DNA from: Escherichia phage ESCO13
Sequence record: NC_047770.1
Reading direction: 5' to 3' (one strand)
Length of the DNA stretch: 64,000 bases
Shown: piece after piece, positions 1 to 64,000 of the stretch
Layout: every line of letters starts with the position of its first letter
How positions within the stretch are numbered: the first letter of the stretch is position 1
Position numbers and translations under genes: made by a program
Notes under the pieces: generated by a model
What the model saw: only the letters and a program-made list of their open reading frames with translations
The model's database searches: none
Told to the model about the DNA's origin: nothing

Positions 1-1084
1 ACCGACACAGAACAAAACTGAATAAATCGCGGTATCGAGCTAATCAACCAGCAAACGAATAACCATACCTCCCAGGGTTACAGGCTGTTAGAGAGCCATT
101 TAGAGCGGTTAAAATCGATCAACAACCAACAACAAACCATCAAAAACACCCTTTTACCTCCTTTCTAGTGCAATGATAACCATTATCATCTACCCATGAT
201 TATCTATGCAATATAAGCGCATAATTATAATGTTGATAATAGTTCGCAACAACTAACCAACAAACAACATAAAACAATAAGCAAACTAATCATAATCAAA
301 GGAATAATAGCAAGATGATTGATAACGACAAACAATCAAACCATGATGAATACTAAGCAAGATAACGATAACACGACAAAACAACCAACTAACGAACAAT
401 AACAAACGAAACCATTAAAATAATAACTATTAGCAAAATAGTGCATGAATGAAATCATTACAAAACGAATCATTCACAGAGTCATCATTAGCACGCTATG
501 CCGGACACATAGCGAGCTAATAATAAGCCAACTACACCCCAACAATCATAACCATCGGTGACGGTTATTTCTTGTTACTGCGTAGCTTGCAATAATTGCA
601 AGCGTAATGACGCTTACACTTATTGCGCTGGCTTATTATTAGCATTATATGTAATTACCAAGATCATAACATTAGCGCAATAACAATAATCATTGTAATG
701 GTTACATAAGGAAACAATTAGCATAGCAATAATTATTGGGGGCAATGGGAGGATGATTATCATCATTCCGATACATTGCACACTATGCACATAATAGAAT
801 AAAAGTCAATAATTTTGGGGGCGAAATGTTACCGCCACAGGCGGGAATGTTGAGCACCTTCTCTTAAACGTAAATAAAATCAGAATAATCTTGATTTATT
901 TTAATTTTTATGTTAATAAACGTTTAAATAATAATCATTCTCATATAAATAATAGTCCGTCTGTCATGAGCGGGATCAGTTGACATTGTTCTGTCATATG
1001 ATGAAGTTGCCAAGCCATTGATAAATAAGTGTTTGTGTGATTTATAATCAAGTGGCCCACCTTGTCGCTACGTTGGCATGAGCC
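1..1084. other. ORF-free A/C-rich non-coding region (+ strand T- and G-poor)
   Basis: No ORF >=60 aa in six frames; caacaa/aacaa low-complexity tracts; 8-bp inverted repeat gcttgcaa/ttgcaagc at 585-603. Confidence 0.5.
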
Positions 1085-1465
1085 TTGCATAAGTCATTGA
1101 ATACGAATGATAATTATTCTCATTCGCATGATATTTGGGAATTGTCGCTGCGTGGACCTGACGGCCCGAAAATTCGCGTTAAGCACTTCTTACGTATGCG
1201 CCATGATTTTTGCCATATCATATTGATTCTATTAGATATTCTTGCCATTATTGCCATGAAACAGGGTGTCCCGAAATAATCTCTCCCCGTAGATATTTTG
1301 GGTTACTTTTTATACAAGAGCGGGGTGTCAAAAATAATCGGTATATATGGGATAATTGATAGGAATCCCCTATGATAAATCGATTGTAATTCCTTAAGAT
1401 TGATTGTATGATGTTGGTGATTGATGATTGCCATGAAAGATGGCTAACGATGAGAGGAGATTGTC

Positions 1466-1810
1466 ATGCAAGAGAGTAAAAATGTTCCGTTGAGTAGTTT
1501 ACGTCTAATGAAGTTTTACAAAGCTTGGTTTGCTGGTGAGGTAGAAGGTCACACAACGAGTGGTTTGTGCATATGTTTGATTAAGTATGTAGAGGGAACA
1601 TACCCTGATGAACTGTTACCTCGTCTACAACAAGAGATGAAATCCCAGTTTATTGGTGCAGGACTAGATTACAATTTCCCGTTTAATGAAGGTGGTTATG
1701 AGGAATACACCTTTGAACATAAAAAACATATTTGCCATAAAAACAAACATCGTATACAATGGGTGCTAGATAGAATTCAAGATTATGAAGGAGAGAAAAA
1801 TGACAAATAG
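1466..1810 (+). CDS. hypothetical protein, early paralog family A (copy 1 of 7)
   Basis: SD gagaggag upstream; motifs FYKAW..TSGLCxCL..AGLDYNFPFN..WVLDRI shared with 6 other ORFs. Confidence 0.6.
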   Translation: MQESKNVPLSSLRLMKFYKAWFAGEVEGHTTSGLCICLIKYVEGTYPDELLPRLQQEMKSQFIGAGLDYNFPFNEGGYEEYTFEHKKHICHKNKHRIQWVLDRIQDYEGEKNDK

Positions 1811-2168
1811 TATTCCGTTGAGCAGTGCAACATTGCTTCGCTTCTATAAAGCATGGATTGCCAACTATCCTGCAATGAATCGCACAACGAGTGGCTTATG
1901 TGGTTGTCTGGTAGATTATGTAGATGATTTTGTTGGTGAGACAACTAGAGAAGAAGATAGAAGGTGGCGTGATCATTTGTTAGACCGTTTGAAATATGAA
2001 ATGAGGAAACAATTTACATGTGCAGGGCTGGACTACAATCTTCCGTTCAATGCAGATTGCATGGATTACCTTTCAGAGTGTATAAATTTGGCGTGTCATA
2101 CCAACACGTTACGTCTTCAATGGGTGAAAGATCGCATTGAAGATGCAAATAATGCTTGCATTGAATAA
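1800..2168 (+). CDS. hypothetical protein, paralog family A (copy 2)
   Basis: Start moved to ATG 1800 after SD gaaggagag; motifs FYKAW..GLCGCL..AGLDYNLPFN..WVKDRI. Confidence 0.6.
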   Translation: MTNSIPLSSATLLRFYKAWIANYPAMNRTTSGLCGCLVDYVDDFVGETTREEDRRWRDHLLDRLKYEMRKQFTCAGLDYNLPFNADCMDYLSECINLACHTNTLRLQWVKDRIEDANNACIE

Positions 2169-2226
2169 AAATGTCTGTATGATAGTTTGCATACCGCGCA
2201 TAACAAACAGCTAATGAGGAGATGAA

Positions 2227-2436
2227 ATGAAGAATTTGAAAACTGTCACAATGTTCTTGACTGATCCTACACGTGTGCAAGCACTGGCTAAAGCCAGCCG
2301 TGTAGCTGTAGAATTCCAAAACTTTAAGCCGTCCGTTGTGACAGGCAGTGAAACGTGTGTTATCGATTTCATTAACGAATACTTCCGAGGGAATCCGGTT
2401 GGTCGTTACTTTATTAAGGGTCTGAAGGATGCATAA
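2227..2436 (+). CDS. hypothetical protein
   Basis: ORF with SD gaggag 6 nt upstream. Confidence 0.5.
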   Translation: MKNLKTVTMFLTDPTRVQALAKASRVAVEFQNFKPSVVTGSETCVIDFINEYFRGNPVGRYFIKGLKDA

Positions 2437-2659
2437 CATGAAACGCATGAAAATTCGTATTGAGAATGATGGTGGTTATAAAGGACTTACCCGTGCAAAA
2501 TTTCCACTTGTGTTGGAAGCTACTGTGGAATACAGTGGGCTTGCTCATGTGCGATTCTCGAAGATGATGGAAGTGCAGGAATGGTTTTGGGACGAGATAG
2601 ATGCACGAGAAGGGGAAGATTATGTTTTCTTTCCTCACGAATATGAAATTGTCTATTAA
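2429..2659 (+). CDS. hypothetical protein (family D; C-terminus W-W-E-DYVFF shared with 7048-7269)
   Basis: ORF, weak SD; paralog-like C-terminus. Confidence 0.45.
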   Translation: MHNMKRMKIRIENDGGYKGLTRAKFPLVLEATVEYSGLAHVRFSKMMEVQEWFWDEIDAREGEDYVFFPHEYEIVY

Positions 2660-2662
2660 GGG

Positions 2663-2911
2663 TTGTGTGCAATGATCACACCACAACAGAATGAAGCAGC
2701 AATGGATCTTCTCGATAGTTTGTATTTCGATAATTGGTACTCTGAATGTGAATGGATGAATATGCAAACTCTGAAAGAGAAGACAAAAGCGTTGATTACA
2801 GTAGATCAATTTCTTGCAGAGACGGAAAGAATGAATTATGATATGGCATCTCGCGCACGACGCGTTTCCATTTTCAATAAAATGTTAGCATTATGGGGAG
2901 GTAGAAAATGA
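2663..2911 (+). CDS. hypothetical protein
   Basis: ORF packed between neighbours. Confidence 0.45.
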   Translation: MCAMITPQQNEAAMDLLDSLYFDNWYSECEWMNMQTLKEKTKALITVDQFLAETERMNYDMASRARRVSIFNKMLALWGGRK

Positions 2912-3369
2912 GACAATTCACTATACTGGCAGCTTATGTGCAATGTGTTCACGATTATGTTAGTGCTCATACAGGTTTGCTGGAAGTTACCAGTAAAATT
3001 GAAGGTAATATGGGTACTGTCTGTGTGCAACATACTTTATCCAATGTGCCGTTTAAAGTGTTCACTGTTGTAGCTGCCGATTACAATCGTGTAGATGTGC
3101 GTTTCTTGGATCATAATTTTCGTAACGCACTAGATAATATTGAAGATTATCTTCCCGTGAAACCTTTGTCGTTTCCACCGAGTCGTGCAAATAATGTAGT
3201 GACAAACCTTAATGAAAGGAATGTGGCTATGCACAAAAAAGTCCGTCAATTGAAAATGCTGATGGAAATGCAAGAAGAGATTGAAAAAGAGCTAAAAGAA
3301 GATTTTGGTATGCTTCCAAAAGACGCTTTGAAATGGTATGATGAACTAGGAGGAGAGAGCAATGTTTAA
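2908..3369 (+). CDS. hypothetical protein
   Basis: SD ggggagg upstream; start overlaps preceding stop. Confidence 0.5.
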   Translation: MRQFTILAAYVQCVHDYVSAHTGLLEVTSKIEGNMGTVCVQHTLSNVPFKVFTVVAADYNRVDVRFLDHNFRNALDNIEDYLPVKPLSFPPSRANNVVTNLNERNVAMHKKVRQLKMLMEMQEEIEKELKEDFGMLPKDALKWYDELGGESNV

Positions 3370-3820
3370 AGAAGGTCATGTCTACCGTTTCCAGGATGAG
3401 GATTATATGCGACTATATTCTACCTTTGATAACAGTATTGCGGCTATCATTGGAGAGAATTTTTTCGAGGTGTTGAGCACTGATGCAAATGGTAATATCT
3501 TGTCAATGGTTGTAATAGGTATGAGAGATGGTATTATCACTGCTGGTGATGGGGATCGTTACATAATCAATTCTGCTCATATAGATTATTTTGTTGACGG
3601 TGGTGTTCGTGGTGGTCGTGGAAAACCCCAAGAAGAACCTGTTGATACAACAAAAGAAGAGTGGTATGTTGTAATGACTGATGACACCTGTATTTCTGGA
3701 TTTGAAAGTTATGAAGAAGCTTTGAAAGAAGCAGCAGAGCATAAAATGGCTAATCCTACAGAAGAGGTTGAAGTTTATAAACGTCTGGTTGTTGCTACCA
3801 TCGGCGTATCTTTTGTTTAA
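3362..3820 (+). CDS. hypothetical protein, paralog family B (MFK-G-VY-F N-terminus)
   Basis: SD aggagg; N-terminus MFKEGHVYRFQDED similar to next two ORFs. Confidence 0.55.
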   Translation: MFKEGHVYRFQDEDYMRLYSTFDNSIAAIIGENFFEVLSTDANGNILSMVVIGMRDGIITAGDGDRYIINSAHIDYFVDGGVRGGRGKPQEEPVDTTKEEWYVVMTDDTCISGFESYEEALKEAAEHKMANPTEEVEVYKRLVVATIGVSFV

Positions 3821-3832
3821 AAGGAGAATGTT

Positions 3833-4618
3833 ATGTTTAAAGTAGGTTTTGTTTATAATTTCAAATCAGAAGATACCAAAAAGAATTTTGGTAAAGCCAG
3901 TATTCGTAACGCTTTCTTTGTAGGTTGCATTCAAGATAGCAAGTTTAAAGTTTTAGATGTTGATTTTCTAGGTTCTGTGTCAAAGGTGAAAGTATTAGAC
4001 ACAAATAAGATCATCGAAGGTAGTTCTGGGCTTTTCCCTGAAGGTTATAAGCTTGTAAGTTGTATGGATTATACTCGTTTTGAAGAACATACTCCTGAAG
4101 ATTATGAAGATTCTCCTACAGGAGGCTGTGTCTTTGTAGAAGGTGGTGTCTATAAGTTTGCAAGTGAACAAGATCGTAAGCTTTTCGCCAATTATATTGA
4201 CGGCGGACAAACGACAAACAATGTAAACCGAAAAATTTCCGATCTTATTGGCGATGATCCTTTCGTGATCACAAAGATGGTTGGACAAGATGTAACAGCA
4301 ATCCGTAGGCTTGTATGTAATACAAATCATGTAGCAGGTGAAGGTTGGTTCAAAGAAGCTTGTGCACTGCTAATCAAAAGCGATAACCCTTACTTTAAAA
4401 ATATTAAAGATGCTGTTGAGCCTAAACAAGAGGAACCCGCAGTGAATTTTAAACACTATGCTATTGTTAAAGGTATGAATGTCCAACTGGTGTCACATTC
4501 TTACGAAGAGATCGCCACAGAAGCAAAAAAGATGAAAGAAGAATACCCAATTTCTACTGTTGAGATCTATGAGCGTATTGGTGTTGTTAGTATTGAGCCT
4601 ACTGCGGTAATAAAATAA
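3833..4618 (+). CDS. hypothetical protein, paralog family B
   Basis: SD aaggag; N-terminus MFKVGFVYNFKSED. Confidence 0.55.
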   Translation: MFKVGFVYNFKSEDTKKNFGKASIRNAFFVGCIQDSKFKVLDVDFLGSVSKVKVLDTNKIIEGSSGLFPEGYKLVSCMDYTRFEEHTPEDYEDSPTGGCVFVEGGVYKFASEQDRKLFANYIDGGQTTNNVNRKISDLIGDDPFVITKMVGQDVTAIRRLVCNTNHVAGEGWFKEACALLIKSDNPYFKNIKDAVEPKQEEPAVNFKHYAIVKGMNVQLVSHSYEEIATEAKKMKEEYPISTVEIYERIGVVSIEPTAVIK

Positions 4619-4627
4619 GGAGCTATT

Positions 4628-5065
4628 ATGTTCAAAGCTAATGCTGTTTACTGTTTCAAAAGCAAAGCTGCATGTGAAGCTTTCTCTATGATCTCTGATG
4701 AAAATTTCAAAATGGCAGCTTTGATTGACGGATCTTGTTTCCGCGTCGAAGCTGTTAGTGAATCAGGATCTGTTTGCTCGTTGACTTTATTGGACAGCGG
4801 AGATATTATTGAAGCTGGACAGTATCCGTTCAGAAGTTGGGAGATATTGTTAGCTCGCGGAGAGCGTAACTTTTTTATGTGCGTGTCTGCGGGGGAAGTT
4901 GTGAAAGAAACTAAGGATGTTTCTGTTTACAATTCTGAATTTATAAGTTATAGTGAGTATCAATATCTGGAAGGCATTGTTGGTCACTTGTTATCTCTGA
5001 TTGATACTGAATGTGACTTGCCTGAATCATTGAAAGAAGAGTTGAAAGCATTAGATCTGTTATAA
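4628..5065 (+). CDS. hypothetical protein, paralog family B
   Basis: SD aaggag; N-terminus MFKANAVYCFKSK. Confidence 0.55.
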   Translation: MFKANAVYCFKSKAACEAFSMISDENFKMAALIDGSCFRVEAVSESGSVCSLTLLDSGDIIEAGQYPFRSWEILLARGERNFFMCVSAGEVVKETKDVSVYNSEFISYSEYQYLEGIVGHLLSLIDTECDLPESLKEELKALDLL

Positions 5066-5092
5066 TGTTTCGCACAACGAAAGGAGAATAAG

Positions 5093-5392
5093 ATGAATCT
5101 GACCGAACAGTTACGCCGTATTGCAAAAGAAGCTTCCTTCAACTTCCCTGTTGAAGAAGTGATCGAGACATGTTTTGCTGAAGCACGAGCGGGAAACTCT
5201 TCAAGAAATTTCACGCCATCTGATTTTGGTTTGGATAATTCCCCTACCCACCCAGGGGAGATCTACAATCAGGTGAAGTGGATGGATGAAGCAGTAGCAA
5301 TTCTTCGTGAGCGTGGGCTTATTGTTTATAAAGAAATGGATCTGAACGGGGCATACGAGTGGATCACTATTGATTGGTCGGAGGTGAAATAA
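5093..5392 (+). CDS. hypothetical protein
   Basis: SD aaggag upstream. Confidence 0.5.
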   Translation: MNLTEQLRRIAKEASFNFPVEEVIETCFAEARAGNSSRNFTPSDFGLDNSPTHPGEIYNQVKWMDEAVAILRERGLIVYKEMDLNGAYEWITIDWSEVK

Positions 5393-5601
5393 TGGTTACT
5401 ATCACATTGACAGTTACACAAGAGCAAGCAGAAGAATTACGTGATGCAGTGGCATACATGGGACGCTCTTATTATATGCCTTATAAATCACAAGATGTTT
5501 TTGCTACAGCCATTGAGAAAGCTTTAAACAAATATCGAGAAACTCATGCCGTTCCTAAAGTATCAGCAGAAGAGTTTGGCACTTGGCACGAAGTTCACTA
5601 A
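5392..5601 (+). CDS. hypothetical protein
   Basis: Start moved to ATG 5392 after SD ggaggtg. Confidence 0.45.
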   Translation: MVTITLTVTQEQAEELRDAVAYMGRSYYMPYKSQDVFATAIEKALNKYRETHAVPKVSAEEFGTWHEVH

Positions 5602-5611
5602 GGAGGTTTCG

Positions 5612-5845
5612 ATGAAAGGTAATAAGATGAAAGTTAATCAAGTGCCGAGTGCATACACTTTGTGGCTTGCGCGAGCGTTACACCAGACGATCAAAGACCC
5701 TAAGAAGCCAATGAAGAGTGGGAAGAAGTTTATGTCTAAGGGCAAAACAACCTTTGGCTTCACTCGTATGTCTGTTAAGATGAAAAGGCTGGGGTATAAG
5801 CCAAACTACGCTCGTTACCCTTCCGAATACAACTGGTTTGATTAA
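5612..5845 (+). CDS. hypothetical basic (Lys-rich) protein
   Basis: Start moved to ATG 5612 after SD aaggagg. Confidence 0.45.
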   Translation: MKGNKMKVNQVPSAYTLWLARALHQTIKDPKKPMKSGKKFMSKGKTTFGFTRMSVKMKRLGYKPNYARYPSEYNWFD

Positions 5846-5860
5846 AGAGGAGAACAAAAC

Positions 5861-6145
5861 ATGAAAACATCTATTCGCGTAAAACATGATCCAAACAGCA
5901 GTTACCCATACGCGGATGTTGAACGTCATGAAGGAGACTATTACACCATAAAACGTAAAGTCCCAACTGATACAGGGTTTAACTTTGATGTTATTGCACT
6001 GGATGATCAAGGTGTTGATAATCTGGTGAATGCATTACTCGCATTGAAGGAAGTACGATATGAAAATCAGACTAAAGGTAAAGTGGCTTTCGATTCTTGT
6101 GATCGTTTAGCCGAAGAGATTGCCGAATGGCGTGATACTCACTAA
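5861..6145 (+). CDS. hypothetical protein
   Basis: SD agaggag upstream. Confidence 0.5.
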   Translation: MKTSIRVKHDPNSSYPYADVERHEGDYYTIKRKVPTDTGFNFDVIALDDQGVDNLVNALLALKEVRYENQTKGKVAFDSCDRLAEEIAEWRDTH

Positions 6146-6160
6146 AACAGGAGAAAGATT

Positions 6161-6337
6161 ATGGCTACTTTTCAACAATTGAAAGATGTTTCACGTTTAA
6201 TAAGAAAAATCCGAGAAGCAGACGCTGCTGTGCGGAATGCATTAACGCCAGCAGAGCGTGAAGATCTTGAAGAGGAGGTGAAAACAGCCGAGAATGCTTT
6301 TGCTGCGTATCTTTCAACACTGTATACAGGAGGTTAA
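6161..6337 (+). CDS. small hypothetical protein (58 aa, not in ORF track)
   Basis: ATG with SD caggag; fills gap; stop abuts next ATG. Confidence 0.35.
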   Translation: MATFQQLKDVSRLIRKIREADAAVRNALTPAEREDLEEEVKTAENAFAAYLSTLYTGG

Positions 6338-6652
6338 ATGTCAGAGGAACTTAAAGAATTTTATCAGGCATATCATAACTGGCTATTAGCTGGTGCTCCA
6401 GATAATAATCCTTTCTGGCATGATAAAGGATTATGTAGTTGCCTCTACCTTTGGACTGGTGGTTACGATGATCTAAATTATGAAATGCAAATGCAATTCC
6501 GTGAGGCAGGATTGTCTGAAGAATACCCGTTTGATGACGGAGATTGGTTTAAATATGATTTTGCACAAAGAAACGGGCTATTGCATTTGAATGCTGCCCG
6601 TATAAAATGGGTAAAAGATCATGCTACACAGGAGGATGTGCAATGCCAATAG
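6338..6652 (+). CDS. hypothetical protein, paralog family A (copy 3)
   Basis: SD acaggagg; motifs FYQAY..GLCSCL..AGLSEEYPFD..WVKDH. Confidence 0.6.
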   Translation: MSEELKEFYQAYHNWLLAGAPDNNPFWHDKGLCSCLYLWTGGYDDLNYEMQMQFREAGLSEEYPFDDGDWFKYDFAQRNGLLHLNAARIKWVKDHATQEDVQCQ

Positions 6653-6843
6653 TGTTTAGTTTCTTGGTAATTGTTATAGTTGTTCTTTTCGCAGCATGGC
6701 TTTGGGATTTTGACCCAGGAGCAGCGCAGCAAAGAGCTACAGACTGGAAAGAACAATGTATTGTGCTCAAACATGAACGAAATGCGGAGAAATTTCTTGA
6801 CCTGGAGTGTGATCGCCTTGTAAGATACAAGCAAGATAAATAA
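6643..6843 (+). CDS. small membrane protein, family C (KEQCIVxK..KFLD)
   Basis: Start moved to ATG 6643 after SD aggagg; hydrophobic N-terminus; paralog of 12317-12523. Confidence 0.5.
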   Translation: MPIVFSFLVIVIVVLFAAWLWDFDPGAAQQRATDWKEQCIVLKHERNAEKFLDLECDRLVRYKQDK

Positions 6844-6857
6844 CCTTGAGGTGCAAA

Positions 6858-7046
6858 ATGGTAATTGAGATTAAACTTGAATATGCTGGGGCTGTTGCCT
6901 TGATCGCACAAACGTTTGGAGCAAAAATTGAAGAAGTGTATATCAATGCCTGGAGCGTAGAGATTGATGTTCCTATGGATAACATTGCGAATCGCTTGCT
7001 GGTGGCAGAGTGTGAACGCACCAACATAATCTACAAAGGAGCATAA
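6858..7046 (+). CDS. hypothetical protein
   Basis: Start moved to ATG 6858 after SD gaggtg. Confidence 0.4.
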   Translation: MVIEIKLEYAGAVALIAQTFGAKIEEVYINAWSVEIDVPMDNIANRLLVAECERTNIIYKGA

Positions 7047-7047
7047 T

Positions 7048-7269
7048 ATGAAAATTAGAGTTTGTGATGTATTGGGTTATGTTGGTTTTGAGAATGTTCA
7101 GATTCCTTTTGTTGTTGAAGCACATCTTGTTAGCGATGATATGACAACATTCTTTGTTACGATAGAAGAAATGTCCAAAGTTGAGGGATGGGAGTGGTTT
7201 GAAGAAGATGTTTGGGAAGGTTGTGATTACGTATTTTTCTCTGATGAAGTGAATGTTCTTTCGGAGTAG
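7048..7269 (+). CDS. hypothetical protein (family D)
   Basis: SD aaggag; C-terminus WEWFEEDVWEGCDYVFF resembles 2429-2659. Confidence 0.5.
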   Translation: MKIRVCDVLGYVGFENVQIPFVVEAHLVSDDMTTFFVTIEEMSKVEGWEWFEEDVWEGCDYVFFSDEVNVLSE

Positions 7270-7271
7270 GT

Positions 7272-7478
7272 ATGTCTTGTTTTACAAAAGCAGTGTCCAT
7301 ATGTAAGAAACAGTATGAAAGTGATTACGGAATATTTAATATTCCAGCAGATCATACGGAGTATTGTTCATGTGGTGGCAGGATGAAGAAAACAGTGATT
7401 TATGCGGATAGTGGAGACGAACTTGTTCCGGTTATGGTTTGCAAAGCTTGTCATTCTATTAAAACATTAAAAGCGTAA
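7272..7478 (+). CDS. hypothetical Cys-rich protein
   Basis: ORF with SD ggag; CxC..CxxC. Confidence 0.45.
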   Translation: MSCFTKAVSICKKQYESDYGIFNIPADHTEYCSCGGRMKKTVIYADSGDELVPVMVCKACHSIKTLKA

Positions 7479-7573
7479 GGAGTCGGGACACCCGACGATT
7501 GGAGCTAAAAATTTTGCGTACAACCCTTTCCGCCCAACAGGGGCGCGTCGGGTAAATAAAGAGGAGAGTTTAT

Positions 7574-7972
7574 ATGAAAAAGATCATTGTAGGTTTATTG
7601 CTACTCGTTGCATCACTTGGAACAGCAAATGCGTCTCAAGTTTATGAGTGTGTGTCAGATGTGGTTGTTAAAAATCTGAAAGGTGAAGTGATTTCTGGTC
7701 CTAAGAAAATGGCTTCTGTTGTCATTAATAAAGATAACTCCTTTATCCTTAAAAATTCAGGTGGTGCTTTGATGAGTGGCATTCTGCAATACACAGGAGA
7801 AAAAAGTAAAGATGGTAGTGCTATGTACGGTTCACAACAATTTATTGGCACTACTGAAGTAGTAATGATGCGCACAGAGTATCGAGACACTTTGGCTTGG
7901 TTTGCATTTCTAAAAAATGATAAAACAATAACGAATGTTCTTACTCTAGAAGCTGATTGTACGCAACGATAA
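7574..7972 (+). CDS. secreted hypothetical protein (signal peptide)
   Basis: SD agaggag; N-terminus MKKIIVGLLLLVASLGTANA. Confidence 0.55.
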   Translation: MKKIIVGLLLLVASLGTANASQVYECVSDVVVKNLKGEVISGPKKMASVVINKDNSFILKNSGGALMSGILQYTGEKSKDGSAMYGSQQFIGTTEVVMMRTEYRDTLAWFAFLKNDKTITNVLTLEADCTQR

Positions 7973-7981
7973 GGGGGATTT

Positions 7982-8428
7982 ATGACTAAAATGAGACATT
8001 ACGCTGTAAACTGCAACGATGTTTGGCGTTTGTGTCCTGATGATCCGACAGAAGGCACATTTGTAAGATATGAGGATTATAAAGAGTTATCGGATGCTGT
8101 AGTCGCATTGTTAACAGATATCCGTTCACGTTATCCAGGACAAGATTTCACTTGCCCTCACATCAAACTTCTTGCCCTTCTGGTAGAAGGTGAGAAAGAA
8201 GTGGAAGATGGCTTCAAGCGTGTAGAGTATCAAGGTGAAACTTTAGAGGTTCCTGAATTTGTTAATTATATTGCAACAGATTCGAGTGGCGAGCGTTATG
8301 GCTACAGCCATAAGCCAGAGATTCCTGATTGGATTCCCGCTTGGAGATATTCCGTTAGTACCGGAGACTATATCTTCCTTGGTGTAGGTAGTAGTAAGGA
8401 TTGGCGTTTCTCTTTGACAGAGGTTTAA
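7982..8428 (+). CDS. hypothetical protein
   Basis: SD aaggggg upstream. Confidence 0.5.
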   Translation: MTKMRHYAVNCNDVWRLCPDDPTEGTFVRYEDYKELSDAVVALLTDIRSRYPGQDFTCPHIKLLALLVEGEKEVEDGFKRVEYQGETLEVPEFVNYIATDSSGERYGYSHKPEIPDWIPAWRYSVSTGDYIFLGVGSSKDWRFSLTEV

Positions 8429-8432
8429 TAAT

Positions 8433-8696
8433 ATGAAAGAGACATTGCCAGCAGCATACCGTTTGAATGATGAACGTATTTGGGAGTGGACCGACGTTTC
8501 TTGTTTTTACCCTGAAATAGTTCAATATTGGCGAGCAAAAGGGTGTGTTGTAGTTATCAACCCTTGTGGACCAGTGGATGAAGATTGCTTGTATCTCGAT
8601 GGAAAGTGGCACAGTTATTGTCGCTGGCCTTTTGAGTGGATGTGTAAAGAAGATCTCCCAGAGGGTTGGGAGTATCCAAAAGCAAATAGGAGATAA
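8433..8696 (+). CDS. hypothetical Cys/Trp-rich protein
   Basis: ORF with SD gagg. Confidence 0.45.
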   Translation: MKETLPAAYRLNDERIWEWTDVSCFYPEIVQYWRAKGCVVVINPCGPVDEDCLYLDGKWHSYCRWPFEWMCKEDLPEGWEYPKANRR

Positions 8697-8697
8697 T

Positions 8698-9060
8698 ATG
8701 TCTAAAGATTTTGTTGAAGTGTTTGTCAAAGATGAAGAAACTGGTTTAGGCACGGGTTTCATTTGTGAAGAAACTTTTAAACGTGAACAAGAAAAAGCTA
8801 TCCTTATGCGAAACTATGATCATGCATTAGAACAATGGAAAAATGCAGAACAAAAATGCAAAAACCTTTATGCAGAAAATAGAAAACTACAAGATCAAAT
8901 GGAGTTGTTAGCTATCAGTTTACGATCTCTCATTTTGGCTGTAGAAGACGGTTTTAAAAATCCAGATGGTTTTCCTGTGAGCGATATTGAACATGATTTG
9001 TATCTTGCTCGTGGTGCTTACTTTTATGTTAAACAGAAGTCTGTAGAAGGAGAGAAGTGA
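8698..9060 (+). CDS. hypothetical protein
   Basis: Start moved to ATG 8698 after SD aggaga. Confidence 0.45.
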   Translation: MSKDFVEVFVKDEETGLGTGFICEETFKREQEKAILMRNYDHALEQWKNAEQKCKNLYAENRKLQDQMELLAISLRSLILAVEDGFKNPDGFPVSDIEHDLYLARGAYFYVKQKSVEGEK

Positions 9061-9257
9061 TGGAAGAAAAACTGGAACGTATTATCGAGTTAGCCATGTC
9101 TATTGGCTACGACGATTGTTTTCTCCAAACTATTGGAGAAACACAGAACGATTACGACTCTTGGGTGAAAGAGTTGGAAGAACTCAAAACTTCCTTGATT
9201 GCTGACTTTGCTGAAGCCGAGGATAAAGCAGATCGTTACAACTATCTGTGTCGATAA
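9057..9257 (+). CDS. hypothetical protein
   Basis: ATGA start/stop overlap with upstream gene. Confidence 0.45.
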   Translation: MMEEKLERIIELAMSIGYDDCFLQTIGETQNDYDSWVKELEELKTSLIADFAEAEDKADRYNYLCR

Positions 9258-9319
9258 GCCTTGACATTTATTTTATGTATGGTATACATACATTATCAAC
9301 GTGAGCAAGGTGGTGTAAT

Positions 9320-9592
9320 ATGAATAAAGATCGGTTTCTTTCTTTAGTCGCGGAAGCTCCTTTTGATGTTCTTGGGGTGAGATTATGGAAAGACAGAAAC
9401 TATGGGTTAGATGTTCAAACATACTCTCTTTGGTTGGTTGGGGAGCACAGCTTAGATGAAAGCTTGTGCATGGGTAGGGATTCTCGTTCCCTCTGTTTAA
9501 AGTTCAGAAGCTTAGAACGCGCAAACAAAGAGCAAGAAAAACTAACGAGGTGGCTAAATGAAAACAAGCACAAGGTTGATGGAGTTTTATAA
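9320..9592 (+). CDS. hypothetical protein
   Basis: SD aaggtgg upstream. Confidence 0.45.
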   Translation: MNKDRFLSLVAEAPFDVLGVRLWKDRNYGLDVQTYSLWLVGEHSLDESLCMGRDSRSLCLKFRSLERANKEQEKLTRWLNENKHKVDGVL

Positions 9593-9884
9593 AATTTATC
9601 TAGCATGGATTGATGTTGGTGCTCCTGATGGTAAACCTTTTCGGCGGGATTGTGGTTTGTGTGCCAACTTGTTCGATTATGTGCACAGAGGTAATTACAA
9701 CCCCATTATAACAACCTTGTCAGATGAAATGCACGCACAGTTTTACCACAAAGGGTTGAGTCAAGCACTCCCTTTCAATGAGAACTACGATGCATATATC
9801 TTAGAATCAGATGCAGAGGTATGTCACCTGAACGTGGACAGGATTAATTGGGTAAGAGATCGTATTGCAGAGGAGGATGAATAA
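9558..9884 (+). CDS. hypothetical protein, paralog family A (copy 4)
   Basis: SD gaggtgg; motifs FYKIY..GLCANL..KGLSQALPFN..WVRDRI. Confidence 0.6.
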   Translation: MKTSTRLMEFYKIYLAWIDVGAPDGKPFRRDCGLCANLFDYVHRGNYNPIITTLSDEMHAQFYHKGLSQALPFNENYDAYILESDAEVCHLNVDRINWVRDRIAEEDE

Positions 9885-10111
9885 TGTCGGATTATAACTG
9901 GTATGAACTTGAGGCTGTTTGTCAGTTTTATGACTCAATAGTTCTGCGTGATCCAATCTGTCAAGAATTGAGTCGCCGTGCAAGTGCATTGGCAATCCGT
10001 GTTAAAATAAACGGTTGGAACGCAGATTTGGAAAAAGAGTTGGAATTTCTCTTAGAAAACACGCGGGTCTTCCGCAAAGTGTTCCCTGAATGGTTTGAGA
10101 TGGAAGAATGA
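9884..10111 (+). CDS. hypothetical protein
   Basis: SD gaggagg; start overlaps upstream stop. Confidence 0.45.
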   Translation: MSDYNWYELEAVCQFYDSIVLRDPICQELSRRASALAIRVKINGWNADLEKELEFLLENTRVFRKVFPEWFEMEE

Positions 10112-10329
10112 TCATGTGGATTGTGCGTCTTAAATATGATGGCCCTGATCCTTGGGTGAGAACAGTTTGCGGATGTGATACTAAAGAGTCAGCAGATAAA
10201 GCTGGAAGAATGATAAGTGCCTTTTATAATAGTAAACCTCTTTGTTTAGAAATGTCTGGTGTGGTTTGTATGAGCATGTTCGAATACTACTCTTATGAAA
10301 TCAAAGAACACCAAGGGGAATGGAAATAA
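10108..10329 (+). CDS. hypothetical protein
   Basis: ATGA overlap with upstream gene. Confidence 0.4.
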   Translation: MIMWIVRLKYDGPDPWVRTVCGCDTKESADKAGRMISAFYNSKPLCLEMSGVVCMSMFEYYSYEIKEHQGEWK

Positions 10330-10391
10330 ATCGTTGACAGAAGGATTTGTCTTTGTCATAATCATCTCATCGAAACAAAGAGGAGAAAATC

Positions 10392-10946
10392 ATGAAAAAG
10401 TTTATTTGCACCCGTTCCACTAACAGTGATATCCTTGTAGGTAAAGTTATCAAAGGAGAACTCTTCCATGCAAACGGTAAGAAATATATTCTGCTGAAAG
10501 ATTCTTTCAACGGGGAATATCCACGCTGCACTTTCTTCAATTACAATACTCCATTTGCTTTAGAAGGAGATGCTTGGGACTGGGCTGAACTTCATCCTTT
10601 CTGTGAAGATGGACAGACAGAAGAGCAGGAAGAATCTACGGGAAGTTTACGTGATAAACTGCGTAATAAAGCACTGCAAGCAAATTCCCATTTTACTGAA
10701 ATGGTAGACGCCGTTCTATTAGAGATTGAAGATTGTGCGGAACAAGGGAAGTTTGAAAAATACTTTGAACCTTCCAGTTTTGGTTTGTGCAATAACCCTT
10801 CTTCTTATGAACAGATAAGTGAGCAGAAAAGAGGGGCAAATGTTGTAGCTACAATGCTACGTGCAAAAGGTTTGGATGTAACGTTGGCAACCGCAGAGCA
10901 CAGTATTTTTGGGATTATTAAACACATCATCATCAGTTGGAACTAA
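10392..10946 (+). CDS. hypothetical protein
   Basis: SD agaggag; downstream of promoter at 10334. Confidence 0.5.
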   Translation: MKKFICTRSTNSDILVGKVIKGELFHANGKKYILLKDSFNGEYPRCTFFNYNTPFALEGDAWDWAELHPFCEDGQTEEQEESTGSLRDKLRNKALQANSHFTEMVDAVLLEIEDCAEQGKFEKYFEPSSFGLCNNPSSYEQISEQKRGANVVATMLRAKGLDVTLATAEHSIFGIIKHIIISWN

Positions 10947-10959
10947 GAGGAGAGAGCAT

Positions 10960-11274
10960 ATGAAAATAGAAGAGGTAGAAGCAATCCTGCAAGCGGCTGT
11001 TGAGAAAGGTGCAATCGCTAAGTATGACCGTCAGAAAGAAGAGCACGACACTCATTTCGCTCGTGAGTTTTACATCACAGGTGTAGACGGCACAGAAGTG
11101 ATGTTGGAATGGTATGTAAACATGATGACCTTACATATTGGCAGTTTCGAGATGTGGGTGTGGAGCATAGGGATCTCCGATACCCACCCTGGCTTCCGAG
11201 TGAGTTTGGATTTCACCTCTTACGAAGGTGATCGCTGTGCCCGTATTGGTCGTCGCAATTCATTTCAAGGTTAA
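10960..11274 (+). CDS. hypothetical protein
   Basis: Start moved to ATG 10960 after SD agaggagag. Confidence 0.45.
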   Translation: MKIEEVEAILQAAVEKGAIAKYDRQKEEHDTHFAREFYITGVDGTEVMLEWYVNMMTLHIGSFEMWVWSIGISDTHPGFRVSLDFTSYEGDRCARIGRRNSFQG

Positions 11275-11285
11275 CTGGAGGGTTT

Positions 11286-11624
11286 ATGAAAAAGGCACTA
11301 CTGATCGCGCTGTTCCTGGTGACTCCTCCTGTTATGGCAGACACTGTACCTAAAGTTAATGGCTTTGGGGATTCAAAAGTTGTAACCAAGGATCGCTTTG
11401 TCCAAACTGGTATGACTGGGGCTTTGGATTATATCATTACAGACACAAAGACAGGGTGCCAGTTTGCTATCGTCTATAATGGCGGGGTCATTCCTTTGGG
11501 TTGCTTCTCGGAGACTGGGGCTTTGGATTATATCATTACAGACACAAAGACAGGGTGCCAGTTTGCTATCGTCTATAATGGCGGGGTCATTCCTTTGGGT
11601 TGCTTCTCGGAGTTCAAAAAATGA
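11286..11624 (+). CDS. secreted protein with perfect 33-aa tandem repeat
   Basis: Signal peptide MKKALLIALFLVTPPVMA; unit TGALDYIITDTKTGCQFAIVYNGGVIPLGCFSE occurs twice. Confidence 0.5.
   Translation: MKKALLIALFLVTPPVMADTVPKVNGFGDSKVVTKDRFVQTGMTGALDYIITDTKTGCQFAIVYNGGVIPLGCFSETGALDYIITDTKTGCQFAIVYNGGVIPLGCFSEFKK
11415..11612 (+). repeat. perfect 99-bp direct tandem duplication (2 copies) inside CDS
   Basis: Identical run actggggctttggattatatcattacagacacaaagacagggtgccag... repeated back to back. Confidence 0.7.
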
Positions 11625-12028
11625 AAAATATCCGTGTGAAGTTTCTTGCCTCTAAGTTTATTAATGTTCGAGACTATTTGACCATAGGTCGGATCTACAA
11701 CGCCAAAGTAGCAGATGAGAACTGTTTCATTGTTGTGGATGATGAAGGATCTGAACTCTATTGTCTGTTTGAAAATTGCAGCTATGGGGTGTGGCAAGTT
11801 ATGTCGGAAGAAGACGAAAAGAAAGAGAGCGAAATGTATATCCCAGAAGGATACGTCTTGGTCCCGAAAGAGCCTACCCCAGAAATGTTGGAGGCAGCGA
11901 AGGACTGGACGGGGCTAACCCGAACAGCAGAAGTTGTCTATAAGTCGATGATCGCGGCTTCGCCGCTTATTGGAAAAGGGGTAGGGAAAGAAAATGAGAT
12001 CAAGCGAAGCTTTACTGGAGTTTTATGA
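11621..12028 (+). CDS. hypothetical protein
   Basis: Start moved to ATG 11621 (ATGA overlap, SD ggag). Confidence 0.45.
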   Translation: MKNIRVKFLASKFINVRDYLTIGRIYNAKVADENCFIVVDDEGSELYCLFENCSYGVWQVMSEEDEKKESEMYIPEGYVLVPKEPTPEMLEAAKDWTGLTRTAEVVYKSMIAASPLIGKGVGKENEIKRSFTGVL

Positions 12029-12320
12029 GTGGTGGTTGGATCAGGCTATGGGTCAAGATCCAAACGAAAACATCAAAGCTTGTGGTTTGTGTCATGCAGT
12101 GGAAGTGTATTGCGGGGAAGACCAAGATTTGTATCTTTCCCTTTTTGATGAAATGACAGAACAGTTTGAAGCGGAAGGTTTGGAATGGAACTATCCTTTC
12201 TATGGTGAGTGGGATCTGTCAGGTTGGATTCCTTGTTATTGGATTGAGAAGAAGTCCGGCACCCAACATAAAAACTTCCACCGTCTTTCTTGGGTCTATG
12301 ACCGTCTGGAGGAGGCATGA
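11994..12320 (+). CDS. hypothetical protein, paralog family A (copy 5)
   Basis: Motifs FYEWW..GLCHAV..EGLEWNYPFY..WVYDRL. Confidence 0.55.
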   Translation: MRSSEALLEFYEWWLDQAMGQDPNENIKACGLCHAVEVYCGEDQDLYLSLFDEMTEQFEAEGLEWNYPFYGEWDLSGWIPCYWIEKKSGTQHKNFHRLSWVYDRLEEA

Positions 12321-12523
12321 GTTTTCACGCTTTCTTTAATCTTTTGTTATTATTGATCTTTTTGGGATTCCTGATTCTCCTTGCCAGTGTTGCATCAGAT
12401 ATGCAAAAAGAACAGATAGATCTTAAGGAACAATGTATCGTTTTTAAACAAGAAAAAGATGCCAATAAATTTCTTGACAACAATTGCTTCAACTTTGTAA
12501 AATGGAACCCTGATAAAGATTGA
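12317..12523 (+). CDS. small membrane protein, family C
   Basis: Hydrophobic N-terminus; KEQCIVFKQEKDANKFLD matches 6643-6843. Confidence 0.5.
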   Translation: MSFHAFFNLLLLLIFLGFLILLASVASDMQKEQIDLKEQCIVFKQEKDANKFLDNNCFNFVKWNPDKD

Positions 12524-12533
12524 GGAATAAATC

Positions 12534-13205
12534 ATGAAAAAGTTTGTTGTTTACAGTCGTCTTTCTAAACAGAAAAAAGGTGAGGCACAATATGGTATGG
12601 AGAGCCAAGAGAATGATATCCGTTACTTCTTAGACTCTGTGCCTGATGCTGAAGTTATTGGTCAATTTTCTGAATACTATTCGGGTAAGGGCGATTGGAA
12701 GCAACGTAAGGAACTGGTCAAAGCGGTTGAAATGTGTAAAGCTACCGGAGCAACTTTATTGGTAGCTAAAGTTGACCGCTTGGGTCGTAACAACGCCTCC
12801 GTAGCAACTCTTCTAGAAATGATCGATGTTAAGATAGCCATCATGCCAGATGCAGATAAAATGGTTATACAGCTTCTGTCTGTTCTGGCTGAACAAGAAG
12901 TCAGAGGTATTGCTGATCGTATTAAAAAGGGTCTTGCTGTAGCAAAAAGCAAAGGTGTTTTATTAGGCAGTGCTAATCCTAAAACTGCCGCTGCACGTAG
13001 AAAAGGAAAAATGGAATACAATTCTGTTAAAGCAGACGCTTTTGCAGAGACATTCCGTGAACGCTTGGAGATCCTTAGAGATTTAAATACACCTTACAAA
13101 ACTATTGCTGAAAAATTCAATAGTAAGAAAATCGCAACAGCACGTGGTGGTAAGTGGGATGCTAAAACTGTTTCTCGCTTGTGTGCTAGATTGAACATTA
13201 AATAG
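12534..13205 (+). CDS. serine recombinase (resolvase/invertase family)
   Basis: N-terminal YSRLS with catalytic Ser; VDRLGRN; QLLSVLAEQEVRGIADRIKKG; C-terminal HTH; SD gaggaataaatc. Confidence 0.7.
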   Translation: MKKFVVYSRLSKQKKGEAQYGMESQENDIRYFLDSVPDAEVIGQFSEYYSGKGDWKQRKELVKAVEMCKATGATLLVAKVDRLGRNNASVATLLEMIDVKIAIMPDADKMVIQLLSVLAEQEVRGIADRIKKGLAVAKSKGVLLGSANPKTAAARRKGKMEYNSVKADAFAETFRERLEILRDLNTPYKTIAEKFNSKKIATARGGKWDAKTVSRLCARLNIK

Positions 13206-13213
13206 GAGAGGAT

Positions 13214-13624
13214 ATGAAACAAGAAAATGAATCTGTAGATCACTTAATCATGCTGTCAGCCCTTTTTGCCGGATGGGAGGTATTTTTTGAAAATTTGTTC
13301 AATTCTGCTACAGATGGTTCTGATTTTATGCGCCAATTTAAACGACGAACTGTTGAGGACTATACTTTCTATTCAGGTCGGATTGAAAAAGGTTACGAAG
13401 ATACAAATACAACACTCACCATTAAAGTTTTAGATGTGATGTTTAGTGTTATAGATGCTATCGATGAAAGTCTTCCGATTTTAGAAGATTGCAATACGAA
13501 AGCTTATGTTTACAAAATAGCCCGTGCTTATGTGTCTGCAAACAGTTGTCTTCTTTCCACCCAAATTGCGGTGAACAATCTTGCCAACTTGTTCGATGAA
13601 GGAGAAACTTTTTATGACAATTGA
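13214..13624 (+). CDS. hypothetical protein
   Basis: SD ggagagg upstream. Confidence 0.45.
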   Translation: MKQENESVDHLIMLSALFAGWEVFFENLFNSATDGSDFMRQFKRRTVEDYTFYSGRIEKGYEDTNTTLTIKVLDVMFSVIDAIDESLPILEDCNTKAYVYKIARAYVSANSCLLSTQIAVNNLANLFDEGETFYDN

Positions 13625-13979
13625 TTTGAAGTGTAAGAGGATTCTTTTAGATTTCTATAATAATTGGTTAGAACACCTCCGTCTCTTTCCACGAGAAAGT
13701 GGTTACGCTGATGTTGGCTTATGCCGAGGTCTACGTATGTATATAAGTGATGAATTTCGAGCCGATCATTCTTTAGCATATTCTGTTTATGGTATGCAAT
13801 TAGCCAGTTTTGAAAATGCTGGTTTAGATACAACTTTCCCGTTTAACACAGCAAAATCTTTTGAGCAAGAGTGTAAGGAAAAACGTTGCATGTTTAATGA
13901 AAAACGTGTACAGTGGGTTAAGGATCGAGTTAAACAACTGGAACAAGAGTTGGATTTCTTCTATGATGAGGCAGAATAA
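13614..13979 (+). CDS. hypothetical protein, paralog family A (copy 6)
   Basis: Start moved to ATG 13614 after SD ggagaaa; motifs FYNNW..GLCRGL..AGLDTTFPFN..WVKDRV. Confidence 0.55.
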   Translation: MTIDLKCKRILLDFYNNWLEHLRLFPRESGYADVGLCRGLRMYISDEFRADHSLAYSVYGMQLASFENAGLDTTFPFNTAKSFEQECKEKRCMFNEKRVQWVKDRVKQLEQELDFFYDEAE

Positions 13980-14251
13980 TGGATAGACAAACCTTAAAAA
14001 CAATGGCAGATGCCACTAATTCCCCGTACTTTGAAAAAGTAAGTAAATTGGTAGCTCAAGCCGCAGAGGAAGGATATTATAACATAAACATCCACAACCC
14101 AAGTCTTATACTAGAAATGCCAAGTGATAAGAAGATACAAGAGAGTATCTGTGAAGGTATTGTTAGTTACTGGCGCGAGCGTGGGTGTGGTGCAAACATG
14201 GCTTTAGACAGTGCAAACATTGTAAGATATATAAATATTTCTTGGGGGTGA
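13979..14251 (+). CDS. hypothetical protein
   Basis: TAATG overlap with upstream gene. Confidence 0.45.
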   Translation: MDRQTLKTMADATNSPYFEKVSKLVAQAAEEGYYNINIHNPSLILEMPSDKKIQESICEGIVSYWRERGCGANMALDSANIVRYINISWG

Positions 14252-14255
14252 TTTT

Positions 14256-14867
14256 ATGATTCAATGCACTCATATCCAAATTACTTGGAGAGATGAACTT
14301 TACCATTTGGGACAATTTACTGTAGGGGAAACATACCCTGTCATTAAACATAATCCTAACATCGCAAACTTTGACAGGATGGTTCTTGTTGAGGACGATC
14401 TAGGTCAAACTTATTCTTTAGATCTAAAATATCCGTTTTCTTACGGCTACGATTGGATCGTTACTTTTGAAGACGTGGAGGAAAATAAAACAATGAACGA
14501 AAAAAATTCTTGGTATTATCGTTGTGAACTGCCGCCAGTAGGTGAAAAGGTTATCTTTGTTCCTGATTTGGAAAGATATTCTTGGGACAGTTCTTATTCT
14601 GTTCCTAAAGAAGGAACAGAAGTTGAAGTTATTGCACATCGCACAACTTCGCATGGTAACGATGTAGCAGTTGTTTTCTGGGATGATGAAGGCGCTGCTT
14701 GTGCAGGTGGCTTTGTTGCAGGTAATTTTGAACCCCTGCCAGATCCTTTGAAGGAGGCAATTTTAGGCGTAGCTTCTTTTGGACTCTCTTACACGTCTGC
14801 ACAGGAGATCGTAGAAGGTATTTTAAACGGTACCGTTCCAAACGAAATTTTCAAACAGATTAAATAA
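14256..14867 (+). CDS. hypothetical protein
   Basis: SD gggggtg; followed by terminator hairpin. Confidence 0.5.
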   Translation: MIQCTHIQITWRDELYHLGQFTVGETYPVIKHNPNIANFDRMVLVEDDLGQTYSLDLKYPFSYGYDWIVTFEDVEENKTMNEKNSWYYRCELPPVGEKVIFVPDLERYSWDSSYSVPKEGTEVEVIAHRTTSHGNDVAVVFWDDEGAACAGGFVAGNFEPLPDPLKEAILGVASFGLSYTSAQEIVEGILNGTVPNEIFKQIK

Positions 14868-14873
14868 CAGTTG

Positions 14874-14900
14874 CACCCCGTTCTTCGGGGTGTTATTGTA
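14874..14900 (+). terminator. intrinsic terminator hairpin
   Basis: caccccg-ttctt-cggggtg followed by ttattgt. Confidence 0.5.
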
Positions 14901-14918
14901 TACGTAAAGGAGGAGATA

Positions 14919-15257
14919 ATGTATTACACTGAAGACTACATACTGTATAACTTTTTTAAAGGCTGGTTGAAATGGGCTGAACAAGCTCCTGTCGGAGATT
15001 GTGTTTTTCCTTGGGATTCTCGTCAAGGTTTGTGTCGTTGTTTGGAAGATTGGCTTATAACCACAAACTACAACTCAGAAACTAAGAAATCTACATCACA
15101 GAGACTAAAAATGTTATTTGAAGAAGATGGTTTAGATCCGATTTATCCTTTCGGTGAGGAAAGTTTCCACAATGGTCTTTTCCTTGGCACTCAACATTAT
15201 GATAAAGATCGTGTAGATTGGGTAAAAGAAAAGGTAGCACAGTATGAATGGGGTTAA
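14919..15257 (+). CDS. hypothetical protein, paralog family A (copy 7)
   Basis: Start moved to ATG 14919 after SD aaaggaggag (track start would span the terminator); motifs FFKGW..GLCRCL..DGLDPIYPFG..WVKEKV. Confidence 0.55.
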   Translation: MYYTEDYILYNFFKGWLKWAEQAPVGDCVFPWDSRQGLCRCLEDWLITTNYNSETKKSTSQRLKMLFEEDGLDPIYPFGEESFHNGLFLGTQHYDKDRVDWVKEKVAQYEWG

Positions 15258-15447
15258 GAATTATCACCGCTGGTTAGAAAGCTATCTTAAGAAATGCGAA
15301 CTTGGTGTTCCAGGTTATACTTACGACACGGACGAGATTCTTGATGAAATGGAAGTTTGGTTTAAAGAGCCTCGTGAACTATTGGCAAATATTCTAATGG
15401 CTTGGGATGGTACGGCACAAAGCATCGAAGGAGGTAGAAATGAGTAA
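15244..15447 (+). CDS. hypothetical protein
   Basis: ORF overlapping upstream stop. Confidence 0.4.
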   Translation: MNGVKNYHRWLESYLKKCELGVPGYTYDTDEILDEMEVWFKEPRELLANILMAWDGTAQSIEGGRNE

Positions 15448-15574
15448 GAAATTGTTTAATATTCGTGAGAATCGTGATGGATCGTTCTCTGTAGTCAATG
15501 AATTTAACGTTTCGGTTGGGACTTTTATTACTAAACGTCAAGCAGAACAAGTAAGAGATACTTTAAACAAGTAA
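15440..15574 (+). CDS. small hypothetical protein (44 aa, not in track)
   Basis: ATG 7 nt after SD gaaggaggt. Confidence 0.3.
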   Translation: MSKKLFNIRENRDGSFSVVNEFNVSVGTFITKRQAEQVRDTLNK

Positions 15575-15591
15575 GTTTTAAGGGGGGACTT

Positions 15592-16011
15592 ATGTTAGGT
15601 AAGATCAAAGCTTTTTTCAAACGTGTTATTGAAGGAAGTCCAACAGAAGGTGCATTAGGAAGATCCCTAACAGGAGAACCACTTGCCATAATTTCTATCA
15701 GTCGGCATGGTGGATATTCCATTCGACAAACACCTTTAGGTATAAAAGGTAGTATGCTTTCTTGGACAATATCTCAAGTTGGTGATAACAGGCTTGCAGC
15801 TATAGCATTGCTTCGTGGGGAGTATGACTATTGTTTATCAGCATCTTGTAAAAAGCACCTTATAGAGCACATTAGAGACAGAGTAGAAAGAGAAGGCGGA
15901 TACTTCTTCGAAACTAAGAGAAACGAACAAGGGACTCTTGACTTCACTAAGGTTTACTGGGACAATCATACTCGTCAAACTGTTGAACAACTTCTGGAGG
16001 AAAGATGTTAA
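15592..16011 (+). CDS. hypothetical protein
   Basis: SD aagggggg upstream. Confidence 0.5.
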   Translation: MLGKIKAFFKRVIEGSPTEGALGRSLTGEPLAIISISRHGGYSIRQTPLGIKGSMLSWTISQVGDNRLAAIALLRGEYDYCLSASCKKHLIEHIRDRVEREGGYFFETKRNEQGTLDFTKVYWDNHTRQTVEQLLEERC

Positions 16012-16214
16012 AAGCTTTTGCTATATACTCTACTGTAGGATTCTTTTATTGGATTATAGTTATTGTTGGATGTTGGTTAGGTTCTTGTGTTGTGATGGGA
16101 GAATGGTTAACATACAATGTATTTGAATGGGATGTAGTTTGTAGATCATTACTTGTTATATGGACTGTTATTGTTTGTTGGATAACTGTTAGTCTAACAT
16201 TGGATCTATACTGA
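16005..16214 (+). CDS. small membrane protein (2 predicted TM helices)
   Basis: SD ggaggaaag; hydrophobic Trp/Cys-rich sequence. Confidence 0.45.
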   Translation: MLKAFAIYSTVGFFYWIIVIVGCWLGSCVVMGEWLTYNVFEWDVVCRSLLVIWTVIVCWITVSLTLDLY

Positions 16215-16371
16215 TTAATAGATGGTAGATAGATGATCATAGTTTATCTACCTTCACTTACGTTTCATACCTCACTATCGTGAGTAACATGAAACATTAT
16301 TATATAGAAATCTACTACTCGCTATCGCTCGTAAACATATGTTTAGGGTACCATATTTTTTTGAAAAAGTC

Positions 16372-16470
16372 AATGCTGATTCACCTATCAATCATCTGTT
16401 TAAGATAAGTCTTACCTATCAATCTAAGTCTTAACTAGTATTGCACCTATAGTAAGACTATTCCTATAGT
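16372..16470. repeat. intergenic repeated motifs (cctatcaatc x2, cctatag x2)
   Basis: Direct repeats in the 360-bp gap before promoter at 16508. Confidence 0.4.
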
Positions 16471-16507
16471 TATTAACCCTCTTCTTCTGTAGAATGTAAT
16501 TAGATCC

Positions 16508-16536
16508 TTGACAAACTCACAAAGCTTGTGTTACAT
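16508..16536 (+). promoter_or_regulatory. sigma70-like promoter
   Basis: TTGACA-17-TTACAT. Confidence 0.45.
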
Positions 16537-16574
16537 TGTGTCTCACAGGTGAATAATACCGAACAGGAGGAAGA

Positions 16575-16790
16575 ATGAGTTCCAATTTTCTATACAAAGC
16601 AAAAGATTCACGAGATGGAGAGAACCATTGGTGGTTGATCACAGGAGATGGTGTTATCATCCTACCGTGGGACGGAGAGACAAAAGTTCAAATACTAGAG
16701 AAAGTAAAAGGTGTTAGTTTTAATGTTAGTCATGACATAACAACTTTCAAAGCTTTTGCTATGAATCCTAGTCTTGTTGCTGAATGGTAA
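16575..16790 (+). CDS. hypothetical protein
   Basis: SD caggagg upstream. Confidence 0.45.
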   Translation: MSSNFLYKAKDSRDGENHWWLITGDGVIILPWDGETKVQILEKVKGVSFNVSHDITTFKAFAMNPSLVAEW

Positions 16791-16803
16791 TCCAGGAGAA
16801 AAT

Positions 16804-17022
16804 ATGACTAAAATGTATGCAGCCGTTGATAAGCTGGATGGGTCTGATTCTGTTTTTATTTTGAATAAAATGGGTGTCTTAGTTTATGCCCGAACTTCTC
16901 AAAACATAGAACACCAAGTGGAAGCAGCACAAATTTTAGAGCAAATAACCCCTCCATACCTATACTCAAATGTTGAGCGTTTTAACGATGCACTTGGTTT
17001 GACGTTAATAGCGGAATGGTAG
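16804..17022 (+). CDS. hypothetical protein
   Basis: Start moved to ATG 16804 after SD ccaggagaa. Confidence 0.45.
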   Translation: MTKMYAAVDKLDGSDSVFILNKMGVLVYARTSQNIEHQVEAAQILEQITPPYLYSNVERFNDALGLTLIAEW

Positions 17023-17222
17023 TAATGGCGAAAATGTTGGAAATTGATAATGTCGTAACAATCACTACGTCCATACCTTGTCCTCCTATGCCTTGCCCCT
17101 ATTGTGGTGGTGCAGGATATGTTATGGCGGACGTAGGTCAAATTTACGAGTGCAACCCGTGCAAAACCACAGGTTATATCCAAATAGAATCAGAGGAGAA
17201 ACACTATGAGCCAAAACGCTAA
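17016..17222 (+). CDS. hypothetical Cys-rich (zinc-ribbon-like) protein
   Basis: CPPMPCPYCGG...CNPCK. Confidence 0.4.
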   Translation: MVVMAKMLEIDNVVTITTSIPCPPMPCPYCGGAGYVMADVGQIYECNPCKTTGYIQIESEEKHYEPKR

Positions 17223-17655
17223 AGAAAAAGAAGTAATCACGGTAATCCGTCAGATGGAAGGTGCCGAAAACAATGCTTTTGTTACTAAGATTCTTCTTAA
17301 TATCTTTGAAGATGTTATTTTAAACAACCCTGGTCATAAAGATTATCAGTATGATGTTATGATGGGTGCTTTGCTTGAGATTAACAAAAACACTTTTGCT
17401 GAATATGAGCAACACATGCTTTTACCAGAGGAAGATCAGGATTATTTGTTATCTGGTGCTTTAAGTGCACAAGAAAATTTCTACCACGTTCTTAATATGG
17501 CTTATGCAGATGAACTTGCTGTTTCCCTTGAAGAGCGTATTCAAATGGTTCGTGATGTGATGAATGAACAAATCCAAGAAGTTGAAGACTTGGTAGCAGA
17601 ACCTTTAGCAGAAATTCGTGCAGCTATTGAAAAACAAAAAGGAACTCAATCATGA
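17206..17655 (+). CDS. hypothetical protein
   Basis: SD agaggag upstream. Confidence 0.5.
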   Translation: MSQNAKEKEVITVIRQMEGAENNAFVTKILLNIFEDVILNNPGHKDYQYDVMMGALLEINKNTFAEYEQHMLLPEEDQDYLLSGALSAQENFYHVLNMAYADELAVSLEERIQMVRDVMNEQIQEVEDLVAEPLAEIRAAIEKQKGTQS

Positions 17656-17819
17656 TGCAAGTAGGTGATGTGGTTTGCCTTAAAGGTGCAAACAAACAAA
17701 TGACAGTAATAGAAAGTTATGGTGAATCTTGTAAAGTAACTTGGTTCGATGAAAACGGGGAATTGCAACACGCCATATTCGATCAAAAAGCTTTGAGGAA
17801 GGTTGAAGAAAAAGAATGA
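17652..17819 (+). CDS. small hypothetical protein (55 aa, not in track)
   Basis: ATGA overlaps on both sides; fills gap. Confidence 0.3.
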   Translation: MMQVGDVVCLKGANKQMTVIESYGESCKVTWFDENGELQHAIFDQKALRKVEEKE

Positions 17820-18079
17820 GCCATCCGTCAATATTTTTCTGTTTTGTAGATCTTGAAAACGAGTCTTTAATCGTTGATAGTGAGGGTTACTTCACTTATT
17901 GGGAATCCGAGCACGAAACTATAAGTGTAGTGAAAGAAATTATGCAAACCAATCCAAGCCTACCAGCGCATAAGTACGGTATTGCAAAAGTGTTTGTTAC
18001 TAAAACAGAGTACACAAAAGAGCGAAGCACTTTGTACCATAATATTGAAGTGATTCACTATTTCAAAGATGTTATTTAG
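17816..18079 (+). CDS. hypothetical protein
   Basis: ATGA overlap start. Confidence 0.45.
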   Translation: MSHPSIFFCFVDLENESLIVDSEGYFTYWESEHETISVVKEIMQTNPSLPAHKYGIAKVFVTKTEYTKERSTLYHNIEVIHYFKDVI

Positions 18080-18087
18080 GAGGTTAT

Positions 18088-18696
18088 ATGGAAGAGAAGA
18101 TTTGGGATGGTAAAGATCCTTTAGAAGTTGGACACGTAGCGCGTGTCAAAAAATCTACTACAGGTCCTGGTTTTTCTGGTTTGTATCATATACCAGAAGA
18201 AGGTCAGCACGTTACAATTTTGGCTCGTGACAAACAAAACGGAGCAACGCCTGTGTGGATTGTTCGTTGGTATGACAAAGATCTTAACATTTGCTTGTCA
18301 CCTATTATGGCTCATTTGCTGGAAGCCCCTTGCTCTGAAGAAGCTCTAATTTTTGTTTCGGCTTTTCAGAAAGCCACAGGTTTAACATTAGATGCAAAAG
18401 ATGTGCAAAAAGCATTTGACATTATTCAGGAAGACAACGATACTACATCTAACGACGAACTGGTTGAAGTTACAATCTTATCTTCAGCAGATATCCGAGA
18501 GATTGATAATTGTGATTTTCCAATCACATTTAAAATGTCGCAGAAAGACATGCAGTCATCTGGAAGTTGTTTTGGTATACCTCGTTGGTTTTTTGATTCT
18601 ATCAAAAATTCTACTACAGAGGGATCAGACTATGATCAAGATGACGTGCTTTGGTTCTTAAAAAACCGAGAGATTGTTCTCTCACCACTTAAATAA
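18088..18696 (+). CDS. hypothetical protein
   Basis: SD aggaggt upstream. Confidence 0.5.
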   Translation: MEEKIWDGKDPLEVGHVARVKKSTTGPGFSGLYHIPEEGQHVTILARDKQNGATPVWIVRWYDKDLNICLSPIMAHLLEAPCSEEALIFVSAFQKATGLTLDAKDVQKAFDIIQEDNDTTSNDELVEVTILSSADIREIDNCDFPITFKMSQKDMQSSGSCFGIPRWFFDSIKNSTTEGSDYDQDDVLWFLKNREIVLSPLK

Positions 18697-18705
18697 GGAG
18701 AAATA

Positions 18706-18807
18706 ATGGTTTCATTTATCGTAGGTGTAGTTGTAGGCTATCTTATTAACAAATATCAAGACGTTATCACGGCAAAAGTAAAAGACATTTTAGACTCATC
18801 TAAATAA
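18706..18807 (+). CDS. small membrane peptide (33 aa, not in track)
   Basis: ATG after SD taaggag; hydrophobic core. Confidence 0.3.
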   Translation: MVSFIVGVVVGYLINKYQDVITAKVKDILDSSK

Positions 18808-18859
18808 TCTATCAAAGCTGCATCTTCAATAGGTGCAGCCTTTTAAAAGGAGATATGGC

Positions 18860-19033
18860 ATGACTAAACGCACTGATTTTAAATGTATGCATTGTGGGAA
18901 ATCTTTTGGGGATCATCAAGCTCGCACATTCAACTGTCCACGTAAAGGTCGCGGAAATTTTAAAGGTTTTAATCCCGCACATGTTTATTCTCCAGATTAC
19001 GATAAGCCAGAAGAAGAAAAATTTGTTATTTAA
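18860..19033 (+). CDS. small zinc-finger-like protein
   Basis: Start moved to ATG 18860 after SD aaggag; CMHCGK...CPRKG. Confidence 0.4.
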   Translation: MTKRTDFKCMHCGKSFGDHQARTFNCPRKGRGNFKGFNPAHVYSPDYDKPEEEKFVI

Positions 19034-19045
19034 TAAGGAGGTCAT

Positions 19046-19327
19046 ATGGAACTCGTTCAAGAATTGTATAATGCTTTAGGAGCAAAAGGAAAAGATTGGC
19101 CCGAACATGCGCTTATTGCTATAAGAGACTCCGATGGTGAGATTAAGTTTTCAAGCGTAAGTAAAGAGCACATCGTAGAAACAAAACTGGGTATTTACAT
19201 GCGTGGAACTTATTGCTTATTCAACACCAGAATGGTAGAAGCCCCTGTTATCGAGGATGGAACAAAAGATTGCCCCACAATCGTAACAAAATCTGAATAT
19301 GAGAAGTTTTTCTACGCTAAGGCTTGA
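19046..19327 (+). CDS. hypothetical protein
   Basis: SD aaggaggt upstream. Confidence 0.5.
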   Translation: MELVQELYNALGAKGKDWPEHALIAIRDSDGEIKFSSVSKEHIVETKLGIYMRGTYCLFNTRMVEAPVIEDGTKDCPTIVTKSEYEKFFYAKA

Positions 19328-19372
19328 CACAGAAACAATACTATAGGATAGTGATCCTATCGTAGCAATAGA

Positions 19373-19394
19373 ACCCGCTTCGGCGGGTTTTTTC
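19373..19394 (+). terminator. intrinsic terminator (UUCG tetraloop)
   Basis: acccgc-ttcg-gcgggt then T6. Confidence 0.65.
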
Positions 19395-19418
19395 ATATCT
19401 GTAGCAATAGGAGGTCGT

Positions 19419-19649
19419 GTGTTAAATAAAATCGAAGAAGGTTGTATGGCATTTTTGGTAGATAACCCGTTTCCCTTTATGGTTAAGGTCCATGTAGGAG
19501 AGTATTTAGGTTATGACGAATGGGATTGTAGTATCAATAGTGAAATGCACCACTATCAACCAACAATACTTAAGACGGATCAAATGGCGCGTATTACAGT
19601 AGAGGATGAATTGATCATTGAGTTATACGAGAGAGCACTACACAAGTAA
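19419..19649 (+). CDS. hypothetical protein (GTG start)
   Basis: GTG 5 nt after SD aggaggt. Confidence 0.45.
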   Translation: MLNKIEEGCMAFLVDNPFPFMVKVHVGEYLGYDEWDCSINSEMHHYQPTILKTDQMARITVEDELIIELYERALHK

Positions 19650-19692
19650 GCTAGAACCCACCTAAATCGAACAGAGACGCTCTAAAATAGAA

Positions 19693-19720
19693 AAGGCACC
19701 CACTTGGGTGCCTTTGTTTT
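19693..19720. terminator. bidirectional terminator at the +/- convergence point
   Basis: ggcaccc-actt-gggtgcc flanked by A-run upstream and T-run downstream. Confidence 0.6.
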
Positions 19721-19991
19721 ATTCTTCGTTAGATTGCGTCTCAGACGCGTTAAATTCGGTTTCAGTACAACTTGCTAGGTAGCTTATATTTTGCATCACT
19801 ACAACTACAGGTGTTTGAAGTTTATCTTCTAGCCCCGCAGCCACTTGAGCCAAGGCATTATCAATATTTGATTTCCTAACGCCTGTTCCATGTCCTGTTG
19901 CCAAGTAAAGATTACCTTCCCCTTTTTGTGTAGCATTGGCAAAGTAGTAAACGTAATGTGCAAGGTAGTAATCACGGATTTCTTCAGTCAT
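19719..19991 (-). CDS. hypothetical protein
   Basis: SD aggaga upstream (minus strand). Confidence 0.5.
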   Translation of the reverse strand: MTEEIRDYYLAHYVYYFANATQKGEGNLYLATGHGTGVRKSNIDNALAQVAAGLEDKLQTPVVVVMQNISYLASCTETEFNASETQSNEE

Positions 19992-20009
19992 TTTATTCTC
20001 CTAATAAGA

Positions 20010-20027
20010 AAGGGGCCGAAGCCCCTT
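20010..20027 (-). terminator. intergenic hairpin AAGGGGCCGAAGCCCCTT (copy 1 of 3)
   Basis: GGGGC-UUCG-GCCCC on the minus transcript, followed by U-rich tract. Confidence 0.45.
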
Positions 20028-20034
20028 GAGTGGT

Positions 20035-20850
20035 TTATTTGTTTAAGTGGTCTTCGACCATTTTAATGAAACCTTCATTGCTGAAGGCTGTTGCAGCTTT
20101 TTCTCGGTAAACAAAAACTCCACGATCTTCATAGAGAAGTGTTTCTTCGTAATTAACTCCAGGGTTAACTACAACCATTTTTGTACCCATACTAAGTGCA
20201 GGAAATAATTCCCAATTAAAATTGATAACTTGGTTTGAACATCCTACTACTACAACCAAATCTTGCATGGTCAAAGTATCGAACAAGTGAGCCATATCTA
20301 CATACAAAGGTGCAGCCTCACCAAAAAATACAACATTAGGCTTCACCCAGTTATAATCATCTATGTTTATACTATTGTAACCAATATCTACCAGTGTTTT
20401 GTAATCTCCAGGATGCATACGGTAAACTACTTCAGGAAGATATCCGTGTACGTGAATAACAGAATCTCTGTCTACACCTGCTCGCTCTAGTAGATCATCA
20501 ACGTTTGTTGTCAAGTTTACTATTTGGTTAGGATATTCCTTAAACCACTTTGCTATTTGAATATGTGCAGCATTAGGTTGTACATCTTTAAGCTCAACAC
20601 GTCTTTTGTTATAAAATTCGTGTGTTTTGGCATACAAATCCATACCGTTCTCATCTACACCACCGACCACTGGAAGACCTGGAGATGTTCTAACACGATA
20701 ACCTGCTTGGAAAGCTCCAATATCGCAGACCTCTTCTAAATCATATTCTTCCCATAAAGCACGACCACTATCTGTGTCTGTTCTAAATGTTCGAATCCCA
20801 CTGTCTGCACTTAAACCTGCACCGCTTACAAAAATCACTCGTCTTGGCAT
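20035..20850 (-). CDS. Sir2-like (sirtuin-family) NAD-dependent protein
   Basis: VIFVSGAGLSADSGIRTFR (GAGxS..G..FR); TTNVDDL; HG; SD gaggagg. Confidence 0.7.
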   Translation of the reverse strand: MPRRVIFVSGAGLSADSGIRTFRTDTDSGRALWEEYDLEEVCDIGAFQAGYRVRTSPGLPVVGGVDENGMDLYAKTHEFYNKRRVELKDVQPNAAHIQIAKWFKEYPNQIVNLTTNVDDLLERAGVDRDSVIHVHGYLPEVVYRMHPGDYKTLVDIGYNSINIDDYNWVKPNVVFFGEAAPLYVDMAHLFDTLTMQDLVVVVGCSNQVINFNWELFPALSMGTKMVVVNPGVNYEETLLYEDRGVFVYREKAATAFSNEGFIKMVEDHLNK

Positions 20851-21320
20851 TCTTCCTCCTCAAATGGATCATAAGAATTGTACTCGTAAGTATCATCTTC
20901 TGAAAATTCTACTTCGAAATAAATATCAAACTCTGCAAACAGACGTAGGATGTTAGACATGCTGTAATAATTATCGTAGGCAGATTCAGCTTCATAGTAA
21001 ACATAAAGCAAATGGTTAGCCTTATCATCTTCCAAATATTTCCCGTCTGCATACGCATAGTCTGCATATGCTTTACCTGCATCTTCCACAAGAGAACGAT
21101 CAAGCAGAGTAGGAAATGGTTTCTCTTTTTCTTTTAGTTTGCTCACTAACCAATGTGCAATATCATTCCATTCTGCATCCATACCACTAAAGCAACTTGC
21201 TTCTTCTCCAAAAGAAGCTTCTCCTAAATCGCCACTAATACGAATAACATTAGATGAATTATAGCCACACGTTTCACAATCAGAGTAACTATTATGCACA
21301 TTGACATTTACTTGAAACAT
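20835..21320 (-). CDS. hypothetical acidic protein
   Basis: SD aggagg upstream. Confidence 0.45.
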   Translation of the reverse strand: MFQVNVNVHNSYSDCETCGYNSSNVIRISGDLGEASFGEEASCFSGMDAEWNDIAHWLVSKLKEKEKPFPTLLDRSLVEDAGKAYADYAYADGKYLEDDKANHLLYVYYEAESAYDNYYSMSNILRLFAEFDIYFEVEFSEDDTYEYNSYDPFEEEECQDE

Positions 21321-21378
21321 ATTCCCTCCTATAAAAGAAAAGCCCCCTGAAACAGGAGGCTTTGTTCAGATGCTGGCA

Positions 21379-22032
21379 CTATACCAGACTTTGTAGGTAT
21401 TTGTCAAGGGCTTCTTGATCGCCTTGACAAACATAGCAACGGAAGTCTTGAGCCGAAGGTTGTTTATTTTCATCCCAGTCCCAATAAACATTACCCTTAT
21501 AACGTGAACCAGGAAACTCAAAAGAGGCTGTATGTGTAATGTATCCTGGGCCACCAGTGAAATCACAGAATGAGAATTGGGGGTATGCCGCCTTTACTGC
21601 CTCAATAAACCAAGCTTTACGATCTAAAGCTTCATTGATGCTATACGCATGTCTCTCCATTTCTTCCCACGTTTTCCAGACACTTCTCTCATCAGGAGAA
21701 AAGACAAGCCATTCTGGAAGGTATAGAGTGTCATAGTAATCATCATATTCGATCTCGGAGGCGCACGAAGCTGACTCCTCCAGTTTTGAGTAATCAAAAG
21801 CAGAATATACCCACCAACCATCTTCCAGTAACGCTTTGATAGGGACGAAGCCTTTATCAGCATATTGATCGAATTGTTTGACACGGTGGCTTGTGCAGTC
21901 TTCAAACTCACATTCTAAACGATATGCACCTTTTCGACGAGCCTCAAGACCGTGTGTACTGAAAATAACAACACTTCCTTCACCATCATTACGATCTACT
22001 TGATAAGCAACCACTGGTTTTGAATTTGACAT
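21379..22032 (-). CDS. hypothetical protein
   Basis: SD aaggagaaa; ATGA overlap. Confidence 0.5.
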   Translation of the reverse strand: MSNSKPVVAYQVDRNDGEGSVVIFSTHGLEARRKGAYRLECEFEDCTSHRVKQFDQYADKGFVPIKALLEDGWWVYSAFDYSKLEESASCASEIEYDDYYDTLYLPEWLVFSPDERSVWKTWEEMERHAYSINEALDRKAWFIEAVKAAYPQFSFCDFTGGPGYITHTASFEFPGSRYKGNVYWDWDENKQPSAQDFRCYVCQGDQEALDKYLQSLV

Positions 22033-22715
22033 TATTTCTCCTTATCTAGAAGATTGTTAGACAAAAACACTGCACGAGCAAAACCACGTGCGGTTAGTGA
22101 TCTAAGTTGTTTTGTTTTTGCACTAGCTCCACCTAAGCTTTTCCAACCCCAGAAGCAGCCTATATGATCTACTGGTTTCTTCACTGGTTGAACAAAACCA
22201 TTGCCGTGCCAAATACAAGTTTTCTTTGTATACCCATCACGGGTAGGCATTTTAGGATGAAAGCTTCCTTCCTCTTCAAACAAATACCCACCATACTCAT
22301 AAGGATCAAAGTAAAAATCGGGTTTACGCCATAAGGTTGAAAGTTTACCTACTGGGTTCTCAATCATCCAAGGAACATTATATTTGTTACCCAAAGCTTC
22401 CACTACACGAATATTAGCTAAAGCTTCATCCAATTCCTCTGTGCTGCGTTCGTGTTTGCTACCACTACCTGCTAACATAGTGCAAGGTGGAAATCCAAAA
22501 ATAATATCGGGTTTAGGTATCCCATGATCTTCAGGGTTGAATGTAGAATCTATCCAGGCATTCACATAGGTTATGTTTGGGTGCTCCATCCTAACCTCGT
22601 ATTTACCGTGATCCCCTTCATCAGCGTTTACACAAAAACACTTGTGACCTGCTTCGGCATAACGTAACACCATGATCCCAGATCCGTCAAACATAGACAA
22701 AACTGTTTTACTCAT
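22032..22715 (-). CDS. DNA (cytosine-5)-methyltransferase-like protein
   Basis: Start moved to ATG 22715 after SD ggagggg; SMFDGSG (FxGxG), GFPPCT (PC), MIENPVG (ENV-like). Confidence 0.5.
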   Translation of the reverse strand: MSKTVLSMFDGSGIMVLRYAEAGHKCFCVNADEGDHGKYEVRMEHPNITYVNAWIDSTFNPEDHGIPKPDIIFGFPPCTMLAGSGSKHERSTEELDEALANIRVVEALGNKYNVPWMIENPVGKLSTLWRKPDFYFDPYEYGGYLFEEEGSFHPKMPTRDGYTKKTCIWHGNGFVQPVKKPVDHIGCFWGWKSLGGASAKTKQLRSLTARGFARAVFLSNNLLDKEK

Positions 22716-23103
22716 TACCCCTCCATTCAAGACAAGCCATAACTTTACGCCAATCACTTTCTGTAAGAAAAATCTCGTTTGCTTTCTTCCACAAATCTAA
22801 ATCGTGAAGGGTTGGAATACGATATGTTAGTTCACAGAATCTATGCTCTTCTTCTGTAATATAACCAAAATGCAGAGCCACATCGTGAAACCAACACCAA
22901 CCATGCATCTCTCGAACAACATGGTCATGTTGAGACATTATTTTATGCCGTAAACCTAACCAACAAGGAACAGATACTTTAGTAGTCTTTAATCTGTGAT
23001 CAACAGTATTAGAGTATTCAATAATAGCTGTCAGTTTCAATCGTGCTTTTTCTAAATCCTCATGCGTCACTTTGAAATAACTTTCTGAAAGATATCCACA
23101 CAT
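22708..23103 (-). CDS. hypothetical protein
   Basis: Start moved to ATG 23103 after SD gaaggagg. Confidence 0.45.
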   Translation of the reverse strand: MCGYLSESYFKVTHEDLEKARLKLTAIIEYSNTVDHRLKTTKVSVPCWLGLRHKIMSQHDHVVREMHGWCWFHDVALHFGYITEEEHRFCELTYRIPTLHDLDLWKKANEIFLTESDWRKVMACLEWRGNE

Positions 23104-23104
23104 A

Positions 23105-24046
23105 TTAATAACCTCCTTCAAAAGGCTTTACTACATGTTGATTAGCTTTAAAACGTTCAACATAGTCGTTTTCGCCCATGTTTTCATATAGCTTAATAAC
23201 AACATAAAAGTTTTCCCAAGCATATTCCCTAAACCAACCACTAGTGATGGATGTGCAGACTTTAGATAAAGCCATTATAAAACTTTGCTTAGGGGTTGGA
23301 CCTCCGATCTCTCCACCGAAAGGAATTTGTGAACGTTCCAAAGCCAAAACACACGCTTCTTCATAAACACCTAACAGGCGCACATGTTTTGGTTGAGCAA
23401 AAAACTTTTCTTTGCTGGTCATAACTTCACTTCCATCTTTCATATAAGATTTATATGCCGGAGCATCCATTACCGCGATTGCTTCATGGATAGAATCATG
23501 ATCATAAACATACGGAACCTCATCACCTTTAAAAAAGTCTTTACTTTTTACGTTTAAGTTCGGATGAGAGTAAGTGTATGTTTCTTTCTCACGCAACTCA
23601 TAAATACTCTTAAGATTTTCTGGGATCTTTGCGCCCAGTGATCGCATGAAATGAATATCTTTCATAGTTTTAAAGAAGTGAGGACTATCCTTTTTAAAAC
23701 GATGACTCATTTTAAGAAGGTAGAGCACATCTAAAGGAGCAACAACATGTCCAGCGTAAGTTCGACGAACATCATCAGAATCTTCACAATAACTAATCAA
23801 AGCTTCTGTGCTATCTCCTTGAGAAGCAATATCGTATTCCAAATGTGCACCAGCTATCATTTTGACATGGCCTTTGTTTCCTTTACGTTCTACAAGTTCA
23901 ACAAACTCCTCTTGAGAGAACATTTTTGATAATTCTTCCCACTCTTGTTCTGTACACAGGTAATCTAAATCTACACAAGGGCGATACAAGTCTTTTCCCA
24001 TGCCCATAGCATGAATTTGCAATGCACGGCTACCAATTAACACCAT
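23105..24046 (-). CDS. hypothetical protein, possible nucleotidyltransferase fold
   Basis: N-terminal LIGSRAL ... CVDLDY (GS...DxD pattern); SD agaggag. Confidence 0.4.
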   Translation of the reverse strand: MVLIGSRALQIHAMGMGKDLYRPCVDLDYLCTEQEWEELSKMFSQEEFVELVERKGNKGHVKMIAGAHLEYDIASQGDSTEALISYCEDSDDVRRTYAGHVVAPLDVLYLLKMSHRFKKDSPHFFKTMKDIHFMRSLGAKIPENLKSIYELREKETYTYSHPNLNVKSKDFFKGDEVPYVYDHDSIHEAIAVMDAPAYKSYMKDGSEVMTSKEKFFAQPKHVRLLGVYEEACVLALERSQIPFGGEIGGPTPKQSFIMALSKVCTSITSGWFREYAWENFYVVIKLYENMGENDYVERFKANQHVVKPFEGGY

Positions 24047-24100
24047 AATATTTCTCCTCTATTGGTTGATAGGTTAAGTTTATCAAGCTTCCAGATTCCT

Positions 24101-24127
24101 GTCAATAAAAAACCCGCCGAAGCGGGT
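24101..24127 (-). terminator. minus-strand intrinsic terminator
   Basis: acccgc-uucg-gcgggu on minus RNA, then U6. Confidence 0.5.
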
Positions 24128-24136
24128 TATTATTTA

Positions 24137-24409
24137 CTAACACATTGAGGAAGAAGAGATCCAAACACCTCTTGTGGTTAAACCATTTTCATCCAACTCT
24201 ACACCATAATCTTCACAAATAAAATCAATATAGTGATCTGCGGCTGGCGTTCCTGTAGGGTAATAAGTTTCTCCGTTACCGTAGTCACCTATCCAAGCTT
24301 GTTCCTGAAACTGTTCACAAAGTTCTTCAATTTCCTTACGAAACTTTCTTTGTGCTTGTTCCATCTCTTTAACTTTCTTTTTTATCAGCAGTTCGCCTTC
24401 AGACTCCAC
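24137..24409 (-). CDS. hypothetical acidic protein
   Basis: SD aaggagag upstream. Confidence 0.45.
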   Translation of the reverse strand: MESEGELLIKKKVKEMEQAQRKFRKEIEELCEQFQEQAWIGDYGNGETYYPTGTPAADHYIDFICEDYGVELDENGLTTRGVWISSSSMC

Positions 24410-24418
24410 AATCTCTCC

Positions 24419-24637
24419 TTAACAGCTACTACTGTGCCAAACGCCTTGAGAATTAACGACGAAACCCTCATCACCTTCACCATAACAAGAAGAGGATTGC
24501 CAATCTTCAAAACAGATTGCGTCATCTTCTAAACTAAGACCAAAACCAGCATCTTCAGCTTCTTTTGTAAGTTCGTCCACTAAAGCCATAATAGCTTGGG
24601 CTTTTTCAGTTAATTCTTCAACATTACGATAACTCAT
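24419..24637 (-). CDS. hypothetical protein
   Basis: Start moved to ATG 24637 after SD agaggag; TAATG overlap. Confidence 0.4.
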   Translation of the reverse strand: MSYRNVEELTEKAQAIMALVDELTKEAEDAGFGLSLEDDAICFEDWQSSSCYGEGDEGFVVNSQGVWHSSSC

Positions 24638-24906
24638 TAGTATTTCTCCTCTGGTTGGAAAACGGAACGACAGGCCCACATAGAAGCTTCTTTCAACTTA
24701 GTCTTTGCTATTGAAATTTGGTCAAGGCGGGTGGATATATTGGTAGACTCTTCCAAATCTTCACAATCATCCAATTCAGTCCACAATTCAGACATTAGAG
24801 CATCAAAGATTAAGCCTAATCGAACTTCAGCATCTTTAATAGCATTCACTTTACCAATTTTGTCATCGGTATGCGGTTTATAACCTTTGATATCTTCGAT
24901 TCCCAC
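24637..24906 (-). CDS. hypothetical protein (GTG start)
   Basis: Start moved to GTG 24906 after SD aggaggt. Confidence 0.4.
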   Translation of the reverse strand: MGIEDIKGYKPHTDDKIGKVNAIKDAEVRLGLIFDALMSELWTELDDCEDLEESTNISTRLDQISIAKTKLKEASMWACRSVFQPEEKY

Positions 24907-24917
24907 TTTACCTCCTA

Positions 24918-25115
24918 TTAACAACTTAAAGAAGATGGATGCCAATTTGTTCCAGTATTCTCATTTTCATCTTCTGGATCATAATAACCACCCATCCCAT
25001 ATTCAGGGGAGAAACTGAAACCTTCACCAGTCTCGTCTGCTAACTGCTCTGCTTCTGCTAAAGCCTCATAAGCTGCTTTTACGGCTTCTTCTACTGTTTT
25101 AAACTTGGTCGTCAT
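24918..25115 (-). CDS. hypothetical protein
   Basis: SD gagaggag upstream. Confidence 0.4.
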   Translation of the reverse strand: MTTKFKTVEEAVKAAYEALAEAEQLADETGEGFSFSPEYGMGGYYDPEDENENTGTNWHPSSLSC

Positions 25116-25389
25116 AAAATTTCTCCTCTCCTAAAGACATGTTGACATGAAATGCGCGGTATGTAAATTCGTTGTCCGTTGTGTTTGAATAAAACTCAAA
25201 TTGAACAACACCGTCTTGAGAAGACAAATACATGCCAATTTGAACTGTTCCTTCTGGTACCAGGTAAGCATACTCTGGACGTAGGGTTACATTGTAAAAA
25301 TAAAGTTCCCCAACACCCATTTCATCCCAAGCTTCCCAAGCGGTAACGAAGTTACTTTCAAAACTTGTTACTGATCCGAACTCTGCCAT
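25099..25389 (-). CDS. hypothetical protein
   Basis: SD gaggagg upstream. Confidence 0.45.
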   Translation of the reverse strand: MAEFGSVTSFESNFVTAWEAWDEMGVGELYFYNVTLRPEYAYLVPEGTVQIGMYLSSQDGVVQFEFYSNTTDNEFTYRAFHVNMSLGEEKFYDDQV

Positions 25390-25880
25390 AAAACCTCCTC
25401 AATCTTGTAGTTTGACTCCATCTCCAACACATTTCCACGAACGTCTCTCCGAAGAAAGGCATAAGCTTTATTAGGTATTGTAGACTCATATTTAACCATA
25501 TCTGGCACAGCAAAAGATACTACTACTCCTGCTGGGCTTCTGTCAAGAGCCTTATTAATATTTCTAAGGATATCATTAGCCAAGATTTCTGCCAATTCTC
25601 CAAGAACAGTTTCGGTTATATCTTTATATCCCATTAAGTATTTGTTGATATCTTTCATCTCTGTATTGTTCAGAGTATAATCCAAAGGATAGAAATTCAA
25701 AGCGGAGTCACTTTTATGTGTCCACATGAAATGCACCCGATCCGAGCAGAATCGTAACCCTCTTTGAAGAATATCTTCTACAACAGGCAGAATTTCTTTT
25801 GTCACATCATTAACCATGTTGTAATCTAAGATTTCTGCCAAGTTTGTTCTTTGTTCACCACGTTTACGTTTAGGAATCAC
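25368..25880 (-). CDS. hypothetical protein
   Basis: ORF with weak SD. Confidence 0.45.
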   Translation of the reverse strand: MIPKRKRGEQRTNLAEILDYNMVNDVTKEILPVVEDILQRGLRFCSDRVHFMWTHKSDSALNFYPLDYTLNNTEMKDINKYLMGYKDITETVLGELAEILANDILRNINKALDRSPAGVVVSFAVPDMVKYESTIPNKAYAFLRRDVRGNVLEMESNYKIEEVLWQSSDQ

Positions 25881-26451
25881 TTGTTATTGCCCTCATTACC
25901 AAAGGTCGTAGAAAATCGTAAATCTCTTGTTTTGTTTTCCCACGAATGTTTAAACAAGGAACATTATTGGCTTTAGCTATCTTCCAAGCCGTAGCTGTTC
26001 CACCTTTTGCATCTCCATGTTTATCAGTATTAGCACAAGCCAACAAGAAACATGATGGAGCAGGATTCTCCAAATCTCTACCTAACACTTGATGCACATT
26101 ACGTTGGTGCAATTTTCTAGCACCCTGCTTAAGCTTTTCATAGGCTGGGTGAACATCTTTGATCCATTGCACAGAGATAGCATAGTTCATTGTATCTGGT
26201 TTTGCAAGAACAATAACATCTCCTGGAATCTGATTACCTTTGAAATTTTCCCAAGGAACATAAATCTCCTTGTTAGTAGGATTTTCAGACTCTTGGACAC
26301 CTGTTTCAAAAGCAGAATCACTACCCTCTGCCTTCCCAGACCTTAATTTAAACCCAAGGTTTGAAAGCCATTTCCCTATGCCTACCATCAAAGCCCACTC
26401 TTCTTCGGATATGTCTCTACTTCCAACTCCCGTATAGAACAGTTCTGCCAT
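25870..26451 (-). CDS. hypothetical protein, possible DprA/SLOG-like nucleotide-binding fold
   Basis: Start moved to ATG 26451 after SD gaggtga; GVGSRD ... SGKAEGSDSAF. Confidence 0.35.
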   Translation of the reverse strand: MAELFYTGVGSRDISEEEWALMVGIGKWLSNLGFKLRSGKAEGSDSAFETGVQESENPTNKEIYVPWENFKGNQIPGDVIVLAKPDTMNYAISVQWIKDVHPAYEKLKQGARKLHQRNVHQVLGRDLENPAPSCFLLACANTDKHGDAKGGTATAWKIAKANNVPCLNIRGKTKQEIYDFLRPLVMRAITSDS

Positions 26452-26458
26452 AATCACC

Positions 26459-26767
26459 TCAACAAGTAATTTCAAAAGGTGTATACGGTTCCGTATTTCT
26501 CATGATCCAAGGACTGCTAGGATTGCTCGGATCATAAGGACCAAAAGGTTTTATGGTCGGTTGTGTTTCTTTCTTCTGAATCTCTTCAAAAATACGACGA
26601 AGTTCAGAATATTCTTGATCCACCATAAGATTCGGTGCATCTGATTCTACAGCTTGCAGGTTATCTTCCTTAAGAACAATCTCACGAACAAGATTAACAT
26701 CTTCTGTTTCTAAGATAACTTCTTTACGGATATTACCTACACTTTGAATAATTGTAATCTTATACAT
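26459..26767 (-). CDS. hypothetical protein
   Basis: SD gaggagg upstream. Confidence 0.45.
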   Translation of the reverse strand: MYKITIIQSVGNIRKEVILETEDVNLVREIVLKEDNLQAVESDAPNLMVDQEYSELRRIFEEIQKKETQPTIKPFGPYDPSNPSSPWIMRNTEPYTPFEITC

Positions 26768-27510
26768 TAATCCTCCTCAAGAGTTGAATAAAATTGAAGA
26801 CCACCGTCCATATCGAAATAAGCAAATGTTAAGTTATTATTGAACACAGATCCAGTATCCATATAAACACGATTCGCATTGATAATAGGTGTTTTTACAT
26901 AAGAGTGTCCATGAAACACATAATCCACACCCATCACAACAGGAAGTTTCATTCCCTCTTTAGCACAGTCTACCATATCTCTGTCCCACATAAGTGCTTC
27001 AGCAAAACGGTTTTCCTGTGTTTTTGTCATCTTCGAAATGTATTCTGGAATATCTGTTACAGGGAGATATTCCAAAGAAGATGGATACCCACCATGAATA
27101 AACGCAAGTTTCATGCCTCTGTAGTTAACAATGAGAACAACAGGTAAATCTTCTGTCATCATTGCTAAGGCTGTAGCTCCTTCTTCACCACATTCTTCAA
27201 AGACCGTATATCCTCCATTTTGATACCAACACTCGTAGTAGCTACGATCTCCTTCCAGCATACCTTTAATCATCATGTCTTCATGATTGCCACGAATAGC
27301 GTAGCGATTGTGTTTACGAGTAAATTCTAAAACACAACGAAAGTTTTGCTTTCCACGGTCAGTAAGATCTCCTAGAGATACAACCACATCTGTATCTCGG
27401 ATACCTAACTTTGCCTTTCCTTTTTCATACAAATTATAACAACCGTGTAGATCTCCAATTATAAAAAGATCTTGATCGCTTTTAACAGTAATTTCTCTGT
27501 GTATGATCAC
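26767..27510 (-). CDS. Ser/Thr protein phosphatase (PPP-type metallophosphoesterase)
   Basis: GDLHGCY; GDLTDRG; GNHE; SD gaggagg. Confidence 0.7.
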   Translation of the reverse strand: MIIHREITVKSDQDLFIIGDLHGCYNLYEKGKAKLGIRDTDVVVSLGDLTDRGKQNFRCVLEFTRKHNRYAIRGNHEDMMIKGMLEGDRSYYECWYQNGGYTVFEECGEEGATALAMMTEDLPVVLIVNYRGMKLAFIHGGYPSSLEYLPVTDIPEYISKMTKTQENRFAEALMWDRDMVDCAKEGMKLPVVMGVDYVFHGHSYVKTPIINANRVYMDTGSVFNNNLTFAYFDMDGGLQFYSTLEED

Positions 27511-27836
27511 TTATCCTCCTCAAAATCTAAGAAAATAAAAATATTCACCTTTCCTTCAATCTCTTGTTCTAAAACAAGATCGGCAAATTCTGCATAAGCT
27601 TTCTCTTCAACTTTTTCAATATGTTCTGCGGCATCTTTAAAAGGTGTATCCCCATCCACCTTTACTAATAAGAAAAGAGATCGCATTTCGACGCTTTTAC
27701 TGTTACGAGGAAGGAAATCTACAGCTTCAACAATTCTCCAACCCAAATAGCCAGGGGTTTTATGAATCTCCCCTAAATACTTTTCTAAGATTTTACGACC
27801 CTCGTCGATAAGGGCTTGTTCTGTAGTAATTTCCAT
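27507..27836 (-). CDS. hypothetical protein
   Basis: SD gaggagg upstream. Confidence 0.45.
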   Translation of the reverse strand: MEITTEQALIDEGRKILEKYLGEIHKTPGYLGWRIVEAVDFLPRNSKSVEMRSLFLLVKVDGDTPFKDAAEHIEKVEEKAYAEFADLVLEQEIEGKVNIFIFLDFEEDK

Positions 27837-27846
27837 TCCTTCCTCC

Positions 27847-28419
27847 TCAAATTATTAACGAAACCGCATGACTAAATCTTGGTTCAGATATAACCTCTGC
27901 TACAGTCACATATGTATCGTGCAGCCAAAAAGATTCTACTCTACAAACACAAATACCGTTGATAATGAAATCTACACAGGATTTATTATTTTCGCACACC
28001 TGTTGACTATAAACAACCCCTAAAGAGTCATAAAGTGATCTCACTGTTGCTACCATTTCATCTGTTTCGTCTTCCTGTGAAACAAAGAAAACGAATACAG
28101 ACAAGTTATTAGCGAAAGTATTGCTATTCTCTACTTCAACCGACTTACAAGGTAAAAAGGAGTAATATTTACCGTTAGGTATCAATTTCGCCTCAACCTG
28201 GTTAAGTATGCTTTGAGATGGTTTTGTTACATAAAAAAGATTTTCTGTTGGGTTTTCAACATTACTCCTTACTATGCAACGAGTGGGGTTCGAAGGATCA
28301 AAAACATGATCGAAATCGACACACACAGGTAAGTTAACAACTTTAAACTTTTTGCTAAGAATGCTTACTGCTGTAAAAATCAAACCAGCATTTATTTTGC
28401 CAGTGAAAGTTGAACGCAT
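27847..28419 (-). CDS. hypothetical protein
   Basis: Start moved to ATG 28419 after SD gaggag. Confidence 0.45.
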   Translation of the reverse strand: MRSTFTGKINAGLIFTAVSILSKKFKVVNLPVCVDFDHVFDPSNPTRCIVRSNVENPTENLFYVTKPSQSILNQVEAKLIPNGKYYSFLPCKSVEVENSNTFANNLSVFVFFVSQEDETDEMVATVRSLYDSLGVVYSQQVCENNKSCVDFIINGICVCRVESFWLHDTYVTVAEVISEPRFSHAVSLII

Positions 28420-28433
28420 AACTACTCCTCGGA

Positions 28434-28628
28434 TCATTCTACCAAAGAGAATTCCGCCTCTTCCAGGTAGATTACAGACCTTGTTGCATGATATTTAACG
28501 CTCCAGAAATTACCTTCGCGCCGTAAAAGTATCTCATTCACATCAAGATTGCTTAGAAAAACCATATAACTTAAAGCTTGTTGACGCGTTGAGAATTGTT
28601 TCTCTAAAAGTTCTTCTCCGCTCTGCAT
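28434..28628 (-). CDS. hypothetical protein
   Basis: SD aaggaggg upstream. Confidence 0.4.
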   Translation of the reverse strand: MQSGEELLEKQFSTRQQALSYMVFLSNLDVNEILLRREGNFWSVKYHATRSVIYLEEAEFSLVE

Positions 28629-28673
28629 AATCCCTCCTTAAAATACTCCCTCCGAAAAGGGAGTATAAGTATA

Positions 28674-28877
28674 TCACGTAGTTGTTATGTTGTCTTCTTG
28701 GATACTAGAATCCACTTCTGCAAACATATCTTCTGCACTGTAATTATTTCCAGTCCAGCGTGATAAAAGGATAGCACCAATCTCTTTTGCATGAGATTCG
28801 GACTCTGCATAAACGTTAGTCCCAGTGTCACCTTTTTTCTTTTCATGTGCATAAATGCAGTAATAATTGTAAGCCAT
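28674..28877 (-). CDS. hypothetical protein
   Basis: TAATG overlap start. Confidence 0.4.
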   Translation of the reverse strand: MAYNYYCIYAHEKKKGDTGTNVYAESESHAKEIGAILLSRWTGNNYSAEDMFAEVDSSIQEDNITTT

Positions 28878-29113
28878 TAATCTTCCCAGTCATTGCCCTC
28901 GGTAGAGTGAACTAAAGCTCGCACGATACCACCGTAATCTACTGCCTGATTTGCAGCATGTTCGGCATAAACTTCAATGGCTTTTTTGAAGAAAAGAGCA
29001 GTAGCTGCTTCAATATTATCCATTTCGCCATCTACGTCAGTAGAAAGTGAAAGGTTGAGGCTTTCATCTACTTCATCAAAATCAATAGCCACTGTCATAA
29101 TTAGTTTACCCAT
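28877..29113 (-). CDS. hypothetical acidic protein
   Basis: SD aaggag upstream. Confidence 0.4.
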   Translation of the reverse strand: MGKLIMTVAIDFDEVDESLNLSLSTDVDGEMDNIEAATALFFKKAIEVYAEHAANQAVDYGGIVRALVHSTEGNDWED

Positions 29114-29125
29114 AGTTCACACTCC

Positions 29126-29635
29126 TTAAACAAAATAAAATGGTTGAGAGAGGCCCAAACGATTCTTTGGGTCGTATACATACCAAGCGTATGCTGTCTT
29201 ATCTGTTCCACCTGCAACAAACGAAGGCCGTTCTGAAAGGACTATAAGGTTTGTTGGTGGATTCTTTTGATGGAACTCTCGTCGTTTCTTTGACTCCAAG
29301 AAGCCCAACCGAAGAAGATAAATACAAACATCCGCCTCTTTTAAGCTCTTTTCCAAGAACTCCATTGCTAACTTAAATGGAGGATTTGTGATTATAATGT
29401 CGGGACGATTTTCCCATTCATGACTAAAATAATCTTTACCTTCTTCAAGTTCGCAATATTCTGAACCTTCAGGAAAATGGCGATAAATCGCTTCAGCTTC
29501 ACCTCTGCAAGGTTCTGCAAAAACCCAACCTTCTTCCTTTAGATTTTTGAAATCTATAACACTAAACAAACTATTGATTGCTTTTTGCGGTGTCGGATAA
29601 TAATCGCTCGTTGGGCGATCATAATCTAATGCCAT
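29126..29635 (-). CDS. phage-type DNA N6-adenine methyltransferase-like protein
   Basis: DYYPTP; EPCRGEAEAI; IITNPPF (NPPF motif IV); SD agaggag. Confidence 0.6.
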   Translation of the reverse strand: MALDYDRPTSDYYPTPQKAINSLFSVIDFKNLKEEGWVFAEPCRGEAEAIYRHFPEGSEYCELEEGKDYFSHEWENRPDIIITNPPFKLAMEFLEKSLKEADVCIYLLRLGFLESKKRREFHQKNPPTNLIVLSERPSFVAGGTDKTAYAWYVYDPKNRLGLSQPFYFV

Positions 29636-30053
29636 CTAAAATCTCCTCTTTTGTAATATTATCCAACTCTTTAAAGGATGAAATCTCGTTTAATAATCCT
29701 ATTTGATCAGCCTCTAGAGGATAAGTGTTTTTATCTGTTTTTCTAGACAGAATATCTTCAACAAACTTATCAATAGCCAAAGAAGAATCATAAAATTTTA
29801 AAAGTTGGTAATCCATAGGAGATATTTTGTCATCTCTTAGAAATATTTCTAACATGTTTTCAGGAGTATCGTGGTTTAGTTTATGTTCACCAAAAATATT
29901 AACTTCGTAAACATCTTTGCCAAACCAACGTTTCTTCTTTTCAACAGTATAGGTTTTTGCCACCAGACCATCTAAACAGTTTCTTGCCCTCTTACATGTT
30001 TGACGGTAAGAGTGGATAGCGCCTTCAACAAACTTAGCAGGAACTTGTAACAT
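29619..30053 (-). CDS. hypothetical protein
   Basis: SD taggagatt upstream. Confidence 0.45.
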   Translation of the reverse strand: MLQVPAKFVEGAIHSYRQTCKRARNCLDGLVAKTYTVEKKKRWFGKDVYEVNIFGEHKLNHDTPENMLEIFLRDDKISPMDYQLLKFYDSSLAIDKFVEDILSRKTDKNTYPLEADQIGLLNEISSFKELDNITKEEILDGIRL

Positions 30054-30065
30054 TATTAATCTCCT

Positions 30066-30093
30066 ATGTTTAAGAAATGCCCCCGAAGGGGCA
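30066..30093 (-). terminator. minus-strand hairpin with U-rich tail
   Basis: ugcccc-uucg-ggggca on minus RNA, then uuucuu. Confidence 0.4.
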
Positions 30094-30098
30094 GTTTG

Positions 30099-30791
30099 TT
30101 AAATAGCGGTTCCTTCGAAATCCGCCACATTTACGAGATTAATATTTTCAGATTTAGAAGTCAAGTTGTTTTCTGCAACAGATTTTTCTTCAGTATCCGC
30201 CTCGTTACCTGCCACGTTACGAGGTTCTTCTTCACCGTAGGGATTACCGAATTTCAAAAGATTGATCAATTCTTCTTTGGAGAAGTTTTCTAAATCATCA
30301 TCTGTTAATTCAATAATCTCGTCTTGTTCTTCAATAAATGTTTCACCACCAGAAAAAGCATCTCGCTTTTTAGCTACTTCCATAGCCTGTTCTGGTGTTG
30401 CCCCTGCATCAAGAGCAGCTAAAGCAAAGTCTGACCCGCTTCCTACCGCATAATATTCTTCATCAATCGGATATGCACGTGTTGGGTTATTACCTTCGTG
30501 CAGGAAAATACGTCCGTCTGGATGAACAACAAGTGCAATAAACTCTTCATCTTCTTTATCTGGATCAGAGTGAATCATCAAACCAGGGACAGCATCACGT
30601 GCTGCTTCGCACTGTAGATTTTGTTCAAACCATTGAAAGAAAGAAAGCACGGAGGTCAGACGACCAGCACCACCTACAAGGTAATCTCCAATTTTTCGGA
30701 CCTTTTTGAAATTAATAGAATCTACACGTCCACCAAAAGTTACCTTACCGTCACTCAAAATCTTATTTTTGGTTGCAATAATTGTCGTCAC
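30099..30791 (-). CDS. HslV (ClpQ)/proteasome beta-subunit-like Ntn peptidase with acidic C-terminal extension
   Basis: MTTIIATK (Thr2 nucleophile); KKVRK; GGAG; GSGSDFALAA; resembles E. coli HslV (from memory); SD gaggagg. Confidence 0.65.
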   Translation of the reverse strand: MTTIIATKNKILSDGKVTFGGRVDSINFKKVRKIGDYLVGGAGRLTSVLSFFQWFEQNLQCEAARDAVPGLMIHSDPDKEDEEFIALVVHPDGRIFLHEGNNPTRAYPIDEEYYAVGSGSDFALAALDAGATPEQAMEVAKKRDAFSGGETFIEEQDEIIELTDDDLENFSKEELINLLKFGNPYGEEEPRNVAGNEADTEEKSVAENNLTSKSENINLVNVADFEGTAI

Positions 30792-31294
30792 TATTCTTCC
30801 TCCTCTGTTAATGTTTTAAGAACCGCTTTCCCGCCATTCACATATTTGCAGATGTATTCTATCGCACGTAGTGTCTCTTTGTCAACAAAAATTTGATCAG
30901 ACGTTGCGAGCGGGTTATTAAGAAGATCACTACAATCACGAACAAGCAGTGCTTTCTTATTAAACAAATTACTTAAGAACAGTAACTTCGCCTCTTCTTC
31001 TGTTATGTGCAGAAGGCTGGGATCGGAGCCAGCTATTCCTATTATACAATCAAACAAGCTTTCTTTACTATCAGAAAGTTCTTGAAAATGGTTTAAAAGC
31101 CAATCTTCTCCTAGACACCAACATTTAAACATTTCCAGTTTATCTCGGAGGGTCATATTCTCTAAAGTAAGAGCAATCTCTTTTTCAATATGGTTTACAC
31201 AAATTTGACGAAATTCGTTAGGTTTTACGAGTCCCGTTTGATAGCACTCATCTATACCGCTTCTTCCGATAGCTATTGTTGCTACACCCATCAA
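30791..31294 (-). CDS. hypothetical protein
   Basis: SD aaggagg upstream. Confidence 0.45.
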   Translation of the reverse strand: MMGVATIAIGRSGIDECYQTGLVKPNEFRQICVNHIEKEIALTLENMTLRDKLEMFKCWCLGEDWLLNHFQELSDSKESLFDCIIGIAGSDPSLLHITEEEAKLLFLSNLFNKKALLVRDCSDLLNNPLATSDQIFVDKETLRAIEYICKYVNGGKAVLKTLTEEEE

Positions 31295-31326
31295 TCCTCC
31301 TTATAAATGGCTTCCCTGCCACATTA

Positions 31327-32085
31327 TTAAATAAACACTTCAGTAATCAGTTTAGACAAACGTCCACGTTTATTATCGTCCGTTGTCAGTTCAACGTATC
31401 CAATAAAATCTACAATTGGCTCACGAACACCTTCTTCATTTTCTGGATATAAAAGTTCCAAAATTTGATGCAGACCATTGCTACGTTTTTTAATTGCATA
31501 TGTCTGGCGAACATCGCCTAATACAATAACATGCGTATTAATACCTGCACGTTCAATAAGAAGTTTAAGTGTTTCTGTTGACATAAGTTGTGCTTCGTCA
31601 ATAATGACGATTGTATTATCCAGGGTAGCCCCCAACAAATAGTTAGGAATATTCAATTCGATCTTACCTGATCCAATATCGTTTTCCAATTTGTTGGCGG
31701 TCATGAATTGCTGGAAAATACGTTTTGTAGATTCATAGTGTGCTGCTAGTTTATCTGTTTTATCCCCAGACAAGAAACCAATCTGGTCATCTCCGACTTC
31801 AGTAGGGTTCTTGATAAAAAGTAGTTTACGGAAGTCTCCTGAACGAAGCATCTGCAAAGCTTTCCATAAAGCAACAGAGGTTTTACCAGTCCCTGCCGGA
31901 GCATTTACAACAGTCAGATCATTCCAGATCATGCTTTGAACAATCTTATTTTGGTCCCCTTCAGGCATAAATTCATCTAAACGGTAATCGTCATTACCTA
32001 CCGCTTTTGCTGCATAACGGCTTTCAATCTTTGCTGAATTAGCCAGTTTCTGCCGTTGTGTTTTAGCTGCGGTTTTATTTCCCAT
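31327..32085 (-). CDS. phoH: PhoH-like ATPase
   Basis: Walker A NAPAGTGKTSVAL; Walker B-like IVIIDEAQ; start moved to ATG 32085 after SD aaggag, which places the GGGGCCGAAGCCCC hairpin in the intergenic gap. Confidence 0.75.
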   Translation of the reverse strand: MGNKTAAKTQRQKLANSAKIESRYAAKAVGNDDYRLDEFMPEGDQNKIVQSMIWNDLTVVNAPAGTGKTSVALWKALQMLRSGDFRKLLFIKNPTEVGDDQIGFLSGDKTDKLAAHYESTKRIFQQFMTANKLENDIGSGKIELNIPNYLLGATLDNTIVIIDEAQLMSTETLKLLIERAGINTHVIVLGDVRQTYAIKKRSNGLHQILELLYPENEEGVREPIVDFIGYVELTTDDNKRGRLSKLITEVFI

Positions 32086-32102
32086 AGTAGCACTCCTTTT
32101 AG

Positions 32103-32120
32103 AAGGGGCCGAAGCCCCTT
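32103..32120 (-). promoter_or_regulatory. intergenic hairpin AAGGGGCCGAAGCCCCTT (copy 2 of 3)
   Basis: Identical 18-mer between lysozyme stop and phoH SD. Confidence 0.45.
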
Positions 32121-32122
32121 TA

Positions 32123-32623
32123 TTAGTTGTAAGCATCTAAAGTTCCAGAAGTCAGAACTTTAATTACTCGTTCAGCACGGTTTGGCGTCTGGCTATACCA
32201 TCGGCTTTTACGCATGTTTTTACCTGCTTGAGTATAATATGCATTGCTGATTAAAGTCAAGCTATTTTGAAACCCTTCAGCACCTTTTAACCCCAACTGG
32301 AAAACCATGTTGATTATTCCCAATTTACGAGTATCACTCACCTTATCATAGATTGGTGATAAGATAGCACTGTTTTTTATGTCTCTCTTCACTTTTGCAA
32401 CATCGTCAGCAAAGATTTGACGGGCTTCTTTTTCTGTGATAACTCCATTAGTCTTACGACCAAGAAGATTATCTAAGATTTGAATAGCCTTTGCTTTATC
32501 TTTTATTTTAGTCAGAAGGTGTCCTATGCCGACTGTCCAATAACCAAGATGATCTTGGTAAACAGTAAGCTTCAGTCCTTCATCGACTCGTAGCATATCA
32601 AACTCATCTACTACTTTAGCCAT
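32123..32623 (-). CDS. T4-type lysozyme (endolysin)
   Basis: EGLKLTVYQDHLGYWTVGIGHLL resembles the T4 lysozyme catalytic region; SD aggaag. Confidence 0.75.
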   Translation of the reverse strand: MAKVVDEFDMLRVDEGLKLTVYQDHLGYWTVGIGHLLTKIKDKAKAIQILDNLLGRKTNGVITEKEARQIFADDVAKVKRDIKNSAILSPIYDKVSDTRKLGIINMVFQLGLKGAEGFQNSLTLISNAYYTQAGKNMRKSRWYSQTPNRAERVIKVLTSGTLDAYN

Positions 32624-32630
32624 TTACTTC

Positions 32631-32780
32631 CTATTCGTCGTCTCCTACTCCGTGATCCAACTCATTAAACAACAGATGTTCTGGAGAAGTTTCACGTTTT
32701 GGTTTCGTTTTCTTTATGTTGGACTTCAGCTCATTTGCCAAAGCACGAGAAAAGATCTTACGTTTCTGTTTACTTTTCAT
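32631..32780 (-). CDS. small basic protein (49 aa, not in track)
   Basis: ATG after SD ggagtaa; fills lysozyme-glutaredoxin gap. Confidence 0.3.
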   Translation of the reverse strand: MKSKQKRKIFSRALANELKSNIKKTKPKRETSPEHLLFNELDHGVGDDE

Positions 32781-32785
32781 AATTG

Positions 32786-33046
32786 TTACTCCGCAATTTG
32801 AGCCATGAGATCACGCAGTTCGGTAAAACCGCCTACGTATGTTACCTCCCCGTTCACTTCAGACAGAATTTGTGGAAATGTGCGTGGAGGAACTCCGGTA
32901 AGATCAACAACTGTTTTAGTCATTGATTCTAAATCATAGTCTTGGTCAAGACTTAAATATTCAAACTGTTTATTGCGCATAGTCAATAGTTGTTTTGACA
33001 TTTCACAAAATTGACAGTTAGGTTTACCAAAAATTACAAATTCCAT
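32786..33046 (-). CDS. glutaredoxin/NrdH-like redoxin
   Basis: CQFC active site near N-terminus; about 86 aa; SD aaggagagg. Confidence 0.6.
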   Translation of the reverse strand: MEFVIFGKPNCQFCEMSKQLLTMRNKQFEYLSLDQDYDLESMTKTVVDLTGVPPRTFPQILSEVNGEVTYVGGFTELRDLMAQIAE

Positions 33047-33888
33047 TACCTCTCCTTATTAAGTAATACTGCTAAAGACTGTTCAATACCTTTATTTAAA
33101 TCTGATTTTGTAAGATAGTGACTGGTTACTAGTTGTGACTTCACCGGACGTGCTGCTGGAGCATTATAGGTTGAAGCTGATACCGCCGATATCTTAACAG
33201 GTTCTGGCATCTGTGTCAAGATCTTTTCCGCAAACTCCGCCCAAGAAATAAGATGGCTTCCTGCAAAATGGTAAGTCTTAACAGACCTTGACCAACCTGT
33301 TTTTAATACTTCAAAAATAGCTTCTGCTAAATCTGGAGCATATGTTGGACAAGAGAACTGATCAGCAACAATAATAAAATCACGTTGTCCATCATTATAG
33401 CGAGACAACATAGTTTTTAGAAAGTTATTTCCAAATTCGCTATATACCGAGGCTGTTCGAATAATATATGCATTTGGGTTAACTCCTCGCACCATTTTTT
33501 CACCAAGTTCTTTCGTATACCCATAATTGTTTATTGGGTTAGGTGTAGTGTCTTCAAAAATAGGATGAGAATAATTAAAAATATAGTCTGTGGAAATATG
33601 CACAAAATCAATTTTAAGTTTGCTGCACACTGCCGCAATATTTGCAGGGCCATAAGCATTAACAGCCAAAGCAGTAGCAAAATCTTGTTCGGCTTTATCT
33701 ACAGCCGTATAAGCGGCGCAATTAATAACACCATCTACATAATCTTCAACAATAGCGTTTCGCACAGCTTCAAAATTTGTAATATCTACACGTTCTTTAG
33801 GATAAATTAAAGATACATTTGCAGGGGCAACTTTACGTAAAGCTTGTCCCAGTTGTCCATTACCACCCAATACCAGATATGTTAGCAT
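33046..33888 (-). CDS. rmlD: dTDP-4-dehydrorhamnose reductase
   Basis: [17 protein letters not shown] Rossmann N-terminus; last gene of rml order. Confidence 0.65.
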   Translation of the reverse strand: MLTYLVLGGNGQLGQALRKVAPANVSLIYPKERVDITNFEAVRNAIVEDYVDGVINCAAYTAVDKAEQDFATALAVNAYGPANIAAVCSKLKIDFVHISTDYIFNYSHPIFEDTTPNPINNYGYTKELGEKMVRGVNPNAYIIRTASVYSEFGNNFLKTMLSRYNDGQRDFIIVADQFSCPTYAPDLAEAIFEVLKTGWSRSVKTYHFAGSHLISWAEFAEKILTQMPEPVKISAVSASTYNAPAARPVKSQLVTSHYLTKSDLNKGIEQSLAVLLNKER

Positions 33889-34448
33889 ACACCCTCGCTA
33901 CGTAACTGTTGAAAAGATTTAGCCATTGCATCTTTTGTTGATAGGATAGGTTTAAAACCTTCATCAAAAATCATATCGAAGCCCCAATCGATCCCTATAT
34001 CAGGATCATCCCAACGTAAACTTTCTTCACTAGAAGGGTCGTATGGAGTTGTGCATTTGTATTCAAAGATAGCATCCATACTCAAAACTATAAAACCATG
34101 TGCCAAACCAGGTGGAAGCCAAAACTGCGTATGGTGTCGTGCACGAAGAACAACACCGTCCCAAGCACCGTAAGTAGGACTATCTTTACGTAAGTCTACA
34201 GCGAAATCCAATACTTCACCACTTACACAACGAACAAGCTTACCTTGCGGATTATTTGTTTGAAAGTGCATTCCTCGCAAAACACCGAAGTTTGATTTAG
34301 ACATGTTATCTTGAACGAAAGTTTGTCTACCAATGATATCTTCGTATTTTTGTTCATTATATGTTTCTAAAAAGAAACCACGGTCGTCTTTATAAACGTC
34401 TGGTTTGATAATTACCGCACCTTCAATTTTTGTTTTTTCTACTTTCAT
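33882..34448 (-). CDS. rmlC: dTDP-4-dehydrorhamnose 3,5-epimerase
   Basis: Start moved to ATG 34448 (ATGA overlap with rmlA stop); cupin-like RmlC sequence. Confidence 0.65.
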
Positions 34449-35323
34449 TTTCCCTCCGCTAATTTGAGTAGGTATTGCCCGTACTCTGTTTTCTTCAGTG
34501 AGTTTCCATGGTAGACCAAAGTCTCTAAAGAAATCCACCCTTTTTTGAAAGCAATTTCTTCCAGGCACGCAATCTTCAATCCTTGACAGTTCTCAATAGT
34601 CTGCACGAATTGACCAGCTTCCATCAGACTGGCGTGTGTTCCTGTGTCAAGCCAAGTAAATCCTCGTCCGAGAACTTCCACTTGTAACTTCCTGTCTTCG
34701 AGGTAGCTGCGATTGATATCAGTGATCTCCAGTTCTCCACGCGCGGAAGGGGTTACTTCTAATGCACGTTGAATAACAGAGTTATCATAGAAATACAAAC
34801 CTGTGACAGCATAATCTGATTTAGGATTTTCAGGTTTCTCTTCAATAGAAATAACTTGACGATTACTCCCAAATTCAACCACACCGAATCGTTCAGGATC
34901 TTTCACCAAACACCCGAAGATACAAGCTCCGCCCCAAACATCTACCATCTCACTAGCGTCAATCAGTAGTTTACCAAAGCTTTGTCCGAAGAATAGGTTG
35001 TCACCTAAAATAAGAGCAACAGAGTCTTCTCCGATAAAATCTTTACCGATGATGAAAGCGTCCGCAAGACCTCGTGGCTTGGATTGGATTGCGTAAGTGA
35101 GTTTTATCCCAAACATAGACCCATCTCCAAGAAGATACTCAAAGTCTTCCTGATCGCCTGGTGTGGTGATGATTAAGATATCCTTAATGTCAGCCAACAT
35201 CAATACCGATAAAGGGTAGTAGATCATGGGTTTGTCATACACAGGGAGCAATTGCTTGCTCACACTGCGTGTTACCGGATGAAGGCGGGTTCCACTTCCT
35301 CCCGCCAAAATAATACCTTTCAT
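34445..35323 (-). CDS. rmlA: glucose-1-phosphate thymidylyltransferase
   Basis: [20 protein letters not shown] aaggagg. Confidence 0.8.
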
Positions 35324-35331
35324 AACCCTCC

Positions 35332-36324
35332 TTAAATCTTCTCACTCCACCATTGAGGGTTGTTTAAGTACCATTCAATCGTTGAGTAGAGATCTTGTTC
35401 AAATGTAGAGTTTGCACTCCAACCCAGTTCAGACTCTATTTTAGAAGGATTGATTTCATAACGCAAGTCATGTCCTTTACGATCTTCAACAAAAGTTATC
35501 AAGTTGGAAGAAGGGTAGGTTCCTGCTTCTGGATGTACAGCATCCATGTAGTCACAAACCATATAGATGATCTCCATATTGGTTTTGGGATTACGTGTTC
35601 CAACATTATACGTTTGACCTGGTTCTCCACCTGTTGCCACTTGAAGAATAGCTCGCGCATGATCCTCAACAAAAAGCCAGTCTCGCACCTGATCGCCTTT
35701 ACCATACACCGGAATCTCTTTATTCGTCAAGATACTTGTGATGATTTTTGGGATCAGCTTTTCTGGATGTTGATAAGGTCCAAAGTTATTGGAGCAGTTG
35801 GTTATCACAACAGGTAAACCGTAGGTACGGTACCAAGCTTTCACAAGATGGTCAGATGCTGCCTTAGACGCACTGTACGGGCTTGAAGGGGCATAAGCTG
35901 TCTCTTCGGTAAAGGGAACGCCAGAGTCTGCCATATCGCCGTACACTTCGTCTGTGGAGACATGTACGAACATCTTAAGTTTATTTTTTGGGAGGAGCCT
36001 TGCAGCTTCCAATAAATTGTATGTACCAATAATATTGGAGTCGATGAAAACTCGTGGATTCTTGATAGAATTATCCACATGACTCTCTGCCGCTAAGTGA
36101 ATGATGAAATCGGGATTGCACTCTACTACTAAACTTTTGACCTGGGTTTCGTTTGCCAAATCTGTTATGCTCAGTTTAACGTGAGTGATATCGCCTACAT
36201 TCTCAATATCTGCTGCATAGCCCATCTTATCAACGACAAAAACTTCGTTATTGGGATCTTGACAAAGAGAGCGCACCACGGCACTCCCAATAAAACCAAG
36301 ACCACCTGTTACCAGATAGCGCAT
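35332..36324 (-). CDS. rmlB: dTDP-glucose 4,6-dehydratase
   Basis: [22 protein letters not shown] (YxxxK); SD aaggagaa. Confidence 0.8.
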
Positions 36325-36333
36325 CAGTTCTCC

Positions 36334-36660
36334 TTACCAGACATGTTGAGAAATAATAGTTTCCGTTTTAATGTTATATTTTTCAAGTAGCTTTGCATAG
36401 GCTTCTTTTGCATTCTCATTCAATTGCTCAAGATCTACAGCTATGCTTCCTTCTCCGCCTTCTAAATCAAGGCCATATATGCAATAAGACTCATCCGCAT
36501 CGTAGAAAGGAGAGATGCGGCTTAAGTCAAGACCTTCTTGTAAGAACCAGTTAAAATCTCCGTCAAATTCTTCTTCAATTCTAGGATCTTCTCCTACAGC
36601 CTCTTCCCACTTATTTAAAGGTGCACCCTGTAACATACGCCATTCGATATCAATACCCAT
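36334..36660 (-). CDS. hypothetical acidic protein
   Basis: SD ggaggag upstream. Confidence 0.45.
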   Translation of the reverse strand: MGIDIEWRMLQGAPLNKWEEAVGEDPRIEEEFDGDFNWFLQEGLDLSRISPFYDADESYCIYGLDLEGGEGSIAVDLEQLNENAKEAYAKLLEKYNIKTETIISQHVW

Positions 36661-36814
36661 TTTTCATCTCCTCCTCTTCTTGAGCAGCTTTAATAATTGC
36701 TTCATAAATATCGTAAGCAATGCCTCCACAACATCTAGCTTCGAAAGCTATTGCTTCTGCAATGTGATCTGTTAATTCTCGTGGAATGCGAACATACTCT
36801 TTTTCACTCTCCAT
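36650..36814 (-). CDS. small hypothetical protein (54 aa, not in track)
   Basis: ATG after SD ggaggtag. Confidence 0.3.
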   Translation of the reverse strand: MESEKEYVRIPRELTDHIAEAIAFEARCCGGIAYDIYEAIIKAAQEEEEMKNGY

Positions 36815-36956
36815 CTTCTACCTCCAACCCTTCTTTTTCAAAGACTACTACTCGTCCCTCACCATGACAATTCAGGCAAGGAAATGTTACCATAATTTCC
36901 ACTTCCATCTGTCCCGTCCCACCGCACACAGGACAAAAAATAAGTTTTTCAGCCAC
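36804..36956 (-). CDS. small zinc-ribbon protein (50 aa, GTG start, not in track)
   Basis: GTG after SD aaggagg; CPVC...CLNC. Confidence 0.3.
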   Translation of the reverse strand: MAEKLIFCPVCGGTGQMEVEIMVTFPCLNCHGEGRVVVFEKEGLEVEDGE

Positions 36957-37165
36957 TATTCCTCCTTAATTATTTCAAATTTGGCAACACCATTTACAAT
37001 AATATGACCACAAGACATAACTCCTAGCCAAGGATCGCCGTTTTTCTTCAGGCGTTTACCGAATACATCACAAAAACCATTCTTCATTTCAGAGGCTTCA
37101 TAAGAAGCCCCTTTATCAAAAACGTCTTTGAATGTGTCGATTATACCAACACATTTCAAAATCAT
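36956..37165 (-). CDS. hypothetical protein
   Basis: SD gaggag; ATGA overlap with nrdB stop. Confidence 0.4.
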   Translation of the reverse strand: MILKCVGIIDTFKDVFDKGASYEASEMKNGFCDVFGKRLKKNGDPWLGVMSCGHIIVNGVAKFEIIKEE

Positions 37166-38250
37166 TCGAAGTCAAGCTCCTCATCATCAGAGAGATCTTT
37201 GTTAGCTGAATTCAATTTGTAGTTAGTTAACTGAATCTCTTGGGCTGCTGACTGAATCAAATCAGGATTCAACCATTTTTCCATCCAAGCTAAAGGGCTA
37301 TGTTTAGGTGCTTTAAACTTGGCTTTCATTTTCAATCGACGATAAATAGGAGCAGCATTGAAATAAACCCACTGTTTAGACAATTCGGCGTTAAGACCTA
37401 CAATAAAACGACCTTCACTAAACAGGTAGTCACACCACTGTTCCTCTTGTTCAACAACAGTGTCGAGGATCAAAGTCAACTCTTCAATATTGTCTTCGTA
37501 AATTTTACGCCAAATTGGGTCATGCATCAATGCATCAATTACAGCATAATCCATCTTAACATGCAAGATTTCATCTAGCATAATTTTCTGGATCAGTTTA
37601 CAAGCCCCAACAAACAGTTGTTGTTCTGCCATAGCAAAAGTAGCAGAGAAGGAAGATATAAACTGAATACCTTCTAATCCAATCAGGGCTACCATCCCTT
37701 TAAGAATCAGCAGTCGAAGTTCATCGTTAGCTTCAATCAATCCTAGAGCATACTTATGACCAGCTTCTTCCAACTGACCCATGATATCAGCAATGATACC
37801 CATACGATTGAAAATTTTATCATTAATCATAATCTGATTGATGACTTCAATTGGATCTGGAGTACATTGACGGATTATTTCAGAATACGTTAACGCATGG
37901 AGAACTTCCATTTCACTCTGCTTCATCATCATAGCACAGGCTTCATTGTTACTCAAAAATGGAGAGAACAAAGTGATGATTGATTTTGCAAGAGAATCAT
38001 TTTCCCATTGGAACGATAAGTTTTTAATCATAACATCATAGTTGTTTTTAGAACAAGCTACGAAATCTTTACGTGTCTGATCCAGATTGACTTCATTCTC
38101 ATCCCAATCTTGTGCTTTTTGAAGTTTGTAGAGTTTGTGCATTTCTGGATAAGTTACGTTAACAGAATCAAAGATCCCTAATTGCTCCCCCAAAAATACT
38201 GGATATTTTCCTGTTTTGTAAACTTCATTGTGTAAATTAATTGCTGCCAT
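37162..38250 (-). CDS. nrdB: ribonucleotide reductase class Ia small subunit
   Basis: Ferritin-like motifs EVLHALTY and GLEGIQFISSF; acidic C-terminal tail DDEELDFE; SD gtggagga. Confidence 0.8.
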   Translation of the reverse strand: MAAINLHNEVYKTGKYPVFLGEQLGIFDSVNVTYPEMHKLYKLQKAQDWDENEVNLDQTRKDFVACSKNNYDVMIKNLSFQWENDSLAKSIITLFSPFLSNNEACAMMMKQSEMEVLHALTYSEIIRQCTPDPIEVINQIMINDKIFNRMGIIADIMGQLEEAGHKYALGLIEANDELRLLILKGMVALIGLEGIQFISSFSATFAMAEQQLFVGACKLIQKIMLDEILHVKMDYAVIDALMHDPIWRKIYEDNIEELTLILDTVVEQEEQWCDYLFSEGRFIVGLNAELSKQWVYFNAAPIYRRLKMKAKFKAPKHSPLAWMEKWLNPDLIQSAAQEIQLTNYKLNSANKDLSDDEELDFE

Positions 38251-38575
38251 TTAAGTCCTCCACTATATAACACATGCTTTTAAGTTCTGCAATATCTTCT
38301 TCGCTTGCTCCGTCTATCTTATAAACACCTTCTAGACCATCCCATACACTTTTAGTTAAGATTATTGTTATGTTATTTTCTGATCTTGCTCTACCTAATG
38401 CAAAAGCCGTTGCACTAGGATCATCAGAAGCCCATATTTGTATATCCCTAAGTTGGTAGGCAGCAATATAATTGCAACACCAATGTAAAGTAAAATCTTT
38501 GGAATCTACCAAGATAACGGTTCCATCACGTTTATGGATAGGTGATGCGCCTGGTAACACTATTAATGTTTCCAT
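38237..38575 (-). CDS. hypothetical protein
   Basis: SD aaggaga upstream. Confidence 0.45.
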   Translation of the reverse strand: METLIVLPGASPIHKRDGTVILVDSKDFTLHWCCNYIAAYQLRDIQIWASDDPSATAFALGRARSENNITIILTKSVWDGLEGVYKIDGASEEDIAELKSMCYIVEDLNGSN

Positions 38576-38594
38576 ATTTTCTCCTTAGAAAATA

Positions 38595-38612
38595 AAGGGG
38601 CCGAAGCCCCTT
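38595..38612 (-). terminator. intergenic hairpin AAGGGGCCGAAGCCCCTT (copy 3 of 3)
   Basis: Directly after nrdA stop; U-rich tail on minus transcript. Confidence 0.5.
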
Positions 38613-38616
38613 GATA

Positions 38617-40863
38617 TCACATAGAGCAGCCTTCACAACCAGATTCTTTTAAGTTATCTTCTTGTGCTAAAGAGTCTGCTGATTTTGTTCTACTGTTAAG
38701 GTAATACAATGACTTGCCACCCAGTCTAGCAAAATTCAGAATAAACTGCATCTCAGCTTTCACTGATAAACGTCCACCTACCAATTTAGAATAATCTAGC
38801 CAAGAATCACAAGAAATTCCTTGGTCCGTAAACTTGGTAAAGATACCATACATTTCTGCAAGATCTTTAGCCGGAGTGTCCCAGGCAGACTGGTAGAACA
38901 TTTTCAGTTTTTCATAATCTGGAACAATAAATAATACGCTACCTTTCTGACTTTGTTTATACATAATAGTATCACGAACAGGGTACAGAGAGTTAGTAGT
39001 ATTGCTTACCAAACTGCTGGACTCATTAGGTGCAATAGCAGCCAAGACACTGTTACGGATACCACCTTGTTCAATGATTTCAGCACGTAAGCCTTCCCAG
39101 TCCATTTTAAGATCAAAATTACCGATACTATCTACTGTTTTAGCATAAGTGTCAATTGGTAGCCAACCTTGAGGCCATTTGGTCTTATCGATCCATTCTG
39201 CATTACCTTTTTCCTTAGCCAGACGCAGAGAGGCTTTTGCCAACCAAAAGTAATGACGTTCTGCAAGTTCATGCATTAATTTTTTAGCATAAGCATCTGA
39301 ATAATTTACAAAATTACTTGCCAAATAATGCGCTAAGTTTGTAATACCTACACCAATAGATCTACGTGCTTTAGCAGTTATTTCGTTATGTTTAAATGGA
39401 TAATCCATTGTTTCAATAACGTTGTCAATTGTCAATACAGTGTAGTATGCAACATCCTCATATTCTTCAGGTAAGACACGACCAGCGACAATAGAAGATA
39501 AGAAGCATAAAGCCAATTCTTGATCTTCTGTATTCTCACCAGTAAAGAGATCCGGCATATTGTGGAAAGCTTTAGTTGGTAAGAAGATCTCTTGACACAG
39601 GTTTGATTGATACACCGTATCCAGGAAAGGTGTATGGTTGTTAACGTTGTCAGCAAAGAACATGTAAATACGTCCTGTTTCTGCACGTTGAACAATAATC
39701 TCTGTCAGAAGATCACGAGCCTTAACAAATTTTTTCTTAATGCGACGACGGCTTACTTTGTCATAAACTGCATCAAACTCTTCTTCACTTTTATACAAGG
39801 CTTCATAAAGTTCAGGAGCATCATCACAACTAACTAACATCCAGTCTTCGTTTTTTGCTGCTCGACGCAAGAACGAACGGTTAACAACAATAGAATAATC
39901 TAGTTTGTCTACTCGTTTATCTATAGGTGTTGTTGGATTCTTCAGTCGAATCAGATCGTCGAAGTCTGGTTCAAGTATGGTAAAGGTAACTGTAGCACTA
40001 CCTCCACGGCTTGCTTGCTTCGAAGCTCCAACACTATCTTCCATCCATTTCAGATATGGAAGAAGACCACCATGAATAATACGATTATTCTTAACACCTT
40101 GACCTGTGGCACGAGTTTGAAGATTAACACCAATACCTGCGTTATTCAACGTATACTCATGAGCTAAGTAATTAGCAATGGCTAAAGACTCTGCCGTATC
40201 GTCTGCACGGAACAAACAACAAGACGCACTTCCTTTGATTGGAGTTCGTAGAGTTGTCAGATATGGCGATGGCAGATTAATCTTAAGATCGCTGACATAA
40301 GTATAAAGTTTTTTAATATCTTCTATACGGCGTTCTTTTGGTTGGATCTCCATAACCTTCATTGCGATACCAATGAAAAGGAACTGTGGAGACTCATGCA
40401 CCACATCGTTTACTGCATCTCGAATAAGATATTTATCCACCATTTGACGTAAAACAGAATAACCATAAGTTAGATTTTTATTATGCTTTACAATCTTACC
40501 GATTTCTTTGATCTCTTCATCAGTATAATCCATTTTAGCCCAATGACCACGTTCTACCATATCATGATAAAAGGTATTCAGTGAAGGGATACTGTGGTAT
40601 CCCCCATGAGCCTGTTTGTAAATCATACCCAGAAGAAGTCTTCCTGCCATATCACTGTAAGCTTGTGTTTTCTTGTCAATACACGCTGCAATCATTGCTT
40701 TATGCAGATCACGTGTAGACACACCGTCATAACACCGCTTCACAGCTTCTAATTCAATTTCAGACCAGTTTAGTTTACCTGCTGCAAATTCAGACCACTT
40801 GCGAAGTTTTTCTGGATTAAACTCCTCTGTCTTACCGTTAGATTTAGTTACAAAACGAATCAA
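38617..40863 (-). CDS. nrdA: ribonucleotide reductase class Ia large subunit
   Basis: 748 aa; N-terminal ATP-cone-like region; C-terminal Cys pair CEGC; adjacent nrdB; SD gggaggag. Confidence 0.85.
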   Translation of the reverse strand: MIRFVTKSNGKTEEFNPEKLRKWSEFAAGKLNWSEIELEAVKRCYDGVSTRDLHKAMIAACIDKKTQAYSDMAGRLLLGMIYKQAHGGYHSIPSLNTFYHDMVERGHWAKMDYTDEEIKEIGKIVKHNKNLTYGYSVLRQMVDKYLIRDAVNDVVHESPQFLFIGIAMKVMEIQPKERRIEDIKKLYTYVSDLKINLPSPYLTTLRTPIKGSASCCLFRADDTAESLAIANYLAHEYTLNNAGIGVNLQTRATGQGVKNNRIIHGGLLPYLKWMEDSVGASKQASRGGSATVTFTILEPDFDDLIRLKNPTTPIDKRVDKLDYSIVVNRSFLRRAAKNEDWMLVSCDDAPELYEALYKSEEEFDAVYDKVSRRRIKKKFVKARDLLTEIIVQRAETGRIYMFFADNVNNHTPFLDTVYQSNLCQEIFLPTKAFHNMPDLFTGENTEDQELALCFLSSIVAGRVLPEEYEDVAYYTVLTIDNVIETMDYPFKHNEITAKARRSIGVGITNLAHYLASNFVNYSDAYAKKLMHELAERHYFWLAKASLRLAKEKGNAEWIDKTKWPQGWLPIDTYAKTVDSIGNFDLKMDWEGLRAEIIEQGGIRNSVLAAIAPNESSSLVSNTTNSLYPVRDTIMYKQSQKGSVLFIVPDYEKLKMFYQSAWDTPAKDLAEMYGIFTKFTDQGISCDSWLDYSKLVGGRLSVKAEMQFILNFARLGGKSLYYLNSRTKSADSLAQEDNLKESGCEGCSM

Positions 40864-40879
40864 CTTCTCCTCCCTATTA

Positions 40880-41122
40880 TTAATGCATATTCAAAACATC
40901 TACATCATAACCGAACTTCATTTCATTAAAAAGTCCATTAGCATATAGAAAACCTTCAAAATGAGTTATGTCATCAAACCCTTTTGCTTTTGCTCGACGG
41001 TCTGCTTCTTGTCTTTTAGGAGATAAACGTTTTGAAGTGTCTAGAATTACAGTTACATTACAACCAACAGTTTCATCAAAATAGACTTCGATTTCACAGC
41101 CTTCATATTTATTATCAGTCAT
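40880..41122 (-). CDS. hypothetical protein
   Basis: Start moved to ATG 41122 after SD gagagg. Confidence 0.4.
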   Translation of the reverse strand: MTDNKYEGCEIEVYFDETVGCNVTVILDTSKRLSPKRQEADRRAKAKGFDDITHFEGFLYANGLFNEMKFGYDVDVLNMH

Positions 41123-41130
41123 TGTCCCTC

Positions 41131-41574
41131 TCATTGATTAGTATCATCTGCTTTCGCAGGATCATAAGAGTTACCGAAATCATCCATCTTAATATGTGAC
41201 GCACCCCAACCTGTAAATTCTTCATCACCAAAATGAAAAATATCATTTTCTTGATAGATTCGTTTAAAACCACAATTAGGTGAAACAGGGAAAGTGAAAA
41301 GCGTTGTATTTGCAAACACTACTCGCTTATCGTTATTGCTTCGGATATTCACATTACGCTCAACAGAATAGTGTGAATCTTCAGCCATACCCAGCATTAC
41401 AAGCGACGCTCTAATAACAGCATTTTGTTTCTCGTGTGGGATATTGCCATTGTGTTTATTTGATTCTAGTTTCCAGATAGGGGTAGACATTACAGTAGAC
41501 ATGCTTACGGTAGCCCAAGTTGTAGTATTTACTAATGACATATTTTCTCCTTCATTTTGAATGGGAGGACTCAC
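41131..41574 (-). CDS. hypothetical protein
   Basis: SD ggaggagg upstream. Confidence 0.45.
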   Translation of the reverse strand: MSPPIQNEGENMSLVNTTTWATVSMSTVMSTPIWKLESNKHNGNIPHEKQNAVIRASLVMLGMAEDSHYSVERNVNIRSNNDKRVVFANTTLFTFPVSPNCGFKRIYQENDIFHFGDEEFTGWGASHIKMDDFGNSYDPAKADDTNQ

Positions 41575-41639
41575 CTCCTCCCAGTATTGTGCTATATTAT
41601 ACTAAAACTAATACTAAAGTCAATAACTATTTAAACAGA

Positions 41640-42638
41640 TCACCATTTAGTATGATTTGTTAAAAGTTGACGATGTTGAATCCAGCCTTTGAAATTGCCA
41701 GACCAAAACTTACCATTACGATCTACATGGGTAATACCTGGTTCCCAAGAGTTAAAATCCCAAGGAGCATTGATAAACAAATCTTCAAAACAGTTCTCTC
41801 CATATTGTTCGCATGTTTCTTGCATTGGAGTGGCTTGATGTTCAAACGGAGAAGCATGAACCTTGCGCCCAGTCAGCAAGCGACCATAGATATCTAAAGC
41901 TTTATCTTTAGTTGCATTTAAACGACGATAGCTAACCTGTGCACAACACGAAGCTGAAATAGCTTTGGCTTCTTCCAAAGTAAGCACAACGACTTCTCCA
42001 GATTCATTTTGAACGTAGTATCCACCAAAAACAAAATGATCGTCACCTTCTGTGCCAATAGTATCATAGAAATGGTCTACATAAGGTGTGTGCCATTGCC
42101 CTGGTTTCAGCACTTCTGGTGTAGATCCTTCATACTCTTTGTGCATCTCTTTAGCCAAAGCTTCGATAGTAGGATCGGCTTCTTTGTCATCACGTAGCCA
42201 CCAGAAATTTTCATATTCTGTTGCTGTCAGAACTGTTTTAATTCGTTGGAAAGGTTCCAGAAGACGGTTTGCAACTTGTTTGTGGTACCCTGCCAAAGAA
42301 AATTCTTCTGCAAAACGTGCTGCACTAAGCGCGGCAAGATCCCACCACTCTTGAGCAGTATAACCTGCATCAATAAGAGCGTCATGATCAACACCTTTAT
42401 CCTGCATACCAGGTTGGTTAGCCCCAAAACGATAAGGACGAGCAGGTTGATTTCGCACCATTTCAATCAGTGTTTTAACAGGTATAGCACGGCTAGAAGC
42501 AGCATTACGACTGAACAGGCGGTGAGTCATCAATTCTGAATGAATAATACGTGGATATTCTAGTTCAAAAGTTACAATCTCTTTTCCGTCTTCAGTGATG
42601 GAATGCGCAATAATACTAGCCGAAATCTGTTTTGTCAT
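41640..42638 (-). CDS. ThyX-like flavin-dependent thymidylate synthase homolog (long, divergent)
   Basis: THRLFSRNAASSRA resembles the ThyX RHRxxSxNExSxRY motif with first Arg replaced by Thr; 332 aa; SD aaggaga. Confidence 0.5.
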   Translation of the reverse strand: MTKQISASIIAHSITEDGKEIVTFELEYPRIIHSELMTHRLFSRNAASSRAIPVKTLIEMVRNQPARPYRFGANQPGMQDKGVDHDALIDAGYTAQEWWDLAALSAARFAEEFSLAGYHKQVANRLLEPFQRIKTVLTATEYENFWWLRDDKEADPTIEALAKEMHKEYEGSTPEVLKPGQWHTPYVDHFYDTIGTEGDDHFVFGGYYVQNESGEVVVLTLEEAKAISASCCAQVSYRRLNATKDKALDIYGRLLTGRKVHASPFEHQATPMQETCEQYGENCFEDLFINAPWDFNSWEPGITHVDRNGKFWSGNFKGWIQHRQLLTNHTKW

Positions 42639-42647
42639 TTTTTCTCC

Positions 42648-43256
42648 TTAGTTTTTAAAATTGTTCAAAGTGTTAAAAACATCCAAACATGTTAGCCACT
42701 GATCTTCTAAACCTGTGATCACAACATTTGGTTTTTTCTTTAGTTCTTCTAGATGGTTATCTTTATAAGGCGTATTAAAATATATTTTAACCACTTCATC
42801 TGGAAAATATAGTAGGTTATCAGCCCTGTCATCTATTGCTATATCACAAGGCAATAAGTATTTTTCTTTCGTAGCAAAAAAGCCGTTGCCAGATCCTTTG
42901 CTAAAATCAATCGTATCTAATGTTCTTAAAACATGCTTATGTTTAGAACTTAAGTGACCACCTTTTGTCACACTCGCGATCAAAAGATTGCTACCTTTCC
43001 TTGAAACATACTTTAAGAAATCTGGCATACCTGGAACAAAACCCATTGTATCGTAGAGATGAGGATTATCCAGAAATCCGTAAGGATCTATGTTGAACTC
43101 TTCCCTGAAACCAGGAAAATAGTTGGTAAGATCATAATCTGCATTTTTTGTGAATGTGTCGATTTTAACACCAAGGCCACTAATCTTATTCAACCATTCT
43201 AACCAAGCAACATCTAACGGAGCCACAACTAAATCCCAATCACATACTATCTGCAT
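42648..43256 (-). CDS. HAD-like phosphatase, possible 5'(3')-deoxyribonucleotidase
   Basis: N-terminal VCDWDLVV (DxD-type motif I); IAIDDRADN; SD gaggagg. Confidence 0.4.
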   Translation of the reverse strand: MQIVCDWDLVVAPLDVAWLEWLNKISGLGVKIDTFTKNADYDLTNYFPGFREEFNIDPYGFLDNPHLYDTMGFVPGMPDFLKYVSRKGSNLLIASVTKGGHLSSKHKHVLRTLDTIDFSKGSGNGFFATKEKYLLPCDIAIDDRADNLLYFPDEVVKIYFNTPYKDNHLEELKKKPNVVITGLEDQWLTCLDVFNTLNNFKN

Positions 43257-43292
43257 AAAACCTCCTCTCTCTTTTAGTATAGTTATCTTATA

Positions 43293-43868
43293 CTAACTTT
43301 CAATTTCCTGCAATAGGATTTTGACTATTTGTTTACGGCGTTTTGCTACTGTGCTTTCAGGTTCTATTTTACGCTTCTTCAGCCATGCTTTATCTTTCTT
43401 AGCTCTACACAAAGCTATCGCTTCTTTTTCAGCTTTTGCTTCTTCAAAAGATATGCCTTGCTTGTCTGCATAAGCAAGAATAGAGTTGCACAATTTACAA
43501 ACCATTCGCAAATCTTCTTCTTTCACATAGATCAAACGGAAAACAAAAAGAGGAATATCATCAAAACATTGAAGTTGTTTTGCTGCGTGAATATGATCCA
43601 CTTGGAAGTCTTTCATTCCTCCTCTATGTCCACATATTTCGCACTCACAATTCCAAACTTGTTTTGGTTTTCCAGTTTTCTTATCTAGTATTACATTGCC
43701 GTCTTTATCTACGCGATCAACTTTAAAACGCCTTGCATTGATAACCTTAATTTTATTAGGGTGTCTCATCCATGCTTTTCTAAAACATCCCCTAAGATAA
43801 GTATAAAATTCCGCTTGTGTTTTCCAGGGTGTTCCTTCACCCCACATTATTTTTGGTTCACCTGCCAA
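43293..43868 (-). CDS. HNH endonuclease
   Basis: CECEICGH ... VDHIHA ... CKLCN. Confidence 0.65.
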   Translation of the reverse strand: MAGEPKIMWGEGTPWKTQAEFYTYLRGCFRKAWMRHPNKIKVINARRFKVDRVDKDGNVILDKKTGKPKQVWNCECEICGHRGGMKDFQVDHIHAAKQLQCFDDIPLFVFRLIYVKEEDLRMVCKLCNSILAYADKQGISFEEAKAEKEAIALCRAKKDKAWLKKRKIEPESTVAKRRKQIVKILLQEIES

Positions 43869-44035
43869 TATTGCTCACCTTTTTAGCTGTATATTCCCCT
43901 GGTGGGATATTGTGTTTAAAAAACAAAAGGCGGTCTAACCCCGCCTTGCACATTGTTTCTGGAATAGTCAAAGTTAGTAAAAGTTTATCACCTTTTCGGT
44001 TGAATATTTTATAAACTTCTCCTGCTCCATATTGT

Positions 44036-44437
44036 TTAGTATTGCTCGCCACTAATACGTTCCTTAAGTTGTTTAATAGCTTCGATTGCATCTACATAAG
44101 AAGAGTTATACATGTGTTTCAGTGCCACTCGGATTAAAGGATCTTTTGTGAAGAAATCAATAAGAAGCATAGCTTGATCATGTTTAGCTGCATTTGTCAT
44201 AGATGGATAATTTTCACGAACCATATACGTGTTATTTTGCATAAGGGTTCTTTCTAGTTCGATACAATGAATAGCTTTATCTAGGTTAATCTGACGTTCA
44301 CCTTTAATACGTGTTGCGTATTTTGCCAATTTGCAAAAACAAGGTGTGCCACCAACCAAATAAGCTAGTTCAATAGGTTGCATTGCCATTTTTGTGTAGT
44401 GATCACCGTCAACCTGATTATCAAAAGCATTAGACAT
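44036..44437 (-). CDS. hypothetical protein
   Basis: SD caggagg upstream. Confidence 0.45.
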   Translation of the reverse strand: MSNAFDNQVDGDHYTKMAMQPIELAYLVGGTPCFCKLAKYATRIKGERQINLDKAIHCIELERTLMQNNTYMVRENYPSMTNAAKHDQAMLLIDFFTKDPLIRVALKHMYNSSYVDAIEAIKQLKERISGEQY

Positions 44438-44657
44438 AATTTTCCTCCTGAATTCCTACTGCGCCTTCTTCTGGGTAATCTGTGTAATAAGCTACCCTAC
44501 CTTGATAGATAACATCACCATCATCATTGTAGATTGCTGTATCTTCTTGAATTGTTATTTTAACGTCAAGTAAATCTGGGTCTTTCTCGATGGTATAGTT
44601 TAAACCTAACATTTCAAACAGTTCGAAAATTTCGTTACCTGTTAATGTAATGCTCAT
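44430..44657 (-). CDS. hypothetical protein
   Basis: Start moved to ATG 44657 after SD aaaggagg; downstream of minus promoter. Confidence 0.4.
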   Translation of the reverse strand: MSITLTGNEIFELFEMLGLNYTIEKDPDLLDVKITIQEDTAIYNDDGDVIYQGRVAYYTDYPEEGAVGIQEENYV

Positions 44658-44684
44658 ATTTCCTCCTTTTATTGTGGTTAGCAG

Positions 44685-44713
44685 AGTATACACTAATATA
44701 AAATTTTTGTCAA
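44685..44713 (-). promoter_or_regulatory. sigma70-like promoter (minus strand)
   Basis: TTGACA-17-TATACT read on the minus strand. Confidence 0.5.
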
Positions 44714-44740
44714 TAAAAAAGGGAGCAATAAGCTCCCTGA
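44713..44740 (-). terminator. minus-strand intrinsic terminator
   Basis: agggagc-uuauu-gcucccu then U6 on minus RNA, directly after the exonuclease gene. Confidence 0.55.
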
Positions 44741-44743
44741 TTA

Positions 44744-45703
44744 TTAGATTCCAATAATAGTTGCTGCTCGTTTATCTTTGGATCTGGTGTTTGCTCTACT
44801 ACGTGACAAACCTCCACAAGATTCACAACGAATGATATCGAAAGAACTTACCGCAGTGTGGTATTGCTTACCAGTAACAACGTGAACATGATCACTGCCG
44901 CAACGAGAACAACGGACTTTCTCATCTGGGTAATAAGCGGATAAGTTAGGATGCTGTGGAATCCACGGAAGGATTTTCATATACAAATCACGGAGTGAAA
45001 CAACATCACCGTCATTGTAAATCTGCATACGTTCAAAAGCATCACGATCACCTTCACAACATGCTTTCCATAAAGGGAACCCCTCGTTATCCAGTTTTTC
45101 ACTTTCTGTTTCGAAATATGCTCCCATTTCTTTAAGGGAGTTGGAAGGAAGTGCAAATTGTTTCTTAGCTGCCTTCAATGTATCAACAACTACATAATTA
45201 GAAGGAGGAGCCATATCGTGATATGCAAATCGTTGGTTAATGTATGCACGGTCAAACTTATATCCGTTGTGTGCCACAACTACATCTGCCTCATTCAGAA
45301 GGTTCCAAAGATCTTGGCAAAGCTCCCAATCATCTGTATGATCAATATCAAAAAGAGGATAAGAAGACAAGTTCTTACCTTCCACTTCACCAGTATACAG
45401 GTCGGCAGAAGAGTAAGATAACAAATAACCCCTACGAATTACTTGATCTGGAGAAATGAAGGCTTTGAATCGACGGAAAGTATATGCAATCTCTGGTGCA
45501 GTTTCAACATCAATAATTTTAATAACTGGTTGTTTCTTTTTAACTGGCTCTTGTTTACTTGCACCGAAACGTGCAAGGAAATCATTTACTGTGCTTTTTC
45601 TTGTCGGGCTACCTAAAACAATTGCTGCAATATTGCGAGAAGACATACCCTCTGCACTCATACTAAGGATATCTGCTTTCTGCTCTTCTGTTAATCTGCT
45701 CAC
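44744..45703 (-). CDS. DnaQ-like (DEDD) 3'-5' exonuclease with N-terminal HTH and C-terminal zinc ribbon
   Basis: IIDVETA (Exo I), VAHNGYKFD (Exo II), YNDGDVVSLRDLY (Exo III); CSRCGS...CESCGG; SD aggagg. Confidence 0.55.
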   Translation of the reverse strand: MSRLTEEQKADILSMSAEGMSSRNIAAIVLGSPTRKSTVNDFLARFGASKQEPVKKKQPVIKIIDVETAPEIAYTFRRFKAFISPDQVIRRGYLLSYSSADLYTGEVEGKNLSSYPLFDIDHTDDWELCQDLWNLLNEADVVVAHNGYKFDRAYINQRFAYHDMAPPSNYVVVDTLKAAKKQFALPSNSLKEMGAYFETESEKLDNEGFPLWKACCEGDRDAFERMQIYNDGDVVSLRDLYMKILPWIPQHPNLSAYYPDEKVRCSRCGSDHVHVVTGKQYHTAVSSFDIIRCESCGGLSRSRANTRSKDKRAATIIGI

Positions 45704-46389
45704 TCTGCCTCCTGTTGTGAGATGTATGACTGAAGCATACTCTCAAATGTTGTATCGTCATTATCCCAGCGTTTCATGTATACCAACTGGAAAATTGTTT
45801 CTATCCATTCATCTGTTGTCATATGGACTTCTTCTCCATCCCAAGAAGTAAAATTAACACCATCTGGGAACCACGAGTAGTAAGTATCTTTAACTGTTTG
45901 GAAAAGCTCTGCTTGAGTTTTACAAGCTGAAAGAAGATTAAAACAAGTAATATCTCCAAACTTAATATCAAAATCTTGATAAGGTCGGATACTATCTGTT
46001 TTATCTCCCATTAGCATCTGATAGGCTAACCAATAACTTCCCCAACCTTTAACTTCTTTCTTTTTACCTTTATCTACGATCCATATGTCGCCAATAGACT
46101 CGTCAATAAGAATTATATCTGGATTTTTAAATACTCCATCCTCTTTGTAGAAATTAAAAAGGATACTAGGAGTATGTAAACTATCTTTATCTATAGACAC
46201 TACAATATAAGAAAATTTACCCGTCCTTTTATAATCTTTATAACCTTGGAAACCATACTTCTCTAACTCATCGTCAGCCTCTATTACAGTAACAACATCA
46301 CCATTGTGGAACTCCACAAGATAATCTTTGGTTTCTGAAAGCTGAAGTGGTTTGATATCTAATCGTTCAGACTTATATTCTACAGGCAT
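45700..46389 (-). CDS. hypothetical protein; reading frame stays open 147 codons further upstream (to 46830) with no ATG/GTG/TTG
   Basis: Track ORF from ATG 46389 has no SD; the in-frame extension contains Walker A-like GVIGVGKT. Confidence 0.4.
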   Translation of the reverse strand: MPVEYKSERLDIKPLQLSETKDYLVEFHNGDVVTVIEADDELEKYGFQGYKDYKRTGKFSYIVVSIDKDSLHTPSILFNFYKEDGVFKNPDIILIDESIGDIWIVDKGKKKEVKGWGSYWLAYQMLMGDKTDSIRPYQDFDIKFGDITCFNLLSACKTQAELFQTVKDTYYSWFPDGVNFTSWDGEEVHMTTDEWIETIFQLVYMKRWDNDDTTFESMLQSYISQQEAE

Positions 46390-46830
46390 TTTGAAGGCGT
46401 GTCTGAAAGTTTTTCCTACGCCAATAACTCCGCAATATTTTTCTAAACGTAGATGTTTTAGAATACCTAAGACTTTTGTTTTAGCTGCTTGGAAGGTGTG
46501 TCCGATATCTTCTGGCGGGTATTGCTTATCAATAATTTCGAACTCTTCCTTTGTGAAGGGACGTTTGTTTTTGGAGGCTCTTTCTGCATTTGTATCTCCT
46601 AGCCAACCTCCAATTTTAGTCTTACTTTTACCCCAAAACTCTGTCTTATTTTTAAATTCCTTTTGAGCACCTGAAGGGATGTGCTTCGCAATGATTGTTC
46701 TTTTCTCTAATGCAGACGCTGCTTGGAAAGCAATCTGATCATAATCAATTGCAGCTATTGTCTCTTCGTTGACATATAAATGAAGATCTTCAGGTTTAAT
46801 TAAAATATAACCGCTAATATTTCCCCCTAA

Positions 46831-47040
46831 TTATTCATCGTCATCCTCTGTTGAGAATGTTTTAGTATACGGACATTGACGACTTTTCGGGATTGCTATA
46901 ACTTCATCTTGGTTAGCGTTAGAATAGTAGCAATATTTTGTGTTGCCATTAACTTCAGAATCAGACAAGATTAAAGTAATTTGACCTGCTGCTACTGTGA
47001 AACTAAAAGCTAAAAGAACGACTGTCAGAATCTTTTTCAT
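46831..47040 (-). CDS. small secreted protein (signal peptide)
   Basis: MKKILTVVLLAFSFTVAAG; SD aggagg. Confidence 0.45.
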   Translation of the reverse strand: MKKILTVVLLAFSFTVAAGQITLILSDSEVNGNTKYCYYSNANQDEVIAIPKSRQCPYTKTFSTEDDDE

Positions 47041-47112
47041 AACGCCTCCTAAAAAGCCTACCTCATTAAGTAGGTAGGCATAATATCATAACTAATCCCG
47101 CAAGTCAAGAAC

Positions 47113-47991
47113 TTATTTAAGGATTGTTGCTTTGGTTAAATCTTCCATCAGACCTCGAATCTCATTGAAGCACAGAAGGACTGAAGCTTCAATACTACCT
47201 TCTTCGTCTGCAAAATATTTCGGAAAACGTAGTTTAGAAAGTTTAAACTCTTTATCCACTACAAAATCTACAACACCGTCATATTCAAGACCGATTGCAA
47301 CAACATCTTTACCATCTTCTTTTAGTTCGACAGCTTTAGACTCGTATAGAGATTCTTTACTCCAAACAACAACGCCCTCGCTATCCTCCATTTTGATATA
47401 ATTTCCGAGAGTAATACGATCTGCTTCGTGATTCTCCAGCAATTCACCAAAACCTTTTACAATAGCTTCTTCGTGCACACTAAAACCTACCGAAGGGAAA
47501 GTCCCCAGGACGGAACGGAGGAAAGAAGTAATCTCTTCTGCAACCTTTTTACTTCCATTAAGAACATAAAGAAGATTCGTAGTTTTATCCAAGACAACAT
47601 AGTTAAAGAAATCTTCAGGTTCTGTTTCAGGCAATAGTGCAAATTCAATATCTTCTTTCATTGCTTTGACTACTTCTTTATCGACATAAAACTCTTTACC
47701 TTCGCTCTCCATGTCCTGACGCATTTCTTCTAGACGTTCATTCAGAATACGTTTAACTTTCTTTTTATCTACCTTCTTCACAGATTGACCTACATTAAGC
47801 AGTTCAAGATCTGAAAACTCTTTTACAAATTTAGAGTCATCTTCGAAACGAACAAGACCGATAGTGTGTGACTGGGAGCCTTCTGCTGTTACAAATTCCA
47901 GAGGAATATCTGTAATGCTGTTAAGGGATGCTACAGAAGCATTGTCACCAACAACCATAGGCAGAGCGGATTTAAAAGATTTTACAAACAT
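47113..47991 (-). CDS. RdgC-like recombination-associated protein
   Basis: Central LLPE...NLLYVLNGSKKVAEEI..LRSVLGTFP resembles E. coli RdgC (from memory); about 290 aa; SD taggagg. Confidence 0.45.
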   Translation of the reverse strand: MFVKSFKSALPMVVGDNASVASLNSITDIPLEFVTAEGSQSHTIGLVRFEDDSKFVKEFSDLELLNVGQSVKKVDKKKVKRILNERLEEMRQDMESEGKEFYVDKEVVKAMKEDIEFALLPETEPEDFFNYVVLDKTTNLLYVLNGSKKVAEEITSFLRSVLGTFPSVGFSVHEEAIVKGFGELLENHEADRITLGNYIKMEDSEGVVVWSKESLYESKAVELKEDGKDVVAIGLEYDGVVDFVVDKEFKLSKLRFPKYFADEEGSIEASVLLCFNEIRGLMEDLTKATILK

Positions 47992-48047
47992 GTTTCCTCC
48001 TATTTAATACATCTCACATTACCGCCCATAAAGGGCGGCTTACAACA

Positions 48048-48773
48048 TTACTTATTAATAATACCTGCAATATTAGGTTTGACAAAGGTCGATGGTTTCA
48101 TGATCTTACCTTTATCATCAAAGAACACATACACTTTCTGTTTTTCATTATAAACAGCATGAACACCAGTGTATGCCCCTTCTGGACGATTGGCATTTCG
48201 TTCTTCAATTGCAGCGCATTCTTGTGCAATGGCTGAATCGATATCCGAAGTTTTCCAAGTTTTCAGCAACTGTTGTTTAGTTGGATACTTGGAATCATTA
48301 CTTTTCAATACCTCTTTAATAACTTTCTTTTCTGGATATTTTGAACGGATTAGAGTGTCACGAGACATACGCATAATACCAGCAGCCATTAGTGCCATTT
48401 GAACTGGCTCTGTAAATGTTTGTTCCAAAGCATCAAAATCAGTATACACAGTTGGAGTAAAAACATCGCCTACAGCATAGTCCAAGAAATTCATCGTATG
48501 TTCTTCACCAAAGAACATGTAGGTCAGATAACTGGATACTACAAAAATATCCGCTGCTGCATCCAAGAGTTCTACATGATCGTTTACTTTCGCGGCTGTT
48601 TCATACTCTTTAAGCTCTTCACGAACGAATCCGATTTGGGACATAAATAGCTCTTGAGTGAATTCAGGTTGTTCACCACCTCGTGCTTTAGCATTCCAAT
48701 CAATCACGTGCTTCGCTGCATTTTTGAAAAATTCAGTATCGAACTTAATATCTTTAAAAAAATTCTCGATCAT
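48048..48773 (-). CDS. MazG-like nucleotide pyrophosphohydrolase (putative)
   Basis: REELKEYE ... ELLDAAADIFVV resembles the MazG EExxE...D core; SD aaggag. Confidence 0.4.
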   Translation of the reverse strand: MIENFFKDIKFDTEFFKNAAKHVIDWNAKARGGEQPEFTQELFMSQIGFVREELKEYETAAKVNDHVELLDAAADIFVVSSYLTYMFFGEEHTMNFLDYAVGDVFTPTVYTDFDALEQTFTEPVQMALMAAGIMRMSRDTLIRSKYPEKKVIKEVLKSNDSKYPTKQQLLKTWKTSDIDSAIAQECAAIEERNANRPEGAYTGVHAVYNEKQKVYVFFDDKGKIMKPSTFVKPNIAGIINK

Positions 48774-48782
48774 TATAACTCC

Positions 48783-48965
48783 TTATTTAAAATAGCTTTC
48801 TAGAAAGTTGCTAATATTTACTACAGTCTCACCCATGTAAATTCCTGCGAAACCGAAAACAAGCATACGTGGAATATTGAAATACCATTTATCCGCTGGA
48901 AAAGATGCCAGAATTACAATAGCAATTGCTATCAGCATCATAAGAATTGTTGCTAAAATTATCAT
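48783..48965 (-). CDS. small membrane protein
   Basis: Start moved to ATG 48965 after SD ggaggc; hydrophobic. Confidence 0.4.
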   Translation of the reverse strand: MIILATILMMLIAIAIVILASFPADKWYFNIPRMLVFGFAGIYMGETVVNISNFLESYFK

Positions 48966-49156
48966 AAAAATGCCTCCAGGTATTTTGAACAATGATAAGC
49001 TAAGAAACAAGAAACTACCGCATACCCAACTCCAGACATACATGAATCAATCACAACACATACGGTTCTTTTCTTTGAATTCTTAGGAAAGTTTTCCGAA
49101 GCATTCATACAATAAAAAGAAAGTACACTGAAAACGATTAAAATGGCTAAGAACAT
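48962..49156 (-). CDS. small membrane protein
   Basis: SD aaggagg; hydrophobic N-terminus. Confidence 0.45.
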   Translation of the reverse strand: MFLAILIVFSVLSFYCMNASENFPKNSKKRTVCVVIDSCMSGVGYAVVSCFLAYHCSKYLEAFL

Positions 49157-49165
49157 TTTTCCTCC

Positions 49166-50281
49166 TTACTCTGCTGGTTCCCAAGTGCCTGGGATCATTT
49201 CTCGAATACGAACACCAACAGGTTTTGTTGGAATACCTTCATCTGAAAATTCTTCATACTCTATTTCAACGAACTGATTAATCAAGGTAGAAGCATTCTC
49301 TGCTTTACGATAATTGATAGTCTCATGAGCATCTTTACGCATTAAGAATTCGACTACTTTACCATTTTCCATCTCACCTGTCAACACTCCATCGCCATTT
49401 TTATCGCTTTTTGAATTTGTTACTTTAACTTCAAGGGTGTGGCGAGGCTTACGTTTAATAACGTCATAAGAACGTTTATCAAATTCGTAAACTCCGTGAG
49501 CATTACGATATACTACACCTTCAGCTTTCTCAAGTAAAGCTTTTTCATAGAAAGCGTCAAACTGCTCTTGGTTTTCAATATACTCTGTATGAACTACACA
49601 AATAAGCTCGTCAAGACCATAATCTTCAACTACTGCCTTAAGAGCAGCAAGAGCATCAACACGTTTTTCAAACGGTAGACCTGGAACTGGAATATCGTAT
49701 ACGTAATAATTCAGCAAAGGTGTATTTGCATTATGCTTCTTCCAAGCACTGTTAATTTGTTGCAGACTAAGGACACCTAACCCAGCAAACACTTCACCAT
49801 CAAGAGGATGACCAACAACTTCACTAATAAAGTTTGGAATACCTTTCCAATGAGGTGGCAGGTTATACACTTCCCCAGCTTTTGATAAACACTCCCCTTT
49901 CATGTTAATCATAGAACGTAACCCGTTCAGTTTGTATTGTGCATAACCAGGGAACACAACCCTTTCAGGATAATCTTTATAATCCTGGCATTTCATTGGT
50001 GTGGAAGGAACATGGTTTTCAGCTTCTTCTTTTGTTTTATAATAGCCATTCTTTAACTGTTTTGTCCATTTGGCAAAAGCTTCAAGTTCAGCTTGTTCTT
50101 CCGGTGTTGTTTCATTGGAACGACCAATGTTTTTTGCTTCTGCTGTATAAGATTTTTCTGTGATCTTTCCACCTACTCTTCCATGAGCTACAGTAACAAC
50201 TGCACCATCTGTATATACTGTCCACTGTTTAAGTTTTCCTTTTGAATCTTTACCATACAGCGTTTGATTTGTTTGTTGCAT
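49166..50281 (-). CDS. ATP-dependent DNA ligase
   Basis: KLNGLR (motif I), LDGEVF (III), EGVVYR (IV), VIKRK (V); start uncertain between 50281 and 50293. Confidence 0.7.
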   Translation of the reverse strand: MQQTNQTLYGKDSKGKLKQWTVYTDGAVVTVAHGRVGGKITEKSYTAEAKNIGRSNETTPEEQAELEAFAKWTKQLKNGYYKTKEEAENHVPSTPMKCQDYKDYPERVVFPGYAQYKLNGLRSMINMKGECLSKAGEVYNLPPHWKGIPNFISEVVGHPLDGEVFAGLGVLSLQQINSAWKKHNANTPLLNYYVYDIPVPGLPFEKRVDALAALKAVVEDYGLDELICVVHTEYIENQEQFDAFYEKALLEKAEGVVYRNAHGVYEFDKRSYDVIKRKPRHTLEVKVTNSKSDKNGDGVLTGEMENGKVVEFLMRKDAHETINYRKAENASTLINQFVEIEYEEFSDEGIPTKPVGVRIREMIPGTWEPAE

Positions 50282-50502
50282 TAGTCCTCCCATTTAAAAA
50301 CTGAAATTTTCAATCTGTTACACACTTCATCCAAATCTGCGTCGAGTAACGTTGTAGATGTTGCCAACATATAATCAATGCTTGTGAAACCTTGCCCTTT
50401 GGCATAGTCAAGCATATCTTCATACATATCTTCAAGATCACCGTCATCAAAAGTAGCTAGAAAATCCTCGTCTCCGCTACGAACATAAAATGCAGTACTC
50501 AT
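50281..50502 (-). CDS. hypothetical acidic protein
   Basis: ATGA overlap with upstream gene. Confidence 0.4.
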   Translation of the reverse strand: MSTAFYVRSGDEDFLATFDDGDLEDMYEDMLDYAKGQGFTSIDYMLATSTTLLDADLDEVCNRLKISVFKWED

Positions 50503-50690
50503 TCTTCTTCATCCCAAGATTCAAAAGCACAACAATCATCGGTTTCTATAATACCAACACGTCCGCAGGTATTGCAAGTGATTTTATCCCCGTAGAATAA
50601 ATAATTTTTATCACCCTCTGTGTTTACAGTTATGTCATTACTACCACAAGGGCAAGTCAGCCAACCAACAACAACGATATCTTTTTTCAT
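50499..50690 (-). CDS. small zinc-ribbon protein
   Basis: CPCGS ... CNTCGR; SD aaggaggg. Confidence 0.4.
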   Translation of the reverse strand: MKKDIVVVGWLTCPCGSNDITVNTEGDKNYLFYGDKITCNTCGRVGIIETDDCCAFESWDEEE

Positions 50691-50699
50691 AATCCCTCC

Positions 50700-51026
50700 T
50701 TAAGCGTTCAGTTCGTTGTTGAGTTCGTAAATCTCTTCTTGAAGAGCATCAATCTCTTCCTCCAAACGGGAGATCTCTTCTTTTAGATATACCATTTCGG
50801 ATTCTTTCTCTTCTAATTCATTTTCAAATTTTACTTTATTAGCCTCATTTTCATAATGCAGTTCAGCGTAATCATCACGCATTTGTTCAATAAGATGAAT
50901 CAGAGACAAGATATAATTGTCTCCCGTTTCATCACGCCACTCTTCACCGTGACGGAGAACGGTAATTCGTCCAGTATCTTCATCTAAAATTGTCTCATAT
51001 TTACGATCATCTGTATAAATCTGCAT
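50700..51026 (-). CDS. hypothetical coiled-coil protein
   Basis: SD aaggagaaa; heptad-rich acidic C-terminus. Confidence 0.45.
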   Translation of the reverse strand: MQIYTDDRKYETILDEDTGRITVLRHGEEWRDETGDNYILSLIHLIEQMRDDYAELHYENEANKVKFENELEEKESEMVYLKEEISRLEEEIDALQEEIYELNNELNA

Positions 51027-51035
51027 TATTTCTCC

Positions 51036-51440
51036 TTATTGAAGTTTAAGTGAACCACGAAGACGTTTCTCTTGCTGATCACGGATATATTGTGGAACCT
51101 CGTGAATTGAATCATTACCGTGCCTATTTTCAACAATTAAAGAGATAACTTGATAACCAAACTCTTCAGCAAGAGCTAGATAAGGTTTAAGTTCTTTCTC
51201 TGTGGTTGAAGTATTAGAAACAATAATCTTGTTAAGATTAGATGCCATAGCATCACGAACAATACCCTGACACCATGCGTGTGCTTTACCTACATTTTCT
51301 GGCTTCCAATCGTAAACACCACTCTCTGTGTAATGATATTGATCTGCCTCACAGATAGGCCAATAACCTTCAGAAATAATTTCTGCTACTGTAGATTTAC
51401 CAGCACCTGAAACGCCACGTAAAATGATAAGTTGTTTCAT
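51036..51440 (-). CDS. Pnk-like P-loop 5'-OH polynucleotide kinase
   Basis: LIILRGVSGAGKSTVAE (Walker A) and IIVSNTSTTEKELKPY resemble the T4 Pnk kinase domain (from memory); SD ggagga. Confidence 0.55.
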   Translation of the reverse strand: MKQLIILRGVSGAGKSTVAEIISEGYWPICEADQYHYTESGVYDWKPENVGKAHAWCQGIVRDAMASNLNKIIVSNTSTTEKELKPYLALAEEFGYQVISLIVENRHGNDSIHEVPQYIRDQQEKRLRGSLKLQ

Positions 51441-52373
51441 TTATCCTCCAAAAAAGTTTTCGATTTTTTCACGTCGCTCTTGCTGATTTAAAGCAGCCCA
51501 TTGAGTCTTCGTAAAATTATTTCGAATCCATTCTAACAAAGCGTAATATTCTTCGTCAACCATTTGTTTGGCATTTTTTGGATTATCCCAAATCAGATCC
51601 CACTTTTTATCTCCACCGCGCATAAGAAACTTCTTAGTAAGATAGTGTGGTGATTTAATTTTTAAAAGTAAGTTGAACGGATAGTTTGTTTCACGAACTA
51701 CAAACCCTTCGTGTTTACAATGTTTAGACATTTCAACAACATCTGAAAACTTAACCATTGGATGAACTTCAGGACGCTTAAATTTGGTGACAGAAGCAAT
51801 TCCATCAAGAGCACCTTCAGGTAACATAAAACTTGTCCCATCAGGATTTTGAATTCTGGCACCAATTAAGTATGCACCTGGTTCTTCTTCGACAATATGC
51901 GGATCAGAAGGATCACAGATTTCAAAAAGGAAAGTTGCTTTTGCACTCTCTGTCCATTTGATGAAATGTTCTATGTCATCACACTCTGAAACAATACGAT
52001 TCTTTGCAATACTTGCAAAATCTGATTCAAGGCTTCCTGTTGTCGATACAATAAGTTGACCTTTATATACACCTACAGAGGCCATAAAACCATTTACTTT
52101 ACGAACCACATCTACAAGTTCATCCAATGGTAGATCTGTGCCATTCTCAAAACGATTAAAAATCTTAGTGAAAGGCCAAATAACAACATTGTCATCAGCA
52201 TCAACAACGATTCCGCGACATTCTAGAAGACGAGAATCAATGCTCCATAAGTTATCCCAGAAAACTTTGTTCTTATACTTAAGAACAGATAGACCAGAAT
52301 ACTCTCCTTCTTTATATGTTTTCTTATGAACTAAACCTTTTTCAACCAAATCGTCGCAATTAAATTTATTCAC
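51441..52373 (-). CDS. RNA ligase-like nucleotidyltransferase (Rnl2-like)
   Basis: KVNG (motif I), HEGFVVRE (IV), LLLKIKSP (V); SD aaggagag. Confidence 0.6.
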   Translation of the reverse strand: MNKFNCDDLVEKGLVHKKTYKEGEYSGLSVLKYKNKVFWDNLWSIDSRLLECRGIVVDADDNVVIWPFTKIFNRFENGTDLPLDELVDVVRKVNGFMASVGVYKGQLIVSTTGSLESDFASIAKNRIVSECDDIEHFIKWTESAKATFLFEICDPSDPHIVEEEPGAYLIGARIQNPDGTSFMLPEGALDGIASVTKFKRPEVHPMVKFSDVVEMSKHCKHEGFVVRETNYPFNLLLKIKSPHYLTKKFLMRGGDKKWDLIWDNPKNAKQMVDEEYYALLEWIRNNFTKTQWAALNQQERREKIENFFGG

Positions 52374-52374
52374 A

Positions 52375-52926
52375 TTACTCTCCTTTGATTATTTTGTGAT
52401 GGTCTACAGTCACGATATCTCGTTTACTCATCATAGAAATTATCTCATCAAAATGCAAGATTTTTCCGTGTGCATCCCAACCCACATCTAACATTTTACC
52501 ATAAGCTTCATCAGGGAAAGATCCGTGGGAATGCCCGTGTAGCATGATTGATCCACGACCTTGTTTATTCCAGGAGGCCATAGGGTAATGACTTAAGACG
52601 AAGAACAGCTTCTGATATTTCACTTCGTCATAATACACCACTTCACCATACTCTGCAAGCACTTCTCGGTGTTTGCTGTAGTCATGGTTCCCAACACAGT
52701 AGGTGATATCTCCTTGGAGACGAGAAGCAATTTTACGGGTATCTTCTTCAGTTCCGAAACAGAAGTCGCCCAAATGCCACATCTTAACACCAGGAGTAGT
52801 AGCACATTTGTTCCATGCTTCGATCAAGGCTTCTGTCATGTGGTCCATATCTTCCCACGGACGATATTCAGGAGCAAACTCTCGAATACGTTTATGCATA
52901 AAATGCAAATCGCTTGTAATAAACAT
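52375..52926 (-). CDS. calcineurin-like metallophosphoesterase (end-healing phosphatase candidate)
   Basis: SDLHF (DxH), LGDF (GD), GNHD, HGHSH; SD gaggga. Confidence 0.65.
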   Translation of the reverse strand: MFITSDLHFMHKRIREFAPEYRPWEDMDHMTEALIEAWNKCATTPGVKMWHLGDFCFGTEEDTRKIASRLQGDITYCVGNHDYSKHREVLAEYGEVVYYDEVKYQKLFFVLSHYPMASWNKQGRGSIMLHGHSHGSFPDEAYGKMLDVGWDAHGKILHFDEIISMMSKRDIVTVDHHKIIKGE

Positions 52927-53282
52927 TAGTATAATCCCTCGCTAAATAATTCATGGTCGTGACCATTACGCTCATGGTCGATCTGGTCAGCATTTTCCGC
53001 GATGATGTAAGCATCCGCACGACTCCACCAATTGTAATACTGATCGATAAAGCCTTGATTATCTGGTGTGCACAAAGTTTTGTTGATTACACCTGCTTCT
53101 TTCAACACGTTTAACTGTGCATATAGTACAGGATTTGCATGTCGAACACAAGGAATAATTAACTCTTCACCATTATTCAAAATATACTTATTTGCAGCAC
53201 AGACGATAACACGTTGCGCATAATGACCCTCACCCATCCAGGTAAGAGGTTGGTAACAAATATTGTTTTCAATACCACTCAT
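52926..53282 (-). CDS. hypothetical protein
   Basis: SD gaggagg upstream. Confidence 0.45.
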   Translation of the reverse strand: MSGIENNICYQPLTWMGEGHYAQRVIVCAANKYILNNGEELIIPCVRHANPVLYAQLNVLKEAGVINKTLCTPDNQGFIDQYYNWWSRADAYIIAENADQIDHERNGHDHELFSEGLY

Positions 53283-53288
53283 TGTTTC

Positions 53289-53432
53289 CTAATCCTCCTC
53301 TCTTAAGTTATCCTCGAAAAAACTAGTGTCTGGAAGTAAAAGATCATTACTTGTGTCGGGCCAATCCTCTTCTTCTCGGTAGATAAAGTAACCTTCGTCC
53401 TCTTCTTGTTCCGACCAAACCGAATGATGCAT
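53289..53432 (-). CDS. small acidic protein (47 aa, not in track)
   Basis: ATG after SD aaggaga; fills 150-nt gap. Confidence 0.3.
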   Translation of the reverse strand: MHHSVWSEQEEDEGYFIYREEEDWPDTSNDLLLPDTSFFEDNLREED

Positions 53433-53441
53433 GTTCTCTCC

Positions 53442-53786
53442 TTAGTAGTGCACACGAATCATTTTAATACCATAACGCAGCATAGATTCTTTTGCAAGCA
53501 TGAATTTATCCCCAGCGGCGGGATTAGAAGTATGCACGAAAATGGTGGGTGAACCAAAGCAAGGTTTACCAAACGCCAGAAGTTCTTCCAGGTACAGGAA
53601 AACATCATACCCATCTTGGTCTGACTCCATACCTAAATCATTGTCAAAAGACCACTCGGTTACTCTTCGATACAGTTTAGCAGGATCGTTGAGAAAGGCC
53701 ATAGCTTCTTGTGACGTTTTAAACCAAATTGCATCCTCCTGTCCATAGTCGGCTGGGTTCCGCATATCATCTATCCAAACTTTCAT
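53442..53786 (-). CDS. hypothetical protein
   Basis: SD aaggagg upstream. Confidence 0.45.
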   Translation of the reverse strand: MKVWIDDMRNPADYGQEDAIWFKTSQEAMAFLNDPAKLYRRVTEWSFDNDLGMESDQDGYDVFLYLEELLAFGKPCFGSPTIFVHTSNPAAGDKFMLAKESMLRYGIKMIRVHY

Positions 53787-53796
53787 ATAACCTCCT

Positions 53797-54267
53797 TTAA
53801 GCTGGCATGATTAAAAAAGAACTTTCCACTTCAAAATGCCAATCATCAACAAGCCCTGATTCCCAATCCTTCTCTTCATGGAAAGAGCAAATCCAACGGT
53901 ACATACCTGGCGGTGTATTCTCAACATCTTCTGGCAACCCATAATCCAAAGCTGTCTTACCGTTCTCTGTAAAACTAGGATGGAGATTAGGAGCCTTCAG
54001 TACAGAAACCATACCTCCAACATCCACAGCTACGATCCACTCTGTCATGTATGGGCTGTCATATTGAGGCTCATCAGAACCTACCTCAACAGCCTCTGTG
54101 CGTAAGATGATAATAGCCTGCTCTGTGATTGGGGCTTTGACAATATAACCGTGGTCCTCAAAAAGATCGATAACCTCGAACTCATCGCCGTTTTCGACAC
54201 CATAACTCTTATTCAAAGAGATAAACTTCGGGTTATCATCGTAAGCTTTAGTTACTTTAATTCTCAT
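53797..54267 (-). CDS. hypothetical protein
   Basis: SD gaaggagg upstream. Confidence 0.45.
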   Translation of the reverse strand: MRIKVTKAYDDNPKFISLNKSYGVENGDEFEVIDLFEDHGYIVKAPITEQAIIILRTEAVEVGSDEPQYDSPYMTEWIVAVDVGGMVSVLKAPNLHPSFTENGKTALDYGLPEDVENTPPGMYRWICSFHEEKDWESGLVDDWHFEVESSFLIMPA

Positions 54268-54467
54268 TTTTCCTCCTTCACTTTAACCTCAAATTCTACA
54301 GGATTACCCTCAATGTAAAAACACTGATACTCTGCCTTATCATCATCACGAGGCCAAGTTACCAAGGAGTTATAGCAATCTTCTGGTGCTTTGAAGATGG
54401 TTTTAGTCTCCACAGTAACATTCCCATTAAGTGTTGCCAATACCACCCACCCAGCTACAGGGATCAT
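54264..54467 (-). CDS. hypothetical protein
   Basis: Start moved to ATG 54467 after SD ggagg. Confidence 0.35.
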   Translation of the reverse strand: MIPVAGWVVLATLNGNVTVETKTIFKAPEDCYNSLVTWPRDDDKAEYQCFYIEGNPVEFEVKVKEEK

Positions 54468-54646
54468 AGTGCCTCCACTTTCCACGTTTTACCATTATCA
54501 ACCAAGGTTTTTGCTACAGCATACTCCTTCCCATTAATAATGAAATAATAAACTATAAAAGATTTTCCGATTGTTACTGTCTTAGTAACCTCTACACGTT
54601 TAACACCTTGCATGTATTTCGCCTTACCGGAATAAAGTAAAATCAT
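54464..54646 (-). CDS. hypothetical protein
   Basis: SD agagga upstream. Confidence 0.4.
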   Translation of the reverse strand: MILLYSGKAKYMQGVKRVEVTKTVTIGKSFIVYYFIINGKEYAVAKTLVDNGKTWKVEAL

Positions 54647-54924
54647 TTTGCATTCCTCTTATTGTTGATAACATCCATAGTAGTATATGGTTTATTAGTG
54701 CCATGATATTCCAGAATCATTGGAGAGCCTTCTTGCACTACTTCAAAAATACCATAAACAGAACTTTCAGCAAATACCATTTGCTTCGTGCCTTCATCGT
54801 TTACAACGAGAGAAAACTTCTTGCCTGTCCCGTTGAGGATCTCGTATTTCTTGCCAGCAGTGAATAATCCAGAGTACCACTCGTTATCTGTTGCTTTTAC
54901 ACACTTCAGGAAAGTCTTGATCAT
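54643..54924 (-). CDS. hypothetical protein
   Basis: SD agaggag; ATGA overlap. Confidence 0.45.
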   Translation of the reverse strand: MIKTFLKCVKATDNEWYSGLFTAGKKYEILNGTGKKFSLVVNDEGTKQMVFAESSVYGIFEVVQEGSPMILEYHGTNKPYTTMDVINNKRNAK

Positions 54925-55274
54925 TTCTTTTTGCTCCTCTTTTTAGATTTCTCATACAAACCTAACACAGCCGCTTCTTTTGCACAAGTAGGAACCGAAG
55001 TCATTCCCCTTCTTTTTGCTTCTGGTAGTTGCAAAGTCCATATTCCCCACCAATAAATTTGGTCTGCCGTGAGTGGTTCAGCCATTGGATCTGCCTCCTG
55101 CTCCTCAAGACGTTGCAACGCTTCTTCAATCTTCTCGATTGGTGTGTCAAAGACGAATGCCTCCGTATCAAATTTATCTTTCTTAGGAACTGATTTGGCT
55201 ACTTTGAGAACCTCGTTTTTCGGTTTCTTAGTAACGTTCTTTGGCTTTGATAACTTCTTCGGTGTTTTCGCCAC
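54921..55274 (-). CDS. hypothetical Lys-rich basic protein
   Basis: SD ggaggt; Lys-rich termini. Confidence 0.45.
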   Translation of the reverse strand: MAKTPKKLSKPKNVTKKPKNEVLKVAKSVPKKDKFDTEAFVFDTPIEKIEEALQRLEEQEADPMAEPLTADQIYWWGIWTLQLPEAKRRGMTSVPTCAKEAAVLGLYEKSKKRSKKK

Positions 55275-55467
55275 TTACTACCTCCATACGATCTAAAAAG
55301 TCATTCACAAATCTCCAGTAACGTTGACCTGTTCTAAGATCTTCATAGATAACCACAGGATCAAACACTTTAGATATTCCGGCAGGTTTTGGAAATTCCA
55401 CTACCGTATATAAACCACCTTTTGCTACACAAGAATAGGTTACGCCTGTAATTGGATAGTTGCTCAT
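55228..55467 (-). CDS. hypothetical protein
   Basis: SD ggag upstream. Confidence 0.45.
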   Translation of the reverse strand: MSNYPITGVTYSCVAKGGLYTVVEFPKPAGISKVFDPVVIYEDLRTGQRYWRFVNDFLDRMEVVSGENTEEVIKAKERY

Positions 55468-55658
55468 TTCTTTACGTACTCCATGATTGGGGTATGGTCG
55501 CCAGTAAGCGTAACACGGCTGTAGGACACATCTTGTGTCTTCAGTGTATCAATCCACTCTAAGAAGTGTTCTTTCGCTTCTGTGTAGTTCTGTGTGCCTT
55601 TAACAACGTGTATACCATCTAGAGTTACACGGAATACCATTTGAATAACGTCTTTCAT
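55464..55658 (-). CDS. hypothetical protein
   Basis: SD aaggagg; ATGA overlap. Confidence 0.4.
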   Translation of the reverse strand: MKDVIQMVFRVTLDGIHVVKGTQNYTEAKEHFLEWIDTLKTQDVSYSRVTLTGDHTPIMEYVKK

Positions 55659-55771
55659 TTCTTACCTCCTTTGTTGTCAAAATAACTTACCAGAACATCG
55701 TGAACCACACACATGGCAAAAATCAGAACAATTGTTGTCAGGACTGGATTCTCACTAATTAGTGCTATCAT
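55655..55771 (-). CDS. small membrane peptide (38 aa)
   Basis: Start moved to ATG 55771 after SD ggaggtgg. Confidence 0.3.
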   Translation of the reverse strand: MIALISENPVLTTIVLIFAMCVVHDVLVSYFDNKGGKK

Positions 55772-56078
55772 CTTTAACCACCTCCAATTGCCTTTCGAGT
55801 TTGACTTTGTTTGAGAACTGATAATGACACAACTTACATTGCATGTCAACAATCTGATCGTGATTTAACCCTACAATTTTAACTTCCTTTGCACCATCCC
55901 ATTCCAAATACTCAAAGCCATCCAAATGAGTACTCTTGTCCAACAAAAATGCTATCTGCTGCCATTCGATCTGAATGTCATTTAAATGATATGCTGCACA
56001 GAAGATATCCTCGTAGTAAAAGACGATCATTGTCATTGCTTCGTCCAGCACAACTACCTCTTGTCTTGTAAATCTCAT
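55755..56078 (-). CDS. hypothetical protein (first gene of the minus-strand block)
   Basis: SD aggagg 5 nt upstream. Confidence 0.45.
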   Translation of the reverse strand: MRFTRQEVVVLDEAMTMIVFYYEDIFCAAYHLNDIQIEWQQIAFLLDKSTHLDGFEYLEWDGAKEVKIVGLNHDQIVDMQCKLCHYQFSNKVKLERQLEVVKDDSTN

Positions 56079-56332
56079 TCTAGCCTCCTAAACGCGTCTC
56101 TGACGCACTTTTTATATATAAGATGATAAATCACCTTACCTAGTAAGTGAACTTGCTCTACGAGCCTCTTATGAAGCTTATGTTATAGGCTATACTATTG
56201 CTACCTGTTTAAGCAAGGTTTTTGCACACAGAAAATAATTTTAATAAAACTCTTGACTTTTGTGTTCGAAGTATGCTACCCTAGAAATCTATTAACGAGC
56301 GCAGCGAGTTAAGGTTTTAGGTTGTTGATGTA

Positions 56333-56366
56333 GTACTCTGTACTCAAGTACTGTACTCCGTACTAG
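56333..56366. repeat. five tandem GTACT(C) heptamer repeats
   Basis: gtactct gtactca agtact gtactcc gtactag in the divergent intergenic region. Confidence 0.6.
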
Positions 56367-56520
56367 ATTAATAATTATTAAATATTAATAATAAATAATT
56401 ATTAGATCTAACAAACAGGTACAGTGTATCAGAACTGGTACGTACAGATCAACTTCTATCAATTAAAAATAAAATAATAAATTATTATAAATAATACTTG
56501 ATCTATAGATCAGTATGAAG
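56367..56520. promoter_or_regulatory. AT-rich palindromic block with further GTAC-containing motifs
   Basis: attaataattattaaatattaataataaataattatt; ggtacagtg, ggtacgtacag, gtacagtacgg. Confidence 0.4.
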
Positions 56521-56558
56521 TACAGTACGGAACATCTTAACAAGAATGGAGGTGTGCA

Positions 56559-56744
56559 ATGATTAGCGAGAATCCGTGCAAATGGCATCATGTACCTATT
56601 AAAGATTGTATGTCTTGTAATCCACGTTCTATTTATAACATTGCATCTTATGACGATGACAATGTGTTAGACGATGATGAAGGCTGGGAGGATTTAGATT
56701 GGACTGGTTATGAAACCAAAAAGGATAAAATTATTCCTAGTTGA
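56559..56744 (+). CDS. hypothetical protein
   Basis: SD ggaggtg upstream. Confidence 0.45.
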   Translation: MISENPCKWHHVPIKDCMSCNPRSIYNIASYDDDNVLDDDEGWEDLDWTGYETKKDKIIPS

Positions 56745-56781
56745 CTTAAGATATCCTTCGTGCTAAACTAGAAGTGAGGAG

Positions 56782-57033
56782 ATGCCGATCACTCCCCATT
56801 TGGGGTTCGAAGGATATATGCAAAATAGTTTTTATTTTAGGTGCCGTGCTTGTAATAGGCATTTGACAAACCACTCCAGACGTGATAAAAATGGAGTCAT
56901 CAAGGAATCAGACCTCTGTTCTATTTGCACAGGTTTGGCTTTTGATGATAGTCCCGAAAGGGTTTATCAGCATCAATGTATAACAGACGTTCTCGTGTCA
57001 AACTTGGTAGAGGACGAACAACTAACAGATTAG
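56782..57033 (+). CDS. hypothetical Cys-rich protein
   Basis: SD gaggag; CRACN...CSIC. Confidence 0.45.
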   Translation: MPITPHLGFEGYMQNSFYFRCRACNRHLTNHSRRDKNGVIKESDLCSICTGLAFDDSPERVYQHQCITDVLVSNLVEDEQLTD

Positions 57034-57041
57034 GAGGAACA

Positions 57042-57290
57042 ATGTCTCTATTAGAAAAACACGTGTTTGAAGATGGTAACGGCAATGCAGTTTTTCTTTT
57101 CCATCCAGAAAAATACACATCTGAAAACAATGGTACAACTTCTATTGTAATCACTAAAGATGTTAAAGTTATTGATTTCTTGGCTCTGATGCGAGAGATG
57201 GATCTTGAAATTAACACTTTTAACGCAGAAGCTTTGGTTGTTGCTCTTCTGGAAAAGAAAGATAGTGAAGAAGTAGCAGAATATGCTTAA
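57042..57290 (+). CDS. hypothetical protein
   Basis: Start moved to ATG 57042 after SD taggagg. Confidence 0.45.
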   Translation: MSLLEKHVFEDGNGNAVFLFHPEKYTSENNGTTSIVITKDVKVIDFLALMREMDLEINTFNAEALVVALLEKKDSEEVAEYA

Positions 57291-57297
57291 ATAACTA

Positions 57298-57327
57298 TTG
57301 ACAAACGTATCCTTCATATGTTAGGAT
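57298..57327 (+). promoter_or_regulatory. possible promoter ahead of the tRNA cluster
   Basis: TTGACA-18-TAGGAT (weak -10). Confidence 0.3.
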
Positions 57328-57536
57328 ACGTTCATCAAGTGTGGTAACAGGGTCGTTGACTTTTGTTAAGAGGGGCTTGCACTGCGGTAGTGTTAGAGAC
57401 TACTTCTTCAGAGGTTAGCTACCAAAGAGGAAAAGGAATAGTCTCGGCTCAAGAACTTTTACGCTGAAAGTTGGGCTTGGTCTTAGAGAATGTAGCGGTT
57501 CTCTACAATCGTCAGCGTCTCTGTTACCACATTTAT

Positions 57537-57608
57537 GGCCCTGTAGCTCAATGGGAGAGCTGTCGGCTCATAACCGATAGGTAGCTGGATCGAAACCAGC
57601 CAGGGCCA
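57537..57608 (+). tRNA. tRNA-Met or Ile2 (anticodon CAT)
   Basis: Hand-folded cloverleaf; acceptor ggccctg/cagggcc; loop cuCAUaa; CCA encoded; resembles E. coli tRNA-Ile2 (from memory). Confidence 0.7.
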
Positions 57609-57613
57609 CCAAA

Positions 57614-57685
57614 GTCTTTATGGTGTAATGGATAGCACAGGAGTCTTCTAAACTCTTAGTCAAGGTTCGATTCCTTGTAAAGACA
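57614..57685 (+). tRNA. tRNA-Arg (anticodon TCT)
   Basis: Acceptor gtcttta/taaagac; loop cuUCUaa; T-arm caagg-ttcgatt-ccttg; CCA encoded. Confidence 0.7.
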
Positions 57686-57884
57686 CCAGAACATTTTAAC
57701 ATGAATTAGCTCAAGTGATTTGAACCCACTACTGATCATGGTGGCAGAGAATGAGGCAAGTATGTCAGACATTATAAACAAAGGCCACGGTTATATTAGA
57801 AGACATAAATGCTCGAAGAGCACCGTTCGTGGAGAACGGGGGTTGGTGGAGTCACCATTCATGGTAAAATGTTTTAAAAAACTA

Positions 57885-57914
57885 TTGACAACAAACATTA
57901 TTTTATGTTAGATT
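57885..57914 (+). promoter_or_regulatory. sigma70-like promoter inside the tRNA cluster
   Basis: TTGACA-18-TAGATT. Confidence 0.4.
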
Positions 57915-57922
57915 ATAAGTAT

Positions 57923-58010
57923 GGAAGGGCAAATCGATGTGGCGACGAAAACGGTCTTGAAAACCGCCGAGCTTGAAAGAGCCTTGGGAGTTCGACTCTC
58001 CCTCCTTCCG
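57923..58010 (+). tRNA. tRNA-Ser (anticodon TGA)
   Basis: Long variable arm; loop cuUGAaa; T-arm gggag-ttcgact-ctccc; CCA encoded. Confidence 0.6.
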
Positions 58011-58018
58011 CCAGATTA

Positions 58019-58101
58019 GGTAGATTGGTGAAATGGTAGCCACGACAGTTTGCTAAACTGTAGTCGGAAACGGCGTGTAGGTTCGAGTCCTACATCTACC
58101 G
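58019..58101 (+). tRNA. tRNA-Ser (anticodon GCT)
   Basis: Acceptor ggtagat/atctacc; loop uuGCUaa; long variable arm; CCA encoded. Confidence 0.6.
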
Positions 58102-58234
58102 CCAAGTTCTTTTTAATGTAGCTTACTTTAGCAGAGTAAATCTTCGGCAAGTGGCGGTAACCACTTTACCGATACCTCATAGTTAGTGGTGTGAACACTG
58201 GCTATTTTAAAAAGAATTTAAATATTAGTATTTA

Positions 58235-58319
58235 GGTGAGTTAATTCCGTAGGGGTAGCGGGGCAGACTGTAAATCTGTTATCATTGCGATTCGGGTGGT
58301 TCGACTCCATCACTCACCA
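58235..58319 (+). tRNA. tRNA-Tyr (anticodon GTA)
   Basis: Acceptor ggtgagt/actcacc; loop cuGUAaa; long variable arm; CCA encoded. Confidence 0.65.
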
Positions 58320-58328
58320 CCAAATTAA

Positions 58329-58411
58329 GATGAGTTGGCTGAATGGTTTAAGCGGCGGACTGTTAATCCGTGTTCGAAAGAACAATATAGGTTCGAATCC
58401 TATACTCATCG
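58329..58411 (+). tRNA. tRNA-Asn (anticodon GTT) with unusually long variable arm
   Basis: Anticodon arm gcgga-cuGUUaa-tccgt matches E. coli tRNA-Asn (from memory); extra gttc-gaaa-gaac hairpin in variable region; CCA encoded. Confidence 0.55.
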
Positions 58412-58505
58412 CCAGAATTATGGACTTGTAGAGTTAAGGTAAACCCCCCAGTCGCCAATAGGCTTCTGGAATTGCAGGTATCGAATCCTGCCGAGTCCCA
58501 GCATT

Positions 58506-58577
58506 GCTCCTATAGTATAATGGCTATTACAACGGTTTTGTAATCCGTGGATCTCTGTTCGATTCAGTGTGGGAGCA
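58506..58577 (+). tRNA. tRNA-Thr (anticodon TGT)
   Basis: Acceptor gctccta/tgggagc; loop uuUGUaa; one mismatch each in anticodon and T stems; CCA encoded. Confidence 0.5.
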
Positions 58578-58854
58578 CCAACACAACATTAAGAGCACTG
58601 TGATTGATCGTCGTATCCTGTGCACAAGGTCTGCTCGAAAGACAGTGTTCTTAGTATTGTGTTGATCACAAAAAGAGTCACCCGAAACTTGACCGGAGTA
58701 GGGTTGGATGGGGCAAAATGAGAAGCGGCTCTCCCATCGACAGCAACGAAGAATAATATTTGACTTTGGTTTTGTATTATTTTAAGTTAGCTTACCGAAC
58801 GTAGGGCTAGTCACCCAACGGGATACTCGTCACTGTCCCAATCAATAAAAGTCT

Positions 58855-58883
58855 TGACAACAAATAGTAAAATGTAGTATAGT
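58855..58883 (+). promoter_or_regulatory. sigma70-like promoter upstream of tRNA-Gly
   Basis: TTGACA-17-TATAGT. Confidence 0.5.
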
Positions 58884-58894
58884 AAATATATATG

Positions 58895-58965
58895 GCGTTC
58901 TTGGTGTAGCGGTAGCATTCCGTCCTTCCAAGTCGGCGGCACGAGTTCGATCCTCGTAGAACGCT
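58895..58965 (+). tRNA. tRNA-Gly (anticodon TCC)
   Basis: Acceptor gcgttct/agaacgc; loop cuUCCaa; T-arm acgag-ttcgatc-ctcgt; CCA encoded. Confidence 0.65.
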
Positions 58966-59066
58966 CCAAATTATTTAATAAAGGGTTGCCAGAAAACTTT
59001 CTCTTTTACTCATGGTTTTCTCCTTCTCTCACACTTCTTCTGGTTGCCCTTCATTAAATGATTTAT

Positions 59067-59139
59067 TGGTTTGTAGTGTAGTCCGGTAGCACACGACACT
59101 TTGACTGTCGTAGGTTTGGTTCAAATCCAGACAGACCAG
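59067..59139 (+). tRNA. tRNA-Gln (anticodon TTG)
   Basis: U1-A72 and discriminator G as in E. coli tRNA-Gln (from memory); loop cuUUGac; CCA encoded. Confidence 0.65.
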
Positions 59140-59235
59140 CCATATAACAAAGGTGAGTCACTACCTTAAGTGTGAAGTTAAAAACGAGGAGCCGCCGAAC
59201 ACTTTCTTTTGCGGTGTACCTTTAGAATGTTATCA

Positions 59236-59309
59236 CGGGACGTAGCACAGCTTGGTAGTGCGCTCGCTTTGGGAGCGAGAGGTCGAGTGTTCGAATCACT
59301 CCGTCCCGA
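59236..59309 (+). tRNA. tRNA-Pro (anticodon TGG)
   Basis: C1-G72 start as in bacterial tRNA-Pro; loop uuUGGga; T-arm gagtg-ttcgaat-cactc; CCA encoded. Confidence 0.7.
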
Positions 59310-59318
59310 CCAATTAAA

Positions 59319-59389
59319 TGTTTCGTAGTTCAATGGTAGAACCCACGACTGATAATCGTGAGACACAAGTTCGATTCTTGTCGAAACAA
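59319..59389 (+). tRNA. tRNA-Ile (anticodon GAT)
   Basis: Anticodon arm cacga-cuGAUaa-tcgtg; T-arm acaag-ttcgatt-cttgt; CCA encoded. Confidence 0.65.
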
Positions 59390-59470
59390 CCAGTTTCCCG
59401 TTAGACTTACAGGATAAGAGTTCCACAGCTTATTGTGATGCTGGTTCGAATCCAGCACGGGATACATAAT

Positions 59471-59546
59471 AGCGGGATAGAGGAGTCTGGTCGTCCTCGC
59501 CAGTTTCATATGCTGGAGATCATCGGTTCAAATCCGATTCCCGCCT
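59471..59546 (+). tRNA. tRNA-Met (anticodon CAT), A1-C72 mismatch
   Basis: D-stem gagg/cctc; anticodon arm ccagt-uuCAUau-gctgg; T-arm atcgg-ttcaaat-ccgat; CCA encoded. Confidence 0.6.
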
Positions 59547-59664
59547 CCAAATATCGCTTGCCAGCGGTATCTTTGAAGACCTTGCCTGGTTCCTTCTAAG
59601 ATGGAGGGGTGCGACTCCTTAACGCACAATTATAATAAAGCATTTCAACTTAACAGTATTTACT

Positions 59665-59688
59665 AGCCTCCTTATTGGAGGCTTTTTG
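59665..59688 (+). terminator. intrinsic terminator after the tRNA cluster
   Basis: agcctcc-ttatt-ggaggct then TTTT. Confidence 0.65.
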
Positions 59689-59706
59689 CTATCTATTGAA
59701 TAAAAC

Positions 59707-59735
59707 TTGACTTATTATTTTTTATATGTTAAGAT
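59707..59735 (+). promoter_or_regulatory. sigma70-like promoter
   Basis: TTGACT-17-TAAGAT; precedes SD aggagg and ATG 59757. Confidence 0.5.
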
Positions 59736-59756
59736 AAAGTTTAGGAGGATTTTATT

Positions 59757-60053
59757 ATGCCTAAACTAAAACGTGGTCGTGGAAGACCAACAGCCGAAAT
59801 GCAACAGATCTACGCAATGGATGCGGCGCAAGCAAGTGTAAAAGAATTATTTGCAGAGCATTATTTAGAAGCTATGCGATATATTGTTGAACTTGTTAAT
59901 GATAAGGATGCAGCAAAACCTCTCCGCTTCCAAGCAGCTAAAGCTATTAAAGAGCAAGTAGAAGAATGGTTAGAAGAACATTATGAAGCTATGGAAGAAG
60001 AAACTCCTGCCGTGCAGAATACAGATGACGTTCCTAAAAAGATCGTAATCTAA
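59757..60053 (+). CDS. hypothetical protein with basic N-terminus (KRGRGRPT)
   Basis: SD taggagga; possible DNA-binding or small terminase candidate (speculative). Confidence 0.5.
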   Translation: MPKLKRGRGRPTAEMQQIYAMDAAQASVKELFAEHYLEAMRYIVELVNDKDAAKPLRFQAAKAIKEQVEEWLEEHYEAMEEETPAVQNTDDVPKKIVI

Positions 60054-60194
60054 TCCCTCTCCTCTCTTGGGGCTTTGCCCCCTCCTCCTTGTTATTTTTA
60101 ACACCCCTCTCCGAAAGGTTAGGGGCTTTTTTATTTTTAATGCTTGCAATTGTATATACTTTTGTGATAAGATCAGATATGAGGAGGATAAAAT

Positions 60195-60365
60195 ATGCGC
60201 AATTTTGTAGTTAAAAATGATTTTAACCGTTCTTCTTATCATAAAGATAAAAAGAATGATTACACACGGGCTTGGAACTTGGAGGAAGAACTTTATGATG
60301 ACAGAGAAGACGTGGGAAGAGATCCTAGTGGAGGCTCAACCGATGGAAGTGAAGAAGATAGTTAA
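60195..60365 (+). CDS. small hypothetical protein (56 aa); alternative overlapping ORF 60295-60432
   Basis: ATG 7 nt after SD gaggagg; a second SD/ATG at 60295 in another frame. Confidence 0.3.
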   Translation: MRNFVVKNDFNRSSYHKDKKNDYTRAWNLEEELYDDREDVGRDPSGGSTDGSEEDS

Positions 60366-60415
60366 CAACGCCCCTTCTCTTCCTAAAATAAAATTTTATG
60401 AGGAAGTAGAAGATA

Positions 60416-60808
60416 ATGAATCTAAAGACTAAAACTGTATTAGGTTTTGTTTTAATTGTTGTTCTTATTCTTGCCGGAATGTTTGCTTATAACAAGATAC
60501 ATGAGTCTGGCTACAAAGATGGTGTTGCCTATCAAGCGCAATTATATCAAGCAGCCCAAGCAAAAGCAAAACAGGATTTTGATGTTCTTCAAAAAAGAGC
60601 AGATGAAGAAAGAGCATTATTAAATACCCAAATAAACAACTTGTCTAAAAACAATGCACAATTAAAAGCAGATTTAGAGAAGAAGAAACAAACGATCAAT
60701 GAGGATACAACGAATTATGCAAAAACTAATTCTGGCAGTATGTCTTGCTTTGCCCCTAATGATGACGGGTTGTTCATCATCAACAAAAGTTTCCCCAGTT
60801 CTTATTGA
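60416..60808 (+). CDS. i-spanin-like protein (N-terminal TM helix plus coiled coil)
   Basis: LGFVLIVVLILAGMFAY TM segment followed by Q/A/K-rich helix. Confidence 0.45.
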   Translation: MNLKTKTVLGFVLIVVLILAGMFAYNKIHESGYKDGVAYQAQLYQAAQAKAKQDFDVLQKRADEERALLNTQINNLSKNNAQLKADLEKKKQTINEDTTNYAKTNSGSMSCFAPNDDGLFIINKSFPSSY

Positions 60809-61043
60809 TGAGTGTAAGGCTGTAGCCATAGAAAAGGTTAAAGGTCCAGATTCGGATTTGATGGATAAAGTATCGACACCTGTGCCATACACTAAAAATC
60901 AAATTGCAAAAGGGGTTAGTAGATCTGAAGTTGTTAACAACCAAACTCAAAACAACGCTCTTTGGGAGCAAGATAGACGAAAGGTTTTAGGTTTACAAAC
61001 ATATATTAAAACACTGCAAGAAAAAGGTATTATTGCTGAATAA
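60699..61043 (+). CDS. o-spanin-like outer-membrane lipoprotein, gene overlaps the i-spanin candidate
   Basis: Lipobox LMMTGC after signal peptide; out-of-frame overlap with 60416-60808. Confidence 0.45.
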   Translation: MRIQRIMQKLILAVCLALPLMMTGCSSSTKVSPVLIDECKAVAIEKVKGPDSDLMDKVSTPVPYTKNQIAKGVSRSEVVNNQTQNNALWEQDRRKVLGLQTYIKTLQEKGIIAE

Positions 61044-61052
61044 GGAGGGAAT

Positions 61053-63128
61053 GTGGCAAAGAAAAAGGCAGCAGGTAGTTTAGCTGGAGTAGATATTGAA
61101 GTAAAGGCTCAACCAGGTAAACAGACTCTTGCAATGGATTTAATGCCAGAAGTTATGATTTATGGTGGTGCCGCTGGATGTGTTTCTGCTGAAACGGAAT
61201 ATCTTACAAAAGATGGTTGGAAACAGATTAGTGAATATTCGGGAGAGGATATTTACCAATACAACCCTAAGAATAAGCGTTTAGAATTGGTAACACCTTA
61301 CTTTGTAGAATACGATTTAAATGGAGATAATCTATACAGAATAACAAATGGTGTAGGATTGTTCCAAGAACTTAGTATGGAACACCGTTTTGTATTCTAT
61401 AAGAAAAAGAAATCAAAGAAACATTTCGAGATTCTTGTAGGAGATCTTATTGCATTACAGCAAATAGGAAAACCCCTGCAAGGTTATGTAGAAAATCCAT
61501 TCGGTAAACGTGTTCCTTTTAACATACCTGGTAAAAAGAGCACTTACTTAAAAATACACGAGGTTATTTCAACAGATGATAAGAAATATTGTTTTGAGAC
61601 TCCAAGCAGCTATATTGTCTTTAGACGTGGCGATCACTGCTTCGTTACTGGGAATAGCGGCAAGTCTCGTCTGCTATTGCTGAAAGCTTTAAAATACGCC
61701 TACAAAGACCCTTTGTTTGGTGGAATACTTTTCCGTAAGAACACCACTGCTCACCGTAAACCAGGTGGTCTGTTTACAGAAGCAAAACGTTTGTATCTTC
61801 CTTTACAACCGCACGTAAAAGAAAGTACAATGGATATCATTTTTGAAGCCACTGGCGGCGGAACCCTCAAATTTGACCATTTGGAAAACGATAACGTAAC
61901 CGCAGAAACAAACCATCAGGGTACACAGTATTCAATGGTAGGTTTTGACGAGTTAACCCACTTCACACAGTATGAAATGCTCTATCTTCTGGGACGTATG
62001 CGTTCAGAATCAGAAACAAGCTTCATGTTGTGCACATGTAACCCCGATGCAGATAGTTGGGTTTTGAATTGGGTACTACCTTATCTCGATGAGGGCGGTT
62101 ATCCTAGAGAAGATATGTGTGGTAAACAAAAATATTTCATCATTGTTAACGATGAACCTGTTTTTGCTGACACACCTGAAGAACTGAAAGAAAAATATCC
62201 AGAAAACTGTTTCATGGAAAACCCTAATACAGGGGAGACAGTTGTTATTGAACCACAAACTTTCGTATTTATCGGTGGGACAATATTTGATAACCCAGAA
62301 TTGATTAGGCTTAACCCTAATTATTTAGCACAGCTTAAATCACAAACAGCAATCAAAAGAGCACAACTCTTGGACGGCTGTTGGTTTGCACGTATACAGA
62401 AAGAGTCTTTCTTCCAACGTGAATGGTTGCATAAGATATCTTATAAAGATGTTCCTAATAATCTTAAACTAATGCGAGCATGGGATAAAGCTGTTTCAGT
62501 TCCTACAGAAACTTATCGTTATCCAGACTATACAACATCTGTCAAAATGGGTAAAGACCAAGATGGTAATATCTACATCTTTGGTGACTATGATTATGAT
62601 GCTGTGGATGAGAAAAGTAAAATTTTCGGAAGGTTTCGAAGATTACCTGGGGAAAGGGATAACCTGATTCTAAATCAATGTAAGATTGATGGACCAGAAG
62701 TTACAGTAGTTCTTCCTAAAGACCCATCTGGTGCTGGGACAATAGAATATACAGAGTCTGCAAAGAAACTTATTCTAGAGGGTTTTGTTGTTAAACCAGA
62801 TGCTATGCCAGGCAACAAGAAAAAGCTTCAGCGTTTTATGCCTTTTAGTAGTGCGTGTCAAAACGGTTTTGTTTATATTGTTGAAGATTCTTTCCCTAAT
62901 GTGGAAACTTTAACCCACTTTTATAAAGAATTGGAATCTTTCAATGGTGAAAGATCTACAGCCACTATTAAAGATGACATTCCCGATGCTGCTGCTTCTT
63001 GTTTCAATACTCTGTCAAAAGAGAATACTTTCAAAGCAGTAGCTATCCCTGCAACAACAAATGCTCCTACAGGATACAGTAGAATGAACAGCGGATTTCA
63101 CCAACCGTATAGTGTCCGTAAAAGATAA
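61053..63128 (+). CDS. terminase large subunit with mini-intein inserted in Walker A (GTG start)
   Basis: Extein junction GGAAG/SGKS reconstitutes Walker A; Walker B-like MVGFDE; about 690 aa directly upstream of probable portal; SD aaggaggg. Confidence 0.6.
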   Translation: MAKKKAAGSLAGVDIEVKAQPGKQTLAMDLMPEVMIYGGAAGCVSAETEYLTKDGWKQISEYSGEDIYQYNPKNKRLELVTPYFVEYDLNGDNLYRITNGVGLFQELSMEHRFVFYKKKKSKKHFEILVGDLIALQQIGKPLQGYVENPFGKRVPFNIPGKKSTYLKIHEVISTDDKKYCFETPSSYIVFRRGDHCFVTGNSGKSRLLLLKALKYAYKDPLFGGILFRKNTTAHRKPGGLFTEAKRLYLPLQPHVKESTMDIIFEATGGGTLKFDHLENDNVTAETNHQGTQYSMVGFDELTHFTQYEMLYLLGRMRSESETSFMLCTCNPDADSWVLNWVLPYLDEGGYPREDMCGKQKYFIIVNDEPVFADTPEELKEKYPENCFMENPNTGETVVIEPQTFVFIGGTIFDNPELIRLNPNYLAQLKSQTAIKRAQLLDGCWFARIQKESFFQREWLHKISYKDVPNNLKLMRAWDKAVSVPTETYRYPDYTTSVKMGKDQDGNIYIFGDYDYDAVDEKSKIFGRFRRLPGERDNLILNQCKIDGPEVTVVLPKDPSGAGTIEYTESAKKLILEGFVVKPDAMPGNKKKLQRFMPFSSACQNGFVYIVEDSFPNVETLTHFYKELESFNGERSTATIKDDIPDAAASCFNTLSKENTFKAVAIPATTNAPTGYSRMNSGFHQPYSVRKR
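61179..61655 (+). mobile_element. candidate mini-intein (about 159 aa) within the terminase gene
   Basis: Starts Cys (CVSAETEYLTKDGW), ends ...FVTGN followed by Ser; no homing-endonuclease-sized insert. Confidence 0.5.
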
Positions 63129-63132
63129 TTGT

Positions 63133-63161
63133 TGACAAAAGTCACTTTAAAGTGTATTATA
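63133..63161 (+). promoter_or_regulatory. sigma70-like promoter between terminase and portal
   Basis: TTGACA-17-TATTAT. Confidence 0.5.
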
Positions 63162-63228
63162 ACTAGATAGGTGAGGTTGTATATAATACAGCCTTGCCTT
63201 AACGATTTTATACCTGACTGGAGGAACA

Positions 63229-64000
63229 AGTGTCAACAGGAAAAAGAACGTACACTAAAAAGTCAGAATACTGGGACAAAGGTGCTGCAAATAAAGCTGC
63301 TCTCTCTCCAACAAAAGAGGCAGAGAAAGAGAAAACGTTACTCCTGTCACCTGAAATAGGAACGATCGGATTAAACTCAATCAAAGCATTTACGAATTTC
63401 ATGCAACCTTATGAGACTCGTTTCCCAGAATGTATTCGCACTTTTAAAGAGATGGGTGAAGACCCTGATGTAGCTACTGCTCTTGACGCTACATATATCT
63501 TTGTAGATAGAGCATTCTTTGATTTCAAGATAAAATACAATGTAAACTCGGCAAAGTCAAGAAAAGCTGCTAAGTTTATTGATTACATGTTACGCAATAT
63601 GCAAGCCCCTCTACGTCAATATGTTAGATCACTTTTGACATATAAGCAATATGGTTTTGCATTCGCAGAGAAAGTTTATGAGTTGGATGAAGATCCTAAG
63701 AGTCCTTACTTTGGGTATTGGCGATTGACCAAACTGGCTTTTAGACCACAAGACACTCTTCACATGGCTCAACCTTTTACATATTCGGCAGACGGACGTT
63801 CTATTCTATCTGTTAACCAGAATATCACCAATACGATGTTAGCTCCAGGTAATACAACTTTAGAAACTGGTATTAAAGAAATTCCTTTCAGTAAAGTTTT
63901 ATTTGTTGGTAGTAACATTACAGAGAATAACCCACTAGGAGTTAGTCCGCTTTTAGCTGTATATCGTAGCTGGCGTGAAAAATCTCTTATTCAGGAATTT
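63229..64000 (+). CDS. probable portal protein, 5' partial (runs off window end; GTG start)
   Basis: Open frame to the end of the window after SD ggagg; position right after terminase. Confidence 0.45.

What the first reader, a model, noticed from the sequence alone, without database searches (positions are those of the whole stretch)
41640..43256. Divergent long ThyX-like protein next to a HAD nucleotidase-like gene
The ThyX signature appears as THRLFSRNAASSRA (first Arg replaced by Thr) in a 332-aa protein, about 100 aa longer than typical ThyX. Together with the HAD-like, MazG-like and nrdAB genes this could be ordinary dTMP supply or part of a modified-pyrimidine pathway.
Basis: partly seen in the sequence, partly recalled or inferred. 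Interest (0 to 1): 0.45.

Follow-up and report, generated by a model that had tools for sequence, protein, structure and literature searches.

The report
Rearranged phage-type ThyX thymidylate synthase
This E. coli phage gene most likely makes thymidylate for phage DNA as annotated, but it belongs to a very large phage-only branch of the ThyX enzymes whose chain segments are in a different order and whose active-site lid is rebuilt, apparently never described or tested.

Summary
Window 41640-42638 (-) encodes a 332-aa protein carrying THRLFSRNAASSR. Window 42648-43256 (-) encodes a HAD phosphatase of the 5'(3')-deoxyribonucleotidase (NT5C) type. The window is a Phapecoctavirus (phAPEC8-like coliphage), and GenBank already labels the gene "FAD-dependent thymidylate synthase".

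The extra length is not a simple extension. The helical hairpin and H-x-S/T-P-x-E-H motif that open a canonical ThyX sit here at aa 226-267, after the rest of the domain. A family-specific tail (aa 268-332, GNFxGWxQxR) follows.

Equivalents of Thermotoga H53, S88, R90, R147, N169 and R174 are kept. R78 (Thr), Y91 (Ala), E86, R74 and Q75 are replaced throughout the clade. The clade has about 5,000 clusters at 50% identity and occurs in 1,033 phage records, including N4, ICP1, rV5-like and Pakpunavirus phages.

Inteins in homologues sit exactly in the catalytic motifs. Neighbours are RNR and dCTP deaminase genes. Relatives are highly restriction-sensitive. I found no ThyA, DHFR or hypermodification genes.

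Best reading (about 0.75): a working flavin-dependent dUMP-to-dTMP synthase. A modified-pyrimidine role is not supported. No biochemistry or solved structure for this clade was found.

The parts
41640..42638 (-). Gene for the 332-aa phage-type (non-collinear) ThyX-like flavin-dependent thymidylate synthase
42489..42527 (-). ThyX signature, aa 38-50, THRLFSRNAASSR (first Arg replaced by Thr; the next residue, A51, replaces the lid Tyr of canonical ThyX)
   Evidence: Translation. H39 and R50 are invariant and T38, S48 and S49 are at least 90% conserved. Thr in 96 of 97 and Ala in 97 of 97 representatives. Aligns to Thermotoga R78-R90.
41838..42113 (-). Relocated segment, aa 176-267: a beta-rich stretch, two helices and HASPFEH. 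It corresponds to the N-terminal helices alpha1-alpha2 and the HETPFEH flavin/folate-site motif of canonical ThyX.
   Evidence: The profile aligns query 221-265 to Thermotoga chain 31-73 (PDB numbering with tag). hhalign aligns Q226-270 to Tm20-62. Splicing this segment in front of aa 20 raises Pfam from 33.4 to 50.7 bits and hhalign from 34-36 to 58.1, while 22 controls reach at most 41.3.
41838..41858 (-). HASPFEH motif (aa 261-267), equivalent to Thermotoga H53-H59
   Evidence: Translation. H261 is invariant and S263, E266 and H267 are at least 90% conserved. It is the intein insertion point A262|S263 in 7 homologues.
41643..41837 (-). Family-specific C-terminal tail, aa 268-332, with no detectable similarity to canonical ThyX
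   Evidence: hhalign of the tail against Thermotoga ThyX and against the rest of the protein gives nothing. It is modelled with high confidence.
41670..41699 (-). Conserved tail core GNFKGWIQHR (aa 314-323; R323 invariant)
   Evidence: Translation. R323 is invariant and N315 and Q321 are at least 90% conserved. A GN[FL]xGWxQxR-like core is visible in nearly all the representative tails printed.
42644..42648 (-). Shine-Dalgarno AGGAG for the ThyX-like gene, overlapping the stop codon of the NT5C-like gene (the two genes are translationally close-coupled)
   Evidence: Sequence read directly.
42648..43256 (-). Gene for a 202-aa HAD-superfamily phosphatase of the NT5C / 5'(3')-deoxyribonucleotidase type
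   Evidence: Pfam NT5C 26.1 bits. phrog_420. D6xD8, S95, K132 and D142-D143 are invariant. AF2 pLDDT 94.5. Foldseek top hits are deoxyribonucleotidases 3bwv, mdN and cdN with TM about 0.7.
38617..40863 (-). nrdA (class Ia ribonucleotide reductase alpha), context in the same leftward gene block
   Evidence: ORF. Annotation of near-identical records.
37162..38250 (-). nrdB (ribonucleotide reductase beta), context
   Evidence: ORF. Annotation.
48048..48773 (-). MazG/PRA-PH-type nucleoside triphosphate pyrophosphohydrolase, context
   Evidence: ORF. Pfam PRA-PH 28.2 bits, cut-off 21.3. Annotation.

Best explanation
The 332-aa protein is a functional flavin-dependent thymidylate synthase of a phage-restricted ThyX lineage with rearranged chain order.

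Shown here: it has the ThyX fold. The FAD/folate-site segment that begins canonical ThyX (helices alpha1-alpha2 plus H-x-S/T-P-x-E-H) lies after the C-terminal helices of the core. A conserved 65-aa tail follows. The residues that canonical ThyX uses for uracil and phosphate binding and for flavin chemistry are kept: Thermotoga H53, S88, R90, R147, N169 and R174 correspond to H261, S48, R50, R125, N144 and R149.

Inferred: like canonical ThyX it binds FAD, is reduced by NAD(P)H, and relays the methylene of CH2H4folate through flavin N5 to C5 of dUMP. The products are dTMP and tetrahydrofolate, so no DHFR is needed.

Inferred, weaker: the canonical contacts lost in this clade are R78 (flavin ring and dUMP), Y91 (lid over C5/N5), E86 (ribose O3') and R74/Q75 (phosphate). 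They may be replaced by clade-specific elements, namely the GNFxGWxQxR tail and/or the PxxWGxNQxGMQ loop.

The gene is translationally coupled to an NT5C-type deoxyribonucleotidase, which probably trims dUMP/dTMP or other dNMP pools. It sits in the leftward gene block with NrdAB and a MazG-like enzyme. Together they feed dTTP to phage DNA replication, and possibly also to the phage's own RmlA (dTDP-rhamnose) pathway.
For: - **Rearranged order:**
- **Catalytic residues:** conserved by alignment.
- **Strong purifying selection:** mean column identity is 65% among close homologues and 36% among distant ones, with fixed motifs.
- **Inteins:** those with HNH or LAGLIDADG endonucleases interrupt homologues at H33|S34, within or near the ThyX motif, just after R149, and at A262|S263. 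These are the catalytic motifs, as is usual for essential enzymes.
- **Genomic context in unrelated phages:** dCTP deaminase two genes upstream in N4, and RNR adjacent in Pakpunavirus K5, ICP1 and Vequintavirus. Published genome analyses place it with dCMP deaminase and RNR (PMC12846349, PMC11934525).
- **No alternative enzymes:** no ThyA, collinear ThyX, DHFR, Dut, Dcd or dCMP deaminase was detected in the window plus 125 kb of a near-identical genome. No hypermodification genes are annotated.
- **Restriction sensitivity:** Vequintavirinae and phi92-like relatives are 'exceptionally susceptible' to RM systems including EcoRI and EcoRV (PMC8594841). One of them, EmilieFrey/Bas61, carries a 73%-identical homologue.
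Against: - No member of this clade has been assayed or solved, as far as the searchable literature and the PDB copy show (17, 59).
- The protein misses the TIGR02170 thyX equivalog cut-off by far (31.1 against 87.9 bits).
- Several residues that papers describe as dUMP/flavin contacts or as needed for activity are replaced. These are R78 (PMC3498832, PMC6514825), the lid Tyr (Y99A nearly abolished PolB activity, PMC5003785), and the PolB ribose-O3' and phosphate ligands.
- Restriction sensitivity does not exclude small modifications such as 5-hmU.
Confidence: 0.75

Rival explanations
1. It is a flavin-dependent pyrimidine C5-transferase with altered substrate or product. Candidates are UMP or dCMP as substrate, a di- or triphosphate substrate, or water capture of the exocyclic methylene to give 5-hydroxymethyl-dUMP. 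The product would feed a modified base, perhaps linked to the phage's dTDP-sugar and glycosyltransferase genes.
For: The replaced residues are the ones that contact the sugar 3'-OH, the phosphate and the flavin ring, and the Tyr that shields C5/N5 from solvent (PMC5003785, PMC6514825). PolB shows that ThyX-fold enzymes can shift substrate (PMC5003785). An rmlABCD cluster lies in the window, and four glycosyltransferases sit next to the replication genes in a near-identical genome.
Against: The uracil-recognising Arg residues (R50, R149) and the phosphate Arg (R125) are invariant. The same clade occurs in hundreds of phages of very different types, next to dCTP/dCMP deaminase and RNR, which is the standard dTMP route. 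Relatives carrying the gene and the dTDP-sugar genes are highly restriction-sensitive (PMC8594841). Known thymidine hypermodification starts from a ThyA-family hydroxymethylase (PMC8989533), and no ThyA homologue is present.
Confidence: 0.12
2. It is an ordinary collinear ThyX with an unrelated extra C-terminal domain, which is the simplest reading of '100 aa longer'.
Against: Between the first two strands (aa 6-14 and 20-29) there are 5 residues, where canonical ThyX has about 40 (alpha1, alpha2, HxxPFEH). That segment, including HASPFEH, is found at aa 226-267. Splicing it back gives one continuous alignment to Thermotoga residues 20-196, while controls do not. All 97 representatives that have both motifs show this order.
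Confidence: 0.05
3. It is a catalytically dead ThyX-like protein that only binds nucleotides or flavin, acting as a regulator or a decoy.
For: Loss of R78 and the lid Tyr, and a score below the equivalog cut-off.
Against: The remaining catalytic residues are near-invariant over about 5,000 clusters. Inteins sit in those motifs. It is the only thymidylate synthase candidate in these genomes.
Confidence: 0.03

Closest known systems
Canonical flavin-dependent thymidylate synthase ThyX/FDTS (Pfam PF02511, TIGR02170; e.g. Thermotoga maritima TM0449, M. tuberculosis and PBCV-1 ThyX)
   Different: Chain order: the alpha1-alpha2/HxSPxEH segment comes after the core instead of before it. There is a 65-aa tail with GNFxGWxQxR and an inserted PxxWGxNQxGMQ loop. 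R78 is Thr, Y91 is Ala, E86 is Ala/Met, R74 is Ser/Ala and Q75 is Glu. The protein is 332 aa rather than about 220-250. It scores 31 bits against the 87.9-bit equivalog cut-off. The clade is apparently confined to phages, with no assay or structure found.
PolB, the UMP/dUMP C5-methylase of polyoxin biosynthesis (PDB 4p5a)
   Different: PolB is collinear with ThyX. It keeps the full RHR motif and the Tyr residues (Y99, Y124, Y126) that determine its activity and specificity. Here the Y99 equivalent is Ala.
5'(3')-deoxyribonucleotidases of the NT5C family (human mdN and cdN; S. epidermidis 3bwv), for the neighbouring gene
   Same: HAD core with DxD, Ser/Thr, Lys and DD motifs. The closest structures by Foldseek have TM about 0.7. 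The Pfam NT5C cut-off is just passed.
   Different: Only 14-18% identity. Substrate is unknown. The family is a narrow phage group (23 clusters found; phrog_420 'unknown function'). It is linked to the ThyX-like gene only in Vequintavirinae/Stephanstirmvirinae-type phages.

Membership tests
ThyX / FDTS (PF02511, TIGR02170) | Pfam Thy1 gathering score | tested here: met
   33.4 bits against 24.8, but only profile positions 59-190 of 191 are matched.
ThyX / FDTS (PF02511, TIGR02170) | TIGR02170 thyX equivalog cut-off | tested here: not met
   31.1 bits against 87.9.
ThyX / FDTS (PF02511, TIGR02170) | ThyX signature RHRxxSxxxxSxR | tested here: not met
   The motif is THRLFSRNAASSR, so 5 of the 6 fixed positions are kept and the first Arg is Thr. 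Thr is fixed in the clade.
ThyX / FDTS (PF02511, TIGR02170) | ThyX fold | tested here: met
ThyX / FDTS (PF02511, TIGR02170) | Collinear topology (HxS/TPxEH segment N-terminal to the ThyX signature) | tested here: not met
   The signature is at aa 38-50 and HASPFEH at aa 261-267. The order is the same in 97 of 97 representatives.
ThyX / FDTS (PF02511, TIGR02170) | Catalytic and ligand residues (Thermotoga H53, S88, R90, R147, N169, R174; also R78 and Y91) | tested here: inconclusive
   By alignment the first six are present and invariant or nearly so (H261, S48, R50, R125, N144, R149). R78 is T38 and Y91 is A51.
ThyX / FDTS (PF02511, TIGR02170) | FAD binding, NAD(P)H- and CH2H4folate-dependent dUMP-to-dTMP activity, thyA complementation, homotetramer | not testable with these tools
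   Needs biochemistry, genetics or a structure. No report for this clade was found.
NT5C 5'(3')-deoxyribonucleotidase (PF06941), neighbouring gene | Pfam gathering score and HAD motifs I-IV | tested here: met
   26.1 bits against 24.8. D6, D8, S95, K132, D142 and D143 are invariant.
NT5C 5'(3')-deoxyribonucleotidase (PF06941), neighbouring gene | Fold closest to deoxyribonucleotidases among HAD enzymes | tested here: met
   15 of the top 16 Foldseek hits are 3bwv, mdN or cdN (TMq 0.60-0.70); the other is a designed esterase with the same fold. Other HAD enzymes rank below them, mostly at TMq 0.4-0.58.
NT5C 5'(3')-deoxyribonucleotidase (PF06941), neighbouring gene | dNMP (dUMP/dTMP) phosphatase activity | not testable with these tools
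   Needs an enzyme assay.
Thymidine hypermodification pathway (5-hmdU based; PMC8989533) | ThyA-family dUMP hydroxymethyltransferase | tested here: not met
   tblastn with E. coli ThyA gives no hit better than E = 4.6 in the window plus 125 kb of a near-identical genome.
Thymidine hypermodification pathway (5-hmdU based; PMC8989533) | 5-hmdU DNA kinase and aGPT-Pplase genes | not tested
   None is annotated in near-identical genomes, but no profile search was run for them.
PolB-type UMP/dUMP methylase | [quoted passage not shown] | tested here: not met
   The equivalent position is invariant Ala (A51). Residue roles are from PMC5003785.

The most novel reading that the evidence does not exclude
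Loss of the lid Tyr and of the first motif Arg, together with the new C-terminal tail, may have changed the chemistry or the substrate of this phage clade. One example would be release of 5-hydroxymethyl-dUMP instead of dTMP; another would be action on a different uridine or cytidine nucleotide. In that case N4-, ICP1-, rV5- and phAPEC8-type phages would make a non-canonical pyrimidine through a flavin enzyme, possibly connected here to the dTDP-rhamnose and glycosyltransferase genes.
Probability: 0.07. Interest if true: 0.8.

Novelty: new variant of a known kind. Interest (0 to 1): 0.38.

Why it matters
ThyX is a drug target and a textbook case of a second, unrelated solution to thymidylate synthesis. 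All solved and assayed ThyX enzymes that I could find are collinear and carry the full RHR motif and the lid Tyr.

If the phage clade works as inferred, the ThyX active site tolerates a permuted chain and replacement of two 'essential' contacts. The clade has about 5,000 clusters at 50% identity and is present in the model phages N4 and ICP1. Its mechanism, oligomer assembly and inhibitor sensitivity may therefore differ from the canonical enzymes.

There is also a practical point. Strict ThyX models (TIGR02170, the RHR motif filter used in PMC2826268) miss or only half-match these proteins. Surveys of viral thymidylate synthases may therefore undercount or misalign them.

For this particular window the practical conclusion is modest. 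The gene is an ordinary part of the phage's dNTP supply, already annotated as such.

Tried and rejected
- **Single-sequence search against PDB sequences:** found nothing relevant. A family profile was needed.
- **About 630-aa homologues as tandem duplications** that might explain a permutation: rejected. They are intein-containing versions with HNH or LAGLIDADG endonucleases.
- **Internal duplication within the 332-aa protein:** no signal between the halves or between the tail and the core.
- **NT5C-ThyX linkage as a general rule:** rejected. It is adjacent only in the Vequintavirus relative (37% identity) and absent within 4 kb in N4, ICP1 and Pakpunavirus K5, and absent from the whole fetched locus (5-8 kb of flank) of a metagenomic relative.
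- **Cellular homologues:** the genome-contig scan gave only 10 loci, all on MAG contigs that look like phage.
- **Unavailable resources:** Model coordinates are not exposed, so I could not measure whether the tail reaches the active site or run a permutation-aware superposition.
- **Papers on R78-equivalent mutants and the folate site** (PMC2258874, PMC3465422) are not held. Residue roles were taken from PMC3498832, PMC5003785 and PMC6514825.
- **The 133-aa ORF at 44036-44437** reminded me of DUF3310 (T7 gp1.7-type kinase), but Pfam gives no hit.
- **Small ORFs flanking the ThyX gene in other phages** have no Pfam match.
- **Literature searches** for a described permuted or assayed phage ThyX of this type found none.

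Full report
**What the window is.** A 3-kb stretch around the finding is 100% identical to Escherichia phage vB_EcoM_3A1_SA_NWU (OR062524.1). It is 99% identical to many other Phapecoctavirus (phAPEC8-like, Stephanstirmvirinae) coliphages. In those records the gene is already annotated 'FAD-dependent thymidylate synthase' or 'thymidylate synthase ThyX', and its upstream neighbour is 'hypothetical protein'.

**Checking the observation.**
- ORF 41640-42638 (-) is 332 aa. AGGAG lies 5 nt before its ATG and overlaps the stop codon of the upstream gene.
- Codons 38-50 translate to THRLFSRNAASSR. This is the ThyX signature with Thr in place of the first Arg.
- ORF 42648-43256 (-) is 202 aa and passes the Pfam NT5C threshold.
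- nrdB, nrdA and a MazG/PRA-PH-type pyrophosphohydrolase lie on the same strand.

**What the long protein is.**
- Pfam Thy1 matches only aa 22-174, to profile positions 59-190 of 191. TIGR02170 thyX gives 31 bits against a cut-off of 87.9. PHROG 85 'thymidylate synthase' matches the full length at 364 bits.
- An AlphaFold2 model built on 57 diverse homologues is very confident (pLDDT 94.5, pTM 0.91).

**The chain order differs from canonical ThyX.**
- A family profile searched against PDB sequences aligns three pieces to Thermotoga ThyX out of order. Query 221-265 aligns to chain 31-73, which is alpha1-alpha2 and HETPFEH. Query 27-55 aligns to chain 74-102, and query 138-180 to chain 171-213.
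- In the model, only five residues separate the first two strands (aa 6-14 and 20-29). Canonical ThyX has about 40 residues there.
- I moved aa 176-267 in front of aa 20. The Pfam score rose from 33.4 to 50.7 bits and the matched profile range widened from 59-190 to 14-190.
- With hhalign, the native order gives two separate alignments (scores 35.9 and 27.2). The spliced order gives one alignment to Thermotoga residues 20-196 (score 58.1, probability 95%).
- Controls stay low: core alone 34.1, tail spliced instead 35.0, reversed segment 34.0, and 20 column-shuffled segments 33.3-41.3.
- There is no sign of an internal duplication, and the last 65 residues resemble nothing in ThyX.
- I therefore describe the protein as a non-collinear, circular-permutation-like ThyX with a family-specific tail. 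I could not run a permutation-aware 3-D superposition because model coordinates are not exposed.

**Active-site bookkeeping (by alignment).**

| Thermotoga residue | This protein | Status |
|---|---|---|
| H53 | H261 | kept |
| T55 | S263 | kept |
| E58 | E266 | kept |
| H59 | H267 | kept |
| H79 | H39 | kept |
| R80 | R40 | kept |
| S88 | S48 | kept |
| R90 | R50 | kept |
| R147 | R125 | kept |
| N169 | N144 | kept |
| R174 | R149 | kept |
| R78 | T38 | replaced |
| Y91 | A51 | replaced |
| E86 | A46 | replaced |
| R74 | S34 | replaced |
| Q75 | E35 | replaced |

- Most of the kept residues are invariant or at least 90% conserved in the 57-sequence alignment. R40 reaches 90% only among the close homologues.
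- According to the literature, the first motif Arg hydrogen-bonds both the flavin ring and dUMP (PMC6514825, PMC3498832). In PolB it contacts the ribose O3' together with the Glu equivalent to E86, while the R74/Q75 equivalents bind the phosphate (PMC5003785).
- The Tyr forms a lid over uracil C5 and flavin N5 (PMC6514825). Its Ala mutant nearly abolished PolB activity (PMC5003785).
- The substitutions are fixed in the clade. Among the 150 best 50%-cluster representatives, 97 have both motifs. Of these, 96 have Thr, 97 have Ala, and 97 have the signature before HxSPxEH. Nearly all the tails printed show a GN[FL]xGWxQxR-like core.
- The constant co-occurrence suggests that clade-specific elements replace the lost contacts. 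Candidates are the tail with invariant R323 and aromatic F316/W319, and the PxxWGxNQxGMQ loop. This is inference and was not tested.

**Evidence that it is a working enzyme.**
- Seventeen of the 150 representatives are 520-680 aa long because they carry inteins with HNH or LAGLIDADG endonucleases.
- The insertion points are H33|S34, within or next to the ThyX signature, just after R149, and A262|S263 inside HASPFEH. Inteins characteristically sit in catalytic motifs of essential enzymes.
- The clade occurs in 1,033 phage records: rV5-like, phAPEC8- and phi92-like, ICP1, Pakpunavirus, N4 (gp30) and N4-like, phiCbK-like and others.
- Its neighbours are those of a dTMP pathway. N4 has dCTP deaminase two genes upstream. 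Pakpunavirus K5, ICP1 and Vequintavirus slur16 have RNR next to it.
- Published genome papers place it with dCMP deaminase and RNR (PMC12846349, PMC11934525).
- In the window plus 125 kb of the near-identical phage nieznany, tblastn finds no ThyA, collinear ThyX, DHFR, dUTPase, dCTP deaminase or dCMP deaminase. This is therefore the only thymidylate synthase candidate. The absence of DHFR fits ThyX chemistry.

**Modified-pyrimidine pathway?**
- Nothing supports it. Known thymidine hypermodification starts from a ThyA-family dUMP hydroxymethyltransferase (PMC8989533), and none is present.
[quoted passage not shown] EmilieFrey (Bas61) from that set has a 73%-identical homologue.
- This argues for ordinary thymine, although it does not exclude small changes such as 5-hmU. 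I keep an altered-chemistry reading at about 0.1, because exactly the sugar, phosphate and lid contacts have changed.

**The neighbour.**
- The 202-aa protein has invariant HAD motifs: D6xD8, S95, K132 and D142-D143. Its model is confident.
- Its nearest structures are 5'(3')-deoxyribonucleotidases: S. epidermidis 3bwv and human or mouse mdN and cdN, with TM about 0.7.
- Its family is narrow (23 clusters). It lies next to the ThyX gene only in the Vequintavirus relative examined, so the pairing is lineage-specific.
- By analogy with mdN and cdN, it may trim dUMP/dTMP or other dNMP pools. That is inference only.

**Distribution.** A scan of 185,579 species-representative genomes, using two strict peptide patterns, found only ten loci. 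All are on MAG contigs of 7-128 kb. A distant homologue sits between phage primase-helicase, UvrD and PolA genes. The clade looks virus-restricted, within the limits of those searches.

**Known or new?** The annotation 'ThyX' is old and probably functionally right, so for this window the finding is ordinary. I could not find any description of the rearranged chain order, the fixed Arg-to-Thr and Tyr-to-Ala changes, or the conserved tail. I also found no assay or structure for any member. I therefore rate it a new variant of a known kind, of moderate interest. Everything beyond fold, order and residue conservation remains inference.

Noticed in passing
window 33046-36324 (-): A four-gene rmlD/C/A/B-like cluster for dTDP-L-rhamnose synthesis, next to a glutaredoxin gene (32786-33046). 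It consumes dTTP. The near-identical phage nieznany also has four glycosyltransferase genes beside its primase and DNA polymerase, outside this window. The target of the sugar is unknown.
   Followed up: partly
window 38237-38575 (-), between nrdB and nrdA: This is a variable slot. The window has a 112-aa ORF (phrog_17458) here, phage nieznany has an HNH endonuclease, and OR062524.1 has only a 44-bp gap. The window is therefore not identical to OR062524.1 throughout: the coordinate offset is 2051 before this slot and 2379 after it.
   Followed up: partly
window 43293-43868 (-): A free-standing HNH endonuclease gene (phrog_1985) lies directly upstream of the NT5C-like gene. Together with the inteins in ThyX homologues and the nrdA/nrdB slot, this nucleotide-metabolism block looks like a hot spot for homing elements.
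   Followed up: no
window 57537-59549 (+): A cluster of 10 tRNA genes found by ARAGORN (Met, Arg, Ser, Asn, Thr, Gly, Gln, Pro, Ile, Met). The GenBank record also lists a tRNA-Tyr that ARAGORN did not call.
   Followed up: partly
window 44036-44437 (-): A 133-aa ORF (phrog_10946, unknown function) whose N-terminal pattern (DGDHY...QPIE...KY..R) reminded me of DUF3310, the T7 gp1.7 nucleotide-kinase domain. Pakpunavirus has a DUF3310 gene two genes from its ThyX (PMC12846349). Pfam gives no hit here, so this is only a lead.
   Followed up: partly
L009-L018 (GTDB species-representative MAGs): Ten MAG contigs assigned to Bacteroidota, Chloroflexi, Gammaproteobacteria and others carry the phage-type ThyX. 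They are probably phage contigs binned into bacterial MAGs.
   Followed up: no
L006 4962-5306 (Pseudomonas phage K5 gp101): A 114-aa ORF annotated 'thymidylate synthase' lies directly downstream of the long ThyX and upstream of RNR. It has no Pfam match, so the label is probably an annotation carry-over.
   Followed up: partly
window 41131-41574 (-) and 40880-41134 (-): Two conserved small ORFs (phrog_15711, phrog_15807, unknown function) sit between the ThyX-like gene and nrdA. A strong sigma-70-like promoter match (TTGACT-16-TATAAT, 41623-41596, - strand) lies just after the ThyX stop codon.
   Followed up: no
whole window: GC skew changes sign near 20 kb and near 56 kb, matching the switch between rightward and leftward gene blocks.
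   Followed up: no

What the first reader, a model, noticed from the sequence alone, without database searches (positions are those of the whole stretch)
45700..47040. ORF with a 147-codon start-less in-frame extension, separated from an upstream signal-peptide ORF by one TAA
The frame of ORF 45700-46389 stays open upstream to 46830 with no ATG, GTG or TTG; I checked every triplet by hand. The extension is protein-like and contains a P-loop-like GVIGVGKT. The track start at 46389 has no SD. The upstream 69-aa ORF is in the same frame across a single TAA at 46831-46833. Possible explanations are a non-canonical start, an indel in the assembly, a nonsense mutation or recoding.
Basis: seen in the sequence. 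Interest (0 to 1): 0.55.

Follow-up and report, generated by a model that had tools for sequence, protein, structure and literature searches.

The report
Phage exonuclease gene starting at ATT
The "start-less extension" is the real front third of a phage flap-endonuclease-type 5'-3' exonuclease gene, which most likely begins at a weak ATT start codon, so public genomes of this phage genus annotate only a truncated, catalytically incomplete fragment.

Summary
ORF 45700-46389 (-) stays open to 46830 with no ATG/GTG/TTG, and one TAA separates it from the in-frame 69-aa ORF.

The window is a Phapecoctavirus (phAPEC8-like coliphage). The extension is genuine coding sequence:
- It matches the exonuclease family phrog_107 over nearly its whole length.
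- It is conserved in 543 phage records.
- Almost all its substitutions are synonymous.
- It carries the invariant DxD motif.

The most likely start is ATT at 46818-46816. It lies 4 nt after AGGGGG, the commonest Shine-Dalgarno spacing in this window. Distant relatives (rV5-like and others) have ATG/GTG/TTG at the homologous position. Every relative examined down to about 50% protein identity has ATT, ATC, ATA or CTG there.

Readthrough, assembly error and a functional 229-aa fragment are rejected. GVIGVGKT is not a P-loop.

The true gene is 45700-46818 (-), 372 aa. It is a new, conserved example of infC/pcnB-style near-cognate initiation. It also corrects the annotation in all 60 listed Phapecoctavirus records. 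Initiation at ATT is inferred, not shown.

The parts
45700..46818 (-). Proposed complete 5'-3' exonuclease (flap-endonuclease superfamily) gene: 372 codons plus TGA, starting at ATT
46816..46818 (-). Proposed near-cognate start codon ATT (AUU)
   Evidence: It lies 4 nt after GGGGG, the modal spacing in this window (25 of 46 GGAGG/GGGGG-led starts). It is homologous to the ATG/GTG/TTG starts of distant relatives and to ATT/ATC/ATA/CTG in the close clade. In L013 an in-frame TAA lies directly before the equivalent ATC.
46823..46828 (-). Shine-Dalgarno sequence AGGGGG
   Evidence: Read from the sequence. The equivalent in relatives is AGGAGG or AGGGGG, 3-5 nt from the start-equivalent codon. A 5G/6G length difference here in three genomes shows this stretch is not coding.
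46390..46815 (-). N-terminal 142 codons after the ATT, left unannotated in public Phapecoctavirus records
   Evidence: Among 10 close genomes, 9 of 10 variable columns are third codon positions and synonymous. Against diverged relatives pS is 0.65-0.91 and pN 0.16-0.34. tblastn finds it in 543 phage records. In the 60 listed records it is unannotated or covered only by small hypothetical-protein calls; where inspected these are out-of-frame or too short.
46738..46746 (-). Codons D25-Y26-D27, the invariant DxD of the first beta-strand (first metal-binding aspartate of flap endonucleases, by inference)
   Evidence: D25 and D27 are invariant in the 30-sequence alignment. Strand E16-25 in the model. 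They lie 117 codons upstream of the annotated ATG.
46408..46431 (-). GVIGVGKT: a chance Walker-A look-alike, part of a beta-strand ahead of the FRH...YK..R motif
   Evidence: Only G133 is invariant. The K is replaced by E/P/R/G/D in homologues. The model places residues 127-137 in a strand.
46387..46389 (-). Internal Met144 codon, the start used in public annotation
   Evidence: No Shine-Dalgarno sequence upstream. The column is L or T in several homologues. A protein starting here lacks D25/D27 and the first 143 residues of a single domain.
46831..47040 (-). Upstream 69-aa signal-peptide ORF. Its TAA (46833-46831) ends 12 nt before the ATT, making it a possible translational-coupling partner
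   Evidence: phrog_4641, E 7e-27. It is conserved just upstream of the exonuclease gene in the relatives inspected, with its stop overlapping or abutting the Shine-Dalgarno sequence.
44744..45703 (-). Downstream DnaQ-like 3'-5' exonuclease gene. Its GTG overlaps the TGA of the exonuclease gene (GTGA)
   Evidence: PF13482 RNase_H_2, E 9.5e-10. The overlap is read.
47056..47108 (-). Promoter-like TTGACT-17-TATTAT directly followed by a terminator hairpin; the likely 5' boundary of the small ORF / exonuclease / DnaQ-like operon
   Evidence: Consensus scan. A terminator-like site at 44738-44720 closes the unit.

Best explanation
The region encodes one 372-residue 5'-3' exonuclease of the flap-endonuclease superfamily, at 45700-46818 on the minus strand. 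Its translation starts at the near-cognate codon AUU (46818-46816), read by initiator tRNA as Met. A strong Shine-Dalgarno sequence (AGGGGG) sits 4 nt upstream. The 229-aa ATG ORF of public annotation is an artefact of gene callers that accept only ATG/GTG/TTG.

Shown here:
- The extension is coding and under purifying selection.
- It is part of a single nuclease domain and carries the invariant DxD.
- No canonical start can give the full protein.
- A Shine-Dalgarno sequence sits at the phage's usual spacing in front of the ATT.
- The homologous codon is ATG/GTG/TTG in distant relatives and ATT/ATC/ATA/CTG throughout the Stephanstirmvirinae-like clade.

Inferred:
- The weak start holds the nuclease at a low level, a few percent to about 15% of an AUG in E. 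coli reporters.
- It may make synthesis sensitive to IF3, as for infC, which likewise alternates AUU and AUC.
- It may be boosted by ribosomes that terminate at the stop of the upstream 69-aa ORF 12 nt away.
For: Coding status:
- phrog_107 covers residues 14-371 of the open frame.
- 50 homologues were found, most 336-373 aa and covering the extension.
- tblastn of the extension alone hits 543 phage records.
- 9 of 10 variable columns among 10 close genomes are synonymous third positions.
- Synonymous sites are saturated while pN is 0.16-0.34.

One domain:
- The model has pLDDT 94.8 with no low-confidence segment.
- D25 and D27 are invariant.

Start site:
- GGGGG-4 nt-ATT, and 4 nt is the modal spacing in this window (25 of 46).
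- This is the only GGAGG/GGGGG motif in the window followed by a near-cognate codon and an ORF over 100 codons.
- Clade table: ATT in the window, Justusliebigvirus, L014-20 and L089. ATC in PsgM04F, L005, L012, L013, L088 and L090. ATA in L021. CTG in L022. Each has GGAGG or GGGGG 3-5 nt upstream.
- In L013 a TAA directly precedes the ATC.
- In three Phapecoctavirus genomes an extra G puts a TAG three codons upstream of the ATT.
- rV5, W70, Nankokuvirus and IMG/VR relatives have ATG/GTG/TTG at the same position, giving M-(S)-G-Y....

Literature:
- AUA, AUC, AUU and CUG are the four near-cognates that initiate above the general background in E. coli, at 1-2% of AUG (bioRxiv 10.1101/063800).
- infC uses AUU or AUC in all bacteria (PMC5499595).
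- AUU was 6-8 times weaker than AUG in a reporter (PMC3592434).
Against: - There is no direct evidence of the protein's N-terminus and no ribosome-initiation data.
- ATT, ATC and ATA are all Ile codons, so their alternation alone would also fit an ordinary internal Ile. The argument rests on the combination with the Shine-Dalgarno sequence, the nearby upstream stops and the homologous canonical starts.
- Some clade members have canonical codons a few residues downstream that gene callers use: TTG at codon 12 in PsgM04F, TTG at codon 6 in L089, GTG or TTG just before the DxD in L012 and L014.
- Pfam does not recognise the window protein. Sequence searches of PDB find nothing.
- No literature on this gene's start was found.
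Confidence: 0.85

Rival explanations
1. The full-length protein is made, but initiation is at a different non-canonical codon in the first dozen codons (for example ATT at codon 5 or codon 7 of the proposed protein). Alternatively, ribosomes that terminated on the upstream ORF restart without strict codon choice.
For: Several Ile and Leu codons follow (ATT AGC GGT TAT ATT TTA ATT). The upstream stop is only 12 nt away, and reinitiation after termination is documented in E. coli (PMC3592434).
Against: The later ATT codons lie 16 and 22 nt from the G-run, far outside the spacing used in this window. The residues SGYILIKPEDL are conserved across the clade. Relatives start with M-(S)-G-Y exactly at this codon.
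Confidence: 0.07
2. The functional product is the 229-aa protein from ATG 46389, and the upstream 147 codons are a decaying remnant.
For: It is the only canonical start, and every inspected public annotation uses it.
Against: - The extension shows the same purifying selection as the rest of the gene.
- It has no stop in any of more than 20 diverged relatives.
- It carries the invariant D25/D27 and much of the central sheet of a single domain.
- There is no Shine-Dalgarno sequence before the ATG, and Met144 is not conserved.
Confidence: 0.02
3. Readthrough or recoding of TAA 46833-46831 fuses the 69-aa signal-peptide ORF to the exonuclease.
For: The two ORFs are in the same frame in this window and are separated by one stop. 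One database protein (P0005, 444 aa) looks like such a fusion.
Against: - The DNA of P0005 has TAG; the caller translated it as Q, so the fusion is an artefact.
- The frames differ in PaulScherrer, in PsgM04F and in three Phapecoctavirus genomes with a 6-G run.
- L013, L021 and L022 have two stops in a row.
- A secretion signal on a DNA nuclease makes little sense.
Confidence: 0.02
4. A sequencing or assembly error hides a normal start codon or a frameshift.
For: None beyond the oddity itself.
Against: The junction is identical in all nine other close genomes examined, six of them base for base, apart from the 5G/6G Shine-Dalgarno variant. All 63 records match at 95-100% identity. The architecture also recurs in diverged relatives.
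Confidence: 0.01

Closest known systems
E. coli infC (IF3) and pcnB: genes that initiate at AUU
   Same: A near-cognate AUU is preceded by a Shine-Dalgarno sequence and lies close to the stop of the upstream cistron (the infC junction is UAA GGU AUU). The weak codon is conserved across orthologues, with AUU/AUC interchange as reported for infC.
   Different: This is a phage nuclease gene, not a host translation or RNA-metabolism gene. ATA and CTG also occur at the site. IF3 dependence and autoregulation are untested, and there is no reason to expect autoregulation.
Phage T5 D15 flap endonuclease, T4 RNase H and E. coli ExoIX (5'-3' exonuclease / flap-endonuclease superfamily)
   Different: Sequence identity is only 12-20%. 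Pfam and PDB sequence searches give no hit for the window protein. It is about 100 residues longer than T5 flap endonuclease. Those enzymes' genes use ordinary starts (own knowledge, not checked here).
rV5 ORF94 'putative exodeoxyribonuclease' (Vequintavirinae) and its relatives
   Same: It is an orthologue at about 37-43% identity, with the same length class and the same N-terminus (M-S-R-E-Y-P-L-I-E against (M)-S-G-Y-I-L-I-K-P-E).
   Different: It starts at a canonical TTG (ATG or GTG in other relatives) and is therefore annotated at full length.

Membership tests
Flap-endonuclease / 5'-3' exonuclease superfamily (PIN-like nuclease domain plus helix-3-turn-helix) | PIN-like alpha/beta nuclease fold shared with T5 flap endonuclease, T4 RNase H and ExoIX | tested here: met
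Flap-endonuclease / 5'-3' exonuclease superfamily (PIN-like nuclease domain plus helix-3-turn-helix) | Conserved clusters of acidic metal-binding residues | tested here: met
   D25, D27, E180, D182, D210, D212, D272 and D275 are invariant in 30 sequences. Matching them one-to-one with the T5 flap-endonuclease residues is my inference, not a computed superposition.
Flap-endonuclease / 5'-3' exonuclease superfamily (PIN-like nuclease domain plus helix-3-turn-helix) | Match to the curated sequence models (Pfam PF02739 / PF01367) | tested here: inconclusive
   The window protein has no Pfam hit at E below 0.1. Homologue P0038 (50% identity) carries a precomputed PF02739 hit. phrog_107 'exonuclease' matches at E 1e-55.
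Flap-endonuclease / 5'-3' exonuclease superfamily (PIN-like nuclease domain plus helix-3-turn-helix) | 5' nuclease activity on flap or nicked DNA | not testable with these tools
   Needs a biochemical assay.
Genes initiated at a near-cognate (AUU-class) codon, such as infC and pcnB | No ATG/GTG/TTG can encode the complete conserved protein | tested here: met
   The first canonical codon is codon 147 of the open frame. The same holds in L005 (codon 145) and L020 (none in the 200 codons scanned). In L004, L013, L021 and L022 the first canonical codon lies after the DxD.
Genes initiated at a near-cognate (AUU-class) codon, such as infC and pcnB | Near-cognate codon at working distance from a Shine-Dalgarno sequence | tested here: met
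   AGGGGG-AAAT-ATT. A 4-nt spacing is the mode for this window.
Genes initiated at a near-cognate (AUU-class) codon, such as infC and pcnB | The weak codon is kept across orthologues at the position where relatives have a canonical start | tested here: met
   ATT, ATC, ATA or CTG in about 14 distinct lineages, against ATG/GTG/TTG in distant relatives.
Genes initiated at a near-cognate (AUU-class) codon, such as infC and pcnB | Experimentally determined N-terminus or initiation site | not testable with these tools
   No proteomic or ribosome-profiling data are available here.
Genes initiated at a near-cognate (AUU-class) codon, such as infC and pcnB | Repression by IF3 | not testable with these tools
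   Needs reporter assays in infC mutant or IF3-overproducing cells.
P-loop NTPase (Walker A) | GxxxxGK[ST] conserved among homologues and placed in a strand-loop-helix of an NTPase fold | tested here: not met
   The pattern is present in the window (GVIGVGKT). The K is E, P, R, G or D in homologues. Residues 127-137 are a beta-strand in the model, and the fold is a flap endonuclease.
Programmed stop-codon readthrough or recoded fusion | Conserved in-frame arrangement of the two ORFs across a single stop | tested here: not met
   The frames differ in L004, L006 and three 6-G Phapecoctavirus genomes. L013, L021 and L022 have double stops.

The most novel reading that the evidence does not exclude
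The near-cognate start, kept over long divergence in a whole phage subfamily, may be an adaptive switch rather than a simple way to lower expression. It could work together with the phage's own initiator-like tRNA-CAU (59471-59549).

That tRNA has formylation-type marks (A1xC72 mismatch, G2:C71, C3:G70, A11:U24). It lacks the three G:C pairs of the anticodon stem that IF3 inspects. It could therefore relax start-codon proofreading during infection and turn on the nuclease at the right time.

The evidence here shows only that the two features occur together in the same taxon.
Probability: 0.05. Interest if true: 0.8.

Novelty: new member of a known kind. Interest (0 to 1): 0.45.

Why it matters
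Annotation: all 60 listed Phapecoctavirus records carry a 229-aa fragment that lacks the N-terminal 143 residues and the first catalytic aspartates. The inspected Justusliebigvirus record (and matching contigs) and Klebsiella phage phi1_175008 are mis-started in the same way. The gene should be 372 aa. Gene callers limited to ATG/GTG/TTG will keep repeating the error.

Biology: only two AUU-initiated genes, infC and pcnB, are confirmed in E. coli. This would be a third, phage-borne case. It has unusually clear comparative support, and the weak codon has been kept while the protein diverged to about 50% identity. It offers a natural system for asking why a phage holds a replication or recombination nuclease at a weak, possibly IF3-sensitive or coupling-dependent start.

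Tried and rejected
- Pfam scan of the 376-aa frame: only a spurious sub-threshold hit.
- PDB sequence searches with the single protein and with a 30-sequence profile: nothing relevant. Homology to flap endonucleases had to be shown by fold.
- RNA folding around the start: no structure beyond shuffled controls, z = 0.05. A structural switch is therefore not supported.
- P0005, an apparent natural fusion of the small ORF and the exonuclease: an artefact of a TAG=Q gene call.
- Scan of the window for other start-less long ORFs or other Shine-Dalgarno-plus-near-cognate candidates: none convincing. Two hits with ORFs of 95-98 codons look like positions inside genes.
- Nankokuvirus and Vequintavirinae relatives, checked in case they share the phenomenon: they use ATG.
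- Literature searches for an ATT/AUU start in this phage group or gene: nothing.
- The phage tRNA lead was only partly followed.

Full report
**What is there.** The window is a phAPEC8-like coliphage (genus Phapecoctavirus, subfamily Stephanstirmvirinae). Bases 45000-48000 match 63 phage records at 95-99.4% identity. On the minus strand the ORF list gives a 229-aa ATG ORF at 45700-46389 and a 69-aa ORF at 46831-47040. Translating 45700-47040 shows one frame: the 69-aa ORF, a single TAA (46833-46831), then 376 open codons. A stop-to-stop scan confirms that the first ATG/GTG/TTG is codon 147. No other long frame in the window comes close to this. The bases before ATG 46389 (cagacacgccttcaaaATG) contain no Shine-Dalgarno sequence. 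Because 63 independent genomes share it, it is not an assembly fault.

**The extension is coding.**
- The PHROG family phrog_107 ('exonuclease') matches residues 14-371 of the 376-residue frame at E 1e-55.
- A search of 5.8 billion proteins returns 50 homologues, most 336-373 aa long and covering 89-99% of the frame. They align along the whole extension.
- tblastn with the 147 extension codons alone finds 543 phage records.
- Among 10 closely related genomes, 9 of the 10 variable columns in the extension are third codon positions and synonymous.
- Against a relative with 79% nucleotide identity, 66 of 91 differences are at third positions.
- Against more distant relatives, synonymous sites are saturated (pS 0.65-0.91) while pN is 0.16-0.34. 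This resembles the downstream 229 codons.

**GVIGVGKT is not a P-loop.** It fits GxxxxGKT only by chance. Only G133 is invariant, and the Lys is E, P, R, G or D elsewhere. The model places it in a beta-strand.

**Where translation starts.** After the TAA the sequence reads TTA GGG GGA AAT ATT AGC GGT TAT. That is AGGGGG, then 4 nt, then ATT at 46818-46816.
- In this window, 25 of 46 starts led by GGAGG or GGGGG have exactly this 4-nt spacing.
- This is the only such motif followed by a near-cognate codon and an ORF longer than 100 codons.

I extracted the homologous site from GenBank relatives, 78 IMG/VR loci and three Logan contigs.

Distant relatives (about 37-43% identity) have a canonical start codon at this position, directly before (S)GY. 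Where the upstream bases were inspected it follows a Shine-Dalgarno-like sequence.
- rV5: AGGAGGGTCT-TTG, the annotated start, giving MSREYPLIE.
- W70: ATG-GGT-TAT.
- IMG/VR loci: ATG, GTG or TTG.
- Nankokuvirus (about 37% identity in the extension) also starts at an ATG after GGAGG, but its N-terminus lacks the GY motif.

Every lineage examined in the clade from 50% to 100% identity has a near-cognate codon there.

| Codon | Lineages |
|---|---|
| ATT | Phapecoctavirus, Justusliebigvirus (TAGGAGGTAAT-ATT), L014-L020, L089 |
| ATC | PsgM04F, Klebsiella phi1_175008, L012, L013, L088, L090 |
| ATA | L021 |
| CTG | L022 |

Each has GGAGG or GGGGG 3-5 nt upstream.

These four codons are the near-cognates that initiate above the general background in E. 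coli, at 1-2% of AUG (bioRxiv 10.1101/063800). infC likewise alternates AUU and AUC across bacteria (PMC5499595).

Three further facts pin down the upstream limit of the coding region.
- In L013 an in-frame TAA lies directly before the ATC.
- In PaulScherrer a TGA lies four codons upstream of the ATT.
- Three Phapecoctavirus genomes have six Gs instead of five in the Shine-Dalgarno run. This puts a TAG three codons before the ATT, and it shows that an indel is tolerated between TAA and ATT.

**Rivals.**
- Readthrough of the TAA is excluded. The in-frame relation to the small ORF is not conserved, and some relatives have two stops.
- The one apparent natural fusion, P0005, is a gene-caller artefact. 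Its DNA has TAG.
- A functional 229-aa fragment is contradicted by the selection data, the fold and the catalytic residues.
- Assembly error is contradicted by the number of independent genomes.
- Initiation at a neighbouring non-canonical codon cannot be fully excluded. It fits the spacing and the homologous N-termini less well.
- No RNA structure stands out around the site (z = 0.05).

**How it probably works (inference).** The unit appears to be an operon running from a promoter-like site at 47108-47080 to a terminator-like site at 44738-44720. It contains three genes:
1. The well-translated small ORF (AGGAGG-4 nt-ATG).
2. The exonuclease (AGGGGG-4 nt-AUU).
3. A DnaQ-like exonuclease whose GTG overlaps the preceding TGA.

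The AUU would keep the nuclease low relative to its neighbours. AUU was 6-8 times weaker than AUG in one E. coli reporter (PMC3592434) and 50-100 times weaker in another. It would also make synthesis open to IF3 discrimination. The upstream stop is 12 nt away and overlaps or abuts the Shine-Dalgarno sequence in the clade members inspected, so terminating ribosomes may add to initiation. None of this was tested here.

**Comparison with what is known, and novelty.** The mechanism is the infC/pcnB kind of near-cognate initiation. The protein is a divergent flap-endonuclease-type nuclease, orthologous to rV5 ORF94. The new points are:
- This gene, across a whole phage subfamily, uses and conserves such a start.
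- In the 60 Phapecoctavirus records listed, the extension is either unannotated or covered only by small 'hypothetical protein' calls. Where inspected, these are out-of-frame or too-short ORFs.
- The Justusliebigvirus annotation starts at a GTG just after the DxD.
- Full-text searches found no report of this start.

I class it as a new member of a known kind, of moderate interest.

Noticed in passing
window 59471-59549 (+): One of two phage tRNA-CAU genes carries marks of a bacterial initiator tRNA, read by eye: A1xC72 mismatch, G2:C71, C3:G70, A11:U24, and a T-arm GGTTCAAATCC like that of E. coli tRNA-fMet as I recall it. It lacks the three G:C pairs of the anticodon stem (CCAGU/GCUGG). It is at least 92% conserved in Phapecoctavirus, Justusliebigvirus and Klebsiella phi1_175008. 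A 77%-identical Erwinia phage copy is annotated tRNA-fMet. A link to the AUU start is pure speculation.
   Followed up: partly
window 57537-57611 (+): The other tRNA-CAU (GGCCC...GGGCCACCA, with a normal 1:72 pair) resembles, from memory, the ileX type that reads AUA after lysidine modification. It is part of a 10-tRNA cluster at 57537-59549.
   Followed up: no
L088 1501-2835 (Logan contig SRR30397360_28145); protein P0005: A 444-aa database protein 'fusing' the small signal-peptide ORF to the exonuclease exists only because the gene caller read the TAG stop as Gln. The DNA has TAG followed by GAGGGTAAT-ATC.
   Followed up: yes
L092, L093, L094 position 104 of alignment A3; window 46823-46827: Phages ETEC-TG, 536P1 and vB_EcoM_01 have six Gs instead of five in the Shine-Dalgarno run between the upstream TAA and the ATT. 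This could be a real polymorphism or a homopolymer error. Either way it changes the spacing of neither the Shine-Dalgarno 3' end nor the start codon.
   Followed up: yes
window 47056-47108 (-): A promoter-like TTGACT-17-TATTAT with a TG extension ends one base before a terminator hairpin (47079-47056). Transcripts from upstream would stop there. Transcripts from this promoter would start inside the hairpin and escape it.
   Followed up: no
L004 1297-2331 (Escherichia phage PaulScherrer, MZ501100): The Justusliebigvirus 'putative 5'-exonuclease' is annotated from a GTG immediately after the IDYDQ motif, so it too lacks the first conserved aspartates. The same AGGAGG-TAAT-ATT lies 84 nt upstream.
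   Followed up: yes
window 46467-46589 (-): A 40-aa ORF in another frame inside the extension is annotated as 'hypothetical protein' in phAPEC8, dw-ec and the WPEC phages. It is most likely a spurious call filling the apparent gap.
   Followed up: partly

What the first reader, a model, noticed from the sequence alone, without database searches (positions are those of the whole stretch)
51036..52926. Split Pnkp-like RNA repair cassette: phosphoesterase + RNA ligase + Pnk-like kinase
Three consecutive minus-strand genes carry the three activities of an RNA end-healing and sealing machine. They are a calcineurin-like metallophosphoesterase (DxH, GD, GNHD, GHSH), an Rnl2-like ligase (KVNG, EGFVVR, KIK) and a Pnk-like P-loop kinase. 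The phosphatase is metallophosphoesterase-type rather than the HAD-type in T4 Pnk, so the set resembles bacterial Pnkp split into separate proteins. A DNA ligase and a tRNA cluster lie nearby. The likely role is repair of tRNAs cut by host anticodon nucleases, which would make this a counter-defence module.
Basis: partly seen in the sequence, partly recalled or inferred. Interest (0 to 1): 0.8.

Follow-up and report, generated by a model that had tools for sequence, protein, structure and literature searches.

The report
Phage RNA heal-and-seal repair cassette
Three adjacent genes of a phAPEC8-like E. coli phage encode a phosphoesterase, a T4 Rnl1-type RNA ligase and a polynucleotide kinase, which together look like a kit for mending cut RNA (probably tRNA); the kit is common in phages, was already predicted from genome comparisons, and has never been tested experimentally.

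Summary
The three minus-strand genes are real, at exactly the stated coordinates, and carry all the motifs quoted. The window is a Phapecoctavirus, 100% identical to Escherichia phage vB_EcoM-Ro121c4YLVW.

One correction: the ligase belongs to the Rnl1 family (Pfam PF09511; family profile vs T4 Rnl1, E = 4.8e-15), not Rnl2.

- **Kinase:** a genuine Pnk-clade enzyme. Its profile hits Pnkp1, CthPnk and T4 Pnk. The AlphaFold model (pLDDT 92) has TM 0.79 to CthPnk.
- **Phosphoesterase:** a complete metallophosphoesterase active site, but in the uncharacterised COG4186/Aq_1665 clade. It is not the lambda-phosphatase type of bacterial Pnkp and not Mre11/SbcD. "Split Pnkp" is therefore an analogy, not a homology.

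The trio is a conserved phage module. All three genes occur in 62 of 80 metagenomic viral loci, and in 26 of 29 ligase clusters at 55% identity. There are five gene orders, and the median ligase-kinase gap is 1 nt.

Iyer, Burroughs and Aravind (2022) already described this neighbourhood in phages V5 and Mydo. The counter-defence role is plausible but untested. Verdict: new member of a known kind, modest interest.

The parts
52375..52926 (-). Metallophosphoesterase, 183 aa, COG4186/Aq_1665 clade. Candidate 3' end-healing enzyme (2',3'-cyclic phosphodiesterase and/or 3'-phosphatase); that activity is inferred.
   Evidence: PF00149 24.9 bits and phrog_547 6.5e-56. All metallophosphoesterase motifs are invariant in 26 homologues: D6 H8 G53 D54 G79 N80 H81 H113 G131 H132 H134. 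Family profile vs PDB: 1XM7 Aq_1665 at 2.9e-22 and nothing else significant.
51441..52373 (-). Rnl1-family ATP-dependent RNA ligase, 310 aa, GTG start, with a short C-terminal region.
   Evidence: PF09511 5.9e-15 and phrog_562 2.9e-70. Family profile vs PDB: T4 Rnl1 2C5U at 4.8e-15 over residues 49-284. Invariant R53 K70 K92 G95 E151 E222 G223 K238 K240 align with T4 R54 K75 K99 G102 E159 E227 G228 K240 K242; the T4 residue list is from my knowledge of Shuman-lab mutagenesis.
51036..51440 (-). Standalone polynucleotide 5'-kinase-like P-loop protein, 134 aa.
   Evidence: PF13671 3.5e-10; phrog_2071 4e-56; phrog_505 (PNK) 1e-7. Profile vs PDB: Pnkp1 4XRP 1e-6, CthPnk 1e-5, T4 Pnk 8e-5. AlphaFold2 pLDDT 92.4. 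Foldseek: CthPnk TM 0.79 and T4 Pnk TM 0.76-0.78, against about 0.5 for adenylate kinases. Invariant D33 aligns with the catalytic Asp of CthPnk and Pnkp1.
53442..53786 (-). cREC (cyclic-phosphate-processing receiver-like) domain protein, 114 aa. Accessory gene, predicted in the literature to open 2',3'-cyclic phosphates.
   Evidence: PF20274 3.9e-17. Sits next to the ligase in Mydo and FFH2. Invariant DD / FDNDLG / HTSNP / K. Functional prediction from PMC7824862 and PMC9503650; never tested experimentally.
52926..53282 (-). 118-aa protein of unknown function (PF26092 / phrog_839), between cREC and the phosphoesterase. Whether it belongs to the module is uncertain.
48048..48773 (-). MazG-like nucleotide pyrophosphohydrolase, 241 aa. 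Accessory member of the published neighbourhood.
   Evidence: PF01503 2.7e-6 and phrog_671 7.5e-29. Syntenic in Mydo, FFH2 and 11 of 80 loci. Listed as part of the type-2 neighbourhood in PMC9503650.
20035..20850 (-). Sir2 homologue, 271 aa, orthologous to the sirtuin that lies next to the cassette in Mydo and FFH2. Here it is 30 kb away on the same strand.
   Evidence: phmmer 1.8e-78 against the FFH2 Sir2; PF02146 3.2e-22. Iyer et al. propose that it removes the RNA 2'-phosphate using NAD+; untested.

Best explanation
The three genes are the core of a phage RNA end-healing and sealing module that works like T4 Pnkp plus Rnl1 but is built from separate proteins.

**Proposed mechanism (inferred from the T4 paradigm)**
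1. A metal-independent host ribonuclease, most plausibly an anticodon nuclease, cuts an RNA and leaves 2',3'-cyclic phosphate and 5'-OH ends.
2. The COG4186-type metallophosphoesterase converts the cyclic or 3'-phosphate end to 3'-OH.
3. The 134-aa Pnk-like kinase phosphorylates the 5'-OH.
4. The Rnl1-family ligase seals the nick through a lysyl-AMP intermediate on K92.

**Accessory branch.** In the rV5/phAPEC8 supergroup three further genes accompany the trio: cREC, Sir2 and MazG. Iyer et al. propose that cREC opens the cyclic phosphate to a 2'-phosphate and that Sir2 then removes the 2'-phosphate using NAD+, as Tpt1 does.

**Shown here:** family membership, intact catalytic residues in all three proteins, and tight conserved linkage.

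**Inferred:** RNA rather than DNA as substrate, tRNA as the target, the phosphoesterase's specific activity, and the counter-defence role.
For: **Family assignments with intact active sites**
- Ligase = Rnl1.
- Kinase = Pnk clade, by profile and by structure.
- Phosphoesterase = complete dinuclear metallophosphoesterase site.

**Genes packed for co-expression:** 0-1 nt gaps between them.

**Linkage conserved despite rearrangement**
- The trio is present in all 8 divergent phage lineages examined.
- It is present in 62 of 80 IMG/VR loci, and in 26 of 29 ligase clusters at 55% identity.
- Five gene orders occur.
- Median gaps are 1 nt (ligase-kinase) and 224 nt (ligase-phosphoesterase), against 1.8 kb to the DNA ligase.

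**Accessory genes**
- cREC sits next to the ligase in three lineages, with a conserved receiver-type active site.
- The Sir2 orthologue is present in the window.

**Independent literature support**
- The same prediction was published for V5 and Mydo (PMC9503650).
- Metallophosphoesterases (CthPnkp, lambda phosphatase) are established 2',3'-cyclic phosphodiesterase/3'-phosphatases (PMC2190708 abstract).
Against: - No member of this trio has been assayed, and none of the searches found experimental work.
- The phosphoesterase clade (COG4186/Aq_1665) has no known substrate.
- Pnk-type kinases act on DNA as well as RNA.
- An ATP-dependent DNA ligase lies within a few kb in 40 of 80 loci.
- The ligase lacks the full-length C-terminal domain that gives T4 Rnl1 its tRNA specificity: about 65 aa after motif V against about 120 in T4.
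- T4 K119 (motif Ia) is an invariant Thr in this family.
- tRNA genes adjoin the cassette in only 3 of 8 lineages.
- One ligase clade carries neither partner within the flanks available (13 loci, many on short contigs or close to a contig end).
Confidence: 0.7

Rival explanations
1. The module acts on the phage's own RNAs rather than on host-inflicted damage. Examples would be maturation or quality control of phage tRNAs and transcripts, or repair of collateral damage from phage-induced RNA degradation.
For: A tRNA cluster lies 4 kb upstream here and close by in Mydo and FFH2. The flanking genes are replication and nucleotide-metabolism genes, not recognisable anti-defence genes. Infection by the Pseudomonas phage PAK_P3 causes massive host RNA turnover and induces the host RtcAB RNA-repair operon (PMC4933390); I did not check whether PAK_P3 itself carries the trio.
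Against: Five of eight lineages with the trio have no tRNA genes within 8 kb. No phage tRNA introns or self-cleaving elements were identified. The only experimentally established role for a phage Pnk + Rnl1 pair is countering PrrC (T4 paradigm, cited).
Confidence: 0.15
2. The kinase and phosphoesterase heal DNA ends (3'-phosphate, 5'-OH) for the neighbouring ATP-dependent DNA ligase. The cassette would then be a DNA-nick repair or replication accessory, and the Rnl1-like protein would have another role.
For: The DNA ligase lies 0.7 kb from the kinase here and within about 2-5 kb in 40 of 80 loci. T4 Pnk and CthPnk structures include DNA complexes (one search hit list: 1RRC, 4MDE). The phosphoesterase has a weak hit to the ligase-associated DNA-damage nuclease PdeM (E = 0.0034, 16.8 bits against a cut-off of 150). 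The surrounding genes are DNA-metabolism genes.
Against: The tightest partner of both healing enzymes is the Rnl1-family RNA ligase (median gaps 1 nt and 224 nt), not the DNA ligase (median 1.8 kb). The PdeM and MPE nuclease matches are far below threshold. cREC and Sir2 occur in RNA-repair or ADP-ribose contexts according to the literature.
Confidence: 0.1
3. The genes are functionally unrelated and merely share an early-gene block. In particular the Rnl1-like protein would serve mainly as a tail-fibre attachment catalyst, like T4 gp63.
For: Database labels call it 'RNA ligase and tail fiber protein attachment catalyst' (phrog_562; GenBank names). Promoter and terminator scans gave no evidence of a dedicated operon.
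Against: Every nucleotidyltransferase catalytic residue is invariant across the family, which argues that ligase activity is under selection. Linkage survives five different rearrangements in 26 of 29 sequence clusters, which is hard to explain without shared function.
Confidence: 0.05

Closest known systems
Phage sirtuin-linked RNA-repair neighbourhood, type 2 (Escherichia phage V5, Proteus phage Mydo), predicted by Iyer, Burroughs and Aravind, Viruses 2022 (PMC9503650, section 3.7.3)
   Same: The same gene families are present: T4-like tRNA ligase, cREC, small nucleotide/polynucleotide kinase, MazG and calcineurin-like phosphoesterase. The window's proteins are clear homologues of those in Mydo and in FFH2, an rV5-like phage (ligase 1e-114 and 2e-89).
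   Different: The sirtuin is not adjacent: it lies 30 kb away at 20035-20850. A PF26092 gene sits between cREC and the phosphoesterase. The paper calls the phosphoesterase 'occasional', whereas my survey finds it, with the kinase, to be the near-universal core and finds cREC, Sir2 and MazG to be lineage-restricted accessories. The paper calls the kinase a 'nucleotide kinase'; profile and structure place it in the polynucleotide-kinase clade.
Bacteriophage T4 Pnkp (PseT) + Rnl1 (gp63) tRNA repair pathway that counters the PrrC anticodon nuclease
   Same: An Rnl1-family ligase with counterparts of the T4-essential residues. A Pnk-clade 5'-kinase with a P-loop and the catalytic Asp. The overall heal-and-seal logic is the same.
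   Different: The 3' healing enzyme is a separate metallophosphoesterase instead of a HAD (DxDxT) domain fused to the kinase. The ligase is 310 aa with a short C-terminal region and has Thr in place of T4 K119. No biochemical or genetic evidence exists for this system.
Bacterial Pnkp (Clostridium thermocellum Pnkp/Hen1; Capnocytophaga Pnkp1-Rnl-Hen1)
   Same: It combines a Pnk-type kinase with a metallophosphoesterase-superfamily 3' healing enzyme and an ATP-dependent RNA ligase. The kinase's best PDB matches are Pnkp1 and CthPnk.
   Different: Three separate polypeptides rather than one. The phosphoesterase belongs to the COG4186/Aq_1665 clade, with no significant match to the lambda-phosphatase-like Pnkp domain. 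The ligase is Rnl1-type. No Hen1 methyltransferase appeared in the Pfam scans of neighbouring genes.
Aquifex aeolicus Aq_1665 (PDB 1XM7), COG4186 'predicted phosphoesterase'
   Same: It is the only solved structure with a significant sequence relationship to the phosphoesterase (profile E = 2.9e-22), and it shares the N-terminal DxH, GD and GNHD motifs.
   Different: Aq_1665 is an uncharacterised structural-genomics target, so it transfers no function. No literature on it was found.

Membership tests
Rnl1 family of ATP-dependent RNA ligases (T4 Rnl1 / PF09511) | Match to the family profile above the curated threshold, and best solved relative is T4 Rnl1 | tested here: met
   PF09511: 56.2 bits against a cut-off of 28.3. 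Family profile vs PDB: 2C5U at 4.8e-15, covering residues 49-284.
Rnl1 family of ATP-dependent RNA ligases (T4 Rnl1 / PF09511) | Nucleotidyltransferase motifs I, III, IV and V, plus the Rnl1-specific upstream residues (T4 R54, K75, F77) | tested here: met
   R53, K70, K92/G95, E151, E222/G223 and K238/K240 are invariant in 8 divergent homologues and align to the T4 residues; F72 aligns with T4 F77 but is not in the invariant list. Exception: T4 K119 (motif Ia) corresponds to an invariant T112.
Rnl1 family of ATP-dependent RNA ligases (T4 Rnl1 / PF09511) | C-terminal helical domain of about 120 aa that confers tRNA specificity in T4 Rnl1 | tested here: inconclusive
   Only about 65 residues follow motif V. 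The profile alignment to T4 ends near T4 residue 284. A conserved DEE(F/Y) segment is present, but whether it is equivalent to the T4 domain was not established.
Rnl2 family (T4 Rnl2 / PF09414) | Match to the Rnl2 profile or to T4 Rnl2 structures | tested here: not met
   No PF09414 hit at E <= 0.01. T4 Rnl2 is absent from the PDB profile hits at E <= 1.
Polynucleotide 5'-kinase clade (T4 Pnk, CthPnk, Pnkp1, Trl1 kinase) | P-loop NTPase whose closest sequence and structural relatives are polynucleotide kinases | tested here: met
   The top five distinct PDB profile hits are Pnkp1 and CthPnk, then a Mucorales kinase (Rhizopus azygosporus, 9D8A) and T4 Pnk. The top Foldseek hits are CthPnk and T4 Pnk at TM 0.72-0.79, against about 0.5 for adenylate kinases.
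Polynucleotide 5'-kinase clade (T4 Pnk, CthPnk, Pnkp1, Trl1 kinase) | Catalytic general-base Asp after strand beta-2 (T4 D35, Cth D38), and the Arg three residues later that binds the substrate phosphate (T4 R38) | tested here: inconclusive
   The Asp is invariant (D33) and aligns with the Pnkp1/CthPnk Asp. The +3 position is a nearly invariant His (H36) rather than Arg. R106 in the ENRHG motif may serve as the lid Arg, but this was not verified.
Polynucleotide 5'-kinase clade (T4 Pnk, CthPnk, Pnkp1, Trl1 kinase) | 5'-OH RNA/DNA kinase activity | not testable with these tools
   Needs a biochemical assay.
Bacterial Pnkp (kinase-phosphatase-ligase) / Hen1 system | A single polypeptide with fused kinase, metallophosphoesterase and ligase domains | tested here: not met
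   Three separate ORFs with their own start and stop codons. Close homologues of the kinase and phosphoesterase are all standalone, about 131-144 aa and 165-216 aa.
Bacterial Pnkp (kinase-phosphatase-ligase) / Hen1 system | Phosphatase domain of the lambda-phosphatase-like metallophosphoesterase branch | tested here: not met
   The family profile gives no lambda phosphatase or CthPnkp phosphatase hit at E <= 1; only Aq_1665 is significant.
Bacterial Pnkp (kinase-phosphatase-ligase) / Hen1 system | Hen1 2'-O-methyltransferase partner | tested here: not met
   No methyltransferase family appeared among the Pfam hits of the ORFs scanned between 41 and 55 kb.
Calcineurin-like metallophosphoesterase superfamily, COG4186/Aq_1665 clade | Six metal-binding/catalytic motifs: DxH, GD, GNH(D/E), H, GH, GHxH | tested here: met
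   D6 H8 G53 D54 G79 N80 H81 H113 G131 H132 H134 are invariant in 26 homologues. PF00149 is above threshold. 1XM7 at 2.9e-22.
Mre11/SbcD DNA-repair nucleases | Specific profile or structure match to Mre11/SbcD | tested here: not met
   No Mre11 or SbcD chain among the PDB profile hits at E <= 1. The nearest DNA-repair metallophosphoesterase (Pseudomonas MPE, 6NVO) scores E = 0.66. PdeM TIGR04123 scores 16.8 bits against a cut-off of 150.
Sirtuin-centred phage RNA-repair neighbourhood, type 2 (Iyer et al. 2022) | Co-located T4-like ligase, cREC, kinase and MazG (plus or minus a calcineurin-like phosphoesterase) | tested here: met
   All five lie within 48048-53786 on one strand.
Sirtuin-centred phage RNA-repair neighbourhood, type 2 (Iyer et al. 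2022) | Sirtuin gene coupled to, i.e. adjacent to, these genes | tested here: not met
   No Sir2 between 41 and 55 kb. The orthologue lies at 20035-20850, 30 kb downstream on the same strand. The gene is present in the genome but not linked.

The most novel reading that the evidence does not exclude
The near-universal trio of COG4186 metallophosphoesterase, standalone Pnk and short Rnl1 would be a third, widespread and biochemically distinct type of phage RNA heal-and-seal system, and would give the COG4186/Aq_1665 clade its first function. In the rV5/phAPEC8 supergroup it would be extended by an NAD+-dependent branch in which cREC makes a 2'-phosphate and Sir2 removes it, a bacterial-virus analogue of the eukaryotic Trl1/Tpt1 pathway. 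The unannotated PF26092 protein next to the phosphoesterase, which has a confident model and no solved structural relative, would be a further, new RNA-end-processing enzyme.
Probability: 0.12. Interest if true: 0.6.

Novelty: new member of a known kind. Interest (0 to 1): 0.3.

Why it matters
T4 Pnkp/Rnl1 is still the only phage tRNA-repair system that has been shown to work, while the list of tRNA-cutting defences keeps growing (PrrC, RloC, PARIS, retron-associated PtuAB, OLD, Cas13).

This trio occurs in hundreds of sequenced phages of Escherichia, Klebsiella, Pseudomonas, Vibrio, Acinetobacter and Aeromonas, including genera used for therapy.

If it is a working repair kit, it would:
- predict which defences these phages can shrug off;
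- assign a function to an uncharacterised metallophosphoesterase clade and to the cREC domain;
- supply compact new RNA-end-modifying enzymes.

For this window itself the value is mainly correct annotation. The idea is already published as a computational prediction.

Tried and rejected
- **Rnl2 assignment:** rejected.
- **DNA-ligase family for the 310-aa protein:** rejected. There is no PF01068 hit. The second-tier PDB hits, 8UCE (deposited as 'ATP dependent DNA ligase') and Pab1020, are nine or more orders of magnitude weaker than T4 Rnl1.
- **Mre11/SbcD or PdeM/MPE nuclease identity for the phosphoesterase:** rejected.
- **Nucleotide (not polynucleotide) kinase:** disfavoured by the ranking of profile and fold hits.
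- **Promoter/terminator scan to define an operon:** counts were at shuffle background (32 against 29.1; 8 against 5.8), so uninformative.
- **tRNA adjacency as a general feature of the module:** holds in only 3 of 8 lineages.
- **Burroughs and Aravind 2016 (PMC5062991):** not held in the library.
- **Literature on COG4186/Aq_1665:** no functional study found.
- **Literature on a long-arm tRNA-Asn in phages:** nothing.
- **Mydo's 118-aa ORF after its phosphoesterase:** not a homologue of the window's 118-aa protein.
- **Single-sequence PDB searches:** too weak for the kinase and ligase, so family profiles were needed.
Full report
**Source and observation**

The window is a phAPEC8-like myovirus (genus Phapecoctavirus, subfamily Stephanstirmvirinae). 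Bases 50500-54300 are 100% identical to Escherichia phage vB_EcoM-Ro121c4YLVW and at least 97% identical to dozens of other records.

They are separated by 1 and 0 nucleotides. Every motif quoted is present. The neighbouring ATP-dependent DNA ligase (49166-50293) and a cluster of ten tRNA genes (57537-59549) are also real.

Public records already annotate the genes individually as 'putative polynucleotide kinase', 'putative RNA ligase' and 'putative phosphoesterase' (phage Schickermooser).

**The ligase is Rnl1-type, not Rnl2**

- Pfam places it in RNA_lig_T4_1 (PF09511, 5.9e-15, above threshold). There is no Rnl2 (PF09414) or DNA-ligase hit.
- PHROGs gives phrog_562 at 2.9e-70.
- A profile of eight divergent phage homologues hits T4 Rnl1 structures at 4.8e-15 across the whole nucleotidyltransferase domain. 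The next hits, 8UCE and the archaeal ligase Pab1020, are about nine or more orders of magnitude weaker.
- Counterparts of the residues known from T4 mutagenesis to be essential (my knowledge of the Shuman-lab work) are present: R53, K70, F72, K92, G95, E151, E222, G223, K238, K240. All but F72 are invariant in the family alignment.
- Two differences stand out. T4 K119 (motif Ia) is an invariant Thr here. Only about 65 residues follow motif V, against about 120 in the T4 C-terminal domain that confers tRNA specificity.

**The kinase is a genuine Pnk-clade enzyme**

- A single-sequence search was uninformative beyond the P-loop.
- A profile of 24 homologues finds, in order, Capnocytophaga Pnkp1 (1e-6), the C. 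thermocellum Pnkp kinase domain (1e-5), a Mucorales kinase (Rhizopus azygosporus, 9D8A) and T4 Pnk (about 8e-5). The invariant D33 aligns with their catalytic Asp.
- The AlphaFold2 model is confident (pLDDT 92.4).
- Its nearest solved structures are CthPnk (TM 0.79) and T4 Pnk (TM 0.76-0.78). Nucleotide kinases score about 0.5.
- A family peculiarity is a nearly invariant His (H36) where T4 and CthPnk have the substrate-binding Arg.

**The phosphoesterase has a complete active site but belongs to an uncharacterised clade**

- All six metallophosphoesterase motifs are invariant in 26 homologues.
- The family profile matches only Aquifex Aq_1665 (1XM7, COG4186) at 2.9e-22. Nothing else is significant: no lambda phosphatase, no CthPnkp phosphatase domain, no Mre11/SbcD. 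The Pseudomonas DNA-repair MPE nuclease scores E = 0.66, and PdeM scores 16.8 bits against a cut-off of 150.
- No literature on the function of COG4186/Aq_1665 was found.
- 'Bacterial Pnkp split into pieces' is therefore a functional analogy, not a homology statement.

**The trio is a conserved module**

Homology-based maps of eight divergent phage lineages all show the ligase, kinase and phosphoesterase within 3.5 kb, in different orders and orientations. The lineages are Phapecoctavirus, Mydovirus, Vequintavirus, Pakpunavirus, two genera of Demerecviridae, Saclayvirus and Otagovirus.

A scan of IMG/VR with the ligase alignment returned 80 loci at 39-88% identity.

| Measure | Result |
|---|---|
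| Loci with all three genes | 62 of 80 |
| Kinase present, among 56 loci with at least 4 kb on both sides | 47 |
| Phosphoesterase present, among those 56 loci | 50 |
| Ligase clusters at 55% identity with both partners | 26 of 29 |
| Distinct gene arrangements | 5 |
| Median gap, ligase to kinase | 1 nt |
| Median gap, ligase to phosphoesterase | 224 nt |
| Median gap, ligase to DNA ligase | 1.8 kb |
| Median gap, ligase to NAMPT | 3.3 kb |

Linkage that survives repeated rearrangement is the strongest evidence here for shared function. One clade (13 loci, many on short contigs or close to a contig end) shows the ligase without either partner within the flanks available.

- The gene at 53442-53786 is a cREC ('cyclic-phosphate processing receiver') domain protein (PF20274, 3.9e-17). 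It keeps the receiver-type acidic site as invariant residues: DD, FDNDLG, HTSNP and K.
- cREC lies immediately next to the ligase in Mydo and FFH2, where a Sir2 gene follows.
- In this window the orthologous Sir2 sits at 20035-20850, 30 kb away on the same strand (1.8e-78 to the FFH2 Sir2; PF02146 at 3.2e-22).
- A MazG-like protein lies at 48048-48773.
- cREC, Sir2 and MazG are restricted to the enterobacterial rV5/phAPEC8 supergroup: 8, 9 and 11 of the 80 loci.

**Relation to the literature**

Iyer, Burroughs and Aravind (Viruses 2022, PMC9503650, section 3.7.3) describe exactly this neighbourhood, with Escherichia phage V5 and Proteus phage Mydo as prototypes. [quoted passage not shown] They propose clean-up of 2',3'-cyclic-phosphate RNA ends, with NAD+-dependent removal of the 2'-phosphate by the sirtuin.

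cREC was defined, and predicted to be a cyclic phosphodiesterase, in their 2021 jumbo-phage paper (PMC7824862). It is stated to be experimentally uncharacterised.

My results add four points:
- The kinase and phosphoesterase are the near-universal core, and the sirtuin, cREC and MazG are lineage-specific add-ons.
- The kinase is a polynucleotide kinase by structure.
- The phosphoesterase is COG4186-type.
- Phapecoctavirus has unlinked its sirtuin.

No experimental study of any member was found. T4 remains the only demonstrated phage tRNA-repair system.

**Most likely mechanism (confidence about 0.7)**

1. A metal-independent host ribonuclease leaves 2',3'-cyclic phosphate and 5'-OH ends.
2. 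The metallophosphoesterase produces a 3'-OH. There is precedent: CthPnkp and lambda phosphatase are cyclic phosphodiesterase-monoesterases (PMC2190708 abstract).
3. The kinase makes the 5'-phosphate.
4. The Rnl1-type ligase seals the break.

cREC plus Sir2 may provide an alternative route through a 2'-phosphate.

Shown here: family membership, intact catalytic residues and conserved linkage. Inferred: RNA (tRNA) as the substrate, the phosphoesterase's specific activity and the counter-defence role.

Rivals:
- Processing of the phage's own RNAs (0.15).
- DNA-end healing for the nearby DNA ligase (0.10).
- Unrelated genes that happen to lie together, with the ligase acting in tail-fibre attachment (0.05).

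**Verdict**

The heal-and-seal idea is right. The ligase subfamily is wrong, 'split Pnkp' holds only as an analogy, and the accessory genes and prior literature were missed. This is a new member of a known, computationally predicted kind of system. It is of modest interest, mainly as a well-defined target for a first experimental test.

**Things that led nowhere**

- The promoter/terminator scan was at background.
- The 2016 Burroughs and Aravind survey is not held.
- PF26092 is not in the local Pfam copy.
- afdb50 was unavailable.

Noticed in passing
[not shown]
   Followed up: partly
window 58329-58414 (+): An 86-nt 'tRNA-Asn(GUU)' with class II architecture: a long variable arm with a 4-bp stem, a G73 discriminator and an encoded CCA. 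Its body resembles the phage's own tRNA-Ser(GCU) at 58019-58104. It is conserved in Phapecoctavirus (at least 95% identity), in some T4-like phages (77-88%) and, including the variable arm, in T5-like Salmonella phages (83%), and is always annotated simply as tRNA-Asn. SerRS recognises the long arm and not the anticodon (established knowledge), so its charging identity, or a possible role in evading an anticodon nuclease, is an open question. No literature was found.
   Followed up: partly
loci L003, L005-L009 and 42 of 80 IMG/VR loci; absent from the window: NAD+-salvage genes (nicotinamide phosphoribosyltransferase, and ribose-phosphate pyrophosphokinase in 33 of 80) lie within about 1-6 kb of the RNA-repair trio in many phage lineages. 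These include the closely related phi92-like loci L010 and L011. Neither gene was found anywhere in this 64-kb window.
   Followed up: partly
window 20035-20850 (-): The Sir2 orthologue that flanks the cassette in Mydo and FFH2 has been moved here to near the end of the long minus-strand gene block. GC skew switches sign at about 20 kb. Its neighbours have no recognisable domains.
   Followed up: partly
window 42648-43256 (-): An NT5C-like HAD-superfamily 5'-nucleotidase (PF06941, 9.4e-6) sits next to ThyX, 8 kb downstream of the cassette. It is the only HAD-type phosphatase seen among the ORFs scanned, and from its context it is probably a nucleotide-metabolism gene rather than an RNA 3'-phosphatase.
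   Followed up: no
window 51036-51440 (-), family alignment A1: The small kinase family has an unusual set of invariant or nearly invariant His/Cys residues (H36, H54, C57, H107, H113) that I do not recall in T4 Pnk or CthPnk. From memory, the motif pattern (AD-YH, AH-WC, NTSTTE-E-KPY, ENRHG) resembles the eukaryotic N4BP2/N4BP2L P-loop kinases. This was not tested.
   Followed up: no
L007 12591-13730 (Acinetobacter phage Acibel004); L006 16351-16903 (Vibrio phage Achelous): Some phages that carry the Rnl1-type trio also encode a second RNA ligase a few kb away. In Acibel004 it is annotated RnlB/Rnl2 and lies near a Macro-domain ('Appr-1-p processing') gene.
   Followed up: no
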